Shown: positions 1 through 64,000 of the stretch, one piece after another
How the letters are laid out: each line of letters starts with the position of its first letter
Position numbering within the stretch: the first letter of the stretch is position 1
Assembly: GCA_950097015.1 (NCBI GenBank)
Contig: CATNEN010000031.1
Location: 1,116,001-1,180,000 of the forward strand
Reading direction: 5' to 3'
Origin: Macrostomum hystrix
Taxonomy: Eukaryota > Animalia > Platyhelminthes
DNA length: 64,000 nt
Program-made: the position numbers and the translations under genes
Notes under the pieces: model-generated
Database searches by the model: none
Told to the model about the DNA's origin: nothing
The model's input: only the letters and a program-made list of their open reading frames with translations

Positions 1-42
1 GGCTGAGATGCAGGTAAAGCTTAGTGGGAAATCACTACACAC

Positions 43-3000
43 CGATTTAGGTCGGGGCAGATCCAGAACGGCGAATCCGCGCTTAAAATCGTTAAAGCTC
101 AGCAGCGCACTGTGGCCGGCGAAGTTCTGTAAAAAGGAAATATTGCAAAATGCATACGAGCATATAAGTACGTATATATCGAACTCGTTTAAGCGAAGCA
201 AATAATCAATAATCAATAATATCCGTTCTGGAGACCCACTCGAAAGAGGCCACGGGAGATAACAGCGGACTATTATTAAAGAGGCCTTGGGAGATAACAG
301 CGGACCGTTATTAAAGAGGCTATGGGAGATAACAGCGGACCATCTTCAAAGAGGCCATGGGAGATAACAGCGGACTATTATTAAAGAGGCCTTGGGAGAT
401 AACAGCGGACCGTTATTAAAGAGGCTATGGGAGATAACAGCGGACCATCTTCAAAGAGGCCATGGGAGATAACAGCGGACCATCATTAAAGAGGCCTTGG
501 AAGATAACACAGACTAGGCCGTACAGCCGCTATTGTCCGCTGGCTAGCACAAAGAAGCATCAAAATGGCACCTCTCTGAGAATGGCGAGTCGCCACTCGG
601 GCAGTCGAAGACGGTCAAGCAGGGCCACGACGCAGACCAGTGGGACAGTGGCAAAATCTGGACGCTCGCATAGCAACCGTTGTTTACGCCTCAGTAGCTG
701 CTTCAGTCTTTTAGACTTGTCGAAACTGCAACAGCAGTGCAACGCCTGAAATGCGGCCAGCACGCCAAGGCGACGCCGAAAAAGGCGCGTCTGCATCGAG
801 CCGGTGAGGTAACCACGAAACTGGTTGTAGAACACTGCGGTCAGCATGTTCATAAAGCAGAACAGGCCAATGAACAGGTAGACCATGAAGAATACAGAAT
901 AGAGCCGGTTGAAATTGTACGACCTCATGGTGACGTCTGGATTGTTTGCCGTAGTTAGCAGGACCAGCATGTTGAACAGAGCCTGTGGAAAGCTGCTGAA
1001 CTCGTTGCCCATTTCAACCTGTGCGATTAAACAGTGAGACTATGTCAAATGGGTCAAGGGTCAGAGAATTAAACGAGGAACAGAGAAGGTCAGAGAAGGA
1101 ACAGAGAAGGTCAAATGACGAACAGAAAGAACAAGGAACAGGGAAGGTCAGAAGAGGAACATTGAAGGTCAAATAAGGAACAGAGGTCGAATTGGTAGGA
1201 AAGCTTTTGATTCAACTAACCAAAGCGGTGCTATTGTTCCCAGTAGCATTTGTTTCTCCGGCCTCTTCAACGCGCATATCAAGCGCCAAATCGATTGGCT
1301 GAATAATACACATTGCAATCAATGTGAAGATGAACAAGTAGACAGCTATAAGGATTAGGACTCTGTGGGGAAAGATTAGAAAATTATAGCTAATAAATAA
1401 GCAAGCAAGCAAATTAAGCAGGTAAGAATTGCATAGGATGGGATGGGTACTCACGTGAGCACCTGTGGCACAGTTCTGTGCAAACACTTAATAGTCTTCT
1501 TCATCAGCGAAGAATGCTGCACAAGAAAGAACGGCCGAAGCGCCCGGTGCACGTGAAAGAAGCCGCTGCAGCCGGATGCCACAAAAGCCACAGACATTGT
1601 GGCCGACAGGCTCAATATAATAAAGTAGGCTATTAACCAGGGCTGTTTGAGCACATCCTGCTCAGACTGAAGAAGCACCGACTGGAATTGAAGTTAGGTT
1701 TGCCGGTAGATCTCGGTGAATTAAAAAAAAATTTTTAATTCTGGCGAAATGACAAAAAATAACGGGAGATCCTGATAAGAATCACGGGAAATCTCACTAA
1801 GAAGTCCTATTCAGAATCACGGAAAAATCTTATTGAGAATCACGGGAAATCCTACTAAGAATCACAGGAAATCCTACTGAGAATCACGGGAAATCCAACT
1901 GAAAATCACGGGAAATCCAACTGAGAATCACGGGAAATCCAACTGAAAATCACGGGAAATCCAACTGAAAATCACGGGAAATCCAACTGAGAATCACGGA
2001 GAATTCTTACTAAGAATCATGGGAAATCCTACTGAGAATCACGGAAAATTCTTACTAAGAATCATGGGAGATCCTACTGAAAATCACCGGAGATCCTACT
2101 GAAAATCACCGGAGATCCTACTGAAAATCAGGGGAAATCCAACTGAAAATCACGGGAGATCCTACTAAGAATCATGGGAAATCCTACTGCTACTGAGAAT
2201 CACCGGAGATCCTACTGCTACTGAGAATCACCGGAGATCCTACTGCTACTGAGAATCACCGGAGATCCCACTGAAAATCACGGGAAATCCAACATAAAAT
2301 CACGGGAAATCCAACATAAAATCACGGGAAATCCAACTGAGAATCATGGGAAATCCTACTGAGAATCACCGGAGATCCTACTGTAAAATCACGGGAAATC
2401 CAATTGAAAACCACGGCAAATCCTCCTAGAAAACCACGGGAAATCCTCCTAAAATATCACGGAAAATCCTTTAAAAGTACTAAAAATAAAAATATTGGGA
2501 AATCTGAAACTGTTTAGAAAAATTTCTGGAATTACGAAGCATCACACTTTGAATTTCAGAAAATCTCACTCACAATCAGACAGAGAAACTGAAAACTGAT
2601 GAATCTGGGGAAATCCCTGCAAGAATCTATACCATTTTTTACCCACAATGAGACAAAAGTCAATAATGCTACAGTTTAAATCCAGCTACTAATGTGTTGA
2701 GACTAACAGCTCATTCAGGTGAGAGTCAAATCACAGACAATAACGGCACCCACATACACACGCATATCTAACTGAAGTATACCTTGACAACGGCGTCAAC
2801 AAAGAACACGGCCAAGCAGATAAACTCAAGCATGGCGGGCACCCAGCATGGCACCTGATGGCGAAGGTGGGGCAAACTGTAGGCGGGACTGCTAATGTCA
2901 GCTGTGCCAGACAGGGAACTGCTGGGATACTCTATGATGGCCAGCAGGTGGATAACGGCGATGGCTGCGCCTACGGTCCTAAATGTCGCGGATAGTTATA

Positions 3001-4489
3001 TTGACAGATGTAGGTCACGAGTTCGAATTCAGGTGTTTAATTATGAGAATTGAGATTCAGTTATTCACTCACCACTGCCATACTGGTGAATAGTAGATTC
3101 TGTACAAGCGAAGCATGCGATAAGAGGCTCTGTGGAACACTGATCTGTAATGCACCGCGTCTTCTATGTACACGGCTGCCTGGCACATGGTGTCTTCGTC
3201 TGCAACAAACACAAGAAGCACTTTTAATTACTTTTATGCCTCTCTTATTTACCAAAGAGATGTATAATTAATAGGATCGAGACAACAGGTGATCTAAGTG
3301 AGGGAACAGGAAGATCATCTGGGAAGATGACTGCTCCACCTAATAATCCGGGAAGACGACTGCTCAACCCGATGATCCAGGAAGACGACTGCTCAAACCC
3401 ATGATCTGGGAAGACGACTGCTCAACCCTGTGGATCTGGGAAGATGACTGCTCAGCCCTGTGGATCTGGGAAGACGACTGCTCAGCCCTGTGGATCTGGG
3501 AAGACGACTGCTCAACCCTGTGGATCTGGGAAGATGACTGCTCAGCCCTGTGGATCTGGGAAGATGACTGCTCAGCCCTGTGGATCTGGGAAGCAGACTG
3601 CTCAGCCCTGTGGATCTGGGAAGATGACTGCTCAGCCCTGTGGATCTGGGAAGACGACTGCTCAGCCCTGTGGATCTGGGAAGACGACTGCTCAGCCCTG
3701 TGGATCTGGGAAGACGACTGCTCAGCCCTGTGGATCTGGGAAGACGACTGCTCAGCCCTGTGGATCTGGGAAGACGACTGCTCAGCCCTGTGGATCTGGG
3801 AAGATGACTGCTCAGCCCTGTGGATCTGGGAAGATGACTGCTCAGCCCTGTGGATCTGGGAAGACGACTGCTCAGCCCTGTGGATCTGGGAAGATGACTG
3901 CTCAGCCCTGTGGATCTGGGAAGACGACTGCTCAGCCCTGTGGATCTGGGAAGACGACTGCTCAGCCCTGTGGATCTGGGAAGACGACTGCTCAGCCCTG
4001 TGGATCTGGGAAGACGACTGCTCAGCCCTGTGGATCTGGGAAGACGACTGCTCAGCCCTGTGGATCTGGGAAGATGACTGCTCAGCCCTGTGGATCTGGG
4101 AAGATGACTGCTCAGCCCTGTGGATCTGGGAAGATGACTGCTCAGCCCTGTGGATCTGGGAAGATGACTGCTCAGCCCTGTGGATCTGGGAAGACGACTG
4201 CTCAACCCTGTGGATCTGGGAAGACGACTGCTCAGCCCTGTGGATCTGGGAAGATGACTGCTCAACCCTGTGGATCTGGGAAGATGACTGCTTGGATGAA
4301 GATGAGGTCCAGGGGATCCAGGAACCTACCAATGACAGAGGCATCGTCCATGTTGAAGGGCTCAACGCCGGGTTCAATCCAGGATCCAGGCGTTGACCAA
4401 TCATTGTTGCCATCAGCTTCGGGTACATCGGCGGCATCGTCAAGCTTCTGCTGGTCGTTATCAGCTGCGGCGGTGAGCAATGAGCTCAT
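43..4489 (-). CDS. TPCN2: Two-pore calcium/sodium channel, TPC2-like (multi-exon, 3' part beyond window start)
   Basis: Exons joined by hand with GT-AG sites and consistent phase: 4489-4330, 3199-3073, 2978-2783, 1681-1455, 1362-1221, 1018-572, 126-43. Translation gives QAAVYIEDAVHYRS, LAIIEYPSS, HRALRPFFL, and the domain-I filter LLTTANNPDV plus FYNQFRGY, all characteristic of TPC2. Confidence 0.9.
245..510. repeat. Intronic minisatellite, 35-bp unit (gggagataacagcggactattattaaagaggcctt)
   Basis: About 7 tandem copies; period 35 (254 to 289). Confidence 0.9.
1770..2465. repeat. Intronic minisatellite, ~22-bp unit (gaaaatcacgggaaatcctact)
   Basis: Degenerate tandem copies in a TPC2 intron. 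Confidence 0.9.
3312..4292. repeat. Intronic minisatellite, 30-bp unit (ggatctgggaagatgactgctcagccctgt)
   Basis: About 33 near-identical copies filling TPC2 intron 1; produces spurious long ORFs on both strands. Confidence 0.95.
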
Positions 4490-4699
4490 GATTTTTGTCA
4501 GCAATTAATATGTAATCAATGGTCAGCGAACACAGCTGTCAATTATGCCTTGCCAACATCAAACTGGCTTCTGAAAAAACAGCTGAGAGTATGAAGTTAA
4601 AATGCTTTCTTTTTTTGGAACTGACCGGACGGACTATTTCACAAAGCTATACTTAATTATATGCCAAGTTTTGTATAATAATAATATACTATTTGATTA

Positions 4700-4974
4700 C
4701 ACCTATACCAATTGGGCCAGATGTGCAGCCGACAGCACAGCCGCAGCTATTGCGCGGCGCATCTGTACGGCTGTACAGTCCATGGACTGGGGGGCGCTAC
4801 ACCCACACTTGACTACCCCAGCGAATGCTGGTACCCATTTAACAGCTGGGTGAACTGAAGCAATTCAGAGTTTTAAAGTGTCTTGCTAAAGGACAATACA
4901 ATTGTTCTAGTGGAGAGTAGACTCGAACCCCCGACCTTTAAGTCGTTAAGTCTGACGCTCTAACCACCAGGCTA
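4700..4974 (-). mobile_element. tRNA-derived SINE, family B
   Basis: Minus strand begins tagcctggtggttagagcg (A box) ... ggttcgagtct (B box), then a body with cacccagctgttaaatgggtacc. Homologous copies at ~55425-55966 (-) and head only at 35779-35870 (+). The 3' limit is approximate. Confidence 0.75.
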
Positions 4975-5344
4975 CTTACAACTCGATCCGAAAAAAAAAA
5001 ATAAAATAATTAAAACGGTGCGACACAATGTATCCAAAAAAAGTGCATCATTCATAGAATATGTTTATTAGGCTAAAAAAGCTGGTCAGTTTAGATTTGC
5101 TTTGTTAGGCAAGTTTTTCAGTGCGTGCGACTTACGGATGTGGCAAGTGCATCGGCAGGATTATCTCAGCATTACATCGTTTAAATTCTAAAAAAATAGC
5201 TACACCGTTTGTCAGTTTACATATTGAGACAATGAAAGCAGTTCGGGAAAGTGCTAATATGACCAAAATGCGGTTAGTAAAAATGCAATCGAAATAAAAT
5301 ATACTACTTTATTAAGCAGGTCTCACCCTATGGATCTAAGAAGA

Positions 5345-6165
5345 TATCTCAGCCTGAGAATCTGAGAGAAGTGCTGAGCTTGAGGATCTGCGGCAAGTGC
5401 TCAGCTTAAGGATCTGAGAGAAGTGCTCAGCTTAAGGATCCGAGAGAAGTGCTCAGCTTAAGGATCTAAGAGAAGCGCTCAGCTTAAGGATCTAAGAGAA
5501 GTGCTCAGCTTAAGGATCTGAGAGAAGTGCTCAGCTTAAGGATCTGAGAGAAGCGCTCAGCTTAAGGATCTAAGAGAAGTGCTGAGCTTGAGGATCTGAG
5601 AAAAGTGCTCAGCTTAAGGATCTAAGAGAAGCGCTCAGCTTAAGTATCTAAGAGAAGTGCTCAGCTTAAGGATCTAAGAGAAGTGCTCAGCTTAAGGATC
5701 TAAGAGAAGTGCTCAGCTTAAGGATCTAAGAGAAGTGCTCAGCTTAAGGATCTAAGAGAAGCGCTCAGCTTAAGGATCTAAGAGAAGCGCTCAGCTTAAG
5801 GATCTAAGAGAAGTGCTCAGCTTAAGGATCTGAGAGAAGTGCTCAGCCTGAGAATCTGAGAGAAGTGCTGAGCTTGAGGATCTGAGAAAAGTGCTCAGCT
5901 TAAGGATCTGACAGAAGTGCTCAGCTTAAGGATCTAAGAGAAGTGCTCAGCTTAAGGATCTAAGAGAAGTGCTCAGCTTAAGGATCTAAGAGAAGTGCTC
6001 AGCTTAAGGATCTAAGAGAAGCGCTCAGCTTAAGGATCTAAGAGAAGCGCTCAGCTTAAGGATCTGAGAGAAGTGCTCAGCCTGAGAATCTGAGAGAAGT
6101 GCTGAGCTTGAGGATCTGAGAAAAGTGCTCAGCTTAAGGATCTGACAGAAGTGCTCAGCCTGAGT
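5345..6165. repeat. Minisatellite, 26-bp unit (gtgctcagcttaaggatctgagagaa)
   Basis: About 31 tandem copies. Confidence 0.95.
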
Positions 6166-6759
6166 ATATGTGCCTTGGGGGAGCTAGGATGGAGATATAG
6201 GTTGGCTACTACCAAATTAACAAGAAAAAAGTTCAGTGTGCTTTGCTTAACAATCCAGTACATGAAAATGTCATCAATATTGCTACAGAGTAGTAAAATC
6301 AGCTAAATACGAGCGTTTAATAAAGTAGTGTTTTTTTGTAAATTGACCTCAATAGATAAATAAATTCGCGCATTTTCTCACATGGATTCTACATGGATAC
6401 CATAGTTAATGTGTACACAGAAAAGAGAGTATTTATCAAAAGCAGCGACGAAAAGCTTTAAAAAATAATATGTAACTACAAATATTTTTTGTATTTGGCT
6501 GAATCTAATACTAATATTTAATAGTTAGTTCAATCCGACAATTGCCTGTAATTATAAATTAATATTTAATTGTTTCCGTACTTTTGTCATTACGCATGTT
6601 AATGTGATAATAACACTGTTAAGAAAATGAGGAGAATGTTACTGGCGTTCTTATATAAAAATTTTATTATTTATTAATAATTTTCCTGTGGGAAGTTTTC
6701 ATACAGGTTAATTTGTTATCTAAACAGTTATATTTGCACTGCAGAACAAGCCTTAACTA

Positions 6760-7135
6760 GCAGACCAATTATCTGGCAGGTTAATTATCTACCAGACCAA
6801 TTATCTGGCAGGTGAATTATCTGGCAGACCAATTATCTGGCAGGTTAATTATCTACCAGACCATTTATCTGGCAGACCAATTATCTGGCAGACCAATTAT
6901 CTGGCAGACCAATTATCTGGCAGGTGAATTATCTGGCAGACCAATTATCTGGCAGGTTAATTATCTACCAGACCAATTATCTAGCAGGTGAATTATCTGG
7001 CAGACCAATTATCTGGCAGGTTAATTATCTACCAGACCATTTATCTGGCAGACCAATTATCTGGCAGACCAATTATATGACAAACCAATTATCTGGCAGG
7101 TGAATTATCTGGCAGACCAATTATCTGGCAGGTTA
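6760..7135. repeat. Minisatellite, ~16-bp unit (gcagaccaattatctg) with variants
   Basis: Tandem copies downstream of the FBXW9-like stop. Confidence 0.9.
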
Positions 7136-7352
7136 ACTGTCCAACAGGTAACTTTTGGACTCAATTGGATGTTTAACTCAATAAAGATATTAAACAGTTA
7201 GATTATCCTGAAGGTTGGTTATCTACAAGTGAAATTATCCTGAAGTTAAATATTATCCCGCATGTAAAATTAACTACTTAGTGATTCTATTTGCAGCCAA
7301 ACATTTTTCACTGGCAATAGTCGGAGCACAAATCGAGTACAGATCACTCAGG

Positions 7353-7571
7353 TTAATCACGCCACCAGAACTGCAAATCGCCGTCTAGGGAACCAGTGGC
7401 CACAACTTCGTCACGGCAGCTGACTGAGACGGCATCGGGCCAGCTAGCCAGCGGTCTAGGCGGCAGGGTGGCCAAATAGGCCAGCATTGGCTGCTTCTCC
7501 CGGCAAACTAGCAGTGCACCCCCGGGCGCGTCCAAGCAGGTAACTTTATTGCAAACCCCAATCTGTTGTTG

Positions 7572-7613
<42 letters not shown>

Positions 7614-9583
7614 TTGTTGTTGAAAGTCACTGATGGACTCCGCAGCGTCCAGATCGGCAGCCAGACCGCTGGCATCAAACAGGCGACACTGTCGTTTGCA
7701 CCAATTGAAGCAGCGAATACCGCCGTGCTGAACAGCGCCCCATATCGGGACAATGTCCTCGCTGAAGTTGTCAGCGCCGGCGAAGCTCAGCTGCTGCTGG
7801 GCCACGCAGCGAAGGTAGCGAGAACGACCCAGGCTAAACTGCTGCACAGGCTGGCCAAGATTGGCGCGAAGGTCCGTCACGCAGACATTCGTGTCTTCGC
7901 CTATAGAAGGATAATAGGAGAGGCTGGTGCTATTTAGGATGTTTATAAGAAATGTGCAAACTTTTACACTTTCTCAGATGACCTCCATTTGAGGTAGCTT
8001 ATTACCTCTGACCTACATACATTTGTGGGGTAATTTACAGCATAACTACACCTGACCTACATACCTTTCAGGGGTATTTTACTACCTCTGACCTACATAC
8101 CATTGAGGGGCAATTTACAACACCTGACCTACATACCTACATAAATTTGAGGGGTAATTTACTATCTCTGACCACTGACAGGTGATTTATGACCCCCGAC
8201 CTTAGATAACGTCATTTGGTGATTTATGCCTAGCAAAATTGTAAGGTTAACAAAAAACAATGAACTAGTTAGACAAGCCGCACCAGCCGTGAGCAGATGA
8301 TGCTCGGACAGGGGCAGCACACAGAGCACAGGCCGCGAGCTGTGCGCAGTGACTCGTCGCCTGGTGTCGCGAATGTCTCTGCAGTCCAGCACGTAGGCGC
8401 TGTGATCGAAGCAGCCGGCAACGGCGAGATTCTTGCTTAGCCAGGCAGTACACAGCACCGGACTGCCTAGCATGACAGCGTCGGCCATCTGGGCTGGGTG
8501 CAAGGCGAAGCGGCGAAGCACCCGGTCCCAGCAGCCGGTGAGGACAGAGTCCTCCTGGGCGGCCACTGTCCAGATCCAGCCGCGATGGTGCTGACGATCG
8601 CGATAGGCGAAACACTCGGCATCGGCGGCGCCGGAACGGATGCCGTGGAGCGACACCAGACCGAAGGTCTGCGCGATAGCAGCAATAAATTAGCGCATTA
8701 AGGTACCCTGTATTTAGCCTTCTTCCCTGAAGTTTCACACTTCCCTGAAGTTTCACACTTCCCTGACGTTTCACTACCCTGAAGTTTCACTTCCCTGAAG
8801 TTTCACACTTCCCTGAAGTTTCACACTTCCCTGAAGTTTCACACTTCCCTGAAGTTTCACACTTCCCTGAAGTTTCACACTTCCCTGAAGTTTCACACTT
8901 CCCTGAAGTTTCACACTTCCCTGAAGTTTCACACTTCCCTGAAGTTTCACTTCCCTGAAGTTTTACCTCCCTAAAGAGTCCTGACAATTCCTCCTATTCT
9001 AAAAGTACAAAGGCAGGCCCACCTGATCGCGGGAGCCGACAGCGGCCAGTTCGCAGCCGCGCGGCAGCAGCTGCAGAGCGTCGATGCACAGCCCTATGCC
9101 GTACGGCAGTCGCCTTCGCTTGGCGTTGTCGAAATGGCCAAATCTGGACACGGCTGTCTCCAGCGCCGCGCATCGTCTGCGCCAGCGGTGTCCGGCGAGG
9201 TCATCGTCCTCCTCCTCCTCCTCCACCACAGGCACGCGGGCGCCGTTGTCAATGTCAACACTGGGAACTGACTCGGCAGAGCTCAGCACTAGCTCGTCTG
9301 GCAGGCGATGACGTCGAGGCATTATCCGGCCGGTTTCGGCTTTGCCGACCATTTCGACATCGCCAGCGTCCAGGTTGACGCCGTCAACAATGCGGCAATG
9401 AAGCAGACTGCGGGTTCGCATCTGCCAGAATATGCGACTAGCCAGCAGCTGGTGCAGGTGGCGACAGCTAGAGGCCAGGCTAGCCACGGAGCGGCAGTCC
9501 AGGTGGCTGCAGATGCGTTCCACCAGCTCAACTGGTAGGAGAGCCAACTGAGCTAGCTGACCATCCGTTGGCAGGTGTGTCAT
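7353..9583 (-). CDS. FBXW9: F-box/WD40 protein, FBXW9 (MEC-15)-like
   Basis: Exons 9583-9023, 8668-8284, 7900-7353, phase-consistent. N-terminal F-box LALLPVELVERICSHLD. WD motifs HRGWIWTVAAQEDSVLTGCWD, HSSRPVLCV, TAGEDTNVCVTDLRA and VATGSLDGDLQFW match the FBXW9 pattern as I recall it. Confidence 0.85.
8720..8970. repeat. Intronic minisatellite, 18-bp unit (cttccctgaagtttcaca)
   Basis: About 13 copies in FBXW9 intron 1; a 16-bp sister array lies at 11565-11702. Confidence 0.95.
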
Positions 9584-9711
9584 TGCTTACCTGTGTGTAG
9601 CAGAGGCTGTAACACTGCTGCAATAATTTATTTTCAGATTTTAATTGAGAATATTTTTTCTACTCTAGAGTGTGCTCAAATTCTATGGCTAAAATTGTAG
9701 ATAGCTTTGAA

Positions 9712-11237
9712 CAAGGACTTCGATATAATAGCATCTGGACTGGAAACGAGAAATAAATTTCACAAATATTTTACCACATGAGGCCAATGTTTAGCTGAGC
9801 ACAGCGGCTCTCCAGAGAAACATATCTACTTAAGCCGTCACACATCTCAAAGCGCCTACATTCCAGGCATGCACATTGAATTTGGTGGAAATCCTATGTT
9901 GTGGAGAAAACTGGAGTCTACTTTTCTCGGAGAAGCATTTCCAATTGATTTCAATGGCGTTTCAAATTGGCATTCCATCGGTCTCTTAGCTGTTCACCAT
10001 AGACACTTGTTCCAGAACTGCCACGACTTATGGCCACGTAGTGGCCATATTTGAACCAATTTGAATTGAATCAGATTTCCTAGTTGTTTCATTTCATACT
10101 CAACGCAGTTTCCTCAGTTTTCTTTGCCAAGGATTTCTGCGCCATGAAAGCATATCCTTCACTGTGGTGAACACGTGTTCCGCATTCGGTTGCAAGAGCA
10201 GCTTCGCTAATAGTTCAACGCCGGATGTCCGGAGCCAACTACTTCATTTCTGCAAGGCAGCTGACTGAAAACAGTCGCAAAATTGCTGCGATCAGTCTGC
10301 CGAAGTTTTCTCTGCTGTCACTGGCCGATATTGACAATGTCATTGAGTCAATCTGCGCCAAGGATCAGCGCGTGAAGGAACTGGCGCGAGAGTTTGCAAG
10401 CAAGATGGAGATGAATATCCAGCTATTGAGCACTGCACCGTCATCTACTATATAAGTGGAGCAGTCGCTAAGAAATTCGTGCAAAGGAAGCGCGGGTGCG
10501 CATCTTGCCGCGAACTTCTGCTTGGCTCTGACGATCTGCCGCCTCTTGAGACTGATGGCGGGATTCAGGCCACAGCCATCGTCTTCTTGGAGGAGATCAA
10601 CCGGGGTGGCCTGTCCAAGCCGTCTGATATCGCTTTTGGGCTGGCCAGACACTGCTGGCAGGTGTTCGAGGAGATCCGGCAGAGCAATGAACTGCGCAGA
10701 CGGCTGCATGCATGCAGCTGTTCTGTCACATTGTCGATGAGATGATGGATGACAGCAACTATCTGGAACATTTCATGGGTCAGACGATGTGCACGGATGG
10801 CCATGATGTGAAAGAAGGAATCGTCTGTGCATTTTTCAACTGCATGATCAAAAATCTAGTCAAGGATGTTTCGGTTGGTGGAGCCGGGGCTCGAAGTAAG
10901 CGAAAGTCGGCCAAACTTTCCGTGCAAGTACAGACAAGTAACTTTCATTTGATGCCAATATGACCTCTGTAAACACTCTTCTGCAAGTTCTACGTTAACA
11001 TTGCCTACGTGTTTTGTTTGTTACCGATTGTTTGAAGCACACCTGCATATGCGTTAATCCATTTGAATTTGCGTTGTTGGTTCAAGGTATTTCCGATCTT
11101 GCATTTCCCAATTTGACAGATTCCATAGAAATCAGGGGAAAACTGGCCTCATGAGGTAATGGATATTTCTTGCTTCCAGTCTATTTTCCAGTCTATGCTT
11201 CCAGTCCAGTCCAGATGCTATTTTATATAAGTCCTTG
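9712..11237 (+). mobile_element. Internally deleted P-superfamily (THAP9-like) DNA transposon
   Basis: Imperfect TIRs caaggactt..atagcatctggactgga / tccagtccagatgcta..aagtccttg. 8-bp TSD gctttgaa (9704-9711) / gttttgaa (11238-11245). THAP N-terminal remnant VNTCSAFGCKS at 10164 is joined to transposase C-terminal motifs SGANYFISARQL and INRGGLSKPS, frameshifted (10225-10963). Confidence 0.85.
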
Positions 11238-11564
11238 GTTTTGAAGAATAAAAAAAATGAAAAAACAAGTATTCACTGATGGGCAGTAAGTCCTGCCAAA
11301 TTTATTAAAGCCATTTTTACACAACGAAGCATTAAGAATAGTTGAATAAAGATGAATAATGCATTAATTAGCAAGTAAAACAGGAGTAGCCAATCTGACA
11401 ATACAAAAGTTTGACAGCCCAACTTTATTAGTTGAAATACAAAGCTAATTATTTATTTTTCCGGTCGTCGCGTAGACAGTATTGGGCAAAAATGCAAGCT
11501 TTAAAAGGCAAACAAATAATTTATAAATATAGAATAAGAATAATTAAAGAATCCCTAAAGTATC

Positions 11565-11702
11565 ACTTCCCTGAAGTTCTACTTCCTGAACTTTCACTTC
11601 CCTGAAGTTTCACTTCCCCGAAGTTTCACTTCCCCGAAGTTTCACTTCCCCGAAGTTTCACTTCCCCGAAGTTTCACTTCCCCGAAGTTTCACTTCCCTG
11701 AA
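11565..11702. repeat. Minisatellite, 16-bp unit (cttccccgaagtttca)
   Basis: About 8 copies just 3' of the CLP1 stop codon. Confidence 0.9.
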
Positions 11703-11822
11703 ATTCCATATCTATTTTAATCCCGGTATTTGATCATAGCATACATAAACGTAATAGTCATTGTACCCGTCGCACTGCCCTTGTCACACCGGAAACAACA
11801 GCTTTCTTAGAAACAAACTTGG

Positions 11823-14800
11823 TCAGGACATCATCCAGGTGACAGTGCTAACTAGCATTAGATTATTAGGCGGCGTGCCGCTAGCCGGAGCCAGGGCTAC
11901 AACAGTGTCGGCCAGGACGTCAACTACAACGCAGAAGCCATAGACAGGGTAGTCGGCCAGCTGGTCAGGCGAGGTGGCCTGACTGACGCCCAGCAGGGCG
12001 TGAAGCAGGCTTCGATCTGGCAGCACCCGCATCGCCCGTCGCCAGTGCTCCTCGCGCTCCGACTTATCGTGGCCAAGCGGCAGCAGGGAGGACGGCAAGG
12101 CTTGGACGCCGAGCCTGTAGAACTGGAACGAGCTGGTCGGCATGCTAATCCGATGCGGACTCAGATTGAGCAGCGGGCCTTTGAAATATTCCGTAACTTT
12201 GCGATCTCGCAGCTCCTGTCGAATGTCTGGGCCCCGGTCCGCTACTCCGCGCGACTTTGGCAGGGTGACAATCTTCACAAAGCTGGGCAGATCGCGCTTC
12301 AAATCGTTATAGAGACGCTCGGACTCAATCACGAATATTAGATCCACCTGTGGGGTTGAAGGCGGAAAATTTCTAGTTTCGACTTTTTACTAATCTTAAA
12401 CTAACAAAGGCTTTGTCCGGCTGAGCATTTATCCTCCCAGATCCTCAGCCTGAGCACCCTTCCTCAAAAATCCTCAGCCTGAGCACCCTTCCTCAAAAAT
12501 CCTCAGCCTGAGCACCCTTCCTCCAAAATCCTCAGCCTGAGCACCCTTCCTCCAAAATCCTCAGCCTGAGCACCCTTCCTCAAAAATCCTCAGCCTGAGC
12601 ACCCTTCCTCCAAAATCCTCAGCCTGAGCACCCTTCCTCCAAAATCCTCAGCCTGAGCACCCTTCCTCAAAAATCCTCAGCCTGTGAGCACCCTTCCTCC
12701 AAAATCCTCAGCCTGAGCACCCTTCCTCCAAATTCTTCAGCCTGAGCACCCTTCCTCCAAATTCTTCAGCCTGAGCACCCTTCCTCCAAAATCCTCAGCC
12801 TGAGCACCCTTCCTCCAAAATCCTCAGCCTGTGAGCACCCTTCCTCCAAAATCCTCAGCCTGAGCACCCTTCCTCCAAATTCTTCAGCCTGAGCACCCTT
12901 CCTCCAAATTCTTCAGCCTGAGCACCCTTCCTCCAAATTCTTCAGCCTGAGCACCCTTCCTCCAAAATCCTCAGCCTGAGCACCCTTCCTCAAAAATCCT
13001 CAGCCTGAGCACCCTTCCTCCAAAATCCTCAGCCTGAGCACCCTTCCTCCAAAATCCTCAACCTGTGAGCACCCTTCCTCCAAAATCCTCAGCCTGAGCA
13101 CCCTTCCTCCAAATTCTTCAGCCTGAGCACCCTTCCTCCAAATTCTTCAGCCTGAGCACCCTTCCTCCAAATTCTTCAGCCTGAGCACCCTTCCTCCAAA
13201 TTCTTCAGCCTGAGCCCCCTTCCTCCAAAATCCTCAGCCTGAGCACCCTTCCTCAAAAATTCTCAGGCTGAGCACCCTTCCTAAAAAGAACCTCAGCTGA
13301 GCATTTATCCTATCAGATCCTCAGGCTATGATAACGTAAAAAGTAACGACTTAACTAATTTTCTTTCTTGTTTATAATAACGGAATAACATTTTTAACGA
13401 TCTTGTGCCTGCAACTATAGGCGAATCCAGAAAACTAACGTCTTATTACTGAAACTAACGAAATGAAGCATGCGTTAATAAGCCAGACAGAAATGATTCT
13501 TGGTCCGTACCTCGAATGCGCTGGCGCACTGTTTGATAGCATCGTAGCCTTCGAGTTTAATCCAGCCGCAGGTGTTAATCACCAGGCCAGCGTGATTAGC
13601 ATCCTGGTCGTATTCGCAGCGCTTATTAACGTACTCGGCCAGGCGGTTCATCATGTAAAAGTACAAATTGACATTAGCCTGCGGATTAGTGTGGCCGAAT
13701 TGGAACAGCACAGGCGACTGTTCAGTCTCCAGGCCTTCCTCGATGTCGAAAGGCTTGCGCAATGGCACTGCGCCCATGGTGCCGGGTACGCTGATCTGCG
13801 ATTGGCCGACATCGACGTCAACGTAGATTGGCTTGGACTTCTCCCTATTTTGAATATTGATGGATAAATTTCATTTTTAAGCTATTTTGTGATTCTGGAA
13901 GTTGTCTTAACGGATAGGCGTAAAGTTTTTTTGGGATTTTCATGCCGATTTCTTTAATATTTTGGGAGATACAGAAAAAATGAATAATGTTGGTATTAGA
14001 AATGTCGCCGTGGTCTTACTACTATTAACAGATCATCTGTGACTGTGACACAAAACATAAAATTGTAAGATTTGAAACTTTAGTTTTTCATATTCTAAAT
14101 TTTGTTCTCGAAGCATTTCATTCCACTTTGTTCCGTTTCATTCCACTTTGTTCCGTTTCATTCCACTTTGTCCCATTTCATTCCACTTTGTTCCGTTTTA
14201 TTCCACTTTGTCCGATTTCATTCCACTTTGTTCCGTTTTATTCCACTTTGTCCCATTTCATTCCACTTTGTTCCGTTTCATTCCACTTTGTCCCATTTCA
14301 TTCCACTTTGTTCCGTTTCATTCCACTTTGTCCCATTTCATTCCACTTTGTTCCGTTTCACTCCACTTTGTCCCATTTCATTCCACTTTGTTCCGTTTCA
14401 TTCCACTTTGTCCCATTTCATTTCACTACTAGAAAATGCCTAAAACCATGTGGAAATTCTCACCTGGCCGCCCAGGACATCAGCTGGCGACAGAGCGACG
14501 TCTTGCCGGCGTCCTTTGGTCCGCAGACTAGCACGCGCGGTCCGCGCCGTTTAGCCTCCTGGGCCTGGCGACGCAGCTGTTGCAGAGCGGCGTGACAATT
14601 CACATAGACTGTGACAGCGTGGGTATCTTTAGACGTGTAGCTGGACTCTGTCTCGCCCCAGACCTTCAATTCGCAGCCGCTGAATGTGAAAACTGCCGCC
14701 TTGGAGCCCGGTGCAAAATGATAGCGCCTCTGCCTCACCAACTCTGTGCCAAACACTTCCGCTTTGCCTTCCACCAGCTTCACCCAGAAACTGGAAGAAT

Positions 14801-14921
14801 TCAGTGCTTCAAAGCGAAACTCGCAGAACTCATCAAGCTGCACAGCCTGTCCACCTTCCGGCTCTGGCTCCTCTTCGTTAACTTCGTCAGGATCAGCGGC
14901 TGCTGCAGCTGCGTCGGCCAT
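11823..14921 (-). CDS. CLP1: Polyribonucleotide 5'-hydroxyl kinase Clp1
   Basis: Exons 14921-14464, 13844-13511, 12347-11823 give 438 aa. Motifs: GKAEVFGTEL, Walker A GPKDAGKT, DVDVGQ..VPGT, GLVINTCGW, and C-terminal TVVALAP. Confidence 0.95.
12420..13325. repeat. Intronic minisatellite, 29-bp unit (cctcagcctgagcacccttcctccaaaat)
   Basis: About 30 copies in CLP1 intron 2. Confidence 0.95.
14115..14425. repeat. Intronic minisatellite, 20-bp unit (tttcattccactttgttccg)
   Basis: About 15 copies in CLP1 intron 1. Confidence 0.95.
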
Positions 14922-15372
14922 GACCTTTGCTGCAACCGCAATCAGATGAACTTGGTTTAGAAGAACTCAATAATTTTATTTCTAATGAGGAAATTTCAAT
15001 TTGGTATCCATAAAATGCGAATTGTCTTAATACTACCTTACTTTTTAACCAGAAAAAAAACGATTAAATGCTAATAGATTTTATTTCCATTTTCATTTTA
15101 AGCCAATTTCTCATTAATTTATACATATTTGAGAAAATATGTTAGCTGAAAAAATGGTTTAACTTTAAATCTAAGTTTTATATCAAAGAATAACTGTAAT
15201 TTTACCCATGTACATGTGCATATGACAAAAATTAACAAATTGTTTTGTTAATTATTGTTATTTTCTAGCACCTATCTTGCTGTGCACTTTCTGGAATAGA
15301 CTAGCTATCACTAATGTCTTTATTTCTAATTAAATAAAATAACTTAAATATGTTTAGGTTGAAACTTTAAAT

Positions 15373-16046
15373 CAGGGGTAGGCAAACTTATTTGCTGGCG
15401 GGCCAAAGAGAGAGCCTAAAAGATGACAGCGGGCTGCATTGACTGTATAAATATGAGATAGGGGAGAGATGAGACACGGGAGAGATGAGACACGGGAGAG
15501 ATGAGACACAGGAAAGATGGGACACGAGAGAGATGAGACACGGGAGAGATAAGACAGGGGAGAGATTAGACACGGGAGAGATTAGACACTGGAGAGATTA
15601 GACATGGGAGAGATTAGATACGGGAGAGATGAGACACGGGAGAGATGAGAGACGGGAGAGATGAGACAGGGGAGAGATGAGACACGAGAGAGATGAGACA
15701 CGGGAGAGATTAGACACGGGAGAGATTAGATACGGGAGAGATGAGACACGGGAGAGATGAGAGACGGGATAGAGAGACACGGGAGAGATGAGACAGGGGA
15801 GAGATGAGACACGAGAGAGATGAGACACGGGAGAGATTAGACACGGGAGAGATTAGACACGGGAGAGATTAGACATGGGAGAGATTAGACACGGGAGAGA
15901 TTAGATACGAGAGCGATGAGACACGGGAGAGGTTAGACACGAGAGAGATGAAACAGGACACTGTAGATGTCAGAAGGGGCAATGGGCTGGATTTGGGAGC
16001 TTTGAGGGCCACATCTGGCCCACGGGCCGGAGTTTGCCGACCCCTG
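15373..16046. mobile_element. hAT (Charlie-like) MITE with internal minisatellite
   Basis: TIRs caggggtaggcaaact / agtttgccgacccctg; perfect 8-bp TSD ctttaaat; internal gagatgagacacggga array ~15455-15955. An inverted sister copy is at 55662-55949. Confidence 0.9.
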
Positions 16047-19000
16047 CTTTAAATCAAAAGCATATCAAAAGCATATCAAAAGATAGGCTCCCACTCAAAA
16101 TTATGAACCTTTGTGTTGCATATTTTTTATATTTTCATTTACTTGGCTATATATCTCATATCTTTTGCTTTAGTAGTACTTTTAACATTACAGCAATATT
16201 TTTTAAAAAAACTGGTATTAGTATTGGTATTAATAGATTTTTTTTATTGAACAACATTAGCAAACAAAAAGGACATGACAATATCTTCCTTTAAGTATGA
16301 GTATGCAAAGATAGCTAGCTAAAACTATAAGGCTAGGCTAGCAAGGGTGTCAGTCATTTTGGTGACAGTTTTTCAACTGACAAATAGAAATTTTATTGAC
16401 TAATCATGAACAATTAGATGTCTTTTTATTTTCTAGCTATAAGATCTTCATTTTGATTTGTATAAATTTAAGCAAAAATTACAAAATCTTCTGAAGACAC
16501 AAAACCCAAACAGGCATGCAATGTATGAATAAGCCTATTTATAGATTAAATATATAAATATAAATATTTATTTTTATATTTAATAATTAATATTTATTTA
16601 ATATTTATTATAAATATATAAAATATATAAATATATTTTTATTTATAGATTATAAGCAATAAGAAGCCTAACTATTTTAGCAGAATTATTAATAAAAACT
16701 GAAAAATAAACTGAAACTGAACTGAAACTGGTATAAACTGAAAAAAAATTAATTAAAAAGTTCTATGATCTAATTTGTGTTAATAAATATTAGGAAATAG
16801 AAAGCAATGTATTCTTGTCACAATATTACTTTTTGGATGTCAATATCAACTAACATCAGTGACAGACATGCAACTGATACAACTAAAACTACATTTAAAT
16901 GTAAAGTGAAATAACTATAATCTTTCTGTCTAGTATGGTTTTGGTAAAAGGCCTAACAACAATTATGATTTATAGTAGACAATGTATTTATAGTAGTAAA
17001 ACAAAAGCAATTCAAAGGATTTATTATTAAACCTAAAATGTTGCTTTATTTATAGGCTTACAATAAAAAGCAATATAGGCCCCTACGTATAATTTTGAAA
17101 GTATATGGACTTTTTTACTTTTGATATTCTTTAGCTTTAAATTTATGCGCATATGTTTTTCAAACTTTTTTACAATTTAGAGTGAAGTGTGTTCACGCCT
17201 CTGCCCCACCCTCACTTTATCGATGACAAACTACTCGATTGCTTGTTATTAGTAGATGAAGTAGATGACGAACTGACCAAACTTTAAAGCATGCCAATTG
17301 GCTGGATGACGAAGTGTCCTACCTTCCAAGTGGATGACAAAGTTGTAAGATGACGAGTGTCTAGGATCCAGGACCGGGGCTAACATTGCATCTTAAAAAT
17401 TTTAGAATGTGTTGACTATAGTGTAAAGGGGCTTTAGTGGCATAGCTACTAAAAATATTATGTCACTAATTCATATAATTAGGCCTATGACTTATGGCAA
17501 TGTATTATGCCAGCAATTTATATAATTACAAATGTATCAGTTCTCTTGCACACAGATACAGCAAATATTCTGGCCAAGTGAAACACAAATGCAAGTTGAT
17601 GTTGGTTAGGCTTATTCAGTGAGGTGGGACATTTTGCATGCCCACGCAGTGACAATGTTTTATGGTCATTTCGTTATCCGGGATTTGCATTTGCACCCAT
17701 TCAATGGTATGACGAAATGGCCAAAAAACATTGTAGACACATTGGATGACGAAGTGTCGAGGAAACCACGAAGTTCAATAAATAATAAAATACCAATACA
17801 TAGAAATTAACTTGGTAACTGGAATAGGAAATTTTTTCGATAGCGCAGAATTACACTGAAAAACGAATTCTGCCCATACAGCATTTACGTCACAAATAAT
17901 TCCAAACAATTACTTGTACTATTTATTCTAGTTGGAATTGTATTGTACATTCAATGATTTCTTGGAAAGTTCAGATTAAATTTTTATGGAAATACCCCCG
18001 ATAAAAACAAAACTAGCAAAATTTAGCGACTCAAAAGATGAAAGATCAGAGATCACAGCTTTACGGTTCTTCATTCTAGACACAACTTAGTCGCATTCCA
18101 TGCAAACAGTTTTAATACCTACAAAACCGGAACTGTTGAACTTAATCAAGATTTATTCCAAAGAGCTCCACTAGAGTAGACTACTTCTTCTAGTGGTCCT
18201 AGGGTTACTCACAACTCAGGTGTCATATCATGACATGTCATATAATGTGAGGAGCTTTTTATTTTATCAGCTTGTTTCTTTGCCTTATAATACTTTAAAT
18301 ATTTGTCAAGGGACGGCAGTCAATGACTTATTTATAATGTTTTTAATACGTTAATTTCATGCTGCTGCAGCAGCGTGACTTAATTAATATTGATTGTAAG
18401 CTCTGATTTTTAATTCTGGTTCTACAAAGAACTGAAATTAGAATTATCGGTTGCACTTTCTGTATTATTGTTATGATTGCGTAAATGACAATCCGGTCGT
18501 CGTCTTGCAACGTAATCGTGGTGGACTCGGAACGACACAAATTATGCGCACCCAATTCTCATTAATTATGTTCACCTATAGTCATTAAAAAGCGGATCAC
18601 CCTCGTTTGGCTTTTTTAGCAAATTATTGGCATCCCAGTTCTGCTCGACCTAAACCCAACACAGCAAGGTTTCAGCTGCAGCGAAGAATTGCATTTGCAG
18701 CGAACACTTCATTGCAGCACAAGACCATGGAGCCACAGGATATGTTGCTAGCTGGAAAATAAAAGCAATTTGCACAGCAGCAAATAGACCCGCCTCATTT
18801 TCAACATTAGGGCGTGTGATTGAGCAGAATTAAAGCCAGGATAAAGATTTTTTATCGATCCCACTCATTAATTATTTTTTGTTAATTGATAATCTTTAAT
18901 TTGACCTTTAAGTGACAATTATTGGCCAATAGTTAGCAAAGCTCGCATGCTCGTCATCCATAGCATTTGCCTGGTCACACAGCCTCTGTGCACTGTTGCA

Positions 19001-19344
19001 TTGTCGAAAAAAAGACAAATGAAATTGCGTGTTATATATAGTTATCGAAATGACACAATGACCAGTTAGTAGTTTGCTTAAGCTAGTACTTATTAATTAC
19101 TTCAATACGACTTAAGTAATCCTTGGGAAGTGAATTCATGGATAAAATGTTTTTTTTATTTTCACCCGTTTAGTGTGTATTTGGCGCAGGGGCATGGTAT
19201 TGAAAATCACAATTTTTATCGAACTCGCGATTGCCGAATGCTATCTCTGCACTTGATTAGACGATGATTTTTACACAGGAGAATTGGCATGTGTTCTTGC
19301 ACGTGCAGCCTCACTCTAAGTGGAACTTGAGGCTGACGCATTAC

Positions 19345-20088
19345 TGTACTGATGCAACAACAGTTATTTTAGTGCGCAGGCACTTTTTACTGTGATGCCA
19401 CAACAGTTATTTTAGTGCTCAGGAACTTTTTGCTGTGATGCCACAACAGTTATTTTAGTGCTCAGGCACTTTTTGCTGTGATGCCACAACAGTTATTTTA
19501 GTGCTCAGGCACTTTTTGCTGTGATGCCACAACAGTTATTTTAGTGCTCAGGCACTTTTTGCTGTGATGCCACAACAGTTATTTTAGTGCTCAGGCACTT
19601 TTTGCTGTGATGCCACAACAGTTATTTTAGTGCTCAGGCACTTTTTGCTGTGATGCCACAACAGTTATTTTAGTGCTCAGGCACTTTTTGCTGTGATGCC
19701 ACAACAGTTATTTTAGTGCTCAGGCACTTTTTACTGTGATGCCACAACAGTTATTTTAGTACTCAGGCACTTTTTGCTGTGATGCCACAACAGTTATTTT
19801 AGTGCGCAGGCACTTTTTGCTGTGATGCCACAACAGTTATTTTAGTGCGCAGGCACTTTTTGCTGTGATGCCACAACAGTTTTTTTAGTGCTCAGGCACT
19901 TTTTACTGTGATGCCACAACAGTTATTTTAGTGCTCAGGCACTTTTTACTGTGATGCCACAACAGTTATTTTAGTGCGCAGGCACTTTTTGCTGTGATGC
20001 CACAACAGTTATTTTAGTGCGCAGGCACTTTTTACTGTGATGCCACAACAGTTATTTTAGTGCGCAGGCACTTTTTACTGTGATGCAA
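19345..20088. repeat. Minisatellite, 43-bp unit (caacagttattttagtgctcaggcactttttgctgtgatgcca)
   Basis: About 17 copies; period 43 (19444 to 19487). Confidence 0.95.
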
Positions 20089-20871
20089 CTGAGCATTGAA
20101 TGAACAAAGCAGTATACCCTCTGGTACAAAGATTATGTGCACTCGAACTAATTAAATCGAACATTATCGAAAAAGCGACGATGCTCTAGCCTGTGAGTGT
20201 AATTACAGGACTCCAGAAAAGGCAGCAATCACATTGATTATCAAGCAAACACATTCTTTCAGGTTGTAGAACCTGATTTATCAAAGCATTTGTCGCTTCA
20301 TTGAAAACCTTAATAGTTATTTTCCTATTTTTCTACTCGAAATCACAAGTCTGATCTTATTATCGCTTCGTGACTGAAACAATCTAGCTTGCTGAGACAA
20401 AAGAGCGACATTGCTTGTTCTTGCGCAGATTTTCTTAACGATTTGCCATTCGGCTTTGCCCTAAAAAACGAGTCGAAATCATTTTGCTACGTTTTAATCG
20501 TGCTACTGAGGTCGCAATTGTTTATTCATCTTTTTAATGCATAGACGGCCATGCCTGAATGGGTGTCAGGCTCAGGGCGTGACCATTAATAGTTTCCAAT
20601 TGCCATGAAAGCAATTAATTTGGACTATTTTGGGATGGCTTCTTAAACTGGTCACATTGTTCTCGAATGATTCAGACTGTGTTTTTTCAATTTAACTGAC
20701 TGGCTGGAAACAACTGCTCTGCTCAATGCAGTTCTCGTGCAGAACACTCCTGAGCCCTAATAACCCAATTGCCCACCATTTTTGCGAGCCCCGCCTAAGC
20801 AAGGAAAATAGTGTGAAACGATCTTTCTTAAAATTACTAATTTCAGCTAGGTGACCAGCGGAGTGCCTATT

Positions 20872-21545
20872 CAAGGACATCTCTAGTTAACATCTAGGTA
20901 CTCAGGCCCTTAAGGCCTCAGACCCTTAAATCCACAGGTCCTCAGTCCCTGAAGTGCTCAGGCCCTCAGGTCTTCAGGCCCTCAGGCCCTCTAGTCCTCA
21001 GGTCCTCACGTCCTCACGTCCTCACATCCTCAGGTCCTCATGTATTCAGGTCTTCAGGCCCTCAGGCCCTCTAGCCCTCACGTCCTCACGTCCTCACATC
21101 CTCACGTCCGGAGGTCCTCAGTCCCTGAAGTGCTCAGGCCCTCAGGTCTTCAGGCCCTCAGGCCCTCTAGTCCTCAGGTCCTCACGTCCTCACGTCCTCA
21201 CATCCTCAGGTCCTCAGGTCCTCATGTCTTCAGGCCCTCAGGCCCTCTAGTCCCTCCGGTCCTCACGTCCTCACGTCCTCACATCCTCAGGTCCTCATGT
21301 CTTCAGGTCTTCAGGCCCTCAGGCCCTCTAGCCCTCACGTCCTCACGTCCTCACATCCTCAGGTCCTCATGTCTTCAGGTCTTCAGGCCCTCAGGCCCTC
21401 TAGCCCTCACGTCCTCACGTCCTCACATCCTCACGTCCGGAGGTCCTCAGGTCCTGACGTCCTCAGGTCCTCATGTCTTCAGGTCCTCAGGCCCACCGGC
21501 CCTCAGGTCCTAAGCCCCTCTAGATGCTAACTAGAGACGTCCATG
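20872..21545. mobile_element. MITE with ~26-bp TIRs (P-like termini) filled by a cctcaggt-type minisatellite
   Basis: Left caaggacatctctagttaacatctag; right ctagatgctaactagagacgtccatg; flanks gcctatt / gccaatt (imperfect 7-bp TSD). Confidence 0.65.
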
Positions 21546-22187
21546 GCCAATTCTTCTCTGATCAGCCGGGCCTGGATTGAATTCAGTTCTGACTGCCAGT
21601 TCAACCGCAGGCATTGAGGCAGTTAAATATTATATACTTAACGACCATTTCAATTCGCTTCTTTGCCTAGATTGGCTGAGGACTGCGTATCTAGGCCGAG
21701 GTTTGGCCTTCTCTGATTACTTCATAGCCAGTTGCTTTCCGCTACTGACGCCTCTGATGCCTCCTTAGCTTACCGTTTCGATTGCAAATCATGCGCGTTA
21801 CCAATGAGCCCGCTGATTAGTAAGAAGCTCTCATGCAAGAGACTTCGAATACCTAGGACGCAAAAGAACACTATAGAGCATTGTATTTGTAGCTGATGCC
21901 TGAGCTTTCGGATGATTTTATAGAAAGGTATGCAGCGCATTTTGCATATCCGTTTGAATGCTTTACTAAACAGTTCTCTATGTCTACTGCTGGGGTGTGA
22001 ATATGGCGGCTAGAGCCTTGAGGGTACAAATTAATGAGAAAATCCTTGATGTAATTTTGCCACGGGAAGTACAAGGGATACGCTCCCATACAAGCCGCAT
22101 TTTTTCCAACTGTGGGACGGAGACAAGCTGAAAGTTCGATCACGCGGTCCATCGTCAATTCTACCATTAACAGTAGGACTACCAAGC

Positions 22188-22755
22188 CATTTTGCCGCCC
22201 GTTTTTTAATTTCCGAAATTTCCCACCCACCCTGAGAACATTTTTTAGCAGCGCCTGAAAGCTAACCGCGTAGGGTGGTGACTGATTGGTTGACAGACTA
22301 GGCGATGGTGTCCTGTGGTTGAGCTGCGCCTAATATTTAGGCTTCAGCAGTGAAATTTTAGAAATTCGCGTCAGGGTGTCCAGAGTGGCCTATTTCCACA
22401 TTTTTTGCATTTGAAGGTCCCGCAGTCCGTCTAGATAAAGGTAGGTGACCACCAAAGACGGAGATGATGCAAGCACATTCGGGTGACATGCTGATAAAGT
22501 TTGAAGGTCTGGAAAGGCCGCACTGAGGCGCAGTGCAAATTCGTGTATAGGGGTGTATCAAATACACTAGCTCTTATGGGAAAAATCGGACCTTCGGCCA
22601 GAAACATTGAATATCTCGACGGTCTGAAGAGCTGGCGACTTTTTTCTTGTTTCAGAAGATGCGCAACAAAAAGTTGGCCCATGTTCTTGAGTTTCGTGTG
22701 CTTGCATTGTTCTGTTCGGGTGCAGCAAAAAAAATTGGTAGTTCTACTGTTAAAT
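22188..22755 (+). repeat. Dispersed repeat, probable non-autonomous DNA transposon
   Basis: Long reverse-complement similarity to 62548-62950, e.g. gggtggtgactgattggttgac and gcgcaacaaaaagttggccc. Boundaries are approximate. Confidence 0.7.
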
Positions 22756-23477
22756 TGTAAGTCTGCCCTGCCAGCTCTCGGAAGCCGTAGTGGCACGTGC
22801 GCGCAAGTGTATTCGCCTGTTTTAGATTGCGACACTGTTGAGACTTCCCGATTTTCACCTTTCCTATAGTCTGGCGAGTAGAAGCTTTAGTAACTAGGAG
22901 ACGTTGTTTATACGTTGCTAGCTGGATGCAGTTGCTGACATCATCAGCTGAGGTCATGCGAACGGAGTCTGCACCTGTTTGTCGTGTTCTCTCTTGACTA
23001 ACATAATAAAGCCGAGTGAAGGGCACATTTTAGAAAATTATGCGCACAGCAGGAGGCTTTGATGAACGGATGTGACTTGCGAATATTTAGTGACAGGATG
23101 CGTAGCGAAATTGAAAAGCGAATGTTTGATTCTACCGGTGTCAGACTGAAGACAAATAGCGGGTAATTGATAGGGACAACAGGGAATAGACTATAAGTGA
23201 AGACTGTGTTCAATGCGCTTTGTAGATGCCAGGAAGTAATACACAAAAACACAACATCATCATGTCTACTACGTACGTGTCATAATAACTCGATCAATGT
23301 TTTGAGCGAGGAGTCCAGTATATTTCAATGGACCAATAAGGTAATACTTCTGAGGTATAAGGTATAAGGTATACTTCTGATTGGCGTGGTCGTGAAACTG
23401 CAATAGCGACATGAAACAAGTTCTATTTTGAACATACGGTACATACATGCGGAGGTACATCGGCTTTAATTTCCCGT

Positions 23478-23848
23478 TATAATAATAATATAATGCAGGA
23501 GGGCTCCGGGCGCTGGTACATCATTTGGTGACACTAGACGCGGGCCAGCGAGGAGGCAATTCTGCCCATTTCGCTGACTCTAGAGCACACAGAACACAGA
23601 TACCGTACGCAAGCACTCGCTCACAAAGGTATGTACATCTGCCCTTTCTGACTTTATCATCTATCAGGCAGTGTACACTCTCACTGTGCCTTGGAGTTTG
23701 GCCCTCCAGGGCGTAAATTGCACGACAAGCCCCCAAACCTTCTCTTCGCGGCTGCGTCCCAAATAAATGTGACCTCGACGCGGAATCGAGCTCAGGGACC
23801 TTGGTGGCGGGGCAAACGCGTTAGACCGCTCTGCCACCAAACAAGCGG
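23478..23848 (-). mobile_element. tRNA-derived SINE, family A
   Basis: Minus-strand head tggtggcagagcggtct (A box) ... gagctcgattcc (B box); ~300-nt body ending gccctcctgca plus an (att)n tail. Copies at 35470-35766, 47885-48035 and 52340-53375. Confidence 0.8.
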
Positions 23849-24331
23849 TCTGGAGACATATTTGATAGAAGCTCTACTTAGCCCAGTTGGGCCAGATATA
23901 CAGCCAATGGCCAGATATACAAAAAACTAAAACTAAAAATCATCAAAGATACTCGGGCTTGGCATTAGCGCATGGAGAAGAAACTGAAGGCTATAAACGT
24001 CGCGAAGTCATTTTCCTGTCCATCCTCGTTTTTCTTGTCACGAGCCTCATTCGCTTCTCAAGCTTCATCTGGCCTTGGGCTCGATACTCGTGCATCCAAA
24101 CAACGTCTCAAATTGACCCGGCCGTCCCACTCTGCTTTGCTAATTATCCAATCCACTTCTCCTCACTGTGGCCGTAGTCTGGCGACCAATCAGAGCGTCA
24201 CAGGCAGCGTCCCCATCCATTCCGTTTCTCCTCTTCCTTAAATGCAAAAGCAAACCGGATTTCGGAGACCGATTCAACTCTCAGCACCTGCGCACACAAC
24301 GGCAACGCCAGCGCTTGAGCTATTACAGGCC

Positions 24332-25579
24332 ATGGAGGAGACTCTCATGCGGCTGAGCAGCTCCAGCACCGCCTCGGTGGTCTGGAACCTGCTGGCTGCC
24401 ATCACGGTGGCCATCATGCTGTTCTGCCTGGCCGGCCTGCGCTGCTGCCTGCTGCGCCGCTACCGACTCGGCAGCCTCCTCATCCTTCGCTGGATCTGCC
24501 TAGGGAACCTCTGCTTTGTGCTGCACCGGGTTGCGTTCCTCCTGTTGAATGCCGTCCTGCCGGCGCCAGTGTCCACCGCACCGCGGGGCAGTAAGCTGTT
24601 AATCACTTGGACCTGCAAGTTGTACATGGCGCTGGAGTCGCTGCTAATGCTGGTGCAGACCTGGCTGCTAGTTTTGTTGGCATTAGAGAGAGCAACGATG
24701 AAGCTGCACCCGTACATAGGCCTGCGCTACTTCAGCCGCCTTCGCCTGCGGGTCGGCGTAGCCATAGCCGGCATTCTAGCGTTCTCCTTGCACATAAACT
24801 ACATCTACATGTTCGCACCGGTGGCTCGTATTGGTTTCGGCGATCCGGTTACTCACGCATCCGTCGAGGCAAACACATCGTCGGAGGCGCTAATTTTGAC
24901 AACTCTGACGCCGGACATTGATGTAGAACAGCATGGTCACAGAAACGTTAGCGACCAGCCCATCGGATATCCGCTCATCTGCTCCGTCGACAACGGCTTT
25001 GAAGCCTTCTACAGCTTTGCCTGGCTGGCAGAGATCCTCCTCGGCGTCTATCTCCCGGTTCTAATCGTTAACGTCTGCGTGCTCCTCCTGGGCCTGCACT
25101 GTGCTGCCCATGGCTTCACTCGGCTCACCAACCATCAGGCAGTCCGGCTGCTGCCACCAGGCGCCGCTGGTAATCCACGGTCCATCGCCTGCCTAGTGCG
25201 CTTCAACAACACCATCGACGTTCTGTTCCTGGTACTCAGCCTCTGCTGCTTCCTGCCGCTGGAGTCCATCGGCATCTACAAAGCGTTCAATCTACACGCG
25301 TACGACGCTTCGCAGCCGCAGCTGCTGTACGAACTGCTGCACAACATGCTCCTGCCGGGCAAAAACCTCCTGGATGCCTTGGCCATCGGACCCGCCGTGA
25401 TCTACATGCTGCTGGTCGCCCGGCTGAGCTGCCCCGCCAGCCCGATGCCAGCAAGGACGAAGCGGGGCGACTGCAGCAGCGGCCGCGGGGACGACAGCGC
25501 CGGCATTGGCAGCTGCAGCAGATTCACCCGGGACCCAATCGAGCTGGAAGAGCTCAGTCCAAGCAGTCACGCGGTCTAA
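24332..25579 (+). CDS. Intronless orphan rhodopsin-like (class A) GPCR
   Basis: Open frame with ~7 hydrophobic segments, TM3 CKLYMALESLL...LLALERA (DRY-like), ECL2 Cys (LICSV), TM5 LGVYLP and TM6 CCFLP. Start is taken at the ATG after ttacag|gcc; the frame is open from 24242. Confidence 0.75.
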   Translation: MEETLMRLSSSSTASVVWNLLAAITVAIMLFCLAGLRCCLLRRYRLGSLLILRWICLGNLCFVLHRVAFLLLNAVLPAPVSTAPRGSKLLITWTCKLYMALESLLMLVQTWLLVLLALERATMKLHPYIGLRYFSRLRLRVGVAIAGILAFSLHINYIYMFAPVARIGFGDPVTHASVEANTSSEALILTTLTPDIDVEQHGHRNVSDQPIGYPLICSVDNGFEAFYSFAWLAEILLGVYLPVLIVNVCVLLLGLHCAAHGFTRLTNHQAVRLLPPGAAGNPRSIACLVRFNNTIDVLFLVLSLCCFLPLESIGIYKAFNLHAYDASQPQLLYELLHNMLLPGKNLLDALAIGPAVIYMLLVARLSCPASPMPARTKRGDCSSGRGDDSAGIGSCSRFTRDPIELEELSPSSHAV

Positions 25580-27818
25580 CTCTGATTTCTAAACGTTATT
25601 TTTATTAACACCTGCAACATAAAGTTACGTTCCAATCAGCTTACCTGCTTTCTGTCTCGTGTTCGCACCGTGGTATTGTATCAGCGGTCTCGCTTGAGTC
25701 TCTAATTGCAGTCGCTTGTGAACTACTTGTTCATGTTCCACTTCACTGTTGTTGAGCACTGCCCGTCAGTCTGGCTTTCCTTCAGCTCTTTGCAACTTCG
25801 CTTCTGTCCCTTTACAGACAATGTGAATTTCATGGCTTTGTTATAGTATTGGCTTCTTGCTTTGAGACTGTTTTGAGTGGCACTCGCTAATCAGCTCAAG
25901 CTTGACAATAGTTCGCGACAGGCTTAGAAATCTGATTGGCTGATAACGCGTTGATTTCTGTCGCTCTGGAAGCCGGCCGGTTACCAATGTCCATTTCGTG
26001 GCGAAGTGTTTACAGAGGCATTGGCAAACACCAGTGGCATGTATTTTGGGTCTAGTCTTCGTTTGCTTAGTCCTCATATGCGAGTATTATACCAATTTTT
26101 GCAAGAAGACCAGTGCACTGTAAAATCATCGTATAACTATTTACTACCAGTTGAAAATCGCGTTTAGTTGAAACAGCTCCAAATACAATAATATGTTACC
26201 TTTCTATAGCACAGAGAATGTTTTAAACATCTTATCCTCTGGCTTGTGCAATGGCCTGGAATCAATAAAGAAGTGGATAGTTTCAAATTACGATTTAGAC
26301 AGATGGATCGATGATTATAGACTAATCTACTCGTACATGAGCATAAATAGGTGAACTTTATAACTCATAGCGTATCATCTGTGGCCTTCAATTATCACCT
26401 GAGCTGCTAGCCATCAGTTGAGCATATAGAAAATGAATAATTCAATGATGCAGTAAATGGAAGCGATCAGAGCTTGTGAAGTCGTCATCAGGCGTCCATG
26501 GTCAATTTTCGATCAAACAGTGTCAAATGGAAAGCTTTTCCGAATACGGTGGATGCTAATTTTAGATCAATGCATGAGGTTTTTTCCTTCTGAATATTTG
26601 CGAGTATATACTTATCTTCGGCAAGCCTGGATGGCCAGGCTTTGTGACACTTGAAGCTTGAAAAGATTTCAGCATGAAAATTGCGAAGGAAAGCTTAAAC
26701 TCCAAGTTTCACGGAATCATGTGATCAATAAAAGAGAGCTGGGGAGCGAGGCGTTCTTCCTAGCTGAAGATTAACCGCTAGCAGTCTATGACCAAGGAGG
26801 CGTGTCCCAGTTGCGATGAGGGTGATCAGATGCGTGATCCACCTGTGTAGGTGAGAATAGCGGGTTCGCGGAGCTCTCAATATAAGCTTTGTGACAGACC
26901 CACCCAATGGCATGCAGCTCTATTGCAAAAATATCATCGGCAGGGAATTTTAGCCCCACTTCAGGGACAGAAGCTAAATAAGGACATGGTTGGGATGGAT
27001 GCCAATCAATGATAGGAGATGAACAGGCCTCACAAAGCCTTTCCAAATTCCTCAATAGGCCCTCGAGGCAGTTCCGATTCACTGGCGCCTTGTGAACAGG
27101 TATAATTGCGCGGAACAATTAGCAGGTAAAATACACACCTGCAGACAATTGCATGAAACTCCAGCTAGCTGTCAGCTTCTCATCTGCGAGCCTCAAGGAT
27201 TGGGGGGTTTGGGGTGCTAATCAAGTGCTACCTGTAGTTTCTCTGAGCGTCAGTGAGACGCAAGTTGTGCTTTTATAGATTCAGCTGCATGCAGCGGATG
27301 CTATACATATGAATTCAAGTGACAAGTGTCAGCTGGGATACAGAGCTCGGTACAATGTGTTGAAAATTATTGCTGCGTATAGCCCTCCAGCTAGAACCGC
27401 AGCCGGCGCAGGACATTGAACGGGCTCCTCTCGTACAGGGCTTCCGTTTAAAAGCGATCAACTGATCGACTGCTCGGAAGGCCGTACTGTTTATTAAGTA
27501 CAAGGCCCTCCAAATTAGTTTCATAAGGGGTAGAATCAGAAAGCATAGACTGAGGTGCAATCGATAGACAGTGTTATTATCTGTTCTGCTTCTAGTTTCG
27601 TGCGCCCATCTACGCGGACGAGAATGAGAAAATCCTCAGCTCGACTGACTCGCCATCACACAGACATGCAATTTTTCGGGCAAACGTTCACCACCGTGCC
27701 GCCGTCTGATGTGACAGCGCTTTGTCTTTTTTACTAAAAATTTTCTACGCTTGAAATTTGAACCGATCGAATTGCAATAAATCATGTCTAAAGATAATCT
27801 GATCGATTGCTAGAATAC

Positions 27819-28920
27819 CTCTAAACGCAACTGATCTGAGCGATCAGCTTTCTCCAGAACCTTGCTTTGAATTCGACGCATTTTGAGGACGCTAATTTTG
27901 GTCGAGTTCTCCATGACAGTGTCGATCGATCCGAAGCTGCAAATCTTCTCTGGCCTCCAATTCGAGATGCTAAACTTGAGGCTGCTGCAGCCAGCGAACA
28001 CCAGCTTCATCTCGCGGTTGCTAGGGGCGCAAAGTTCAGGGACCGCGCTGTGTGGGGGTGGTTGCTAGGGTGTTCAACCTTGCAGTGACACTTTCCAAAG
28101 AAATCCAAATATCCGGCCAGGTGCTATGGTGGATCTTGACACCAATGCAAATTTGCTCACAAGAAGCGCTGAGCAATTAGTTTGGTTTATTTAATTTTGC
28201 TAATCATAATAATTCTCTTTTATGGTTTACCGGTGTGTGTCTGTGTGCGTGCTCAAGTCATGATACCTTTATGAGCACAGTTTTAAGTGGATTCAAATAT
28301 CCACAATCTTCTTTTTTTCTGTATCTGCCTGCGAAACGATGCGTTCTGTTCGCCCGAAAATCCCTTATGAAAACAGAATTTGCCCAAAGTGTAAAGTCGG
28401 GGTCAAAAATGAAGTACATATTTTCTTTTCCGGTACAACTGGGATCCTTATAAGGCGGCAAGGGGAAATTTCGTTGAGGACATCTTAGTTCCACCCCTGG
28501 GCAGTGCTTAGCGTCTCCCTTCCAAATCAAGGACGTGGCAGATACTGTACACGGAGGTTCGCTTGAAATCTATAGCATTCGAGAAATGTCGCCCACTGGT
28601 TCACCTCTTTGAAAATTGGAAAATAATTGGAAAATAATTGGAAAGTTATGGGAAAATAATTAGAAAATAATTGGAAAAAAATTGAAAAATTATTGGAAAA
28701 TAATTGGAAATAATTGGAAAATAAATTGGAAAATAATTGGAAAATTATTGGAAAATGATTGGAAAATAATTGGAATATTTTTGGAAAATAATTGGAAAAT
28801 AATCGAGGTTTCTTTTTTCTCGCGTACCTTGGATTCTCCATTTTATGTATCGATAGCTGAAAATGATGACACTTTTTGGGCAGCGAACTTTACAAGCCTG
28901 TTTGAGTACATTAGATTGAG
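27819..28920 (-). CDS. Candidate multi-exon gene, Cys-containing protein of unrecognised family (partial)
   Basis: Three open, phase-compatible GT-AG exons: 28920-28828, 28544-28267, 28064-27819. An 11-bp minisatellite sits in the first intron, as in the real genes. No homology recognised. Confidence 0.4.
28612..28803. repeat. Minisatellite, 11-bp unit (ggaaaataatt)
   Basis: About 17 degenerate copies. Confidence 0.9.
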
Positions 28921-29621
28921 CTATAGACAGGTGTTTAGATTTCTAAATGTCTGCCCGCTGCTGTCTAATATTGTAGGCGAATGGCTTCTTCCTGTGGTTT
29001 AGAAGGAGGAAGACGGAACTACTAAATGTGTTTCCTGAATGCTGAATAACCTGAAAATGAGTAATAATTTCAGGAAAGAATCCCAAAGTAAACAATGTGA
29101 AGCATCTGAGATTTTGAGATTCATAATTTGTGTCAAATATCAATTTTTCTCTCAAAATGCAAATTTCCCAGAATTTTTTTTGTTCTCAAACAAACAAGCA
29201 GTCCCGAAATCGAATATAGGTCGGGAGAATGCATTAATTATGATTCCAATTCTCTCTCGCATGTGTTCATCGATGAGACAGCTGACAGCCATGCTCACTT
29301 ATTGCTCAAGGTTATACGATGCGCAGATGAGTAGGAGACTGAGGACGGGAAAGGGACAGATGGATAAGGACAAAAGTACGGTAGGACTCGAACAGCTGAC
29401 TATTCGTTCAAATACATTTGTCGCATAGTAGAAGTTATAAATTATCAACCGCAAATTAAGATTCACGTTTACCCGCCAAAGGACGATCATTAGAATGTTA
29501 GGACGATGTCACTGCTCCGAACATCAGAATTTCATTAGGTTATATACTCCTAATTCATCACAAATGCCACTAAGTGTAATGTCTTTTTATTGCACTCTGG
29601 TGTCAGAAAAAGCACTACTGC

Positions 29622-30658
29622 TACGATTCTAGTGACTGTTTGTGATCTGATTCTAGTGACTGTTTGTGATCTGATTCTAGTGACTGTTTGTGATCTGATT
29701 CTAGTGACTGTTTGTGATCTGATTCTAGTGACTGTTTGTGATCTGATTCTAGTGACTGTCTGTGATTTGATTCTAGTGACTGTTTGTGATCTGATTCTAG
29801 TGACTGTTTGTGATCTGATTCTAGTGACTGTTTGTGATCTGATTCTAGTGACTGTTTGTGATCTGATTCTAGTGACTGTTTGTGATTTGATTCTAGTGAC
29901 TGTTTGTGATCTGATTCTAGTGACTGTTTGTGATTTGATTCTAGTGACTGTTTGTGATTTGATTCTAGTGACTGTTTGTGATTTGATTCTAGTGACTGCA
30001 TCTGTGATTTGATTCTAGTGACTGCATCTGTGATTTGATTCTAGTGACTGTCTGTGGTTGATTCTAGTGACTGTTTGTGATTTGATTCTAGTGACTGCAT
30101 CTGTGATTTGATTCTAGTGACTGTCTGTGATTTGATTCTAGTGACTGCATCTGTGATTTGATTCTAGTGACTGTTTGTGATTTGATTCTAGTGACTGTTT
30201 GTGATCTGATTCTAGTGACTGTCTGTGATTTGATTCTAGTGACTGTCTGTGATTTGATTCTAGTGACTGTCTGTGATTTGATTCTAGTGACTGTCTGTGG
30301 TTGATTCTAGTGACTGTCTGTGATTTGATTCTAGTGACTGTCTGTGATTTGATTCTAGTGACTGTCTGTGATTTGATTCTAGTGACTGTCTGTGATTTGA
30401 TTCTAGTGACTGTCTGTGATTTGATTCTAGTGACTGTCTGTGATTTGATTCTAGTGACTGTTTGTGATTTGATTCTAGTGACTGTTTGTGAGTTGATTCT
30501 AGTGACTGCATCTGTGATTTGATTCTAGTGACTGTTTGTGATTTGATTCTAGTGACTGTCTGTGATTTGATTCTAGTGACTGTTTGTGATTTGATTCTAG
30601 TGACTGTCTGTGATTTGATTCTAGTGACTGTTTGTGAGTTGATTCTAGTGACTGTTTG
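29622..30658. repeat. Minisatellite, 24-bp unit (gattctagtgactgtttgtgatct)
   Basis: About 43 copies. Confidence 0.95.
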
Positions 30659-31585
30659 ACTGCTTTCCAATTTTCCAATACGAGTATTAAAGTCAGATTG
30701 ATTCAGTGAAAAAAACTGTTTAAATTTTGTTTCCTAATTCGAGTTTAAATTGCACTAGCAACTTCGGCAGATCTAGCTACCGCAAACAATAATTATAACC
30801 GCCCAGCCTCTATACCTCTGCTTAACTAATTACCAATGTTCAAAGCAGAGATTGTCTTTCACGTCGCCAATTTCTTTAACGTGTCAAATAATTATCTAAT
30901 CCAAATGCAAATGTGACTGTTGCAATTATTATAATTTGACCCAATTCCTTATTAAATATTTTTCTGCTTTTGAAAGAAAAAAAAGTAAAGTACTTCCTAC
31001 CGACAATTACTGCTTTGTATAAAAAGCAAAAATTCAAGTTTTCTGCTTTTGAGACTTCTCAAGAGAAATCAAAATAACAATTAATTGAATGGAAGTCTTA
31101 AAAAAAACTCGACTAAAATGATTAAAGCATATGCTTTTAATTTATTTAATTTATTGCAAGGAGCAGCCTTTCAGCGGTTGTTGCTGTGCATTTTTTATCC
31201 CCAGCTTGGCCCGGCCTATTGGCTATTAATTATTTGTATTTATTATTTAACTGGCCAAAGCCAGTCGTTTAACGGACTAGGCCGATTAAACGTATCCTGC
31301 GGTCAAACAATACATTAAACAACTTAACGTTGCTTTAGGATTAAATGCTATAACACCCCCTGAAATCGTTGTCTATGGCCAAAGAAACGAAATCAGGGGG
31401 TGTTATTCTATACTTATATCCTCAATTATTAATTTACGAGTATCTCGTCTAGACAAATAGTTAAAATTCCTGCTTTCTACAATTTTTAGAGAGTTTAATT
31501 GCGAATGAATAAAACAAATATTCCAGCAGGACACAAAGATTGTATGAAAGTTGTGATATTGTCAACTTACTAAACTGACATACAA

Positions 31586-32136
31586 TCTAGCTGTTGGATA
31601 CAGATTGCCTAGCTGTTGGATACAGATTGCCTAGCTGTTGGATACAGATTGCCTAGCTGTTGGATACAGATTGCCTAGCTGTGGGATGCAGATTGCCTAG
31701 CTGTTAGATACAGATTGCCTAGCTGTTGGATACATATTGCCTAGCTGTTGGATACAGATTGCCTAGCTGTTGGATGCAGATTGCCTAGCTGTTGGATGCA
31801 GATTGCCTGGCTGTTGGTTACATATTGCCTAGCTGTGGGATGCAGATTGCCTAGCTGTTGGATACAGATTGCCTGGCTGTTGGTTACAGATTGCCTAGCT
31901 GTTGGATACAGATTGCCTAGCTGCTAGATACAGATTGCCTAGCTGTTGGATACAGATTGCCTAGCTGTTGGATACAGATTGCCTAGCTGTTGGATACAGA
32001 TTGCCTAGCTGCTAGATACAGATTACCTAGCTGCTAGATACAGATTGCCTAGCTGTTGGATACAGATTGCCTAGCTGTTGGATACAGATTGCCTAGCTGC
32101 TAGATACAGATTGCCTAGCTGCTAGATACAGATTGC
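31586..32136. repeat. Minisatellite, 22-bp unit (ctagctgttggatacagattgc)
   Basis: About 25 copies. Confidence 0.95.
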
Positions 32137-33139
32137 CTTGCTGTTCAACTACAGTTGGATTAAACGTCGATTGGCAAAGTTGACAAACACGATTCATAAA
32201 ATTACTGAGGAGAGAGAAGCAAGAAAAATAGAAAGACAGAAATAATTCGCGTGTATTTATATCGACCGCTACGAGGTCCACATGAGAGCGGGTTAGAGAG
32301 GGGGTGTGGGGAGTGGTGGTCGGTGTTGCAGCCAGTGTGTACACAGCTGCATGTACACAGAGTGCAGGCGTACAAAAAGCTACATATTAGAAAGACCAAA
32401 CTGGCACAGCAGGCCAGCAGAAGCCAGTTTTAGCTGAATAAAAAGACGTAAAAAATTTGCCTAAATAATATAGCGAACAGCTCTAATAGAAGTGGCGGAC
32501 TTGAAAAGCGCATTGATATTTTTGCTCAAAAATAGACGATTTCGACAGCTCCAAGGGAATCTCCAAGCCAACAAGAATTCAACCAGAGCAGGTATGACAC
32601 AATTTCGAGACATATTTTTGTCATTTAATGGTATATCAGATTCGAAAATCTGAAATTCTTTTGTGACAATGACCGATGAAAAGGTGATGAGACTGGTCTT
32701 TTAGTGCATTTATGCTCCCATTGACTAATATTTTCTGTTTTACATTCTCTTACACAAAAGTCAGACCATACCAGAGGCAATTTTTTAGAAATTTTCAGAC
32801 AGCTGGGGTATTAAGCTTTCATTCTCTTTCTGAAACACAAGAACAACTCCCTAGAGAGTGGAAGAAAATATCTTAATCTGCGTCCCGAATGACGTCCGGC
32901 AATAAAATTTCTACTTCCATTTGATGCTGAATTCAGTTTGCTGAAAGGCCAAAATGTTTATTTGCTCAAATTTGCCCACATTATTCAGCAGCCAACGGGG
33001 AGGGGAGGGCTGCTATCGCCCGCCAGTACATTCGGGCTGTACGTTCAACTGTAAGAGTCCGCGCAAGCTGCACTCAGTGGCTATTTTTAGCTCACTCCAT
33101 TTCGCGCACTTTGCTATCAATCATTGCGAGGGAAAGGAT

Positions 33140-33745
33140 GAGAGGAGTAATGGGAAGGATGGGAGAGGAAGGGGAAGATATTGAAGAGGAAGGAATAGAT
33201 ATTGAAGAGGAAGGGAAAGATGAGATAGGATTGGGAAAGATGAGATAGGATTGGGAAAGATGAGAAAGGAAGGAAGAATGGGGGAGGAAGGAGAAAGATG
33301 GGAGATGAAGGAAGAATGGGGGAGGAAGGAGAAAGATGGGAGAGGAAGGAAGAATGGGGAAGGAAGGAGAAAGATTGGAGATGAAGGAAGAATTGGGGAG
33401 GAAGGAGAAAGATTGGAGATGAAGGAAGAATGGGGGAGGAAGGAGAAAGATGGGAGAGGAAGGAAGAATGGGGAAGGAAGGAGAAAGATGGGAGAGGAAG
33501 GAAGAATGGGGAAGGAAGGAGAAAGATGGGAGAGGAAGGAAGAATGGTGGAGGAAGGGGAGGATGTGGCAAGAAGGGGAAGATGGGAGAGAAAGGACAGG
33601 GACGAGAGAGAAATTACAGGATGGGAGAGAAATTACAGGATGGGAGAGAAATTACAGGATGGGAGAGAAATTACAGGATGGGAGAGAAATTACAGGATGG
33701 GAGAGAAATTACAGGATGGGAGAGAAATTACAGGATGGGAGAGAA
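33140..33745. repeat. Purine-rich compound tandem repeat
   Basis: GA-rich ~29-bp units followed by 19-bp gagagaaattacaggatgg units. Confidence 0.9.
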
Positions 33746-35019
33746 ATGATTTGGCTCAACTTCAGTAGTAGGGCAAGGTCACAAATGTTAATAGCCAGAA
33801 TAGCCTACTAGTCTTATCCAAGTAGTCTAAATCCCAGCTAACACCAGATATCAATCCGTGTGCAGGAGGTCGTATTCAGCGAGCGCACGCACTGTGAAGC
33901 GACACGTCTTGTTTGAGATTTGAGGCGAGCAGTTTGTAGCAGTTCTCAGCCTCACCAGCCAGCCATGCAGTGGGAGTTGGTGTCAACAGTTAAGAACTAT
34001 GATCAAACGATACTGCTCAAACTCAAAGCCAAACGCTGCCAGGTAAGAAAACTGTATAGTAGGAGATTACTAACTCAATTTATGGATATGATATTTATGT
34101 TATTCGAAGACTGCGCTACCTGCCATAAAACTATACTATTTTGTTTGATACAAGGATAGCCAATCAATGCGATTTCAAAGGGTAGGCGGGCGGTCACTCT
34201 GCTGCGCTTCATAAAAAAGCATTATAAACAAGCAGATGTCAATTCAAGCCACTCCCAAATGGCAAATGGTACACTGAGGGATTAGGGATCAACGGCAGTC
34301 CCAGATGCGTCATAAATGTGTATCACTGCCCAACAGCGACCATTGCATTGTATAATCAGCTGTCTCTGTGTGAGCTGGTGCTTTTTGAGCCTGTTGAGCA
34401 GCAAGGCGATATGGATCAAAGGATAAAAGGCAAGGCCATAGATTAGGGCAGCGAAGATGGTTAGACAGGTAGAGGATCCCTTGCCACGCGAACCCCCCCG
34501 GCCTCAATATATTTTAAATGATAAATATATTTGGTTGGACTAGAAAATGAGTGTGTGAAATCCTAGGGGGAAGAGGATTAACAGCGATCGATAAATAATG
34601 GGGAGAGATCGGTGTGTCGATGACTAGGCGAGAACGTACGCAAGTTAGCGCGATGGGGGCACGGAGAAAAATCGATAAAATACGGCACATTTCGGGGCAG
34701 GCAGACATGGGGCTAGAGAATGATTAGCTGTGATTCACTGTGCTTGGCTGGATTAGCTCATGATTGATGTGAGGTAGGAATCGACAAACTTCTAATACAA
34801 ATATTCAGGGAACTTCAAAGTTTCACTGTTGTGTGCCACTGACTAAATCAAATCTCTACTAGATTTACTTATGGCACATATGCAACATGCCTATATCAAG
34901 GACTACTAACAACTACAATGAGACTATTGTATTGAGGTTGTGTGGAATCAGCCATAGACACATAATTTAGCCAGCCTGCGTTGTTTAGTAGTCCTTGACT
35001 GGAGATAAAAGTCCCTGGA

Positions 35020-38000
35020 ATGACAGAGAAAGTTATTCTGCGATTTAGTGCTAGGAAGTGCAAATTGTGCCTTCATTGCACAATCCAGGATACTCGCGAT
35101 GGCGATCCCACAAGGCGGTCAGCATCGCCACCATCAGCGTCAGCAGCCGCAGCTTCAGTTCGCCTCCAGTTGCTGGTCCTGCTACTGGCAACTGTGCTGC
35201 TGCACCAGGTCCCAATCGTCAGTGGCCGTCTTTTACATGTCAGCCTCGTCTTCCGTCACGGACACCGAGCTCCTATTCACACACTGCCAAACGACAGCCA
35301 CACTTTGGCTAACACGTGGCACGATGGACTGGGCCAACTGACTAATCTGGGGAAGCGAAACCAGTTGGATTTGGGCAAATTTCTAAGAGCTCGATACGGA
35401 AACTTCTTAGGCTCAAGGTGAGTTCTACTTGCTTTAATATGGAGCTTGAAGCTTACAGGTAGTGGTTTGATAATAATAATGTTTGCAGGAGGGCTGCGGG
35501 CAATGGCACATCATTTGGTGACACTAGACCCGCAGAAACAAGCACACAGATACTGTACGCAGGTATACGCTCACACAGGTGTGTACATCTACCTTGACTT
35601 TCTCATCGTCAGGCAGTGTACACTTTCACTGTGTCTTGCTGGATGGCCCTCAAGGGCGTGAATTGCACGACAAGGCCCATAGCCTTCTCTCCGCGGCTGC
35701 GCCACAAATGAATGTGGCCTCGCCGTGGAATCGAGCTCAGGCAAATGCGTTGACCGCTCTGACAAGCTTATCCTCCTATAGCCCAGTGGTTAGGGATTTG
35801 GACTTCTAGCTGAGAGGTCGGGAGTTCGAATCTCAGCCAAAGGAAGACAATTCGTTTCCTTAAACACGACATTTAAATTATACGTTAATAATTTATTCTT
35901 ATTCTATGTCTATATTATTCTATGAATGGAAATCAATCCTTTCAGATTTTGAATTGACATCTATGTCTATATTATTCTATGAATGGAAATCAATCCTTTC
36001 AGATTTTGAATTGACATAGGGGCTAAGCAGTCAGATCTCACAGAGATTAGCTTTATAAATTAGCTAAAATCATTTTGTTTAAATGCAACAGGCGAATAAG
36101 CTTCTGCTTGTAAGTATGTTATTTTTACAAGGGAAACAGCCAATTTATCTGATTAATTCATGCAGATGTTGCTCACAATGGCTCAGAATTCAGTGGCTAT
36201 ACAAACGCACGGAACAATAAAATAACTAGTAGTTTAGTTAGCATTTAGGAACCTGTCTCTTTCGGAGTTGACTTGACTTGACTTGACTTAGCGGCAGGGA
36301 GCCTCCATGACGGACGCAGCGAGGAGGCGGCTGATGCCGCCCATATCGCTAACCCCTGGCAGCCAGACAGCCTCCAGCGAGGCGGTGCCGCTCAGGGTGG
36401 TCCGTCGGTCGATTCCGCCGCGCGATCTTCCTCGCCATAGGCTGGGAAGAAATCAGCTCGGCCGGTATCCCGGAGGAAGTGGGCGAGCTGTGGGATGTTC
36501 TCGGGCGAGCAGGCTTCGGCGAGAGTCGGTGCCGGCCCGAGATGTTTTAGCCTAGCCCGGGTGAAGGCCGGTCAGTGGCAGATGAAATGTTCTGCATTTT
36601 CGCGTCCGGAGCAGCAGAAGGGACACGTTTCCTCAGGCACGTGGCCTTGAAGGTAGCGGTGTCTGGTGAAGCAGCCATGTCCCGAAAGAGCCATAGTGAC
36701 TGCTCTTAGGTCTCTGCGGTTAAGCCTGAGTAAGGCCTTACGCAGGTTACTAGAGGGGGTTGGCACCGCAGCCCTGGACTGGCGACAGTTCAGGGTGCTG
36801 GACCACCTCCTCCGGTGCTGGGTCTCCATCCAGCAGTTGATGCTGGAGTTGACAACTGAGATGGGGATCGGGGACTCCGGGCCCGGGCCCATCAGGGAGC
36901 TGGCTGCTCCAGCCTTAGCAAGCTGGTCCGCCATCTCATTCCCTGTGAACCCGGCATGCCCAGGGATCCACAGCAGCTCCACCTTGTTAGACTGCGCCAA
37001 CCCGTTTAACTGGGTGTTGCAGTCCAAGGTGGTTCTGGAGCGAGAGGTGCAGCGGCTGAGGGCCTTGAGGGCTGCTTGACTGTCGGAGTGAAAAAAGATC
37101 CTCCGACCAGCCAGCTGCCTCTGGCGCAGCTCAGCCGCACAGAAGCTGATGGCGAGCACTTCGTTTTGGAAAACGCTAGAGCTCTTGCCACAGTATTGGG
37201 AGTGGGTCCAGAGGACCTCACCACCCGAGGCGACGCACACTCCGAATCCCGATTTACCGTTCATCAGAGAGCCGTCAGTGTAACAGTGGACTGCCGGGTC
37301 ATCCCAGCAGTCCTTTACCTCATTACGAGGGGAGATGCTGACTTTGTACCTGTGGCTCCGGAGTAAAGTGGCCGGGGCCCCGTCCGAAAGGATGGTGAGC
37401 CCTCCGCACTCGCCCAGAGTTTTCAGGCAGAGGTCAGAGTGAGGCAGAAGGGAGCGCTTCGAGAAGGCTCGCGAATTCTGGAAGGAGACACCCGCATCAA
37501 GAAGACGACGGGTGGACTTTGCTGCTTCCCCCTTGACGAAAATGTAAATGGGTGTAGCGTTGAGGAAAGCATTCATGCCTTCGAAAGGAGTGGAGGGTGG
37601 GGCGCCCAGCGTCATACGACAGGCTCTGCCCTGCACCCTATAAAGCGCCTCCAGGTTTTTCTGGATGCCCATGGCGCTGGCCCAGATGAGGCCAGCGTAA
37701 GCGACGGACGGTCTAATGATCGCCGTGTAAATCCACCAAAGGTTCTTGGGGGTTAGCCCCCAAGTGGTGCCCACGGCACGCCTGACTTGCGCCAGTATGG
37801 CCAGGGCCCTCTTGGCCTTTGTGGTGATGTGTGGGGTCCAGTTAAGCCTATGGTCTAGCACGAGACCAAGGCACCGGACCTGCTTTTCCATGGCAATATT
37901 CTTGCCATAGAGAGTCAGAGGCTTAATGGTCCAGAGCAGTTTGCTGGTAAACATAACCGCAACGGTCTTGGACTCAGAGAGTCGGAGCCCGCATTGGTCC

Positions 38001-41000
38001 GCCCAGCGCACCGCCCTGTTGATAAAGCCCTGGATGAGGTCTCTGGTGGTTTCCGCCGAGGGGCCCGCGCAGATGGCGGTCACATCGTCGGCATATCCCA
38101 CCTTCAGGGCTGGGTCAGGACGAGTGCTTTTCAGCAGCTCATCCATGACGAGATTCCACAGCAGTGGGGTGAGGACGCCGCCTTGGGGCCCTCCTTTTAG
38201 GACAGGTGCCGAGAGCAGCCTTCGAGGTGGGCCACCACGTGGCGATGCCGGATCATGTACATGACCCAGCGAACGAGGTGGGGGTGAGTGGCCCTGGAGA
38301 CCAGGGCCTCCTCAAAAGCTTCGAAAACAACGTTATCGAAGGCCCCCTCAATGTCTAGGAAGACAGCCAGGGCAAAACCGCTGCCCAGCACTGCCTTCTC
38401 GAGAGTCTCCACGATGCAGTGGAGGGCGCTCTCCGTGGACCGGCCCGCCCGAAAGGCGTGCTGGTTTGGGGAGAGCGGGGCCCGCCCTAGCTCTACAGTA
38501 AGAAGGCGCCAAAGCACCAGTCTTTCCATGAGCTTGAGGCAGGTGGAAGTCAAGCTTATCGGGCGATAGGACTTGACCGAGCGATAGTCGCCTTTGGCGG
38601 GCTTCGGGATGAAGACGACCCGGGCTTCGTGCCACAGCGCTGGTACATAGCCCAGCACGATGCAGGCCCGTAGAAGTCTGCAGAGGAGATGGAGGAAGCG
38701 GCCATTTTTGACCGCTTCATGCAAAAAGGCCGGATAAATACCATCTGACCCAGGTGCTTTGAAAGGGTTGAATGACTTTGCCGCGCGAACGATGCGGTCA
38801 TTCGGGACGAGTGACTGAGCCAGGCCCTGACCTCCACGTGAGTGGTCGTCTGGGCCAAAGTGCGCCGGTACACTCGGGAAGAAATGCCCTAGCATAAGCT
38901 CGAGCGTTTCCTCCGGGCGCTCCGTGATCGAGCCGTCTGGCTTTTTGATCGATGAGAGCTTGGAGAAGCGGTCGTTGGTGAGCGCCTTTACCACGCGGGC
39001 CGTGGGCCGCGAGCCCTCAAGCCCTTCGCAGTATTGTCGCCACTTGTCCGCTTTTGCCCTTCTGACCCGGCCCTTAAACTCATGGATAGCGCGAGTATAG
39101 GCCTCTTTGTCATCAGGGTCGTGCGAGATTTTCAGCCTCCTCTGGAGAGCCTTTGCTCGGCGTCTCAGGACTCCGAGCTCGGGGTTCCACCAGGGGGCCG
39201 ATTTTTTGCCTTTGTAGGCTTTGAGCGGGCAAGCCATTTCGTAGGCCTCTGTGATGGCGCCGCCCAGCAGGGCAGCCACTCCATCTAGGTCCTGCGTGGT
39301 TGCCATGGCCATGGAGGGGTCGGAATCCCGAAGGCTCTCATGCAGCTTTTGGCTGAACACGGGCCAGTCGGTGTTTCTGACATTACGCCTCCAAATAGGC
39401 TTTTGCTTCTTATCGGGGGTACCGATGTTGAAGCGAATGAAGCGGTGGTCCGAGAGCGAGCTTTCGGTCTCCCACACCTCCCACCCCAGCACCCTTGGGA
39501 GGATGCCGGGTGAGGCCAGGGTGACGTCAAGCACCTCAGCCCACCGCCCATTGTCGAACGTGGGCGTGTTGCCCACATTGCAGAAGTTAAGAGGCGTGCC
39601 GCTAACGAAGGCCAGGAGCTCTTCGCCGCGGTCATTGATTTTTGAGCTACCCCAGTGGGTGTGATGCGAGTTTGCATCTCCCGCGAGGAGCAGCTCAAAA
39701 TTTCGTGCCCTGGCGAAATCACAGAGGGCGACGAGGGTATCGCTGACCACGGGGGCGTCGCCTGCCAGGTAGGCGGATGCCACGAGGGTCAACTTGTTGG
39801 GCACAATGTGTGCAGATTGGATGACGCAGATGTCCCCGTTAGAGAGATCGGGTCTCATCCACGCATTTAAGGCTTTTGCAGCATAGATCAGTGATCTAGG
39901 GCGGACAGAGTCTGCCATGCAGAAGCAGTCATAGCCAGCAGGAATGTTACTTGGCTTGTTTTTTGATAACCAGGGCTCCTGCACAAGTACAAGGCCCGGC
40001 ATCGTGCGCTCTGTCGTGCGCATCAGATTGACTGATGCTGCCACGCAGTGCTGGGTGTTAACTTGCAGACATGATATTCCGGGGATCATCATGCAGGCAG
40101 AGGTCTACTTGGAGGGGGACTCAGCCAGAAGGCGGTCCTCCTCCTCCGGGTCGATGTCGGTAGCCATGGGCTCCTCCGTGCCCCGGCCCCGAGCCAGAGG
40201 CGGGAACTCGACGGGGTCAGCCGCCCAGTCCCCACCCCCGGCCCCGAGCCCAGGCCCAGAGTCACCCTCAACCGGTGCCGACAACGCACCCTGGGCCGTG
40301 GGAGGGGCGCTCGAAGGGCCCTGCTCGATGGAGCTGGGCACCTTAGAGGCCTCCCCCGTAGCCCTTGGTTGCGGCGCCTGCCCCGGTGGGCCACCGCGCA
40401 TCTCAGCGCGCAGCTGGGCCATCCTGGCGGTTCGCACCACCTCGGAGGCCCGCTGGAGAAGGCCCCGGCGCTTTGTGATGCGCGCGGGGCGACGCTCAGA
40501 GCTGCCAGCGATGGCACGCTCTGGCCTTTTTTGGCGAGACGACTGGGCCCTGCCCCCAGTCCCAACCTCGGGGTCCGAGGACCCTTCAGTGGCCGGTACG
40601 GTGGTGGGCCCGGTCTGACCTCGAGTTTTATCTGCCTCGAAGGCGAAGATTTTGGTCTTCCACAGACAAATGCAGATGTTGGCGCCATCTGGGTATCGGC
40701 GTGTCCATTGCTCGGACAGGCCCAGAATGGCGGTGAACCCGGTGCCATCGGGGCGCAGGATCGTGCGGTGCACGATCAGGCCCGCTGTCGGCAGCTCCCG
40801 GTTCATCGCGATGAGGCCCATGCGGAGGTCCTCAGCGCTAGTGACGACACTTTTCGCCGGGACGAAAATGCGGTGTCGCTTGGTCTTTGGTGGCTCGTTC
40901 TCCCGGAGGAAGTCGAGGCCAGCCGCCCAGCTCTGCGTGGGCAGCAACTCAAGGAGCCGCCGCCCTGATTCCGCGTCGCCGGGCCAGACGACGAAGCACG

Positions 41001-44000
41001 ATTCCCTGGTAGCGCTTGCGCCGACCGCCAGGGGCTCGCCCTTCAGTTGAAGTTGCCACAGCATAGCATCTATGTTGCGGCAAATGTTGCTGAGCTGTTC
41101 GCTGCTCAGCCTTTTTCCGTCTCTGCCGGTGATGACAACGGCAGGTTGCCTACGTGCGATGGCGGCGTAGGTGGCATGTGGTCCCGGGCCCTGTCCGGTG
41201 GCGACCCCACCCTCGGGATCAGCGTCGGCGGTGGGCACAGGGCCCTCTGCCTCCGCTTCTCCTTCAGGCCGAGCCGCCGTCCGGATGGGCGCCGGGACCT
41301 CCTTGGCCCGCGACCCTGGCCTCGGGGCGTCGTGGGCTCCGCCCCGTGCAGGAGCCTGGGCAGGAGGCGCAAGGCCCCCCGCCCCAGCCCCCGCCCTAGG
41401 CAGAGCCCCTTCGGCCCCTCTGGCCTGGGCCCGGTCCTCGGTCGATGGAGCCGGCTTGCCGTGGGCCATTAAGCGCCTACGACGCTTTGCCGCTCCAGAG
41501 GTTGTGGAGCGCTTAGCGCCCCGGTCATCGCGCGAGTTGGGCAGCGCGGCATTTGTGGCGGTCGCGGGGCCAGCTAGCCCGGGCGCCGCAGCGTGTATGG
41601 CCTCGGGCACCATGGTGTCCTCGGCCGGAGCAGTTGGAAGGCTGGAAGCCATTAGAAGCTGCAATGAGGAGAGGGGCTTCCTGTAGACACAGGCAGGAAT
41701 AACCCGCTCAGCCGCGATCCCAAAGCTGAGCGGGGGCAGCCAAAAAAGACAAGTTACAACCCGGGGTGGGATGCCAGGACCACCGGGAGGAACCGTAGGA
41801 GGCCAGACTACTCCCTGGTCAAGCGTCCATCAGCACGGTCAACACTGGGACATTAGAGGGCGCTATTTGGCCAGCGCCGAGGCCTGCGGACTGGCCGCAT
41901 ACCCTGTTAAGGTCAAAGGGTGACACCTTTCCCTCAGAGCGTAGCCAGAGGTACCTGATCACGCACAGGTGCACGAACGCTGCGGACTGGCCGCATACCC
42001 TGTTTAGGTCAAAGGGTGACACCTTTCCCTCGGAGCCGTAGCCAGAGGTACCTGATCACGCACAGGTGCACGAACGCTGCGGACTGGCCGCATACCCTGT
42101 TAAGGTCAAAGGGTGACACCTTTCCCTCCAGCCGGGGCTAGAGGTACCCAGTTAGGCCGGAGGCCCTGGATGGGTCATCCAGCGCTGTTGCCCATTCTGT
42201 CCGGCTGCCCTAGGGTCAGCCTTGAACACTCGCGGGACGTGTACCCATGGGTCAGCTGACGGGACAACGTGGAGAGGATTCCTGCACCCGGAGGCACAGG
42301 GCTCCATTCCTGCCAAGCCTGCTCAAAAGACGACTGCAGGTGTGAGGCATCGCAGACCTTAGCCCGTAGGCCTGGTCTGACTCATACCACACAGGCATTG
42401 TGTCCCGCCGGTGCGAGCCTCTTTCGGAGTTGCTAACCAGGGCTGTGCGGGTTGTGAATTCACAAAAACTGGGTACCAGGTGCCGGGTAATATTTTCTCA
42501 AGCATTTCGGGTATCGGGTACCGACTTGCTGAAATAAGCCTGTGTTAATGGACACCGGGTACCGGCTATTTACTTTTTCCTCACCTCACCATCCCCAATT
42601 TCCACCAGATCCCCGATCCCCGTTCCCATTCTCAATTTCAGAATTGTTGCTTTTTTGACACAATAAAAGGTTAAAGTCTACTACAAGGTTTTATGTCAAG
42701 TCAGTTTAAGTCAGCTTAATTGTTCAGAGCAACCCCAGTCAGTTTTTAACTTTGTGTGAATAGATTGCACTAAAATTCAATCTAACTCCTAACCTCTGCA
42801 CTCCTCACCTCTCTCCTCTCCTCTCCTGAACTCTACCCTACTCTTATAAGTTATATCCTCTCTTCTCTCCTCTCCTTAGCTCTACCCTACTCTTCTCTCT
42901 TCTCCTCAGCTCCACCCTACTCTTCTCTCTTCTCCTCAGCTCTACCCTACTCTTCTCTCCTCTCCTTAGCTCTACCCTACTCTTCTCTCCTCTCCTCAGC
43001 TCTACCCTACTCTTCTCTCCTCTCCTCAGCTCTGCTCTACTCTTCTCCTCTCCTCAGCTCTACCCTATACTCTTCTCTCCTCTCCTTAGCTCTACCCTAC
43101 TCTTCTCACCTCTCCTCAGCTCTACCCTACTCTTCTCTCCTCTCCTCAGCTCTGCTCTACTCTTCTCCTCTCCTCAGCTCTACCCTACTCTTCTCTCCTC
43201 TCCTCAGCTCTGCTCTACTCTTCTCCTCTCCTCAGCTCTACCCTATACTCTTCTCTCCTCTCCTCAGCTCCACCCTACTCTTCTCTCCTCTCCTCAGCTC
43301 TGCTCTACTCTTCTCTCCTCTCCTCAGCTCCACCCTACTCTTCTCTCCTCTCCTCAGCTCTGCTCTACTCTTCTCTCCTCTCCTCAGCTCCACCCTACTC
43401 TTCTCTCCTCTCCTCAGCTCCACCCTACTCTTCTCTCCTCTCCTCAGCTCCACCCTACTCTTCTCTCCTCTCCTCAGCTCCACCCTACTCTTCTCTCCTC
43501 TCCTCAGCTCTGCTCTACTCTTCTCTCCTCTCCTCAGCTCCACCCTACTCTTCTCTCCTCTCCTCAGCTCCACCCTACTCTTCTCTCCTCTCCTCAGCTC
43601 CACCCTACTCTTCTCTCCTCTCCTCAGCTCTGCTCTACTCTTCTCTCCTCTCCTCAGCTCCACCCTACTCTTCTCTCCTCTCCTCAGCTCCACCCTACTC
43701 TTCTCTCCTCTCCTCAGCTCCACCCTACTCTTCTCTCCTCTCCTCAGCTCCACCCTACTCTTCTCTCCTCTCCTCAGCTCCACCCTACTCTTCTCACCTC
43801 TCCTCAGCTCTACCCTACTCTTCTCTCCTCTCCTCAGCTCTGCTCTACTCTTCTCCTCTCCTCAGCTCTACCCTATACTCTTCTCTCCTCTCCTCAGCTC
43901 TACCCTACTCTTCTCTCCTCTCCTCAGCTCTGCTCTACTCTTCTCCTCTCCTCAGCTCTACCCTATACTCTTCTCTCCTCTCCTCAGCTCCACCCTACTC

Positions 44001-47000
44001 TTCTCTCCTCTCCTCAGCTCTGCTCTACTCTTATCTCCTCTCCTCAGCTCCACCCTACTCTTCTCTCCTCTCCTCAGCTCCACCCTACTCTTCTCTCCTC
44101 TCCTCAGCTCCACCCTACTCTTCACTCCTCTCCTCAGCTCTGCTCTACTCTTCTCTCCTCTCCTCAGCTCCACCCTACTCTTCTCTCCTCTCCTCAGCTC
44201 TGCTCTACTCTTATCTCCTCTCCTCAGCTCCACCCTACTCTTCTCTCCTCTCCTCAGCTCCACCCTACTCTTCTCTCCTCTCCTCAGCTCCACCCTACTC
44301 TTCTCTCCTCTCCTCAGCTCCACCCTACTCTTCTCTCCTCTCCTCAGCTCTGCTCAACTCTTATCTCCTCTCCTCAGCTCCACCCTACTCTTCTCTCCTC
44401 TCCTCAGCTCCACCCTACTCTTCTCTCCTCTCCTCAGCTCCACCCTACTCTTCTCTCCTCTCCTCAGCTCCACCCTACTCTTCTCTCCTCTCCTCAGCTC
44501 CACCCTACTCTTCTCTCCTCTCCTCAGCTCCACCCTACTCTTCTCTCCTCTCCTCAGCTCTGCTCTACTCTTCTCTCCTCTCCTCAGCTCCACCCTACTC
44601 TTCTCTCCTCTCCTCAGCTCTGCTCTACTCTTCTCTCCTCTCCTCAGCTCCACCCTACTCTTCTCTCCTCTCCTCAGCTCCACCCTACTCTTCTCTCCTC
44701 TCCTCAGCTCCACCCTACTCTTCTCTCCTCTCCTCAGCTCCACCCTACTCTTCTCTCCTCTCCTCAGCTCCACCCTACTCTTCTCTCCTCTCCTCAGCTC
44801 TACCTTACTCTTCTCTCCTCTCCTCAGCTCTGCTCTACTCTTCTCTCCTCTCCTCAGCTCCACCCTACTCTTCTCTCCTCTCCTCAGCTCCACCCTACTC
44901 TTCTCTCCTCTCCTCAGCTCTACCCTACTCTTCTCTCCTCTCCTTAGCTCTACCCTACTCTTCTCTCCTCTCCTCAGCTCCACCCTACTCTTCTCTCCTC
45001 TCCTCAGCTCTACCCTACTCTTCTCTCCTCTCCTCAGCTCTACCCTACTCTTCTCTCCTCTCCTCAGCTCTGCTCTACTCTTCTCCTCTCCTCAGCTCTA
45101 CCCTACTCTTCTCTCCTCTCCTCAGCTCTGCTCTACTCTTCTCCTCTCCTCAGCTCTACCCTATACTCTTCTCTCCTCTCCTCAGCTCCACCCTACTCTT
45201 CTCTCCTCTCCTCAGCTCTGCTCTACTCTTCTCTCCTCTCCTCAGCTCCACCCTACTCTTCTCTCCTCTCCTCAGCTCTGCTCTACTCTTCTCTCCTCTC
45301 CTCAGCTCCACCCTACTCTTCTCTCCTCTCCTCAGCTCCACCCTACTCTTCTCTCCTCTCCTCAGCTCCACCCTACTCTTCTCTCCTCTCCTCAGCTCCA
45401 CCCTACTCTTCTCTCCTCTCCTCAGCTCTACCTTACTCTTCTCTCCTCTCCTCAGCTCTGCTCTACTCTTCTCTCCTCTCCTCAGCTCCACCCTACTCTT
45501 CTCTCCTCTCCTCAGCTCCACCCTACTCTTCTCTCCTCTCCTCAGCTCTACCCTACTCTTCTCTCCTCTCCTTAGCTCTACCCTACTCTTCTCTCCTCTC
45601 CTCAGCTCCACCCTACTCTTCTCTCCTCTCCTCAGCTCTACCCTACTCTTCTCTCCTCTCCTCAGCTCTACCCTACTCTTCTCTCCTCTCCTCAGCTCTG
45701 CTCTACTCTTCTCCTCTCCTCAGCTCTACCCTACTCTTCTCTCCTCTCCTCAGCTCTGCTCTACTCTTCTCCTCTCCTCAGCTCTACCCTATACTCTTCT
45801 CTCCTCTCCTCAGCTCCACCCTACTCTTCTCTCCTCTCCTCAGCTCTGCTCTACTCTTCTCTCCTCTCCTCAGCTCCACCCTACTCTTCTCTCCTCTCCT
45901 CAGCTCTGCTCTACTCTTCTCTCCTCTCCTCAGCTCCACCCTACTCTTCTCTCCTCTCCTCAGCTCCACCCTACTCTTCTCTCCTCTCCTCAGCTCCACC
46001 CTACTCTTCTCTCCTCTCCTCAGCTCCACCCTACTCTTCTCTCCTCTCCTCAGCTCTACCTTACTCTTCTCTCCTCTCCTCAGCTCTGCTCTACTCTTCT
46101 CTCCTCTCCTCAGCTCCACCCTACTCTTCTCTCCTCTCCTCAGCTCCACCCTACTCTTCTCTCCTCTCCTCAGCTCCACCCTACTCTTCTCTCCTCTCCT
46201 CAGCTCCACCCTACTCTTCTCTCCTCTCCTCAGCTCCACCCTACTCTTCTCTCCTCTCCTCAGCTCCACTCTACTCTTCTCTCCTCTCCTCAGCTCTACC
46301 TTACTCTTCTCTCCTCTCCTCAGCTCTGCTCTACTCTTCTCTCCTCTCCTCAGCTCCACCCTACTCTTCTCTCCTCTCCTCAGCTCCACCCTACTCTTCT
46401 CTCCTCTCCTCAGCTCCACCCTACTCTTCTCTCCTCTCCTCAGCTCTACCTTACTCTTCTCTCCTCTCCTCAGCTCTACCCTACTCTTCTCACCTGTCCT
46501 CAGCTCTACCCTACTCTTCTCCTCTTATCAGCTCTACCCTACTACCCTACCCTACCCTACCCTGATCAGCGGCGAGGCCATTCTCATTTTAGGGCCAGTC
46601 TCAGAGCTGCCCTAAAGGCTTGGGTGATTGTCGCGAAATTTACTTCCTTGATGGCCAACCTCCATGCAAAGCACAATGAGAGCAATACGAAGCAACCTTC
46701 TTATAGTGGCTCCATCAATGTTCAGGCGTCCTTTGAATTGACCGGTAGTTTTATTCGTGGTACGCCACAATGTCATCCTGAATCCGCAGGTACAACAGCA
46801 GCGAGCATCGTGTGCGGTCCAGCAACATCGATCGTACCCTGATGAGCGCGCAGGCCTGCTTGGCGGGCCTGTTCCCACCGACTGGCGACCAGGTGTGGCA
46901 GCCGGAGCTGAGCTGGCAGCCGATTCCGGTGCACACCGTCGCACACAACTCGGACCCATTGTTGCTGCCGCACGACCTGCCAGGATGCCAGCAGACCTTC

Positions 47001-48868
47001 GCCCGGCTGACGGCGGCTGCTCGCAGAGTGTCGCCAGATAGGCCACGCCTGCAGGCTGAGATGGCCGACTTCCTTCGTCAGCTATCGGCGACGGTCGGCT
47101 ACAGACAGGATCAGCTGACGCTGAACAATGTCTACAAGGTGAGCGTAAAACAGAATATTTACAGCAAAGATATTCAGAGATTCTCGTCGGCGTTTCTGGT
47201 GGCAAAACCATCAAGATAATTTTCCTCTTAATCACGTAACCTTGTTGGCTCTCATCGTTTATTATATTGTATTCATCATATTTTTTTATTATTGTATTAT
47301 TAAACCAATACGGATTCGCCATTAGTAGTTTATATAGAAAATGTTGTTTCAAAAGGTGAACTTCGTTTATTGGGTCTGGGAGCTATCGTGAAGGCAGGGG
47401 GGGGGAATTTTACGGTTAAAAGTGATATTCCTCACTGAATTATAGTAACTAGTTTTGTTCCACCTGCGCGGTGAATCGAGTGGGGAAGGTGACACCTTAG
47501 CTACTTGAGCCAACTAAGGAGGGTCTCTTAGATTTGATACATCAGCGTACACTCACTGGGCGAAGATTGCACTCACTCAAACGTGGCTTGAACACGCGAT
47601 TGTATATTCTTTTTAATGGCTATTCATTTGGACATCAAATAAATGTACACCAAATTGAGCAAAATTCGATGGCAGTGTGAACAAGCCTTTAGCGGAGAGA
47701 GGAATGTGCTTACAAATATGGCTGGCCGCCCTGGGGCTTCACCTGATTTCAAGGTCATGGATTTACTTTGGCATCGTTTGCGTTTTCTTGATGGAATCGG
47801 GCGATATGAGCTTTTTCCCTCAATCTCCTCCGAAGGACGAGTTCGCTCGTCAATAAAAATAATGCTAGTCATGTTTGCCAGAGGTCTGCGGGTACAGGCA
47901 AATGTGTGCGTACATCCGCCCTGACTTTTTATTAACAGGCAGTGTGCACTCTTACTAAGCGTTGAATGGTGGGCCCTTATGGGCGAAATCTGCCCCCAAA
48001 CCTTCTCTCCGCGGCTGCGCTACAAATGGATGTGCATTGACTCATTGAATCAGATGGATTTTTTATCTTTCGAGCGCGCATATAGTTACTAACCGATTTG
48101 ACCGTCCACTTACTCGTTGCCCAGCTGATAGACACCCTGATGGTGCTGCGCGCCGCCAACCTCAGCCAGCCGGCCTGGGCTCAAGTGCCAGACACTCAGA
48201 CACGCCTGCGCCGGCTGGGCGAGTTCTCCTGGCACGAATTTGCGCTCACCTTGGAGCTGCGCCGAGTGCGCGTCGGCGTTCTGCTGGATCGCCTCCTGTC
48301 TGACATGGAGGCGGCGGCTGTCGGCCGTCTGCCCCAAGGCGGCGCCGGCCGACGCCTGACAGTCTACTCGGGCCACGACGTGACCATTGTGCCGCTTCTA
48401 GCCGCCCTGGGCAGCCCGGACTACCGTGTGTGGCCGAACTATGCAGCCTGCCTGATGTTCGAGCTGCACTCATCCGCAACTGGCCGTGGCGGTGCGGCCG
48501 AGGTTCGAATCTTCTACCGGAATGAAACCGGACGAGATCCCCTGCAGCTAGAGGTACCCGGCTGCGGCGGTCCCGCCTGCCCACTGGACCAACTCGCCCG
48601 ACTGTTGACCGCCTACCGCCTCAGTCCGAGCCAGTTCAGAGAGCTCTGCGCCCACGATGCCGGCCACAGCAACAACGGCAGCGACCATAGCAACGCATTG
48701 TCAATCAACTTCCACTCTATCCTGATTGCCGTCGCCATAGCCCTGCCCATAGCCATTGTGCTGGTAGCACTTGTGCACATCTGCTGCCTCCACTCAAGGC
48801 TGCTCGGACGGAGTGACGACACTCCGCCAGTAGCCTACCACAGCCTGCTGGGCGAGGTGGAGAACTGA
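35020..48868 (+). CDS. ACP2: Lysosomal/prostatic-type histidine acid phosphatase (ACP2-like)
   Basis: Exons 35020 (or 35089)-35417, 46790-47138, 48125-48868. Catalytic [27 protein letters not shown], and YSGHD acid. C-terminal TM helix followed by YHSLL (YxxPhi/dileucine lysosomal-type signal). The N-terminus is uncertain; exact paralog identity is not established. Confidence 0.85.
35470..35766 (-). mobile_element. tRNA-derived SINE, family A (internally deleted copy)
   Basis: Aligns with 23478-23848 from the tail (gcaggagggc) to the B box (ggaatcgagctc). Confidence 0.8.
35779..35870 (+). mobile_element. SINE family B head (tRNA-like, truncated)
   Basis: tagcccagtggttaggg...ggtcgggagttcgaatctc followed by a SINE-B-like body start; no acceptor-stem closure. 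Confidence 0.6.
35904..36017. repeat. 57-bp tandem duplication
   Basis: ctatgtctatattattc...gaattgacat occurs twice (35904, 35961). Confidence 0.9.
36392..40092 (-). pseudogene. Retrotransposon ORF2 (AP endonuclease, reverse transcriptase, RNase H, CCHC knuckle), disrupted
   Basis: APE (QVNTQH, VQEPW, AGDANSH, SDHRFI), RT ([24 protein letters not shown]), RNase H ([33 protein letters not shown]). Frameshift near 38210-38220. TGA at 36572-36574 replaces the last Cys of CPFC-x8-HFICH(C); the frame then continues to a stop at 36392. Confidence 0.92.
40105..41652 (-). CDS. Retrotransposon ORF1 (gag-like, Ala/Pro/Gly-rich, probably DUF4780-like core)
   Basis: Intact ORF (frame open from 41664; first ATG 41652) ending 12 nt before the ORF2 [11 protein letters not shown] and a [10 protein letters not shown]...FTAILGLSE block resemble Lian/LOA ORF1s. 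No CCHC knuckle. Confidence 0.8.
   Translation of the reverse strand: MASSLPTAPAEDTMVPEAIHAAAPGLAGPATATNAALPNSRDDRGAKRSTTSGAAKRRRRLMAHGKPAPSTEDRAQARGAEGALPRAGAGAGGLAPPAQAPARGGAHDAPRPGSRAKEVPAPIRTAARPEGEAEAEGPVPTADADPEGGVATGQGPGPHATYAAIARRQPAVVITGRDGKRLSSEQLSNICRNIDAMLWQLQLKGEPLAVGASATRESCFVVWPGDAESGRRLLELLPTQSWAAGLDFLRENEPPKTKRHRIFVPAKSVVTSAEDLRMGLIAMNRELPTAGLIVHRTILRPDGTGFTAILGLSEQWTRRYPDGANICICLWKTKIFAFEADKTRGQTGPTTVPATEGSSDPEVGTGGRAQSSRQKRPERAIAGSSERRPARITKRRGLLQRASEVVRTARMAQLRAEMRGGPPGQAPQPRATGEASKVPSSIEQGPSSAPPTAQGALSAPVEGDSGPGLGAGGGDWAADPVEFPPLARGRGTEEPMATDIDPEEEDRLLAESPSK
41885..42130 (-). repeat. 96-97-bp tandem monomers (2.5 copies) in the retrotransposon 5' UTR
   Basis: tgcggactggccgcataccctgtt... 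begins at 41885, 41981 and 42078. Confidence 0.9.
42184..42418 (-). ncRNA. HDV-like self-cleaving ribozyme at the retrotransposon 5' end
   Basis: Minus strand: P1 GCUCGC (42418-13)/GCGAGU (42233-28) with G1-U wobble; P2 CCCAU/AUGGG plus GCUG/CAGC; P3 GGG/CCC; L3 UACACGU; P1.1 AC/GU; P4 GGCUG/CAGCC; J4/2 CAGA (catalytic C at 42199). G1 is the first base after the TSD. Confidence 0.85.
42800..46560. repeat. Large polypyrimidine minisatellite, 30-bp unit (ctccaccctactcttctctcctctcctcag)
   Basis: About 125 copies in the phosphatase intron, with a 628-bp higher-order period. Confidence 0.97.
47836..47868 (+). mobile_element. Helitron-like 3' terminus
   Basis: Perfect hairpin gacgag-ttcg-ctcgtc, 13-nt spacer, then CTAG followed by T; 5' TC end not located. 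Confidence 0.5.
47885..48035 (-). mobile_element. SINE family A internal fragment
   Basis: caggcagtgtgcactct...ccttctctccgcggctgcg matches the other family A copies. Confidence 0.65.
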
Positions 48869-51668
48869 ACTTTATAGCCTAGCTAGCCAGGTCCTAAATG
48901 TTGTCTATATTAACACACGACTCGTATGTACAAAAAATAGCTAAATGGAATTCCAGAGCGTTACACGCCCTACTATCAAGTATTTTAGTCCAGATATTTA
49001 TCATTCATTGTCTTGGATTTAGTGCTATGCTATTACTTTATTCTCTGCTATCTGAGATATAATGGTAATCAAATAAAATCCATATCGTTGTAAAATTCAA
49101 ATTAATAAAAATAACGAAGCGCACGCCCTATGGATTCTATGAATTTTTTGGGCAATTTATGAACTACCATCAATTAGGTACTCTTGGTGATGGTTTTAAC
49201 CTCAGGACAGCTGTTCTCTGATTTCTGTGATTTCCCTGTCTTATTGTACGATTAGATATAGTTTAATTTGTCATGGACCTCGTTTTGAGCCTATTTTAGA
49301 CACTTCTGTCTGCACCATCTCTAATTCTCGTTCTCTGATGGCATTTTCGGCCTGGCTATGTTCGCATAGCAAGCTAACTTATGAGTTCCTATATATAGTC
49401 TAAACGATGTTGATTTCGGCAGAATGTTTTATTGTAGATCGTTTCCGTGCCCTAAAATTATATGAGTTTTATATGTTTTTTAGACACGGAGGCTGCCATT
49501 ATCCATGTGCAGTTCATGGATGACTAAAAGTAACGTATCTACAGGACACATCTAATCTAGCCTATTCCGAATCGTATCCTGGAAGCACAGAGTGCACAAT
49601 ATAGCTACTTTAGTAGTCCTTGGTACAGTTACTGACTTCCATTAAACTAGTTCAATACAACTTCACCCTAGTGCCGACATCTGTGTAACTGCGTCACTCA
49701 TTGTTCTCAGCAATAAGCCCAGATATATGTTAAGTATCCATTGACGGTGCAACCTGAGCAGACATGTCGACGGATTAATCCAACTGCATGGCCGGATAAT
49801 TTGAGGTTTTATTGTTTGACATCGCGTTATCGACTCTTCCCAATCCCCGTTTCGGATGTCAGTATCTAATCGATAATGCTGTATATTTTTCAAAACGAAT
49901 TTCGAGAACGGACTAAAATCTATTAGCTATTTGCGTAGATAAGGCGGAAATTGGATTGGCTCGAAATACTGATGAGGTAATTAGAGCTACCCGCAAAAAA
50001 CGTTTTTTTATATCATTGCCGCTTCCGCTGACCCCTCGGCCAGCTCTCTGCTCCGCTGGCACAGACGAAAGAAGACTTACTCGTAGTATGACCACTTAGA
50101 GATCGCGTTTAATTGCCTGAATATCTAGAAATCAAACGGTTTTTTAATTATCTGATTTTGCGGTGCAAAAAGGAGGATAAGGTGCGCTTGCACGTTTAGT
50201 GGTTTGTAAGAGTTCGATCTGATTTATAGTTATATTATTATTTGCACTATAACTCAAAACTATGCCCATCACAGGTTTTAATTATCTAATACAAGGTAAA
50301 AAGCTAAATTGCACTCTCGTGATAATTTTATTTGGTATTAATTTACTTTACATTTGGCCTAAGGCTTCGCGGACTGCACCTTATGCAGGTGCGTCGGTTG
50401 TCAAAGGAAGGCTGCGGTTTCGGCCAAATCCGATCTGCATGCCGTGACTCGACAATGCACTATTCTCTAGAGAGCACAGCATGCCGTTTACTTTGCTCAA
50501 AATCGTTGACGTCTCCACTGGAATACAGGCTTTAAATTTTAGTTTATAAATAACTATCTTTGCTTTGGGGTCTTACTCTATGAAGCGGTTTTTCGTCACA
50601 AAATTATTATTCATGACCTGACTTAGCTGCATTGGGGCATCGCCGCCCGTTCCGCTATAGCCCCTGGCGACCACGGGCAACTAAAGCTGCGGTGTCGCGC
50701 AGGGAGATGCCGCGGCGTACACAGCGCGGTTGTCCTCCGCAGAATCCATGCAGGAGGTGGAGACTCGCTCGCCCGGTGGCCCTATAGAACATTAAAATCA
50801 TTGCGTACATGCTGCTACCAAATATGCTTCACAACAGTTTCGCATTAGAGGCATCCATGTAGTTATTGGATTATGTTGTAGCTCTTACAATAACATCTGG
50901 GAAGGGTCGATAAGAGAAGATTGAGCAGTACAACATGAATACGTTAAAGTGCTAAAGGTTTTTAGCCTATGTAGCAAAGTCGGATGTTTTGTAGCTATTT
51001 TTTTTGCTTTAGTTGAAGTCTCGGCAGCAATATCCTGCCTTGGTTTGTTGTTCTCTTTCTGTCTACTAGACTGTGATGACCTGCAGAACTAAACAAAATT
51101 TAGACATGACACAACCTGTGCAAGTGGTTTAATGTAAGGTTGATTTTTATTTAAAGTTCCTTAAAATAAACTAACCCTGAATCCTTTCACGAGACGAAAA
51201 GTAATCAGTACATTCGCATGAAAATACTTCACCCCAATGATCGCGAAAATCACTCGTCTGAAAGTCACTGTTGATTGATTTGTTTCGCAGAGCTATTGAA
51301 TATTTAACAGTATGGCAAACTAACTCAAAGCAAAACGTTTTGTGAGCAAGCTTTTAGAATTGATTTGTGTCAGGTTACAAGACAAGAAATAGTGAATTAT
51401 AATTAGCGTCAGCAGCACCTGCTTTGACACTGCACGTGTAAATAATCCTTGCATAAAAAACTGAACGTCTTAAAAGCATTTTTGCGTGCTCTTTGATCGG
51501 TTTACCTTAATCAAAGTTACCAAATAGCAACGCTGTATAGTCCGGTTTTTCAGTCTGTTTTTCTGTCACGGTGAATATCCGGAGAATATTTTAACGTGAC
51601 AGGAACTATGTGTGAGACCTCTCAGATCGACCGTTTTGCTTTTATGTAGACTAGATTTATCTATATAG

Positions 51669-51698
<30 letters not shown>

Positions 51699-51702
<4 letters not shown>

Positions 51703-51830
51703 AGTACAGAATGCTGCCAAAAGCCTCGGCAGGCCCCGGGTGAAGGCATTGCCATAGATACTCTTGGATGTGCGATTCAAATAGGGCATCGCTAGTGCCA
51801 TGCCACATAGTCTCGTCAGTATTTTCCGTC
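51699..51830 (-). pseudogene. Merlin/IS1595-like (ISXO2) transposase C-terminal remnant
   Basis: HGTSDALFESHIQEYLW...AFGSILYWI resembles the ISXO2-type C-terminal motif; truncated by a (TA)n tract. Confidence 0.5.
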
Positions 51831-52339
51831 ACTTCCATCAGATCCCTTGAATTTATATTTAGTTCCGTAAGTGCCTGTGCCGGCAGAACTTCATTTGGTG
51901 GCACAATCCACGATGGTCTTGTGTGCTGTCCAGCCATTTGCAAATCAGAAGAGTCTCGAAGTCTCTAAAATCCAAACTATTGTGAGGGCTCAATAAAACT
52001 CAGCCGATTTTTTGTGCCCCAAACAACTCTACGCGGCTACTATGGCCCATAGACAACTCCCATTCGTCATTCCGCATCATTGGCACCATTTTAAAAAAGG
52101 AAAAAAATCGCAAATGAAAGTCAATTTGTAACGCAGCTAGACTTATACTCTTGAAGGTGGCTGAGTGTGCACCAGAAAAAATGTTACCACCAAGCCACTT
52201 TATAAACCATGTGACAACAAAACACCTTTTATACAAAATACAGTTTGTGCTCTGTACATTGACAAAATCACTTTGTGCATCATGAGATGAGACAATGAAA
52301 AACACTATTTTTTTAATTCATTGAAAATGACTCATAAAT

Positions 52340-53375
52340 AAAAAAAATAATTGCAGGAGGGCTGTGGGCACTGGCACATCATTTAGTGACACTAGATCCA
52401 CAGCTAGCAAGAAGGCAATTCTGGCTCTAGAGCCGGAAACAGTCCATTTCGGCGACAGACCATTTCGGCGACAACCATTTCGGCGACAAGTCATTTCGGC
52501 GACAATTCTTTTGAAACAGGGCCCGCCGATTAAAAGTAATAAAATTTAATCGAATAAAACAAATAGAACAAATCGGCAACAAATGCACTGTGATCGCGAT
52601 TAGATCGATAAGTTCGATTAAAAGTAAAAGACCTTACTGCTCTTTTAAAAAAAGCTCTCCAGTCTCTGTAGCTGGCGGTAATGCTGCTGTGTCACGCCGC
52701 TGTTGCAGGTCCTATGCTGCCACCTGGAACATTCGTCACATTGCAGCGCTTGCTGCCTATGTCTGACCAGATCGTGGCAAACAACACAGCTAAACATGAC
52801 TGAATAACTAACTGGCTGACTAACTGGCTGGCTGGCTTTTATACACCATATCAGCTTTTTTTGCACGTTATAGCACTGGGCCTGTTGTCCTCTCTAACTC
52901 ATCCTTTCCCTCAACTTGAGATCCAATGTGCTATTTTTCATTGCACGTCGCACATTGCTCATGCACATTGCACGATGCTACTTATAAGTAAGACAAGGTG
53001 AGGTTGACGCACATAGAGCGCGGACCAAACTGATCCAAACTCGCGCGGCTATTTATATTACATGTTAAAACAAATACTATAACAGGAATACATTAATAAA
53101 AGTAGAAGAATCAAATACATGCATTACATACTCAATAAGCAAACACTATCAGATCCATTATTACTGCGGTTTTGATGTTTGTCGCCGAAGTGGTTGTCGC
53201 CGAAATGACTTGTCGCCAAAATGGTTGTCGCCGAAATGGCTTGTCGCCGAAATGGACCGGATCCCTAGAGCCAGCACATGCATAATATATACAGGCACTT
53301 GAGGTAGACACTTTAATTGGTGTGTAGGCCTATATCTACCCTGACTTTCTTGTTGTTAGGCAGTTTATTCTCAAT
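52340..53375 (-). mobile_element. SINE family A copy interrupted by a DNA-transposon insertion
   Basis: gcaggagggctgtgggcactggcacatcattt... stops at ctagagcc (52434) and resumes after the second ctagagcc (53272). Confidence 0.7.
52435..53264. mobile_element. Non-autonomous DNA transposon with GG..CC termini, 8-bp TSD and PHD-finger fragment (MULE- or Merlin-like)
   Basis: TIR ggaaacagtccatttcggcgaca / tgtcgccgaaatggaccggatcc; subterminal catttcggcgaca repeats; perfect TSD ctagagcc; internal CVVC...CDECSRWQHRTC (52797-52645, minus). Confidence 0.8.
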
Positions 53376-53989
53376 GTACCACAGACCTCCCAAAAATAAA
53401 TCATACTAATTGAAATTGTAAAGGAGACACCAAACTGACAATCATATTATCATATTTACATTAATTTAAATTTAATAGCTTATTATAGGCCTAGTCATAC
53501 TAAATGTTATTATAGTATATGCTATGCCTATAATATGAAATGTAGCATAGAATTTTCAAAAAAGAACTATGAGGAATAGTTTATTTTTATATTTGGCCTA
53601 TCGTAATAACTGTTTCCTAAATAAAGGTTTTTTAGTAAGATAAATTACAATGTCATCATGGACTCATACTCAGTTTGTAAAAATGGAAGAAAAGCAAGGT
53701 AGCAATACTATAGAGGAAGGCAATAAAAAATGCTATTCTTTAAAGCTTGAGCTTAAGCTAAAAATATATTAATATAAAGAAAATTTTTTTAGGATATTAG
53801 TAAAATAGGCCTAATGTTAGCTAATAATAATGATAATCTCACATGAGGCACACTATAGCTATGGCCTAGGTCTATACCTATAAGGATAAGGGACATAACA
53901 TAGTCCTATCTGTTTAATTATTTTGAATAATTTAAGTGGATCATAATTGAGGTTTGCTAAATGTCAAAACTTGTAATTGCACTTGCACC

Positions 53990-54230
53990 CTGTTGCGCTG
54001 CATCTCTGCAGTCAGGAGTATTGGCACTCATCTGGCACATTCCATGCTGGACTGTCAGGATGGACTGCATGCTGCCATAACTAATGCCACAGACCTCTGC
54101 TATCTCAGCAACAGTCACTCGCCAGTCCCCTTCAAGGAGGCTCTGCACATGCTCTGCTCTGATCTGCCATTCTCCGGTTGTGGCGGTACCCAGTCCGTTC
54201 AAACCACAGGGGTGCCCACGAACTCTGGAA
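53990..54230 (-). pseudogene. Degenerate mariner transposase N-terminal (HTH) fragment
   Basis: DWRVTVAEIAEVCGISYGSMQSIL...GMCQMSA matches the mariner DRRxTxxEIAxxxGISxGSVxxIL...GMxKxSARW pattern; TIRs not found. Confidence 0.7.
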
Positions 54231-54761
54231 CCAGTGAGGGTCTGACGTCAGTTCCTTCAACAGCTTGGTACCACTCCAGATATTCCGTTTCGATGTCCTC
54301 ATCTGAATCTGAACTACTCGCGCTTTTAACGTTGTTAGCATCCTCACTTAGGCTCATCATGAAAAATACTTGTAATTGTATTCATCCTCGTCATCAGTAA
54401 GCAACTCTATGGCTTACTTATAGTAAAGTGAAGTGGAACAAAATAATTATCGGGCAGAAGCAAAATCTAAGTGATACTATCGGCGGGAGTGGTGGTTTAA
54501 TGAAGATGTACCTTCATCGATGTGGCAGCTGTCTATGGCCGTTTTCGGCCTAGCTGTCAATAACAGCAGTGAGGTCTTACAAAACTGTAGTCAAGTAGAA
54601 AGATATATGTAGATATAATCTATAGATATTTCCATAGATATAAAAAGATAAGCAGTCAAGTAGATATTTACATTGTTTTCTATTTCAGTGTTTACAATCA
54701 AATAGTTTGATTGCTTGCTAGTCAGCCAAGTGGTTGGCCACACCCGCAGTGTTCCACACCC

Positions 54762-56892
54762 ATGGCTCTATTGCCAAACAGGCCGAGAGTTCGAATAGCA
54801 TTCTACTTAGCAGCCGCTCTATGGCTGACGGTCATGCTACTTATCTATCGCCATTCAGCACCGTCAGTTGGGCCGGCCGAAGACCCAATCGGCAGTCACC
54901 ATCTAGCTTCTCAGCTACTTGATCGCATCAACAAGCAGTCGCAGGAGTTGCAGCAGGTACTAGACGAGAGTCGTCGGCTAGCCGAGGCGCTGCGATCTCG
55001 CAACAGCGCCGGCGTTGCCGGCTTTATTCCAGCCACCGAGATTGAAGCTGCTCGACCATCGGCAGCAACGCTGAGTCCTTCGCTTGACATGCCAGCCGAC
55101 ATTGCGGTGCTTGTAATTGCATGCAATCGGCCCACAGTGCGTCGCAGCCTGGACCAGATATTCAAGTACATGCCAGTTGGGGGACAGCACAGGTTTCATG
55201 TGGTTGTGTCGCAGGACTGCGGACACGCTGAGACAGCTGGGGTTATTCAATCCTACGGCAGCAAGCTCACGCATATTCGCCAGCCGGACCTGCAGCCAAT
55301 CAGCGTGCCAGCTAAGGAGAGACTTCTGCTAGGCTATTATCATATATCGAGGCATTTCCGATGGGCATTTGACCAGGTAAAGTTTTTTAGTTAATTATTT
55401 AGCTCAATTACATTATGGTAGTTACTGTACCTATCACAGGAAGTCACAGTCGCCATCTCATAAGCCCTATTATCTGTGGATGCGTATATGAAGGCTGCGT
55501 ACGGCTGTTCAGTCCATGGTCTGTGGGGCGGCACATCTACCCTCAATTACTCCAGCTAATGCGGGAAGCAATGCAGTTTTATGTGTCTTGTTTAAGGACA
55601 CAAACTGTCGCGTCGGGAATCGAACCTCCGGCTTTGAAGTCATGAGTACGACGTTCTAAACCAGGGGTCGGCAAACTCCGGCCCTCGAAGCTCCCAAATC
55701 CGTTCTATTGCCCTTCCGACACCTACAGTATCCTGTTTCATCTTTTCCCTGTCTCATCTCTCCTCGGTCTCGTCTCTCCTGTGTCTCATCTCTCCGTGTC
55801 TTATCTCTCTTGTTTCTCATCTCTGCTGTGTCTAATCTCCTGTTTCTCATCTCTTCTCTGTCTAATCTCTCCCCTACCTCTTATTTATACAGTTGATGCG
55901 GCCCGCTGACTCTCTTTGGCCCGCTAGCTGATAAGTTTGCCGAACCCTGCTCTAAACACTAGGCTACAGCCCATAAAACCTAGAAGGCCGCCAGTTCGAG
56001 TCTGAATTAAGTGTATTGCTCAATTTCAATAATAGAGCCCACTTAGCGAATTGTTTCCCTTGTGCTGAGATTCGAACACACGACCCCACGGTATGGGCAG
56101 GCAATAATTCATGACCCAGTCTGATGCCAACTGATGCAGGTATTCCTTCAGATGAACTACTCAGCTGCCATCGTCGTGGAAGATGATCTGGACATTGCGC
56201 CGGACTTCTTCGACTATTTCACTCACCTGGGCCGCATCATGGTCCAGGATCCCACAGTCTGGTGCGTGTCGGCCTGGAACGACAACGGCAAAGGCAACCT
56301 CATCGATACGAACCGGGCCGACCTGTTCTACAGGACTGATTTCTTTCCCGGCCTTGGCTGGATGCTGCAGCGGCACACCTGGTTAGAGCTGCGCCCTACC
56401 TGGCCGGCCGCCTTCTGGGACGATCACATGCGCAAGGCCGGGGTGAGGCGCGGCCGGGCCTGCCTGCGGCCTGAGGTCTCGCGCAGTTACACATTCGGCC
56501 GAGTTGGGGTCAGCAATGGCCAGTATTTCGACAAGTATTTGCGCTTCATTCAACTCAGCAAGAAGCCAATTGACTACTCTAAATTAGACTTGAGCTACCT
56601 GCTTAAGTCTAACTATGATGTTCAGTACCTGGATCGGGTTTATAATCTGCCACTGGTCACGCTGGATACTGCTCTGTCTAGCGGCGGATCTGTGCCGTCC
56701 GAGGTTCGAGTCCAGTACAACGGGCCGAAAGAATTCACGGACTTGGCCAAACGATTGGACATTATGCCGGACTTCAAAGACGGCGTGCCGCGCTGCGCCT
56801 ACAGCGGTGTGGTCCCGGTGTTCAGGTCCGGCCGCCGGATCCACCTGGCGCCTGGCCGGCCCTGGAAGGGCTACGATGTCACGTGGAAGTGA
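54762..56892 (+). CDS. MGAT1: Alpha-1,3-mannosyl-glycoprotein 2-beta-N-acetylglucosaminyltransferase (GlcNAc-TI)
   Basis: Exons 54762-55376 and 56140-56892 give 455 aa. Type II TM anchor, VLVIACNRP, VSQDCGH, YYHISRHFRWA, EDDLDIAPDFF, SAWNDNG, RTDFFPGLGW, FWDD.MR, FGRVGVSNGQ. Confidence 0.96.
55425..55966 (-). mobile_element. SINE family B copy interrupted by a hAT MITE
   Basis: Head tagcctagtgtttagaacg...ggttcgattccc is split at 55654-55661/55950-55957; the body gtacggctgttcagtccatgg matches the 4700-4974 copy. Confidence 0.7.
55662..55949. mobile_element. hAT (Charlie-like) MITE, inverted sister of 15373-16046
   Basis: TIRs caggggtcggcaaact / agtttgccgaaccctg; TSD ttctaaac / ctctaaac; short internal tctcatctc repeat. 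Confidence 0.88.
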
Positions 56893-57164
56893 GGTCACGT
56901 GATATTATGTCCCCAGCTCCCCAAATTTAGCAACTACTGTAGAACTATTCTCTCGTGCTTGATTTTGTAGAGCAATTGGTTTCATAGATGTGCATATATA
57001 TATTCTCTGTTATCTGTTATCTTAACCGGAATCCGTATCTTTTATCGGTTATCCAACGAGTCATGATTATTTTTATCTCTACTGAATTAGTATTAACACA
57101 ACAACAATATGTTAGCTCATTTCCTTCATGCCCTGTTAAGCGTCCTTAGGCCTCACTCAGATCC

Positions 57165-57643
57165 CTTTTCAGGTCCCATTTAGCCCAGTTCTGCGGTCCC
57201 AGCCCACTTTTCAGGTCCCATTTAGCCCAGTTCTGTGGTCCCAGCCCACTTTTCAGGTCCCATTTAGCCCAGTTCTGCGGTCCCAGCCCACTTTTCAGGT
57301 CCCATTTAGCCCAGTTCTGCGGTCCCAGCCCACTTTTCAGGTCCCATTTAGCCCAGTTCTGTGGTCCCAGCCCACTTTTCAGGTCCCATTTAGACCAGTT
57401 CTGCGGTCCCAGCCCACTTTTCAGGTCCCATTTAGCCCAGTTCTGCGGTCCCAGCCAACTTTTCAGGTCCCATTTAGCCCAGTTCTGCGGTCCCAGCCCA
57501 CTTTTCAGGTCCCATTTAGCCCAGTTCTGCGGTCCCTGCCAACTTTTCAGGTCCCATTTAGCCCAGTTCTGTGGTCCCAGCCCACTTTTCAGGTCCCATT
57601 TAGCCCAGTTCTGCGGTCCCTGCCAACTTTTCAGGTCCCATTT
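57165..57643. repeat. Minisatellite, 42-bp unit
   Basis: ttttcaggtcccatttagcccagttctgcggtcccagcccac, about 11 copies. Confidence 0.95.
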
Positions 57644-57944
57644 AGAGTGTGCCTATAGAATTCTACACTTGTTTCATCAGTTTTTTTTTTCTGCTGTTAA
57701 AGACTATTCATTCGACAACGTTTTTATCGGATAAAAATTCTGTGTTAGCGCGTTTAATTGACTGTTATCTTTTAATTTGCTTTCAGATGCTCATTACTCT
57801 GTTTATTTGTTTCGTTTCTCCTTGTACTTTTGGTGCTGTGTCTTTACTTTGCCTCTCCGGAAATTGCCCTTCTAGTAGACTTGCCTATTACTAGTACTTT
57901 TGCACTCAAAGATGAGACTAAAATTATTTGGATCTGATTTCACG

Positions 57945-58345
57945 AGTTTCATATCCCCAGCAACATCAGTTCATCGAGTTCCAGATCCCCAGCAACATCA
58001 ATTCATGGAGTTCCAGATCCCCAGCTGTATCAATTCATCGAGTTCCATATCCCCAGCTGTATCAATTCATCGAGTTCCAGATCCCCAGCTGTATCAATTC
58101 ATCGAGTTCCATATCCCCAGCTGTATCAATTCATCGAGTTCCAGATCCCCAGCAACATCAGTTCATCGAGTTCCAGATCCCCAGCAACATCAGTTCATCG
58201 AGTTCCAGATCCCCAGCAACATAAGTTCATCGAGTTCCAGATCCCCAGCAACATAAATTCATCGTGTTCCAGATACCCGGCAACATCAATTCATCGTGTT
58301 CCAGATCCCAGCAACATCAATTCATCGAGTTCCAGATCCCCAGCT
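57945..58345. repeat. Minisatellite, 32-bp unit
   Basis: ccagatccccagcaacatcagttcatcgagtt, about 12 copies. Confidence 0.92.
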
Positions 58346-58429
58346 GTGTCAAATCATCGAATAGCTTTGTTACAGTGTCGTACATCGCTACTACCCATGT
58401 TTCTCACAATTGTCTGAATTGTTTTGTGT

Positions 58430-58790
58430 TTTTTCTAGGAAACGAACTAGGATGATTACATATGCATATTTTCTAGGAAACGAACTAGGATGATTACATA
58501 TGCATATTTTCTAGGAAACGAACTAGGATGATTACATATGCATATTTTCTAGGAAACGAACTAGGATGATTACATATGCATATTTTCTAGGAAACCAACT
58601 AGGATGATTAATTGTGTACTTTTCCAGGAATCGAACTGGAATGATTACATATGCTTATTTTCTAGGAAACCAACTAGGATGATTACATATTCTAGGAAAC
58701 TTATTCTAGAAGATTACATTTTCTAGGAAACCAACTAGGATGATTAACTGTGTGTTTTTCCAGGAATCGAACTGGAATGATTACATATGT
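58430..58790. repeat. Minisatellite, 38-bp unit
   Basis: aacgaactaggatgattacatatgcatattttctagga, about 9 copies, degenerating. Confidence 0.9.
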
Positions 58791-59374
58791 ATTTTTCACA
58801 ATGTTCGCTTCTCGGTCAGTGGGTATTTGTTTAACGCTTCTCTCTTAGGTCTCGGAACTAATGTTAAGCCTTATTATTTAACACGGACTAGTTATTTGCT
58901 ACTTTGGGTGGTCCATGGTCAGAATAAGTAGCAATTAAAGAAAGCATTTGTTTGCTTATCACCCCTGACGCGACTTGCAATTATTTCGTTCGTTATGACA
59001 AAAAATTTTGTTCGATTTTAATGGAATGTATTGCCTTTGTGATTCCTATGTTGCTGATTAATTAGCTTTTTATAGCTTTTTTCAGACATCATTCGCTGCG
59101 TGCCCACAGAATTAGTAACTATTCTGTGCAAAAATTTGTTTGTTTATGCGCATGTGTGCCATGAAATTCTCTGCCCGACTAAGTGCCATGAACTGTAAGT
59201 AATATAGAGTTGCGAACCTGTGTTTATCTTCAACTAGAACGATCACTTAAATCAAAGTATAAACTGCTGTTTGACAAGAGAGTCAAAGCTCTGGATTTCT
59301 TGGTGTTCCATTATCTAAGACAAGCGCACATTTTTTCGCTAATTTTTTTCTGCGTGATGGGTAAGTGGCAATGG

Positions 59375-61450
59375 TTTGTGTTCAGTGAGGTGGATGGGTT
59401 GTGTTCAGTGTGATGGATGGTTTGTGGTCAATGTGATGTATGGGTTGTGTTCAGTGTGATGGATGGTTTGTGTTCAGTGTGATGGATGGGTTGTGTTTAG
59501 TGTGATGGATGGTTTGTGTCAGTGTGATGGATGGGTTGTGTTCAGTGTGATGGATGGGTCAGTGTGATGGATGGGTTGTGTTCAGTGTGATGGATGGTTT
59601 GTGGTCAATGTGATGGATGGGTTGTGTTCAGTGTGATGGATGGGTTGTGTTCAGTGTGATGGATGGGTTGTGTTCAGTGAGGTGGATGGGTTGTGTTCAG
59701 TGTGATGGTTGGTTTGTGTTCAGTGAGGTGGATGGGTTGTGTTCAGTGTGATGGATGGTTTGTGGTCAATGTGATGGATGGGTTGTGTTCAGTGTGATGG
59801 ATGGGTTGTGTTCAGTGTGATGGATGGGTTGTGTTCAGTGTGATGGATGGGTTGTGTTCAGTGTGATGGATGGTTTGTGGTCAATGTGATGGATGGGTTG
59901 TGTTCAGTGTGATGGATGGGTTGTGTTCAGTGTGATGGATGGGTTGTGTTCAGTGTGATGGATGGGTTGTGTTCAGTGTGATGGATGGGTTGTGTTCAGT
60001 GTGATGGATGGTTTGTGTTCAGTGTGATGGATGGGTTGTGTTCAGTGTGATGGATGGGTTGTGTTCAGTGTGATGGATGGTTTGTGTTCAGTGAGGTGGA
60101 TGGGTTGTGTTCAGTGTGATGGATGGGTTGTGTTCAGTGTGATGGATGGGTTGTGTTCAGTGTGATGGATGGTTTGTGTTCAGTGTGATGGATGGGTCAG
60201 TGTGATGGTTGGGTTGTGTTCAGTGTGATGGATGGGTTGTGTTCAGTGTGATGGATGGTTTGTGTTCAGTGAGGTGGATGGGTTGTGTTCAGTGTGATGG
60301 ATGGGTTGTGTTCAGTGTGATGGATGGGTTGTGTTCAGTGTGATGGATGGTTTGTGTTCAGTGTGATGGATGGGTCAGTGTGATGGTTGGGTTGTGTTCA
60401 GTGTGATGGATGGGTTGTGTTCAGTGTGATGGATGGGTTGTGTTCAGTGTGATGGATGGGTCAGTGTGATGGATGGGTTGTGTTCAGTGTGATGGATGGG
60501 TTGTGTTCAGTGTGATGGATGGGTTGTGTTCAGTGTGATGGATGGGTTGTGTTCAGTGTGATGGATGGGTTGTGTCAGTGTGATGGATGGGTTGTGTTCA
60601 GTGTGATGGATGGGTCAGTGTGATGGATGGGTTGTGTTCAGTGTGATGGATGGTTTGTGTTCAGTGTGATGGATGGGTCAGTGTGATGGATGGGTTGTGT
60701 CAGTGTGATGGATGGGTTGTGTTCAGTGTGATGGATGGTTTGTGTTCAGTGTGATGGATGGGTCAGTGTGATGGATGGGTTGTGTCAGTGTGATGGATGG
60801 GTTGTGTTCAGTGTGATGGATGGTTTGTGTTCAGTGTGATGGATGGGTCAGTGTGATGGATGGGTTGTGTCAGTGTGATGGATGGTTTGTGTTCAGTGTG
60901 ATGGATGGGTCAGTGTGATGGATGGGTTGTGTCAGTGTGATGGATGGGTTGTGTCAGTGTGATGGATGGGTTGTGTTCAGTGTGATGGATGGGTCAGTGT
61001 GATGGATGGGTTGTGTTCAGTGTGATGGATGGGTCAGTGTGATGGATGGGTTGTGTTCAGTGTGATGGATGGGTTGTGTTCAGTGTGATGGATGGGTTGT
61101 GTTCAGTGTGATGGATGGGTTGTGTTCAGTGTGATGGATGGGTTGTGTTCAGTGTGATGGATGGTTTGTGTTCAGTGTGATGGATGGGTCAGTGTGATGG
61201 ATGGGTTGTGTTCAGTGTGATGGATGGGTTGTGTTCAGTGTGATGGATGGGTTGTGTCAGTGTGATGGATGGGTTGTGTTCAGTGTGATGGATGGGTCAG
61301 TGTGATGGATGGGTTGTGTTCAGTGTGATGGATGGGTTGTGTTCAGTGTGATGGATGGGTCAGTGTGATGGATGGGTTGGGTCAGTGTGATGGATGGGTC
61401 AGTGTGATGGATGGGTTGTGTTCAGTGTGATGGATGGGTCAGTGTGATGT
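59375..61450. repeat. GT-rich minisatellite, 23-bp unit (gggttgtgttcagtgtgatggat) with 16-bp variants
   Basis: About 95 units. Confidence 0.97.
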
Positions 61451-62547
61451 ATAGCAGGAAATGGTTGTAAGTACATTTTTCTGACTGGTTTTGTTTGACT
61501 GTTGTTAATTTAAAGTCTTCAAATCTGCGTTAGAATTGGTCATTTTAAACAAATTAATTCTAGCCTCAAGTGTCTAAGCGTGCGAATCAGGTGTTTTAGA
61601 ATTGCTTGATGACTATCACTTAACGAAGCCTTGAAGCTTGATGCGACCATCCGCGTGCCTTAGGCTGCAGCCAACAGCTGAATAAACAATTGGCCGGCCT
61701 CTACTCCTGCATCTAAGTGCTGCAGAAATTATTTGCTTTTCATCTTTGCTGCATGTACAGCGTTCATTTCGTGCATCGCTGTTTAACAAATGCTAAATAA
61801 ACTGAACTTCTTAGTCTTGATTTATAAGTTGAAACTATGAAAAAATGTTTTGTTTGACGCATACTTTCAACGTTAGCTAAGCGGCACACAGTGCTTGTGC
61901 GAAATTTTCAGCATTCTTGACAATGTCCCATCATCTTAATGGCCTGGTAGGACAAGCTCAGCGAATTGTTACTGCTCTGCTACTACTCAATCTCAGCGGT
62001 GAGTGGTTAATCCTAGTTTCTCTACACAAAAACAATTTCGAATGAATTTCGCAATGTCTGTGGCCCCTACCCGCTGAACGATGCTCAATGTCTATGGCTT
62101 GACTTAACATCGTGTCGTAGAATGAACCCAGGCGTACATGTAGTATATCATTTTTCGCTTGATCTACAGCAAAGATTATAAATACCCTTTACCCTTTAAA
62201 AAGGTATTTATAATCTTTGATCTACAGTGGCAGAGCGCCGCGCTCTCCCTATAGTCTATGGCTTAAACGGTTGGCTGGGGAGCCAATGACTTAATCCAAT
62301 TGACGGCCCAAAATCACAGACGCACTGATGAATAGAGGTGAGAGTAGATACCGCTCGATCGATTGAATGTTAACGTTAAAACAGTCGTGTCAATAAAAAT
62401 AGGTTGACAAAATAAACAAAAATCCACTTCTGACGCTGAAAGAGTTGAGAGATCTGCTACAGAAACGCCAGAGATTTCAGAAGTTTTTCTAGGAGCTGAT
62501 GCAGGCTGTCAATTGTTGGAGCCATTGGCTAGGGACTGCGGGGCCTT

Positions 62548-62950
62548 TAACAGTAGAACTACCAAAGGGGGGAATTTTCACCGCCTGGCAATATTTTGTG
62601 CTACATCCGAAAGGAGTAACGCAAGCACACGAAACTCAAGAACACGGGCCAACTTTTTGTTGCGCATCTTCTGAAACAAGAATCAAGTCGCCAGCTCTTC
62701 CGACCGTCGAGATATTCAATATTTCTGGTCGAAGGTCAGATTTTTCCCATAAGCGCTAGTGTATTTCATACACCCCTATACACGAATTAGCACTGCGCCT
62801 CAGTGCGGACTTGCTGGCCTTAAAAATTTAAAGGACCCCCTCGCCTAGTCGGTCAACCAATCAGTCACCACCCAACGCTGTTAGCCTTCAGGCGCTGCCA
62901 AAAATGTTTCAGGATTCCCCTTTAGTATAAAAACGGGCGGCAAAATGTCA
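62548..62950 (-). repeat. Dispersed repeat, inverted sister of 22188-22755
   Basis: Reverse-complement similarity, lacking ~22320-22500 of the other copy. Confidence 0.7.
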
Positions 62951-63061
62951 AGTGTGACGCTCTCAAATGTCAAATGCTCACAAACTGTAGCTCGACATAT
63001 CTTAATGTCTTAAGGTGTAATTAGTGCGCAAGTACAGTTAAAAAAAACTATCCCTTTAAAA

Positions 63062-64000
63062 ATGCCAGTCGTTCAAAGCGGCGGTGTGCTGCTCAGATCG
63101 CGAATCATCATACAGAACGCCTGGCAGTCCTCTGTATCTCAGCAGTGCTTCAATACTAATTTGAGAAATGTGGCCGACACAACCTCAGCGTCTTATCGTT
63201 CGGGAAATACTAGCGGCCTGCAGTGGCTGCTGCTCGAACTGGAGAGCCCTGTCCGCTTGCTGTCCGTCACCGTTTTGACAAACTGTCAGTCATCCACTAT
63301 TCAGCTTATATTAGCTTTGGATGGTCTTCAGGGACTCAGCTAGTCTTCAGCGAGTGATATCAGGGACAGCGAGTGATATCAGGGACAGCGAGTGATATCA
63401 GGGACAGCGAGTGATGTCAGGGACAGCGAGTGATGTCAGGGACAGCGAGTGATGTCAGGGACAGCGAGTGATGTCAGGGACAGCGAATGATGTCAGGGAC
63501 AGCGAGTGATCTCAGGGACAGCGAGTGATCTCAGGGACAGCGAGTGATGTCAGGGACAGCGAATGATGTCAGGGACAGCGAGTGGTATCAGGGGTAGCGA
63601 ATGATGTCAGGGACAGCGAGTGATATCAGGGGTAGCGAGTGATATCAGGGGTAGCGAGTGATATCAGGGACAGCGAGTGATGTCAGGGACAGCGAGTGAT
63701 ATCAGGGGTAGCGAGTGATATCAGGGACAGCGAGTGATGTCAGGGATAGCGAGTGATATCAGGGGTAGCGAGTGATATCAGGGACAGCGAGTGATGTCAG
63801 GGACAGCGAGTGATGTCAGGGACAGCGAGCGATATCAGGGACAAGGGTAGCGATAGATTTACAATGCTAATTTTATCTTATTTTCATCAGCTAAGGGCCA
63901 AGGCGCGCTACTGGATGTTTTGATCGGCGACAAACGTCCAGATTTGAGTATGGTCTCTGACTGCCGGTCGACCATTGATAATAACGACCGGCTTCTGGAG
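63062..64000 (+). CDS. Partial gene with a discoidin/fucolectin-like beta-sandwich domain (runs off right edge)
   Basis: Exon to 63284 (aac t|gtcagt) joins in phase to 63891 (ttttcatcag|ct), giving QWLLLELESPVRLLSVTVLTNSKGQGALLDVLIGD...DC. This resembles F5/8C/fucolectin W-L-x-V-D-L strands. The start is uncertain. Confidence 0.45.
63350..63845. repeat. Intronic minisatellite, 19-bp unit (agcgagtgatatcagggac)
   Basis: About 26 copies. Confidence 0.95.

Follow-up and report, generated by a model that had tools for sequence, protein, structure and literature searches.

The window analysed here, a stretch of 64,000 nucleotides from the genome of Macrostomum hystrix, carries a non-LTR retrotransposon on its minus strand, and the question raised by this locus is what gives the copies of such an element their exact 5' end. 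Our reading, drawn from sequence comparison, is that nucleotides 1-235 of the element quite probably form a large self-cleaving ribozyme of the HDV-like type (delta family), with a predicted cut at the first base of the element.

The element and its copies in the genome

The retrotransposon is 6,150 bp long, belongs to the APE-RT-RNase H type and extends from 42418 to 36269; all features described below lie on the minus strand. Position n of the element is found at 42419-n in the window. The 12-bp target-site duplication (TSD), ACTCCGAAAGAG, is found at 42419-42430, and the same 12-mer is repeated at 36268-36257, right behind the 3' tail. Since the TSD ends flush at G42418, this base was taken as nucleotide 1, and the 5' end is thus set by the TSD and with no recourse to the fold. 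Downstream of the candidate ribozyme the remainder of the 5' UTR (41653-42183), approximately 530 nt up to the ATG of ORF1, is modular and conserved; it consists of conserved hairpins and repeated modules, with homologous blocks in the related elements L090, L091, L092, and L094. ORF1 (40105-41652) has no Pfam match, and its relatives were found in Macrostomum lignano and in Logan/JGI contigs. ORF2 (36572-40092) encodes AP endonuclease, reverse transcriptase, and RNase H (Pfam PF14529/PF03372, PF00078, and PF00075, respectively) and is split over two frames in the window copy, with the break near 38150-38200. The 3' UTR (36269-36571) closes with a terminal (TCAAG)n tail at approximately 36290-36269, and L092 has a homologous 3' UTR with one tail unit. 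A distant relative of the reverse transcriptase, L031, is possibly fungal, according to a weak Fungal_trans match on the adjoining gene.

The genome of 220 Mb contains about 200 full-length 5' ends of this family. Among 41 independent, non-redundant copies, partly picked by core score, 40 begin at the same G (GCTCGC) in unrelated flanks; in an earlier set the same was seen for 28 out of 30. The genome search with our own core model returned at least 150 copies with a near-perfect core, scoring 102-129 bits, and among the matches listed all copies were near-identical, with no diverged subfamily. In 30 copies selected by BLAST, shared polymorphisms were confined to the J1/2 interior and to the sequence beyond position 235, with none in P1, P1.2, and the core. 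The counts in a set of 40 copies were 0 polymorphisms in 101 nt versus 63 in 334 nt, a test that is biased, as these copies were also partly picked by core score. Contigs of five public runs, which have no RNA origin on record, were compared over 41300-42800; their coverage of the element ends at 42416-42425, with none of them going further into the flank of the window copy. The first-pass annotation had counted full-length copies that start elsewhere and lack helix covariation as evidence against a ribozyme; the starts found are those at G1 in 40/41 copies and, outside of this family, that of L092 at its own G1.

The predicted fold and its peripheral domain

All helices expected for an HDV-like ribozyme are present in the window copy at element positions 1-235 (42418-42184), in the places where the first-pass annotation had put P1, P1.2, P2, P3, L3, P1.1, P4, and J4/2, and every pair was checked by script on the minus strand. 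They form a nested double pseudoknot in the canonical order P1-(J1/2)-P2-P3-L3-P3'-P1'-P1.1-P4-J4/2-P2'. P1 has 6 bp and starts with G1, the first base of the element: its 5' strand GCUCGC (nt 1-6, 42413-42418) pairs with GCGAGU (nt 186-191, 42233-42228) immediately 3' of P3', with a G1.U191 wobble, and the predicted cleavage site lies 5' of G42418. P2 is composed of CCCAU/AUGGG (168-172 / 224-228) and GCUG/CAGC (163-166 / 232-235); its 5' strand, GCUG, A, CCCAU, is located at 42247-42256, and its 3' strand, AUGGG, CAA, CAGC, at 42184-42195. P3 (GGG/CCC) with L3 (UACACGU) occupies 42234-42246. The 3' nucleotides of P1.1, GU at 42226-42227, pair with L3 to give two Watson-Crick pairs, C178-G192 and A177-U193. 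The segment 42203-42225 contains J1.1/4 (UCAA), in which the two adenines next to P4 are conserved, and the hairpin of P4 (GGCUG...CAGCC), whose stem covaries. J4/2, GGACAGA at 42196-42202, contains the putative catalytic cytosine C220 at 42199. Three unpaired purines (GGA) stand in the window family between the Watson-Crick part of P4 and this cytosine; the catalytic C has been described as the first J4/2 residue (PMC10879173).

The J1/2 peripheral domain (42257-42412) begins with a 3-nt linker, followed by the 9-bp stem P1.2 (nt 10-18 with 153-161; 42409-42401 / 42266-42258), which closes the domain and encloses a multi-branch fold. The insert folded alone gave this closed multi-branch structure at -77.8 kcal/mol (z = -4.7), and none of 200 shuffles was equally stable. 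RNAalifold, run on the MAFFT alignment of the window copy with L092, recovered P1.2 with three double changes, and also P2. The insert of approximately 155 nt and its 9-bp closing stem, both described in the first-pass annotation, are confirmed. The hairpin at positions 24-79 is 82% identical to that of L092, compared with 33% for ORF1 and 61% for the N-terminal half of ORF2, and this identity suggests that the domain may have a function beyond spacing. One could imagine that the J1/2 of about 150 nt is a second functional RNA nested in the ribozyme, which would bind the ORF1 or ORF2 protein of the element and link 5' processing with packaging or with the way the template end is recognized; cleavage would then be regulated by protein, and a whole group of non-LTR families in Macrostomum would have inherited the module from a common ancestor. 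We consider this idea rather doubtful.

General tools gave the following picture. Rfam yielded no HDV-type match in the window at the gathering threshold, nor in 42150-42450 at E<=10. Such a miss is expected, because the models allow no J1/2 insert of 155 nt and score no pseudoknots, and it is uninformative on the fold. In the whole genome RF00094 matched nothing, and RF00622 returned only other, compact candidates, none of the seven matches listed belonging to the window family. The minimum-free-energy fold of nt 1-249 favoured a non-pseudoknotted alternative for the 3' half, as expected for this ribozyme class.

The mechanism which we propose runs as follows. A precursor would be supplied by read-through or host transcription, and once the polymerase had passed position ~235 from any upstream start, the RNA would fold. 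P1 would pair nt 1-6 with 186-191, P3/L3, P1.1, and P4 would make up the core, and the extended P2 would close it, while the structured J1/2 domain with its P1.2 stem would hold P1 and P2 together. C220 may act as the general acid, and a cut directly 5' of G1 would leave an RNA starting at the first base of the element. If the cleaved RNA is reverse-transcribed to its end, new copies would therefore start at the same G.

Covariation among related elements

Relatives of the element were obtained from other data sets, with ORF1 33-41% identical, and four families could be compared: the window family, L091, L092, and L094. The core model matched once in the 5' UTR of each relative, with 64.6 bits in L094 (E = 6e-15), 29.5 bits in L091 (E = 7e-6), and 20.3 bits in L092 (E = 2e-3). 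In the four-family alignment, for which the fitting model included P2, P3, and P4 but not P1.1, 96% of the cells were paired and 10 of the 22 core pairs, both P1.1 pairs among them, were doubly changed in a compensatory manner; slid alignments gave 0-2 doubly changed pairs, and none of 500 shuffles reached the observed values. The contigs of L091 and L094 are cut inside J1/2 and their P1 5' strands are missing, and in two more relatives, L090 and L093, the sequence begins past the ribozyme and has no usable 5' end. No HDV-like motif was found in 280 nt of upstream sequence of L095 (ORF1 28%).

Taken over all comparisons, compensatory changes occur in P1, P1.2, P2, P4, and the P1.1 pseudoknot. 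Six of the ten P2 pairs are doubly changed across the four families, and the CAA internal loop is kept in three of them. P1.1 has the form C-G plus A-U in the window family, C-G plus U.U in L091 and L094, and U-A plus C-G in L092, where both pairs are changed on both sides; the A-U pair reported in the first-pass annotation is accordingly real and covaries with the other families. In P4, L094 has A-U in place of U-A, and the stem is longer in both L091 and L092. P3 (GGG/CCC) is invariant, and L3 follows the pattern U-N-N-N-C-G-U in all four families. The J4/2 cytosine occupies the same alignment column in all four, 3-4 nt before P2'; the nucleotides after it vary (AGA, GUG, UGA, and UGC), and in L092 it is preceded by a single G after P4, according to our own pairing.

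L092 is the only relative with a complete 5' end. Its contig of 6,492 nt starts exactly at its own G1 and extends approximately 520 nt beyond the 3' tail of the element; an RNA processed at the 5' end and read through at the 3' end would look like this. Its ORF2 is 61% identical to that of the window copy and its ORF1 33%. The first six bases of L092 form P1 as GCCUGC/GCAGGC, compared with GCUCGC/GCGAGU in the window copy, and in a plain MAFFT alignment of these two sequences P1 was paired at 6/6 positions in both, with two double changes; overall, 9 of 29 pairs were compensated, versus 0-3 in slid controls. The G1.U wobble, which had been called diagnostic, is indeed present in the window copy and its family, and in L091 as judged from the P1' strand, but two of the four families have C in the P1' position, giving G1-C in L092 and probably in L094.

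The fold is therefore present, covarying, and conserved, and the copies end at G1. As far as sequence can tell, an HDV-like double pseudoknot with its predicted cleavage site at nucleotide 1 is strongly supported, and the earlier proposal that the cleavage site coincides with the 5' end of the element agrees with the copy ends, the compensatory changes, and the invariant J4/2 C and L3 core.

Alternative readings and known systems

A loose HDV descriptor found about a dozen P1-bearing sites in 128 kb (both strands of the window), i.e., approximately one per 10 kb, so the HDV motif alone is weak evidence, and a GC-rich 5' UTR could meet such a permissive pseudoknot descriptor by chance. In dinucleotide-preserving shuffles of the first 300 nt of the element the full motif was found anywhere in the sequence in 1.4% of cases; a match with P1 at nt 1, however, was found in only 30 of 60,000 (5e-4), and three further families repeat this register and show compensatory changes in five helices. 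The covariation effectively refutes chance resemblance, which we consider extremely improbable. Another reading is a conserved structured RNA of HDV-like topology in which cleavage was lost or never present, serving as a protein-binding platform or a cap-independent translation element, the uniform 5' end then being due to an internal promoter with its start at G1. In its favour, the entire 5' UTR is conserved among the families, downstream hairpins included and not the ribozyme part alone, families at 33% identity in ORF1 share 82% in the J1/2 hairpin, and L1Tc has promoter and ribozyme in the same 77 nt (PMC3383444). A G1.U wobble that is not kept throughout the families and an atypical distance from P4 to the cytosine fit such an RNA as well. 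We still find this explanation unlikely, since a covarying pairing between the first six nucleotides and the segment right 3' of P3 is what specifies where HDV ribozymes cleave (PMC3774820), since neither the cytosine of J4/2 nor U1, C5, and G6 of L3 vary in any of the four families, and since an internal promoter would need to act without any upstream base, because the copy flanks are unrelated and can contribute nothing.

The last alternative accepts an active ribozyme and places its main selected role after processing, in translation initiation of ORF1 from uncapped 5'-OH RNA or in signalling to the reverse transcriptase where the template has its 5' end, with release from read-through RNA being secondary. 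Ruminski and colleagues reportedly found in 2011 that HDV-like ribozymes promote translation of ORFs lying downstream. R2 ribozymes are cited for both 5' processing and translation initiation (PMC5035012), and the conserved, modular stretch of UTR that separates the ribozyme from the ATG of ORF1 is in line with such a role. These roles are nevertheless compatible with 5' processing, and we regard their primacy as possible, if somewhat questionable. Several observations run counter to a self-cleaving ribozyme in M. hystrix: a precise 5' end is also expected from an internal promoter, the wobble gives way to G1-C in L092 and probably in L094, the P4-to-C spacing is atypical, the nucleotides behind the cytosine vary, and only four families are at hand, two of them lacking the P1 5' strand.

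Self-cleaving ribozymes with which the candidate can be compared differ from it in several respects. The HDV-like ribozymes of R2 (Eickbush and Eickbush; PMC3774820) share the double pseudoknot at the 5' end of the element, a P1 that covaries between species, and a cleavage site set by pairing of P1 with approximately 7 nt directly 3' of P3/L3; their J1/2 spacings range from 23 to more than 700 nt, and J1/2 is required for activity in silkmoth (PMC3774820). The conserved R2 block CCUCCUCGUGG (PMC5035012) has UCCUCGU between CC and GG, which on our reading fits the L3 pattern U-N-N-N-C-G-U. R2 encodes a restriction-like endonuclease and is specific for 28S rDNA, whereas the M. hystrix element has AP endonuclease, reverse transcriptase, and RNase H and its insertions are dispersed. 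P1 draws on 28S sequence from upstream of the element in many R2 lineages, whereas here it lies wholly inside the element with the predicted cut at position 0, and P4, absent in silkmoth R2, is present. In drz-Agam-2 (Webb et al., 2016; PMC4908430) the linker is short, J1/2 forms a stably paired domain (P1.2), and P2 is extended; together they "pinch" P1 and P2, and all of these features are shared. A P1 of 6-7 bp is normal there, and the architecture is that of active large ribozymes (PMC4908430). The 6-bp P1 and the large J1/2, taken in the first-pass annotation for an unusual variant, are hence both within the published range (PMC4908430, PMC3774820). J1/2 is a single helix in Agam-2 and a multi-branch fold of approximately 150 nt, partly strongly sequence-conserved, in M. 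hystrix; P2 has 12 bp in the former and 4+5 bp with a CAA internal loop in the latter, and the host and the element family differ too. L1TcRz, or Pr77, of trypanosomatid L1Tc/ingi (PMC3185411, PMC4035085) is an HDV-like ribozyme that takes up the first nucleotides of a non-LTR element, also a dispersed one, and cleaves at +1, as predicted in M. hystrix. It differs in being compact (77 nt); L1TcRz doubles as an internal promoter, and no sequence similarity between the two ribozymes was seen. CPEB3 has UUCACGU as its L3 (UACACGU in M. hystrix), with GU behind it forming a weak P1.1. In L091 and L094, P1.1 takes the same form, C-G plus U.U, as in CPEB3 (RF00622), which differs in being compact and intronic; the M. 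hystrix P1.1 has two Watson-Crick pairs, and RF00622 has no match at the locus.

Ruminski and colleagues reportedly listed in 2011 Baggins (LOA), RTE, R4, R6, and SART among ribozyme-terminated elements, and the same strategy was reportedly seen in arthropod, nematode, and chordate non-LTR elements that encode an AP endonuclease; to our knowledge, flatworms were not among the phyla covered. HDV-like 5' processing is an established mechanism in insects, nematodes, chordates, and trypanosomes; in agreement with the first-pass annotation, the literature searched contained no flatworm description linked to retrotransposon HDV-like ribozymes. The case of M. hystrix leaves the known mechanism unchanged. 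If true, it would bring Platyhelminthes, and an abundant family of the APE-RT-RNase H type with dispersed copies, into the range of non-LTR retrotransposons whose 5' end is processed by a ribozyme; the published descriptions consulted cover arthropods, nematodes, chordates, cnidarian R2, and trypanosomatids. It would also be a well-supported natural case of a large HDV-like ribozyme whose peripheral domain is complex and in part conserved in sequence, of a class that Rfam models overlook, and the exact 5' boundary can now be used for annotation of this repeat family in Macrostomum genomes.

The element and its 5′ fold

The ribozyme-like sequence forms the 5′ end of a single 6,150-bp non-LTR retrotransposon on the minus strand of the window (42418-36269). 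Identical copies of a 12-bp target-site duplication, ACTCCGAAAGAG, flank it on the two sides (42430-42419 and 36268-36257), and its 3′ end is closed by a (TCAAG)n tail. ORF1, with its ATG at 41652, gave no match in the Pfam domain search, and ORF2 contains AP-endonuclease, reverse-transcriptase and RNase H domains. The nearest named proteins originate from M. lignano, and the host, Macrostomum hystrix, is a flatworm with a free-living habit. The window copy as assembled cannot encode a full ORF2 protein; its reading frame is split in two near 38150-38200 (minus strand), at a point of the reverse-transcriptase domain that has the FDNV motif on one side and PQGG/YADD on the other. A CT-rich minisatellite (42860-46543; 30-bp unit x 123, 92% match) starts about 440 bp upstream of the element and accounts for the very strong skew in GC and AT across 42-46 kb.

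Pairing was checked on the minus strand, where element position n corresponds to window coordinate 42419 - n, and all helices proposed in the first-pass annotation were found. P1 joins positions 1-6 with 186-191, including a G1.U191 wobble, and is followed by a 3-nt linker and the 9-bp P1.2 (10-18 with 153-161). P2 consists of 163-166 paired with 232-235 and 168-172 paired with 224-228, with a CAA internal loop between them. P3 is GGG/CCC, L3 is UACACGU, P1.1 comprises C178-G192 and A177-U193, and P4 is a hairpin stem (198-202 with 212-216). The putative catalytic cytosine of J4/2 is C220 (window 42199). The 155-nt J1/2 insert, folded in isolation, gave a closed multi-branch domain with z = -4.7.

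Matches of HDV type to a permissive descriptor are not rare: about 12 sites with P1 were present in the two strands of the window (128 kb), and the full motif occurred anywhere in 1.4% of shuffled 300-mers. The rare feature is the coincidence of the P1 start with the first base marked independently by the target-site duplication; P1 started at element nucleotide 1 in only 30 of 60,000 shuffles.

Genomic copies and related families

BLAST of the 5′ 300 nt against the genome gave 211 first-look candidates, from which 30 loci were fetched. In 28 of these, similarity begins exactly at GCTCGC and the upstream flanks are unrelated. When extra loci are included, 40 of 41 non-redundant copies begin at GCTCGC. 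A covariance model of positions 150-245 (the core model, including P2, P3 and P4 and excluding P1.1) matched at least 150 genome copies at 102-129 bits; one hit of this model lies at C31:2220057-2220152, on the same contig as the window. Among the 30 BLAST-selected copies, multi-copy polymorphisms were confined to the J1/2 interior and the region past position 235, with no shared polymorphisms in P1, P1.2 or the core. The corresponding counts for 40 copies, 0 in 101 nt versus 63 in 334 nt, are supportive only, since some of these copies were picked by core score. The uniform 5′ end fits a ribozyme, and it fits an internal promoter as well.

What decides for the ribozyme fold over chance is comparison between families. 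An exhaustive profile search with ORF1 gave 23 clusters, four of them with contigs reaching the 5′ UTR. The core model, built solely from the window element's family, gave a single match at the expected place in three of these four contigs, L094 (64.6 bits), L091 (29.5 bits) and L092 (20.3 bits), at ORF1 identities to the window element of 33-41%; the N-terminal half of ORF2 is 61% identical in L092. In all three, P2 has an outer part of 4 bp and an inner part of 5-7 bp, P3 is again GGG/CCC, L3 has 7-8 nt with the pattern U-N-N-N-C-G-U, and the 6-nt P1′ lies immediately 3′ of P3′. The two nucleotides after P1′ pair with L3 positions 2-3, N-N-A-A precedes P4, and the J4/2 cytosine occupies the same alignment column, 3-4 nt 5′ of P2′.

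The comparison set consisted of four families, two of them with the 5′ strand of P1. Across the alignment 96% of cells were paired and 10 of 22 pairs changed on both sides. In slid registers pairing fell to about 40%, with 0-2 pairs of this kind, and none of 500 column shuffles matched any observed measure. For P2, P3 and P4 this result is tilted in favour of the structure, because those helices are in the core model. P1.1, absent from the model, has both pairs compensated, C-G and A-U in the window element being U-A and C-G in L092. In a MAFFT alignment of the window copy with L092, P1 is paired at 6/6 positions in both: GCUCGC/GCGAGU gives way to GCCUGC/GCAGGC, with two pairs altered on both sides and one G.U turned into G-C. 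Three pairs of P1.2 are altered on both sides as well, and altogether 9 of 29 pairs are compensated (slid controls 0-3). RNAalifold recovered P1.2 and both parts of P2 independently from this alignment.

L092 starts at its own G1 and extends about 520 nt past the 3′ tail, ends which would suit an RNA processed at the 5′ end and read through at the 3′ end, although this is suggestive only. L094 has a second GCTCGC at 76-81, just 7 nt upstream of P2. Pairing of this hexamer with GCGAGC could give a different P1, internal to the element; its presence may be fortuitous or may offer a second register for cleavage.

5′ UTR modules and compact HDV-like candidates

The J1/2 central hairpin (window 42340-42395, element 24-79) is 82% identical to L092:24-80, despite only 33% identity of the ORF1 proteins and 35-55% in the rest of the UTR. 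On these alignments, a spacer role would not explain its conservation. Downstream of the ribozyme (window 41653-42183; L090:1-200; L094:170-330), conserved modules recur among families. One is a hairpin whose loop is of the ACCCA type; the other, a GGGTACC...GTCACCCTTTGACCTT unit, occurs in duplicate in L090. The M. hystrix copies often cease to resemble one another at position 439 or 535, pointing to subfamilies that differ in their modules. Contigs of a related organism in public sequencing runs X3 and X4 have 379 or 186 nt (window 41932-42312 and 42125-42312) swapped for the identical 28 letters; the 5′ UTRs of these variants are rearranged internally.

A separate HDV/CPEB3-like candidate was found at L063:1512-1617 (+) (G000:C38:8568495-8568600), with L062 (G000:C1:21386521-21386593, -) as its sole other copy. 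They score 30.3 and 34.3 bits against Rfam RF00622 (cut-off 35). The former parses as a 106-nt double pseudoknot (P1 GCGGACC/GGUCCGU, L3 UUCACGU), and the P1 of L062 carries U-A in place of C-G, a compensated change. The 8 kb downstream gave no Pfam match, to a reverse transcriptase or to anything else. Another, compact HDV-like candidate of about 75 nt, L064:1501-1586 (-) (G000:C38:33832107-33832192), has about seven partial or full genome copies, and the 46 nt upstream of it are repeated elsewhere in the genome. By eye it parses with P1 GGGGAC/GUCCCU, P3 CCG/CGG, L3 UUCACGC, P1.1 C-G and U-A, a 6-bp P4 and J4/2 CAAAU.

Proposed mechanism and known systems

Among readings of these sequences, a large HDV-like self-cleaving ribozyme, predicted to cut 5′ of G1, has the best support. 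The analysis demonstrates the fold, its conservation and where the copies end; the cleavage, the part played by C220 and the origin of the precursor transcripts are inferred. Some features do not fit the textbook form. In L092, and probably in L094, G-C takes the place of the G1.U wobble; three purines separate the Watson-Crick part of P4 from the conserved cytosine in the window family; and the three nucleotides following that cytosine differ among families. In L092, with P4 paired manually, one G separates the two, as in HDV itself.

HDV-like ribozymes are reportedly established also for R4, R6, SART, Baggins and RTE. Like the window element, Agam-2 has a P1 of 6 or 7 bp (6 bp here), a structured J1/2 and an extended P2 (PMC4908430), and the 155-nt J1/2 falls inside the span of 23 to >700 nt published for R2 (PMC3774820). 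The 6-bp P1 and large J1/2, first annotated as an unusual variant, are thus covered by the published range. The accompanying statement that no such element was described from this kind of host agrees with our search of the searchable literature, where nothing linked HDV-like retrotransposon ribozymes to flatworms. A 2021 Schistosoma paper reports that, of its 17 non-LTR elements, none had been linked to ribozymes until twister variants were found (PMC8501958). Both the host phylum and the element family appear new for HDV-like retrotransposon ribozymes. With the cut made 5′ of G1 in the precursor RNA, the template for retrotransposition would start at the element's first base, irrespective of the precursor's promoter.
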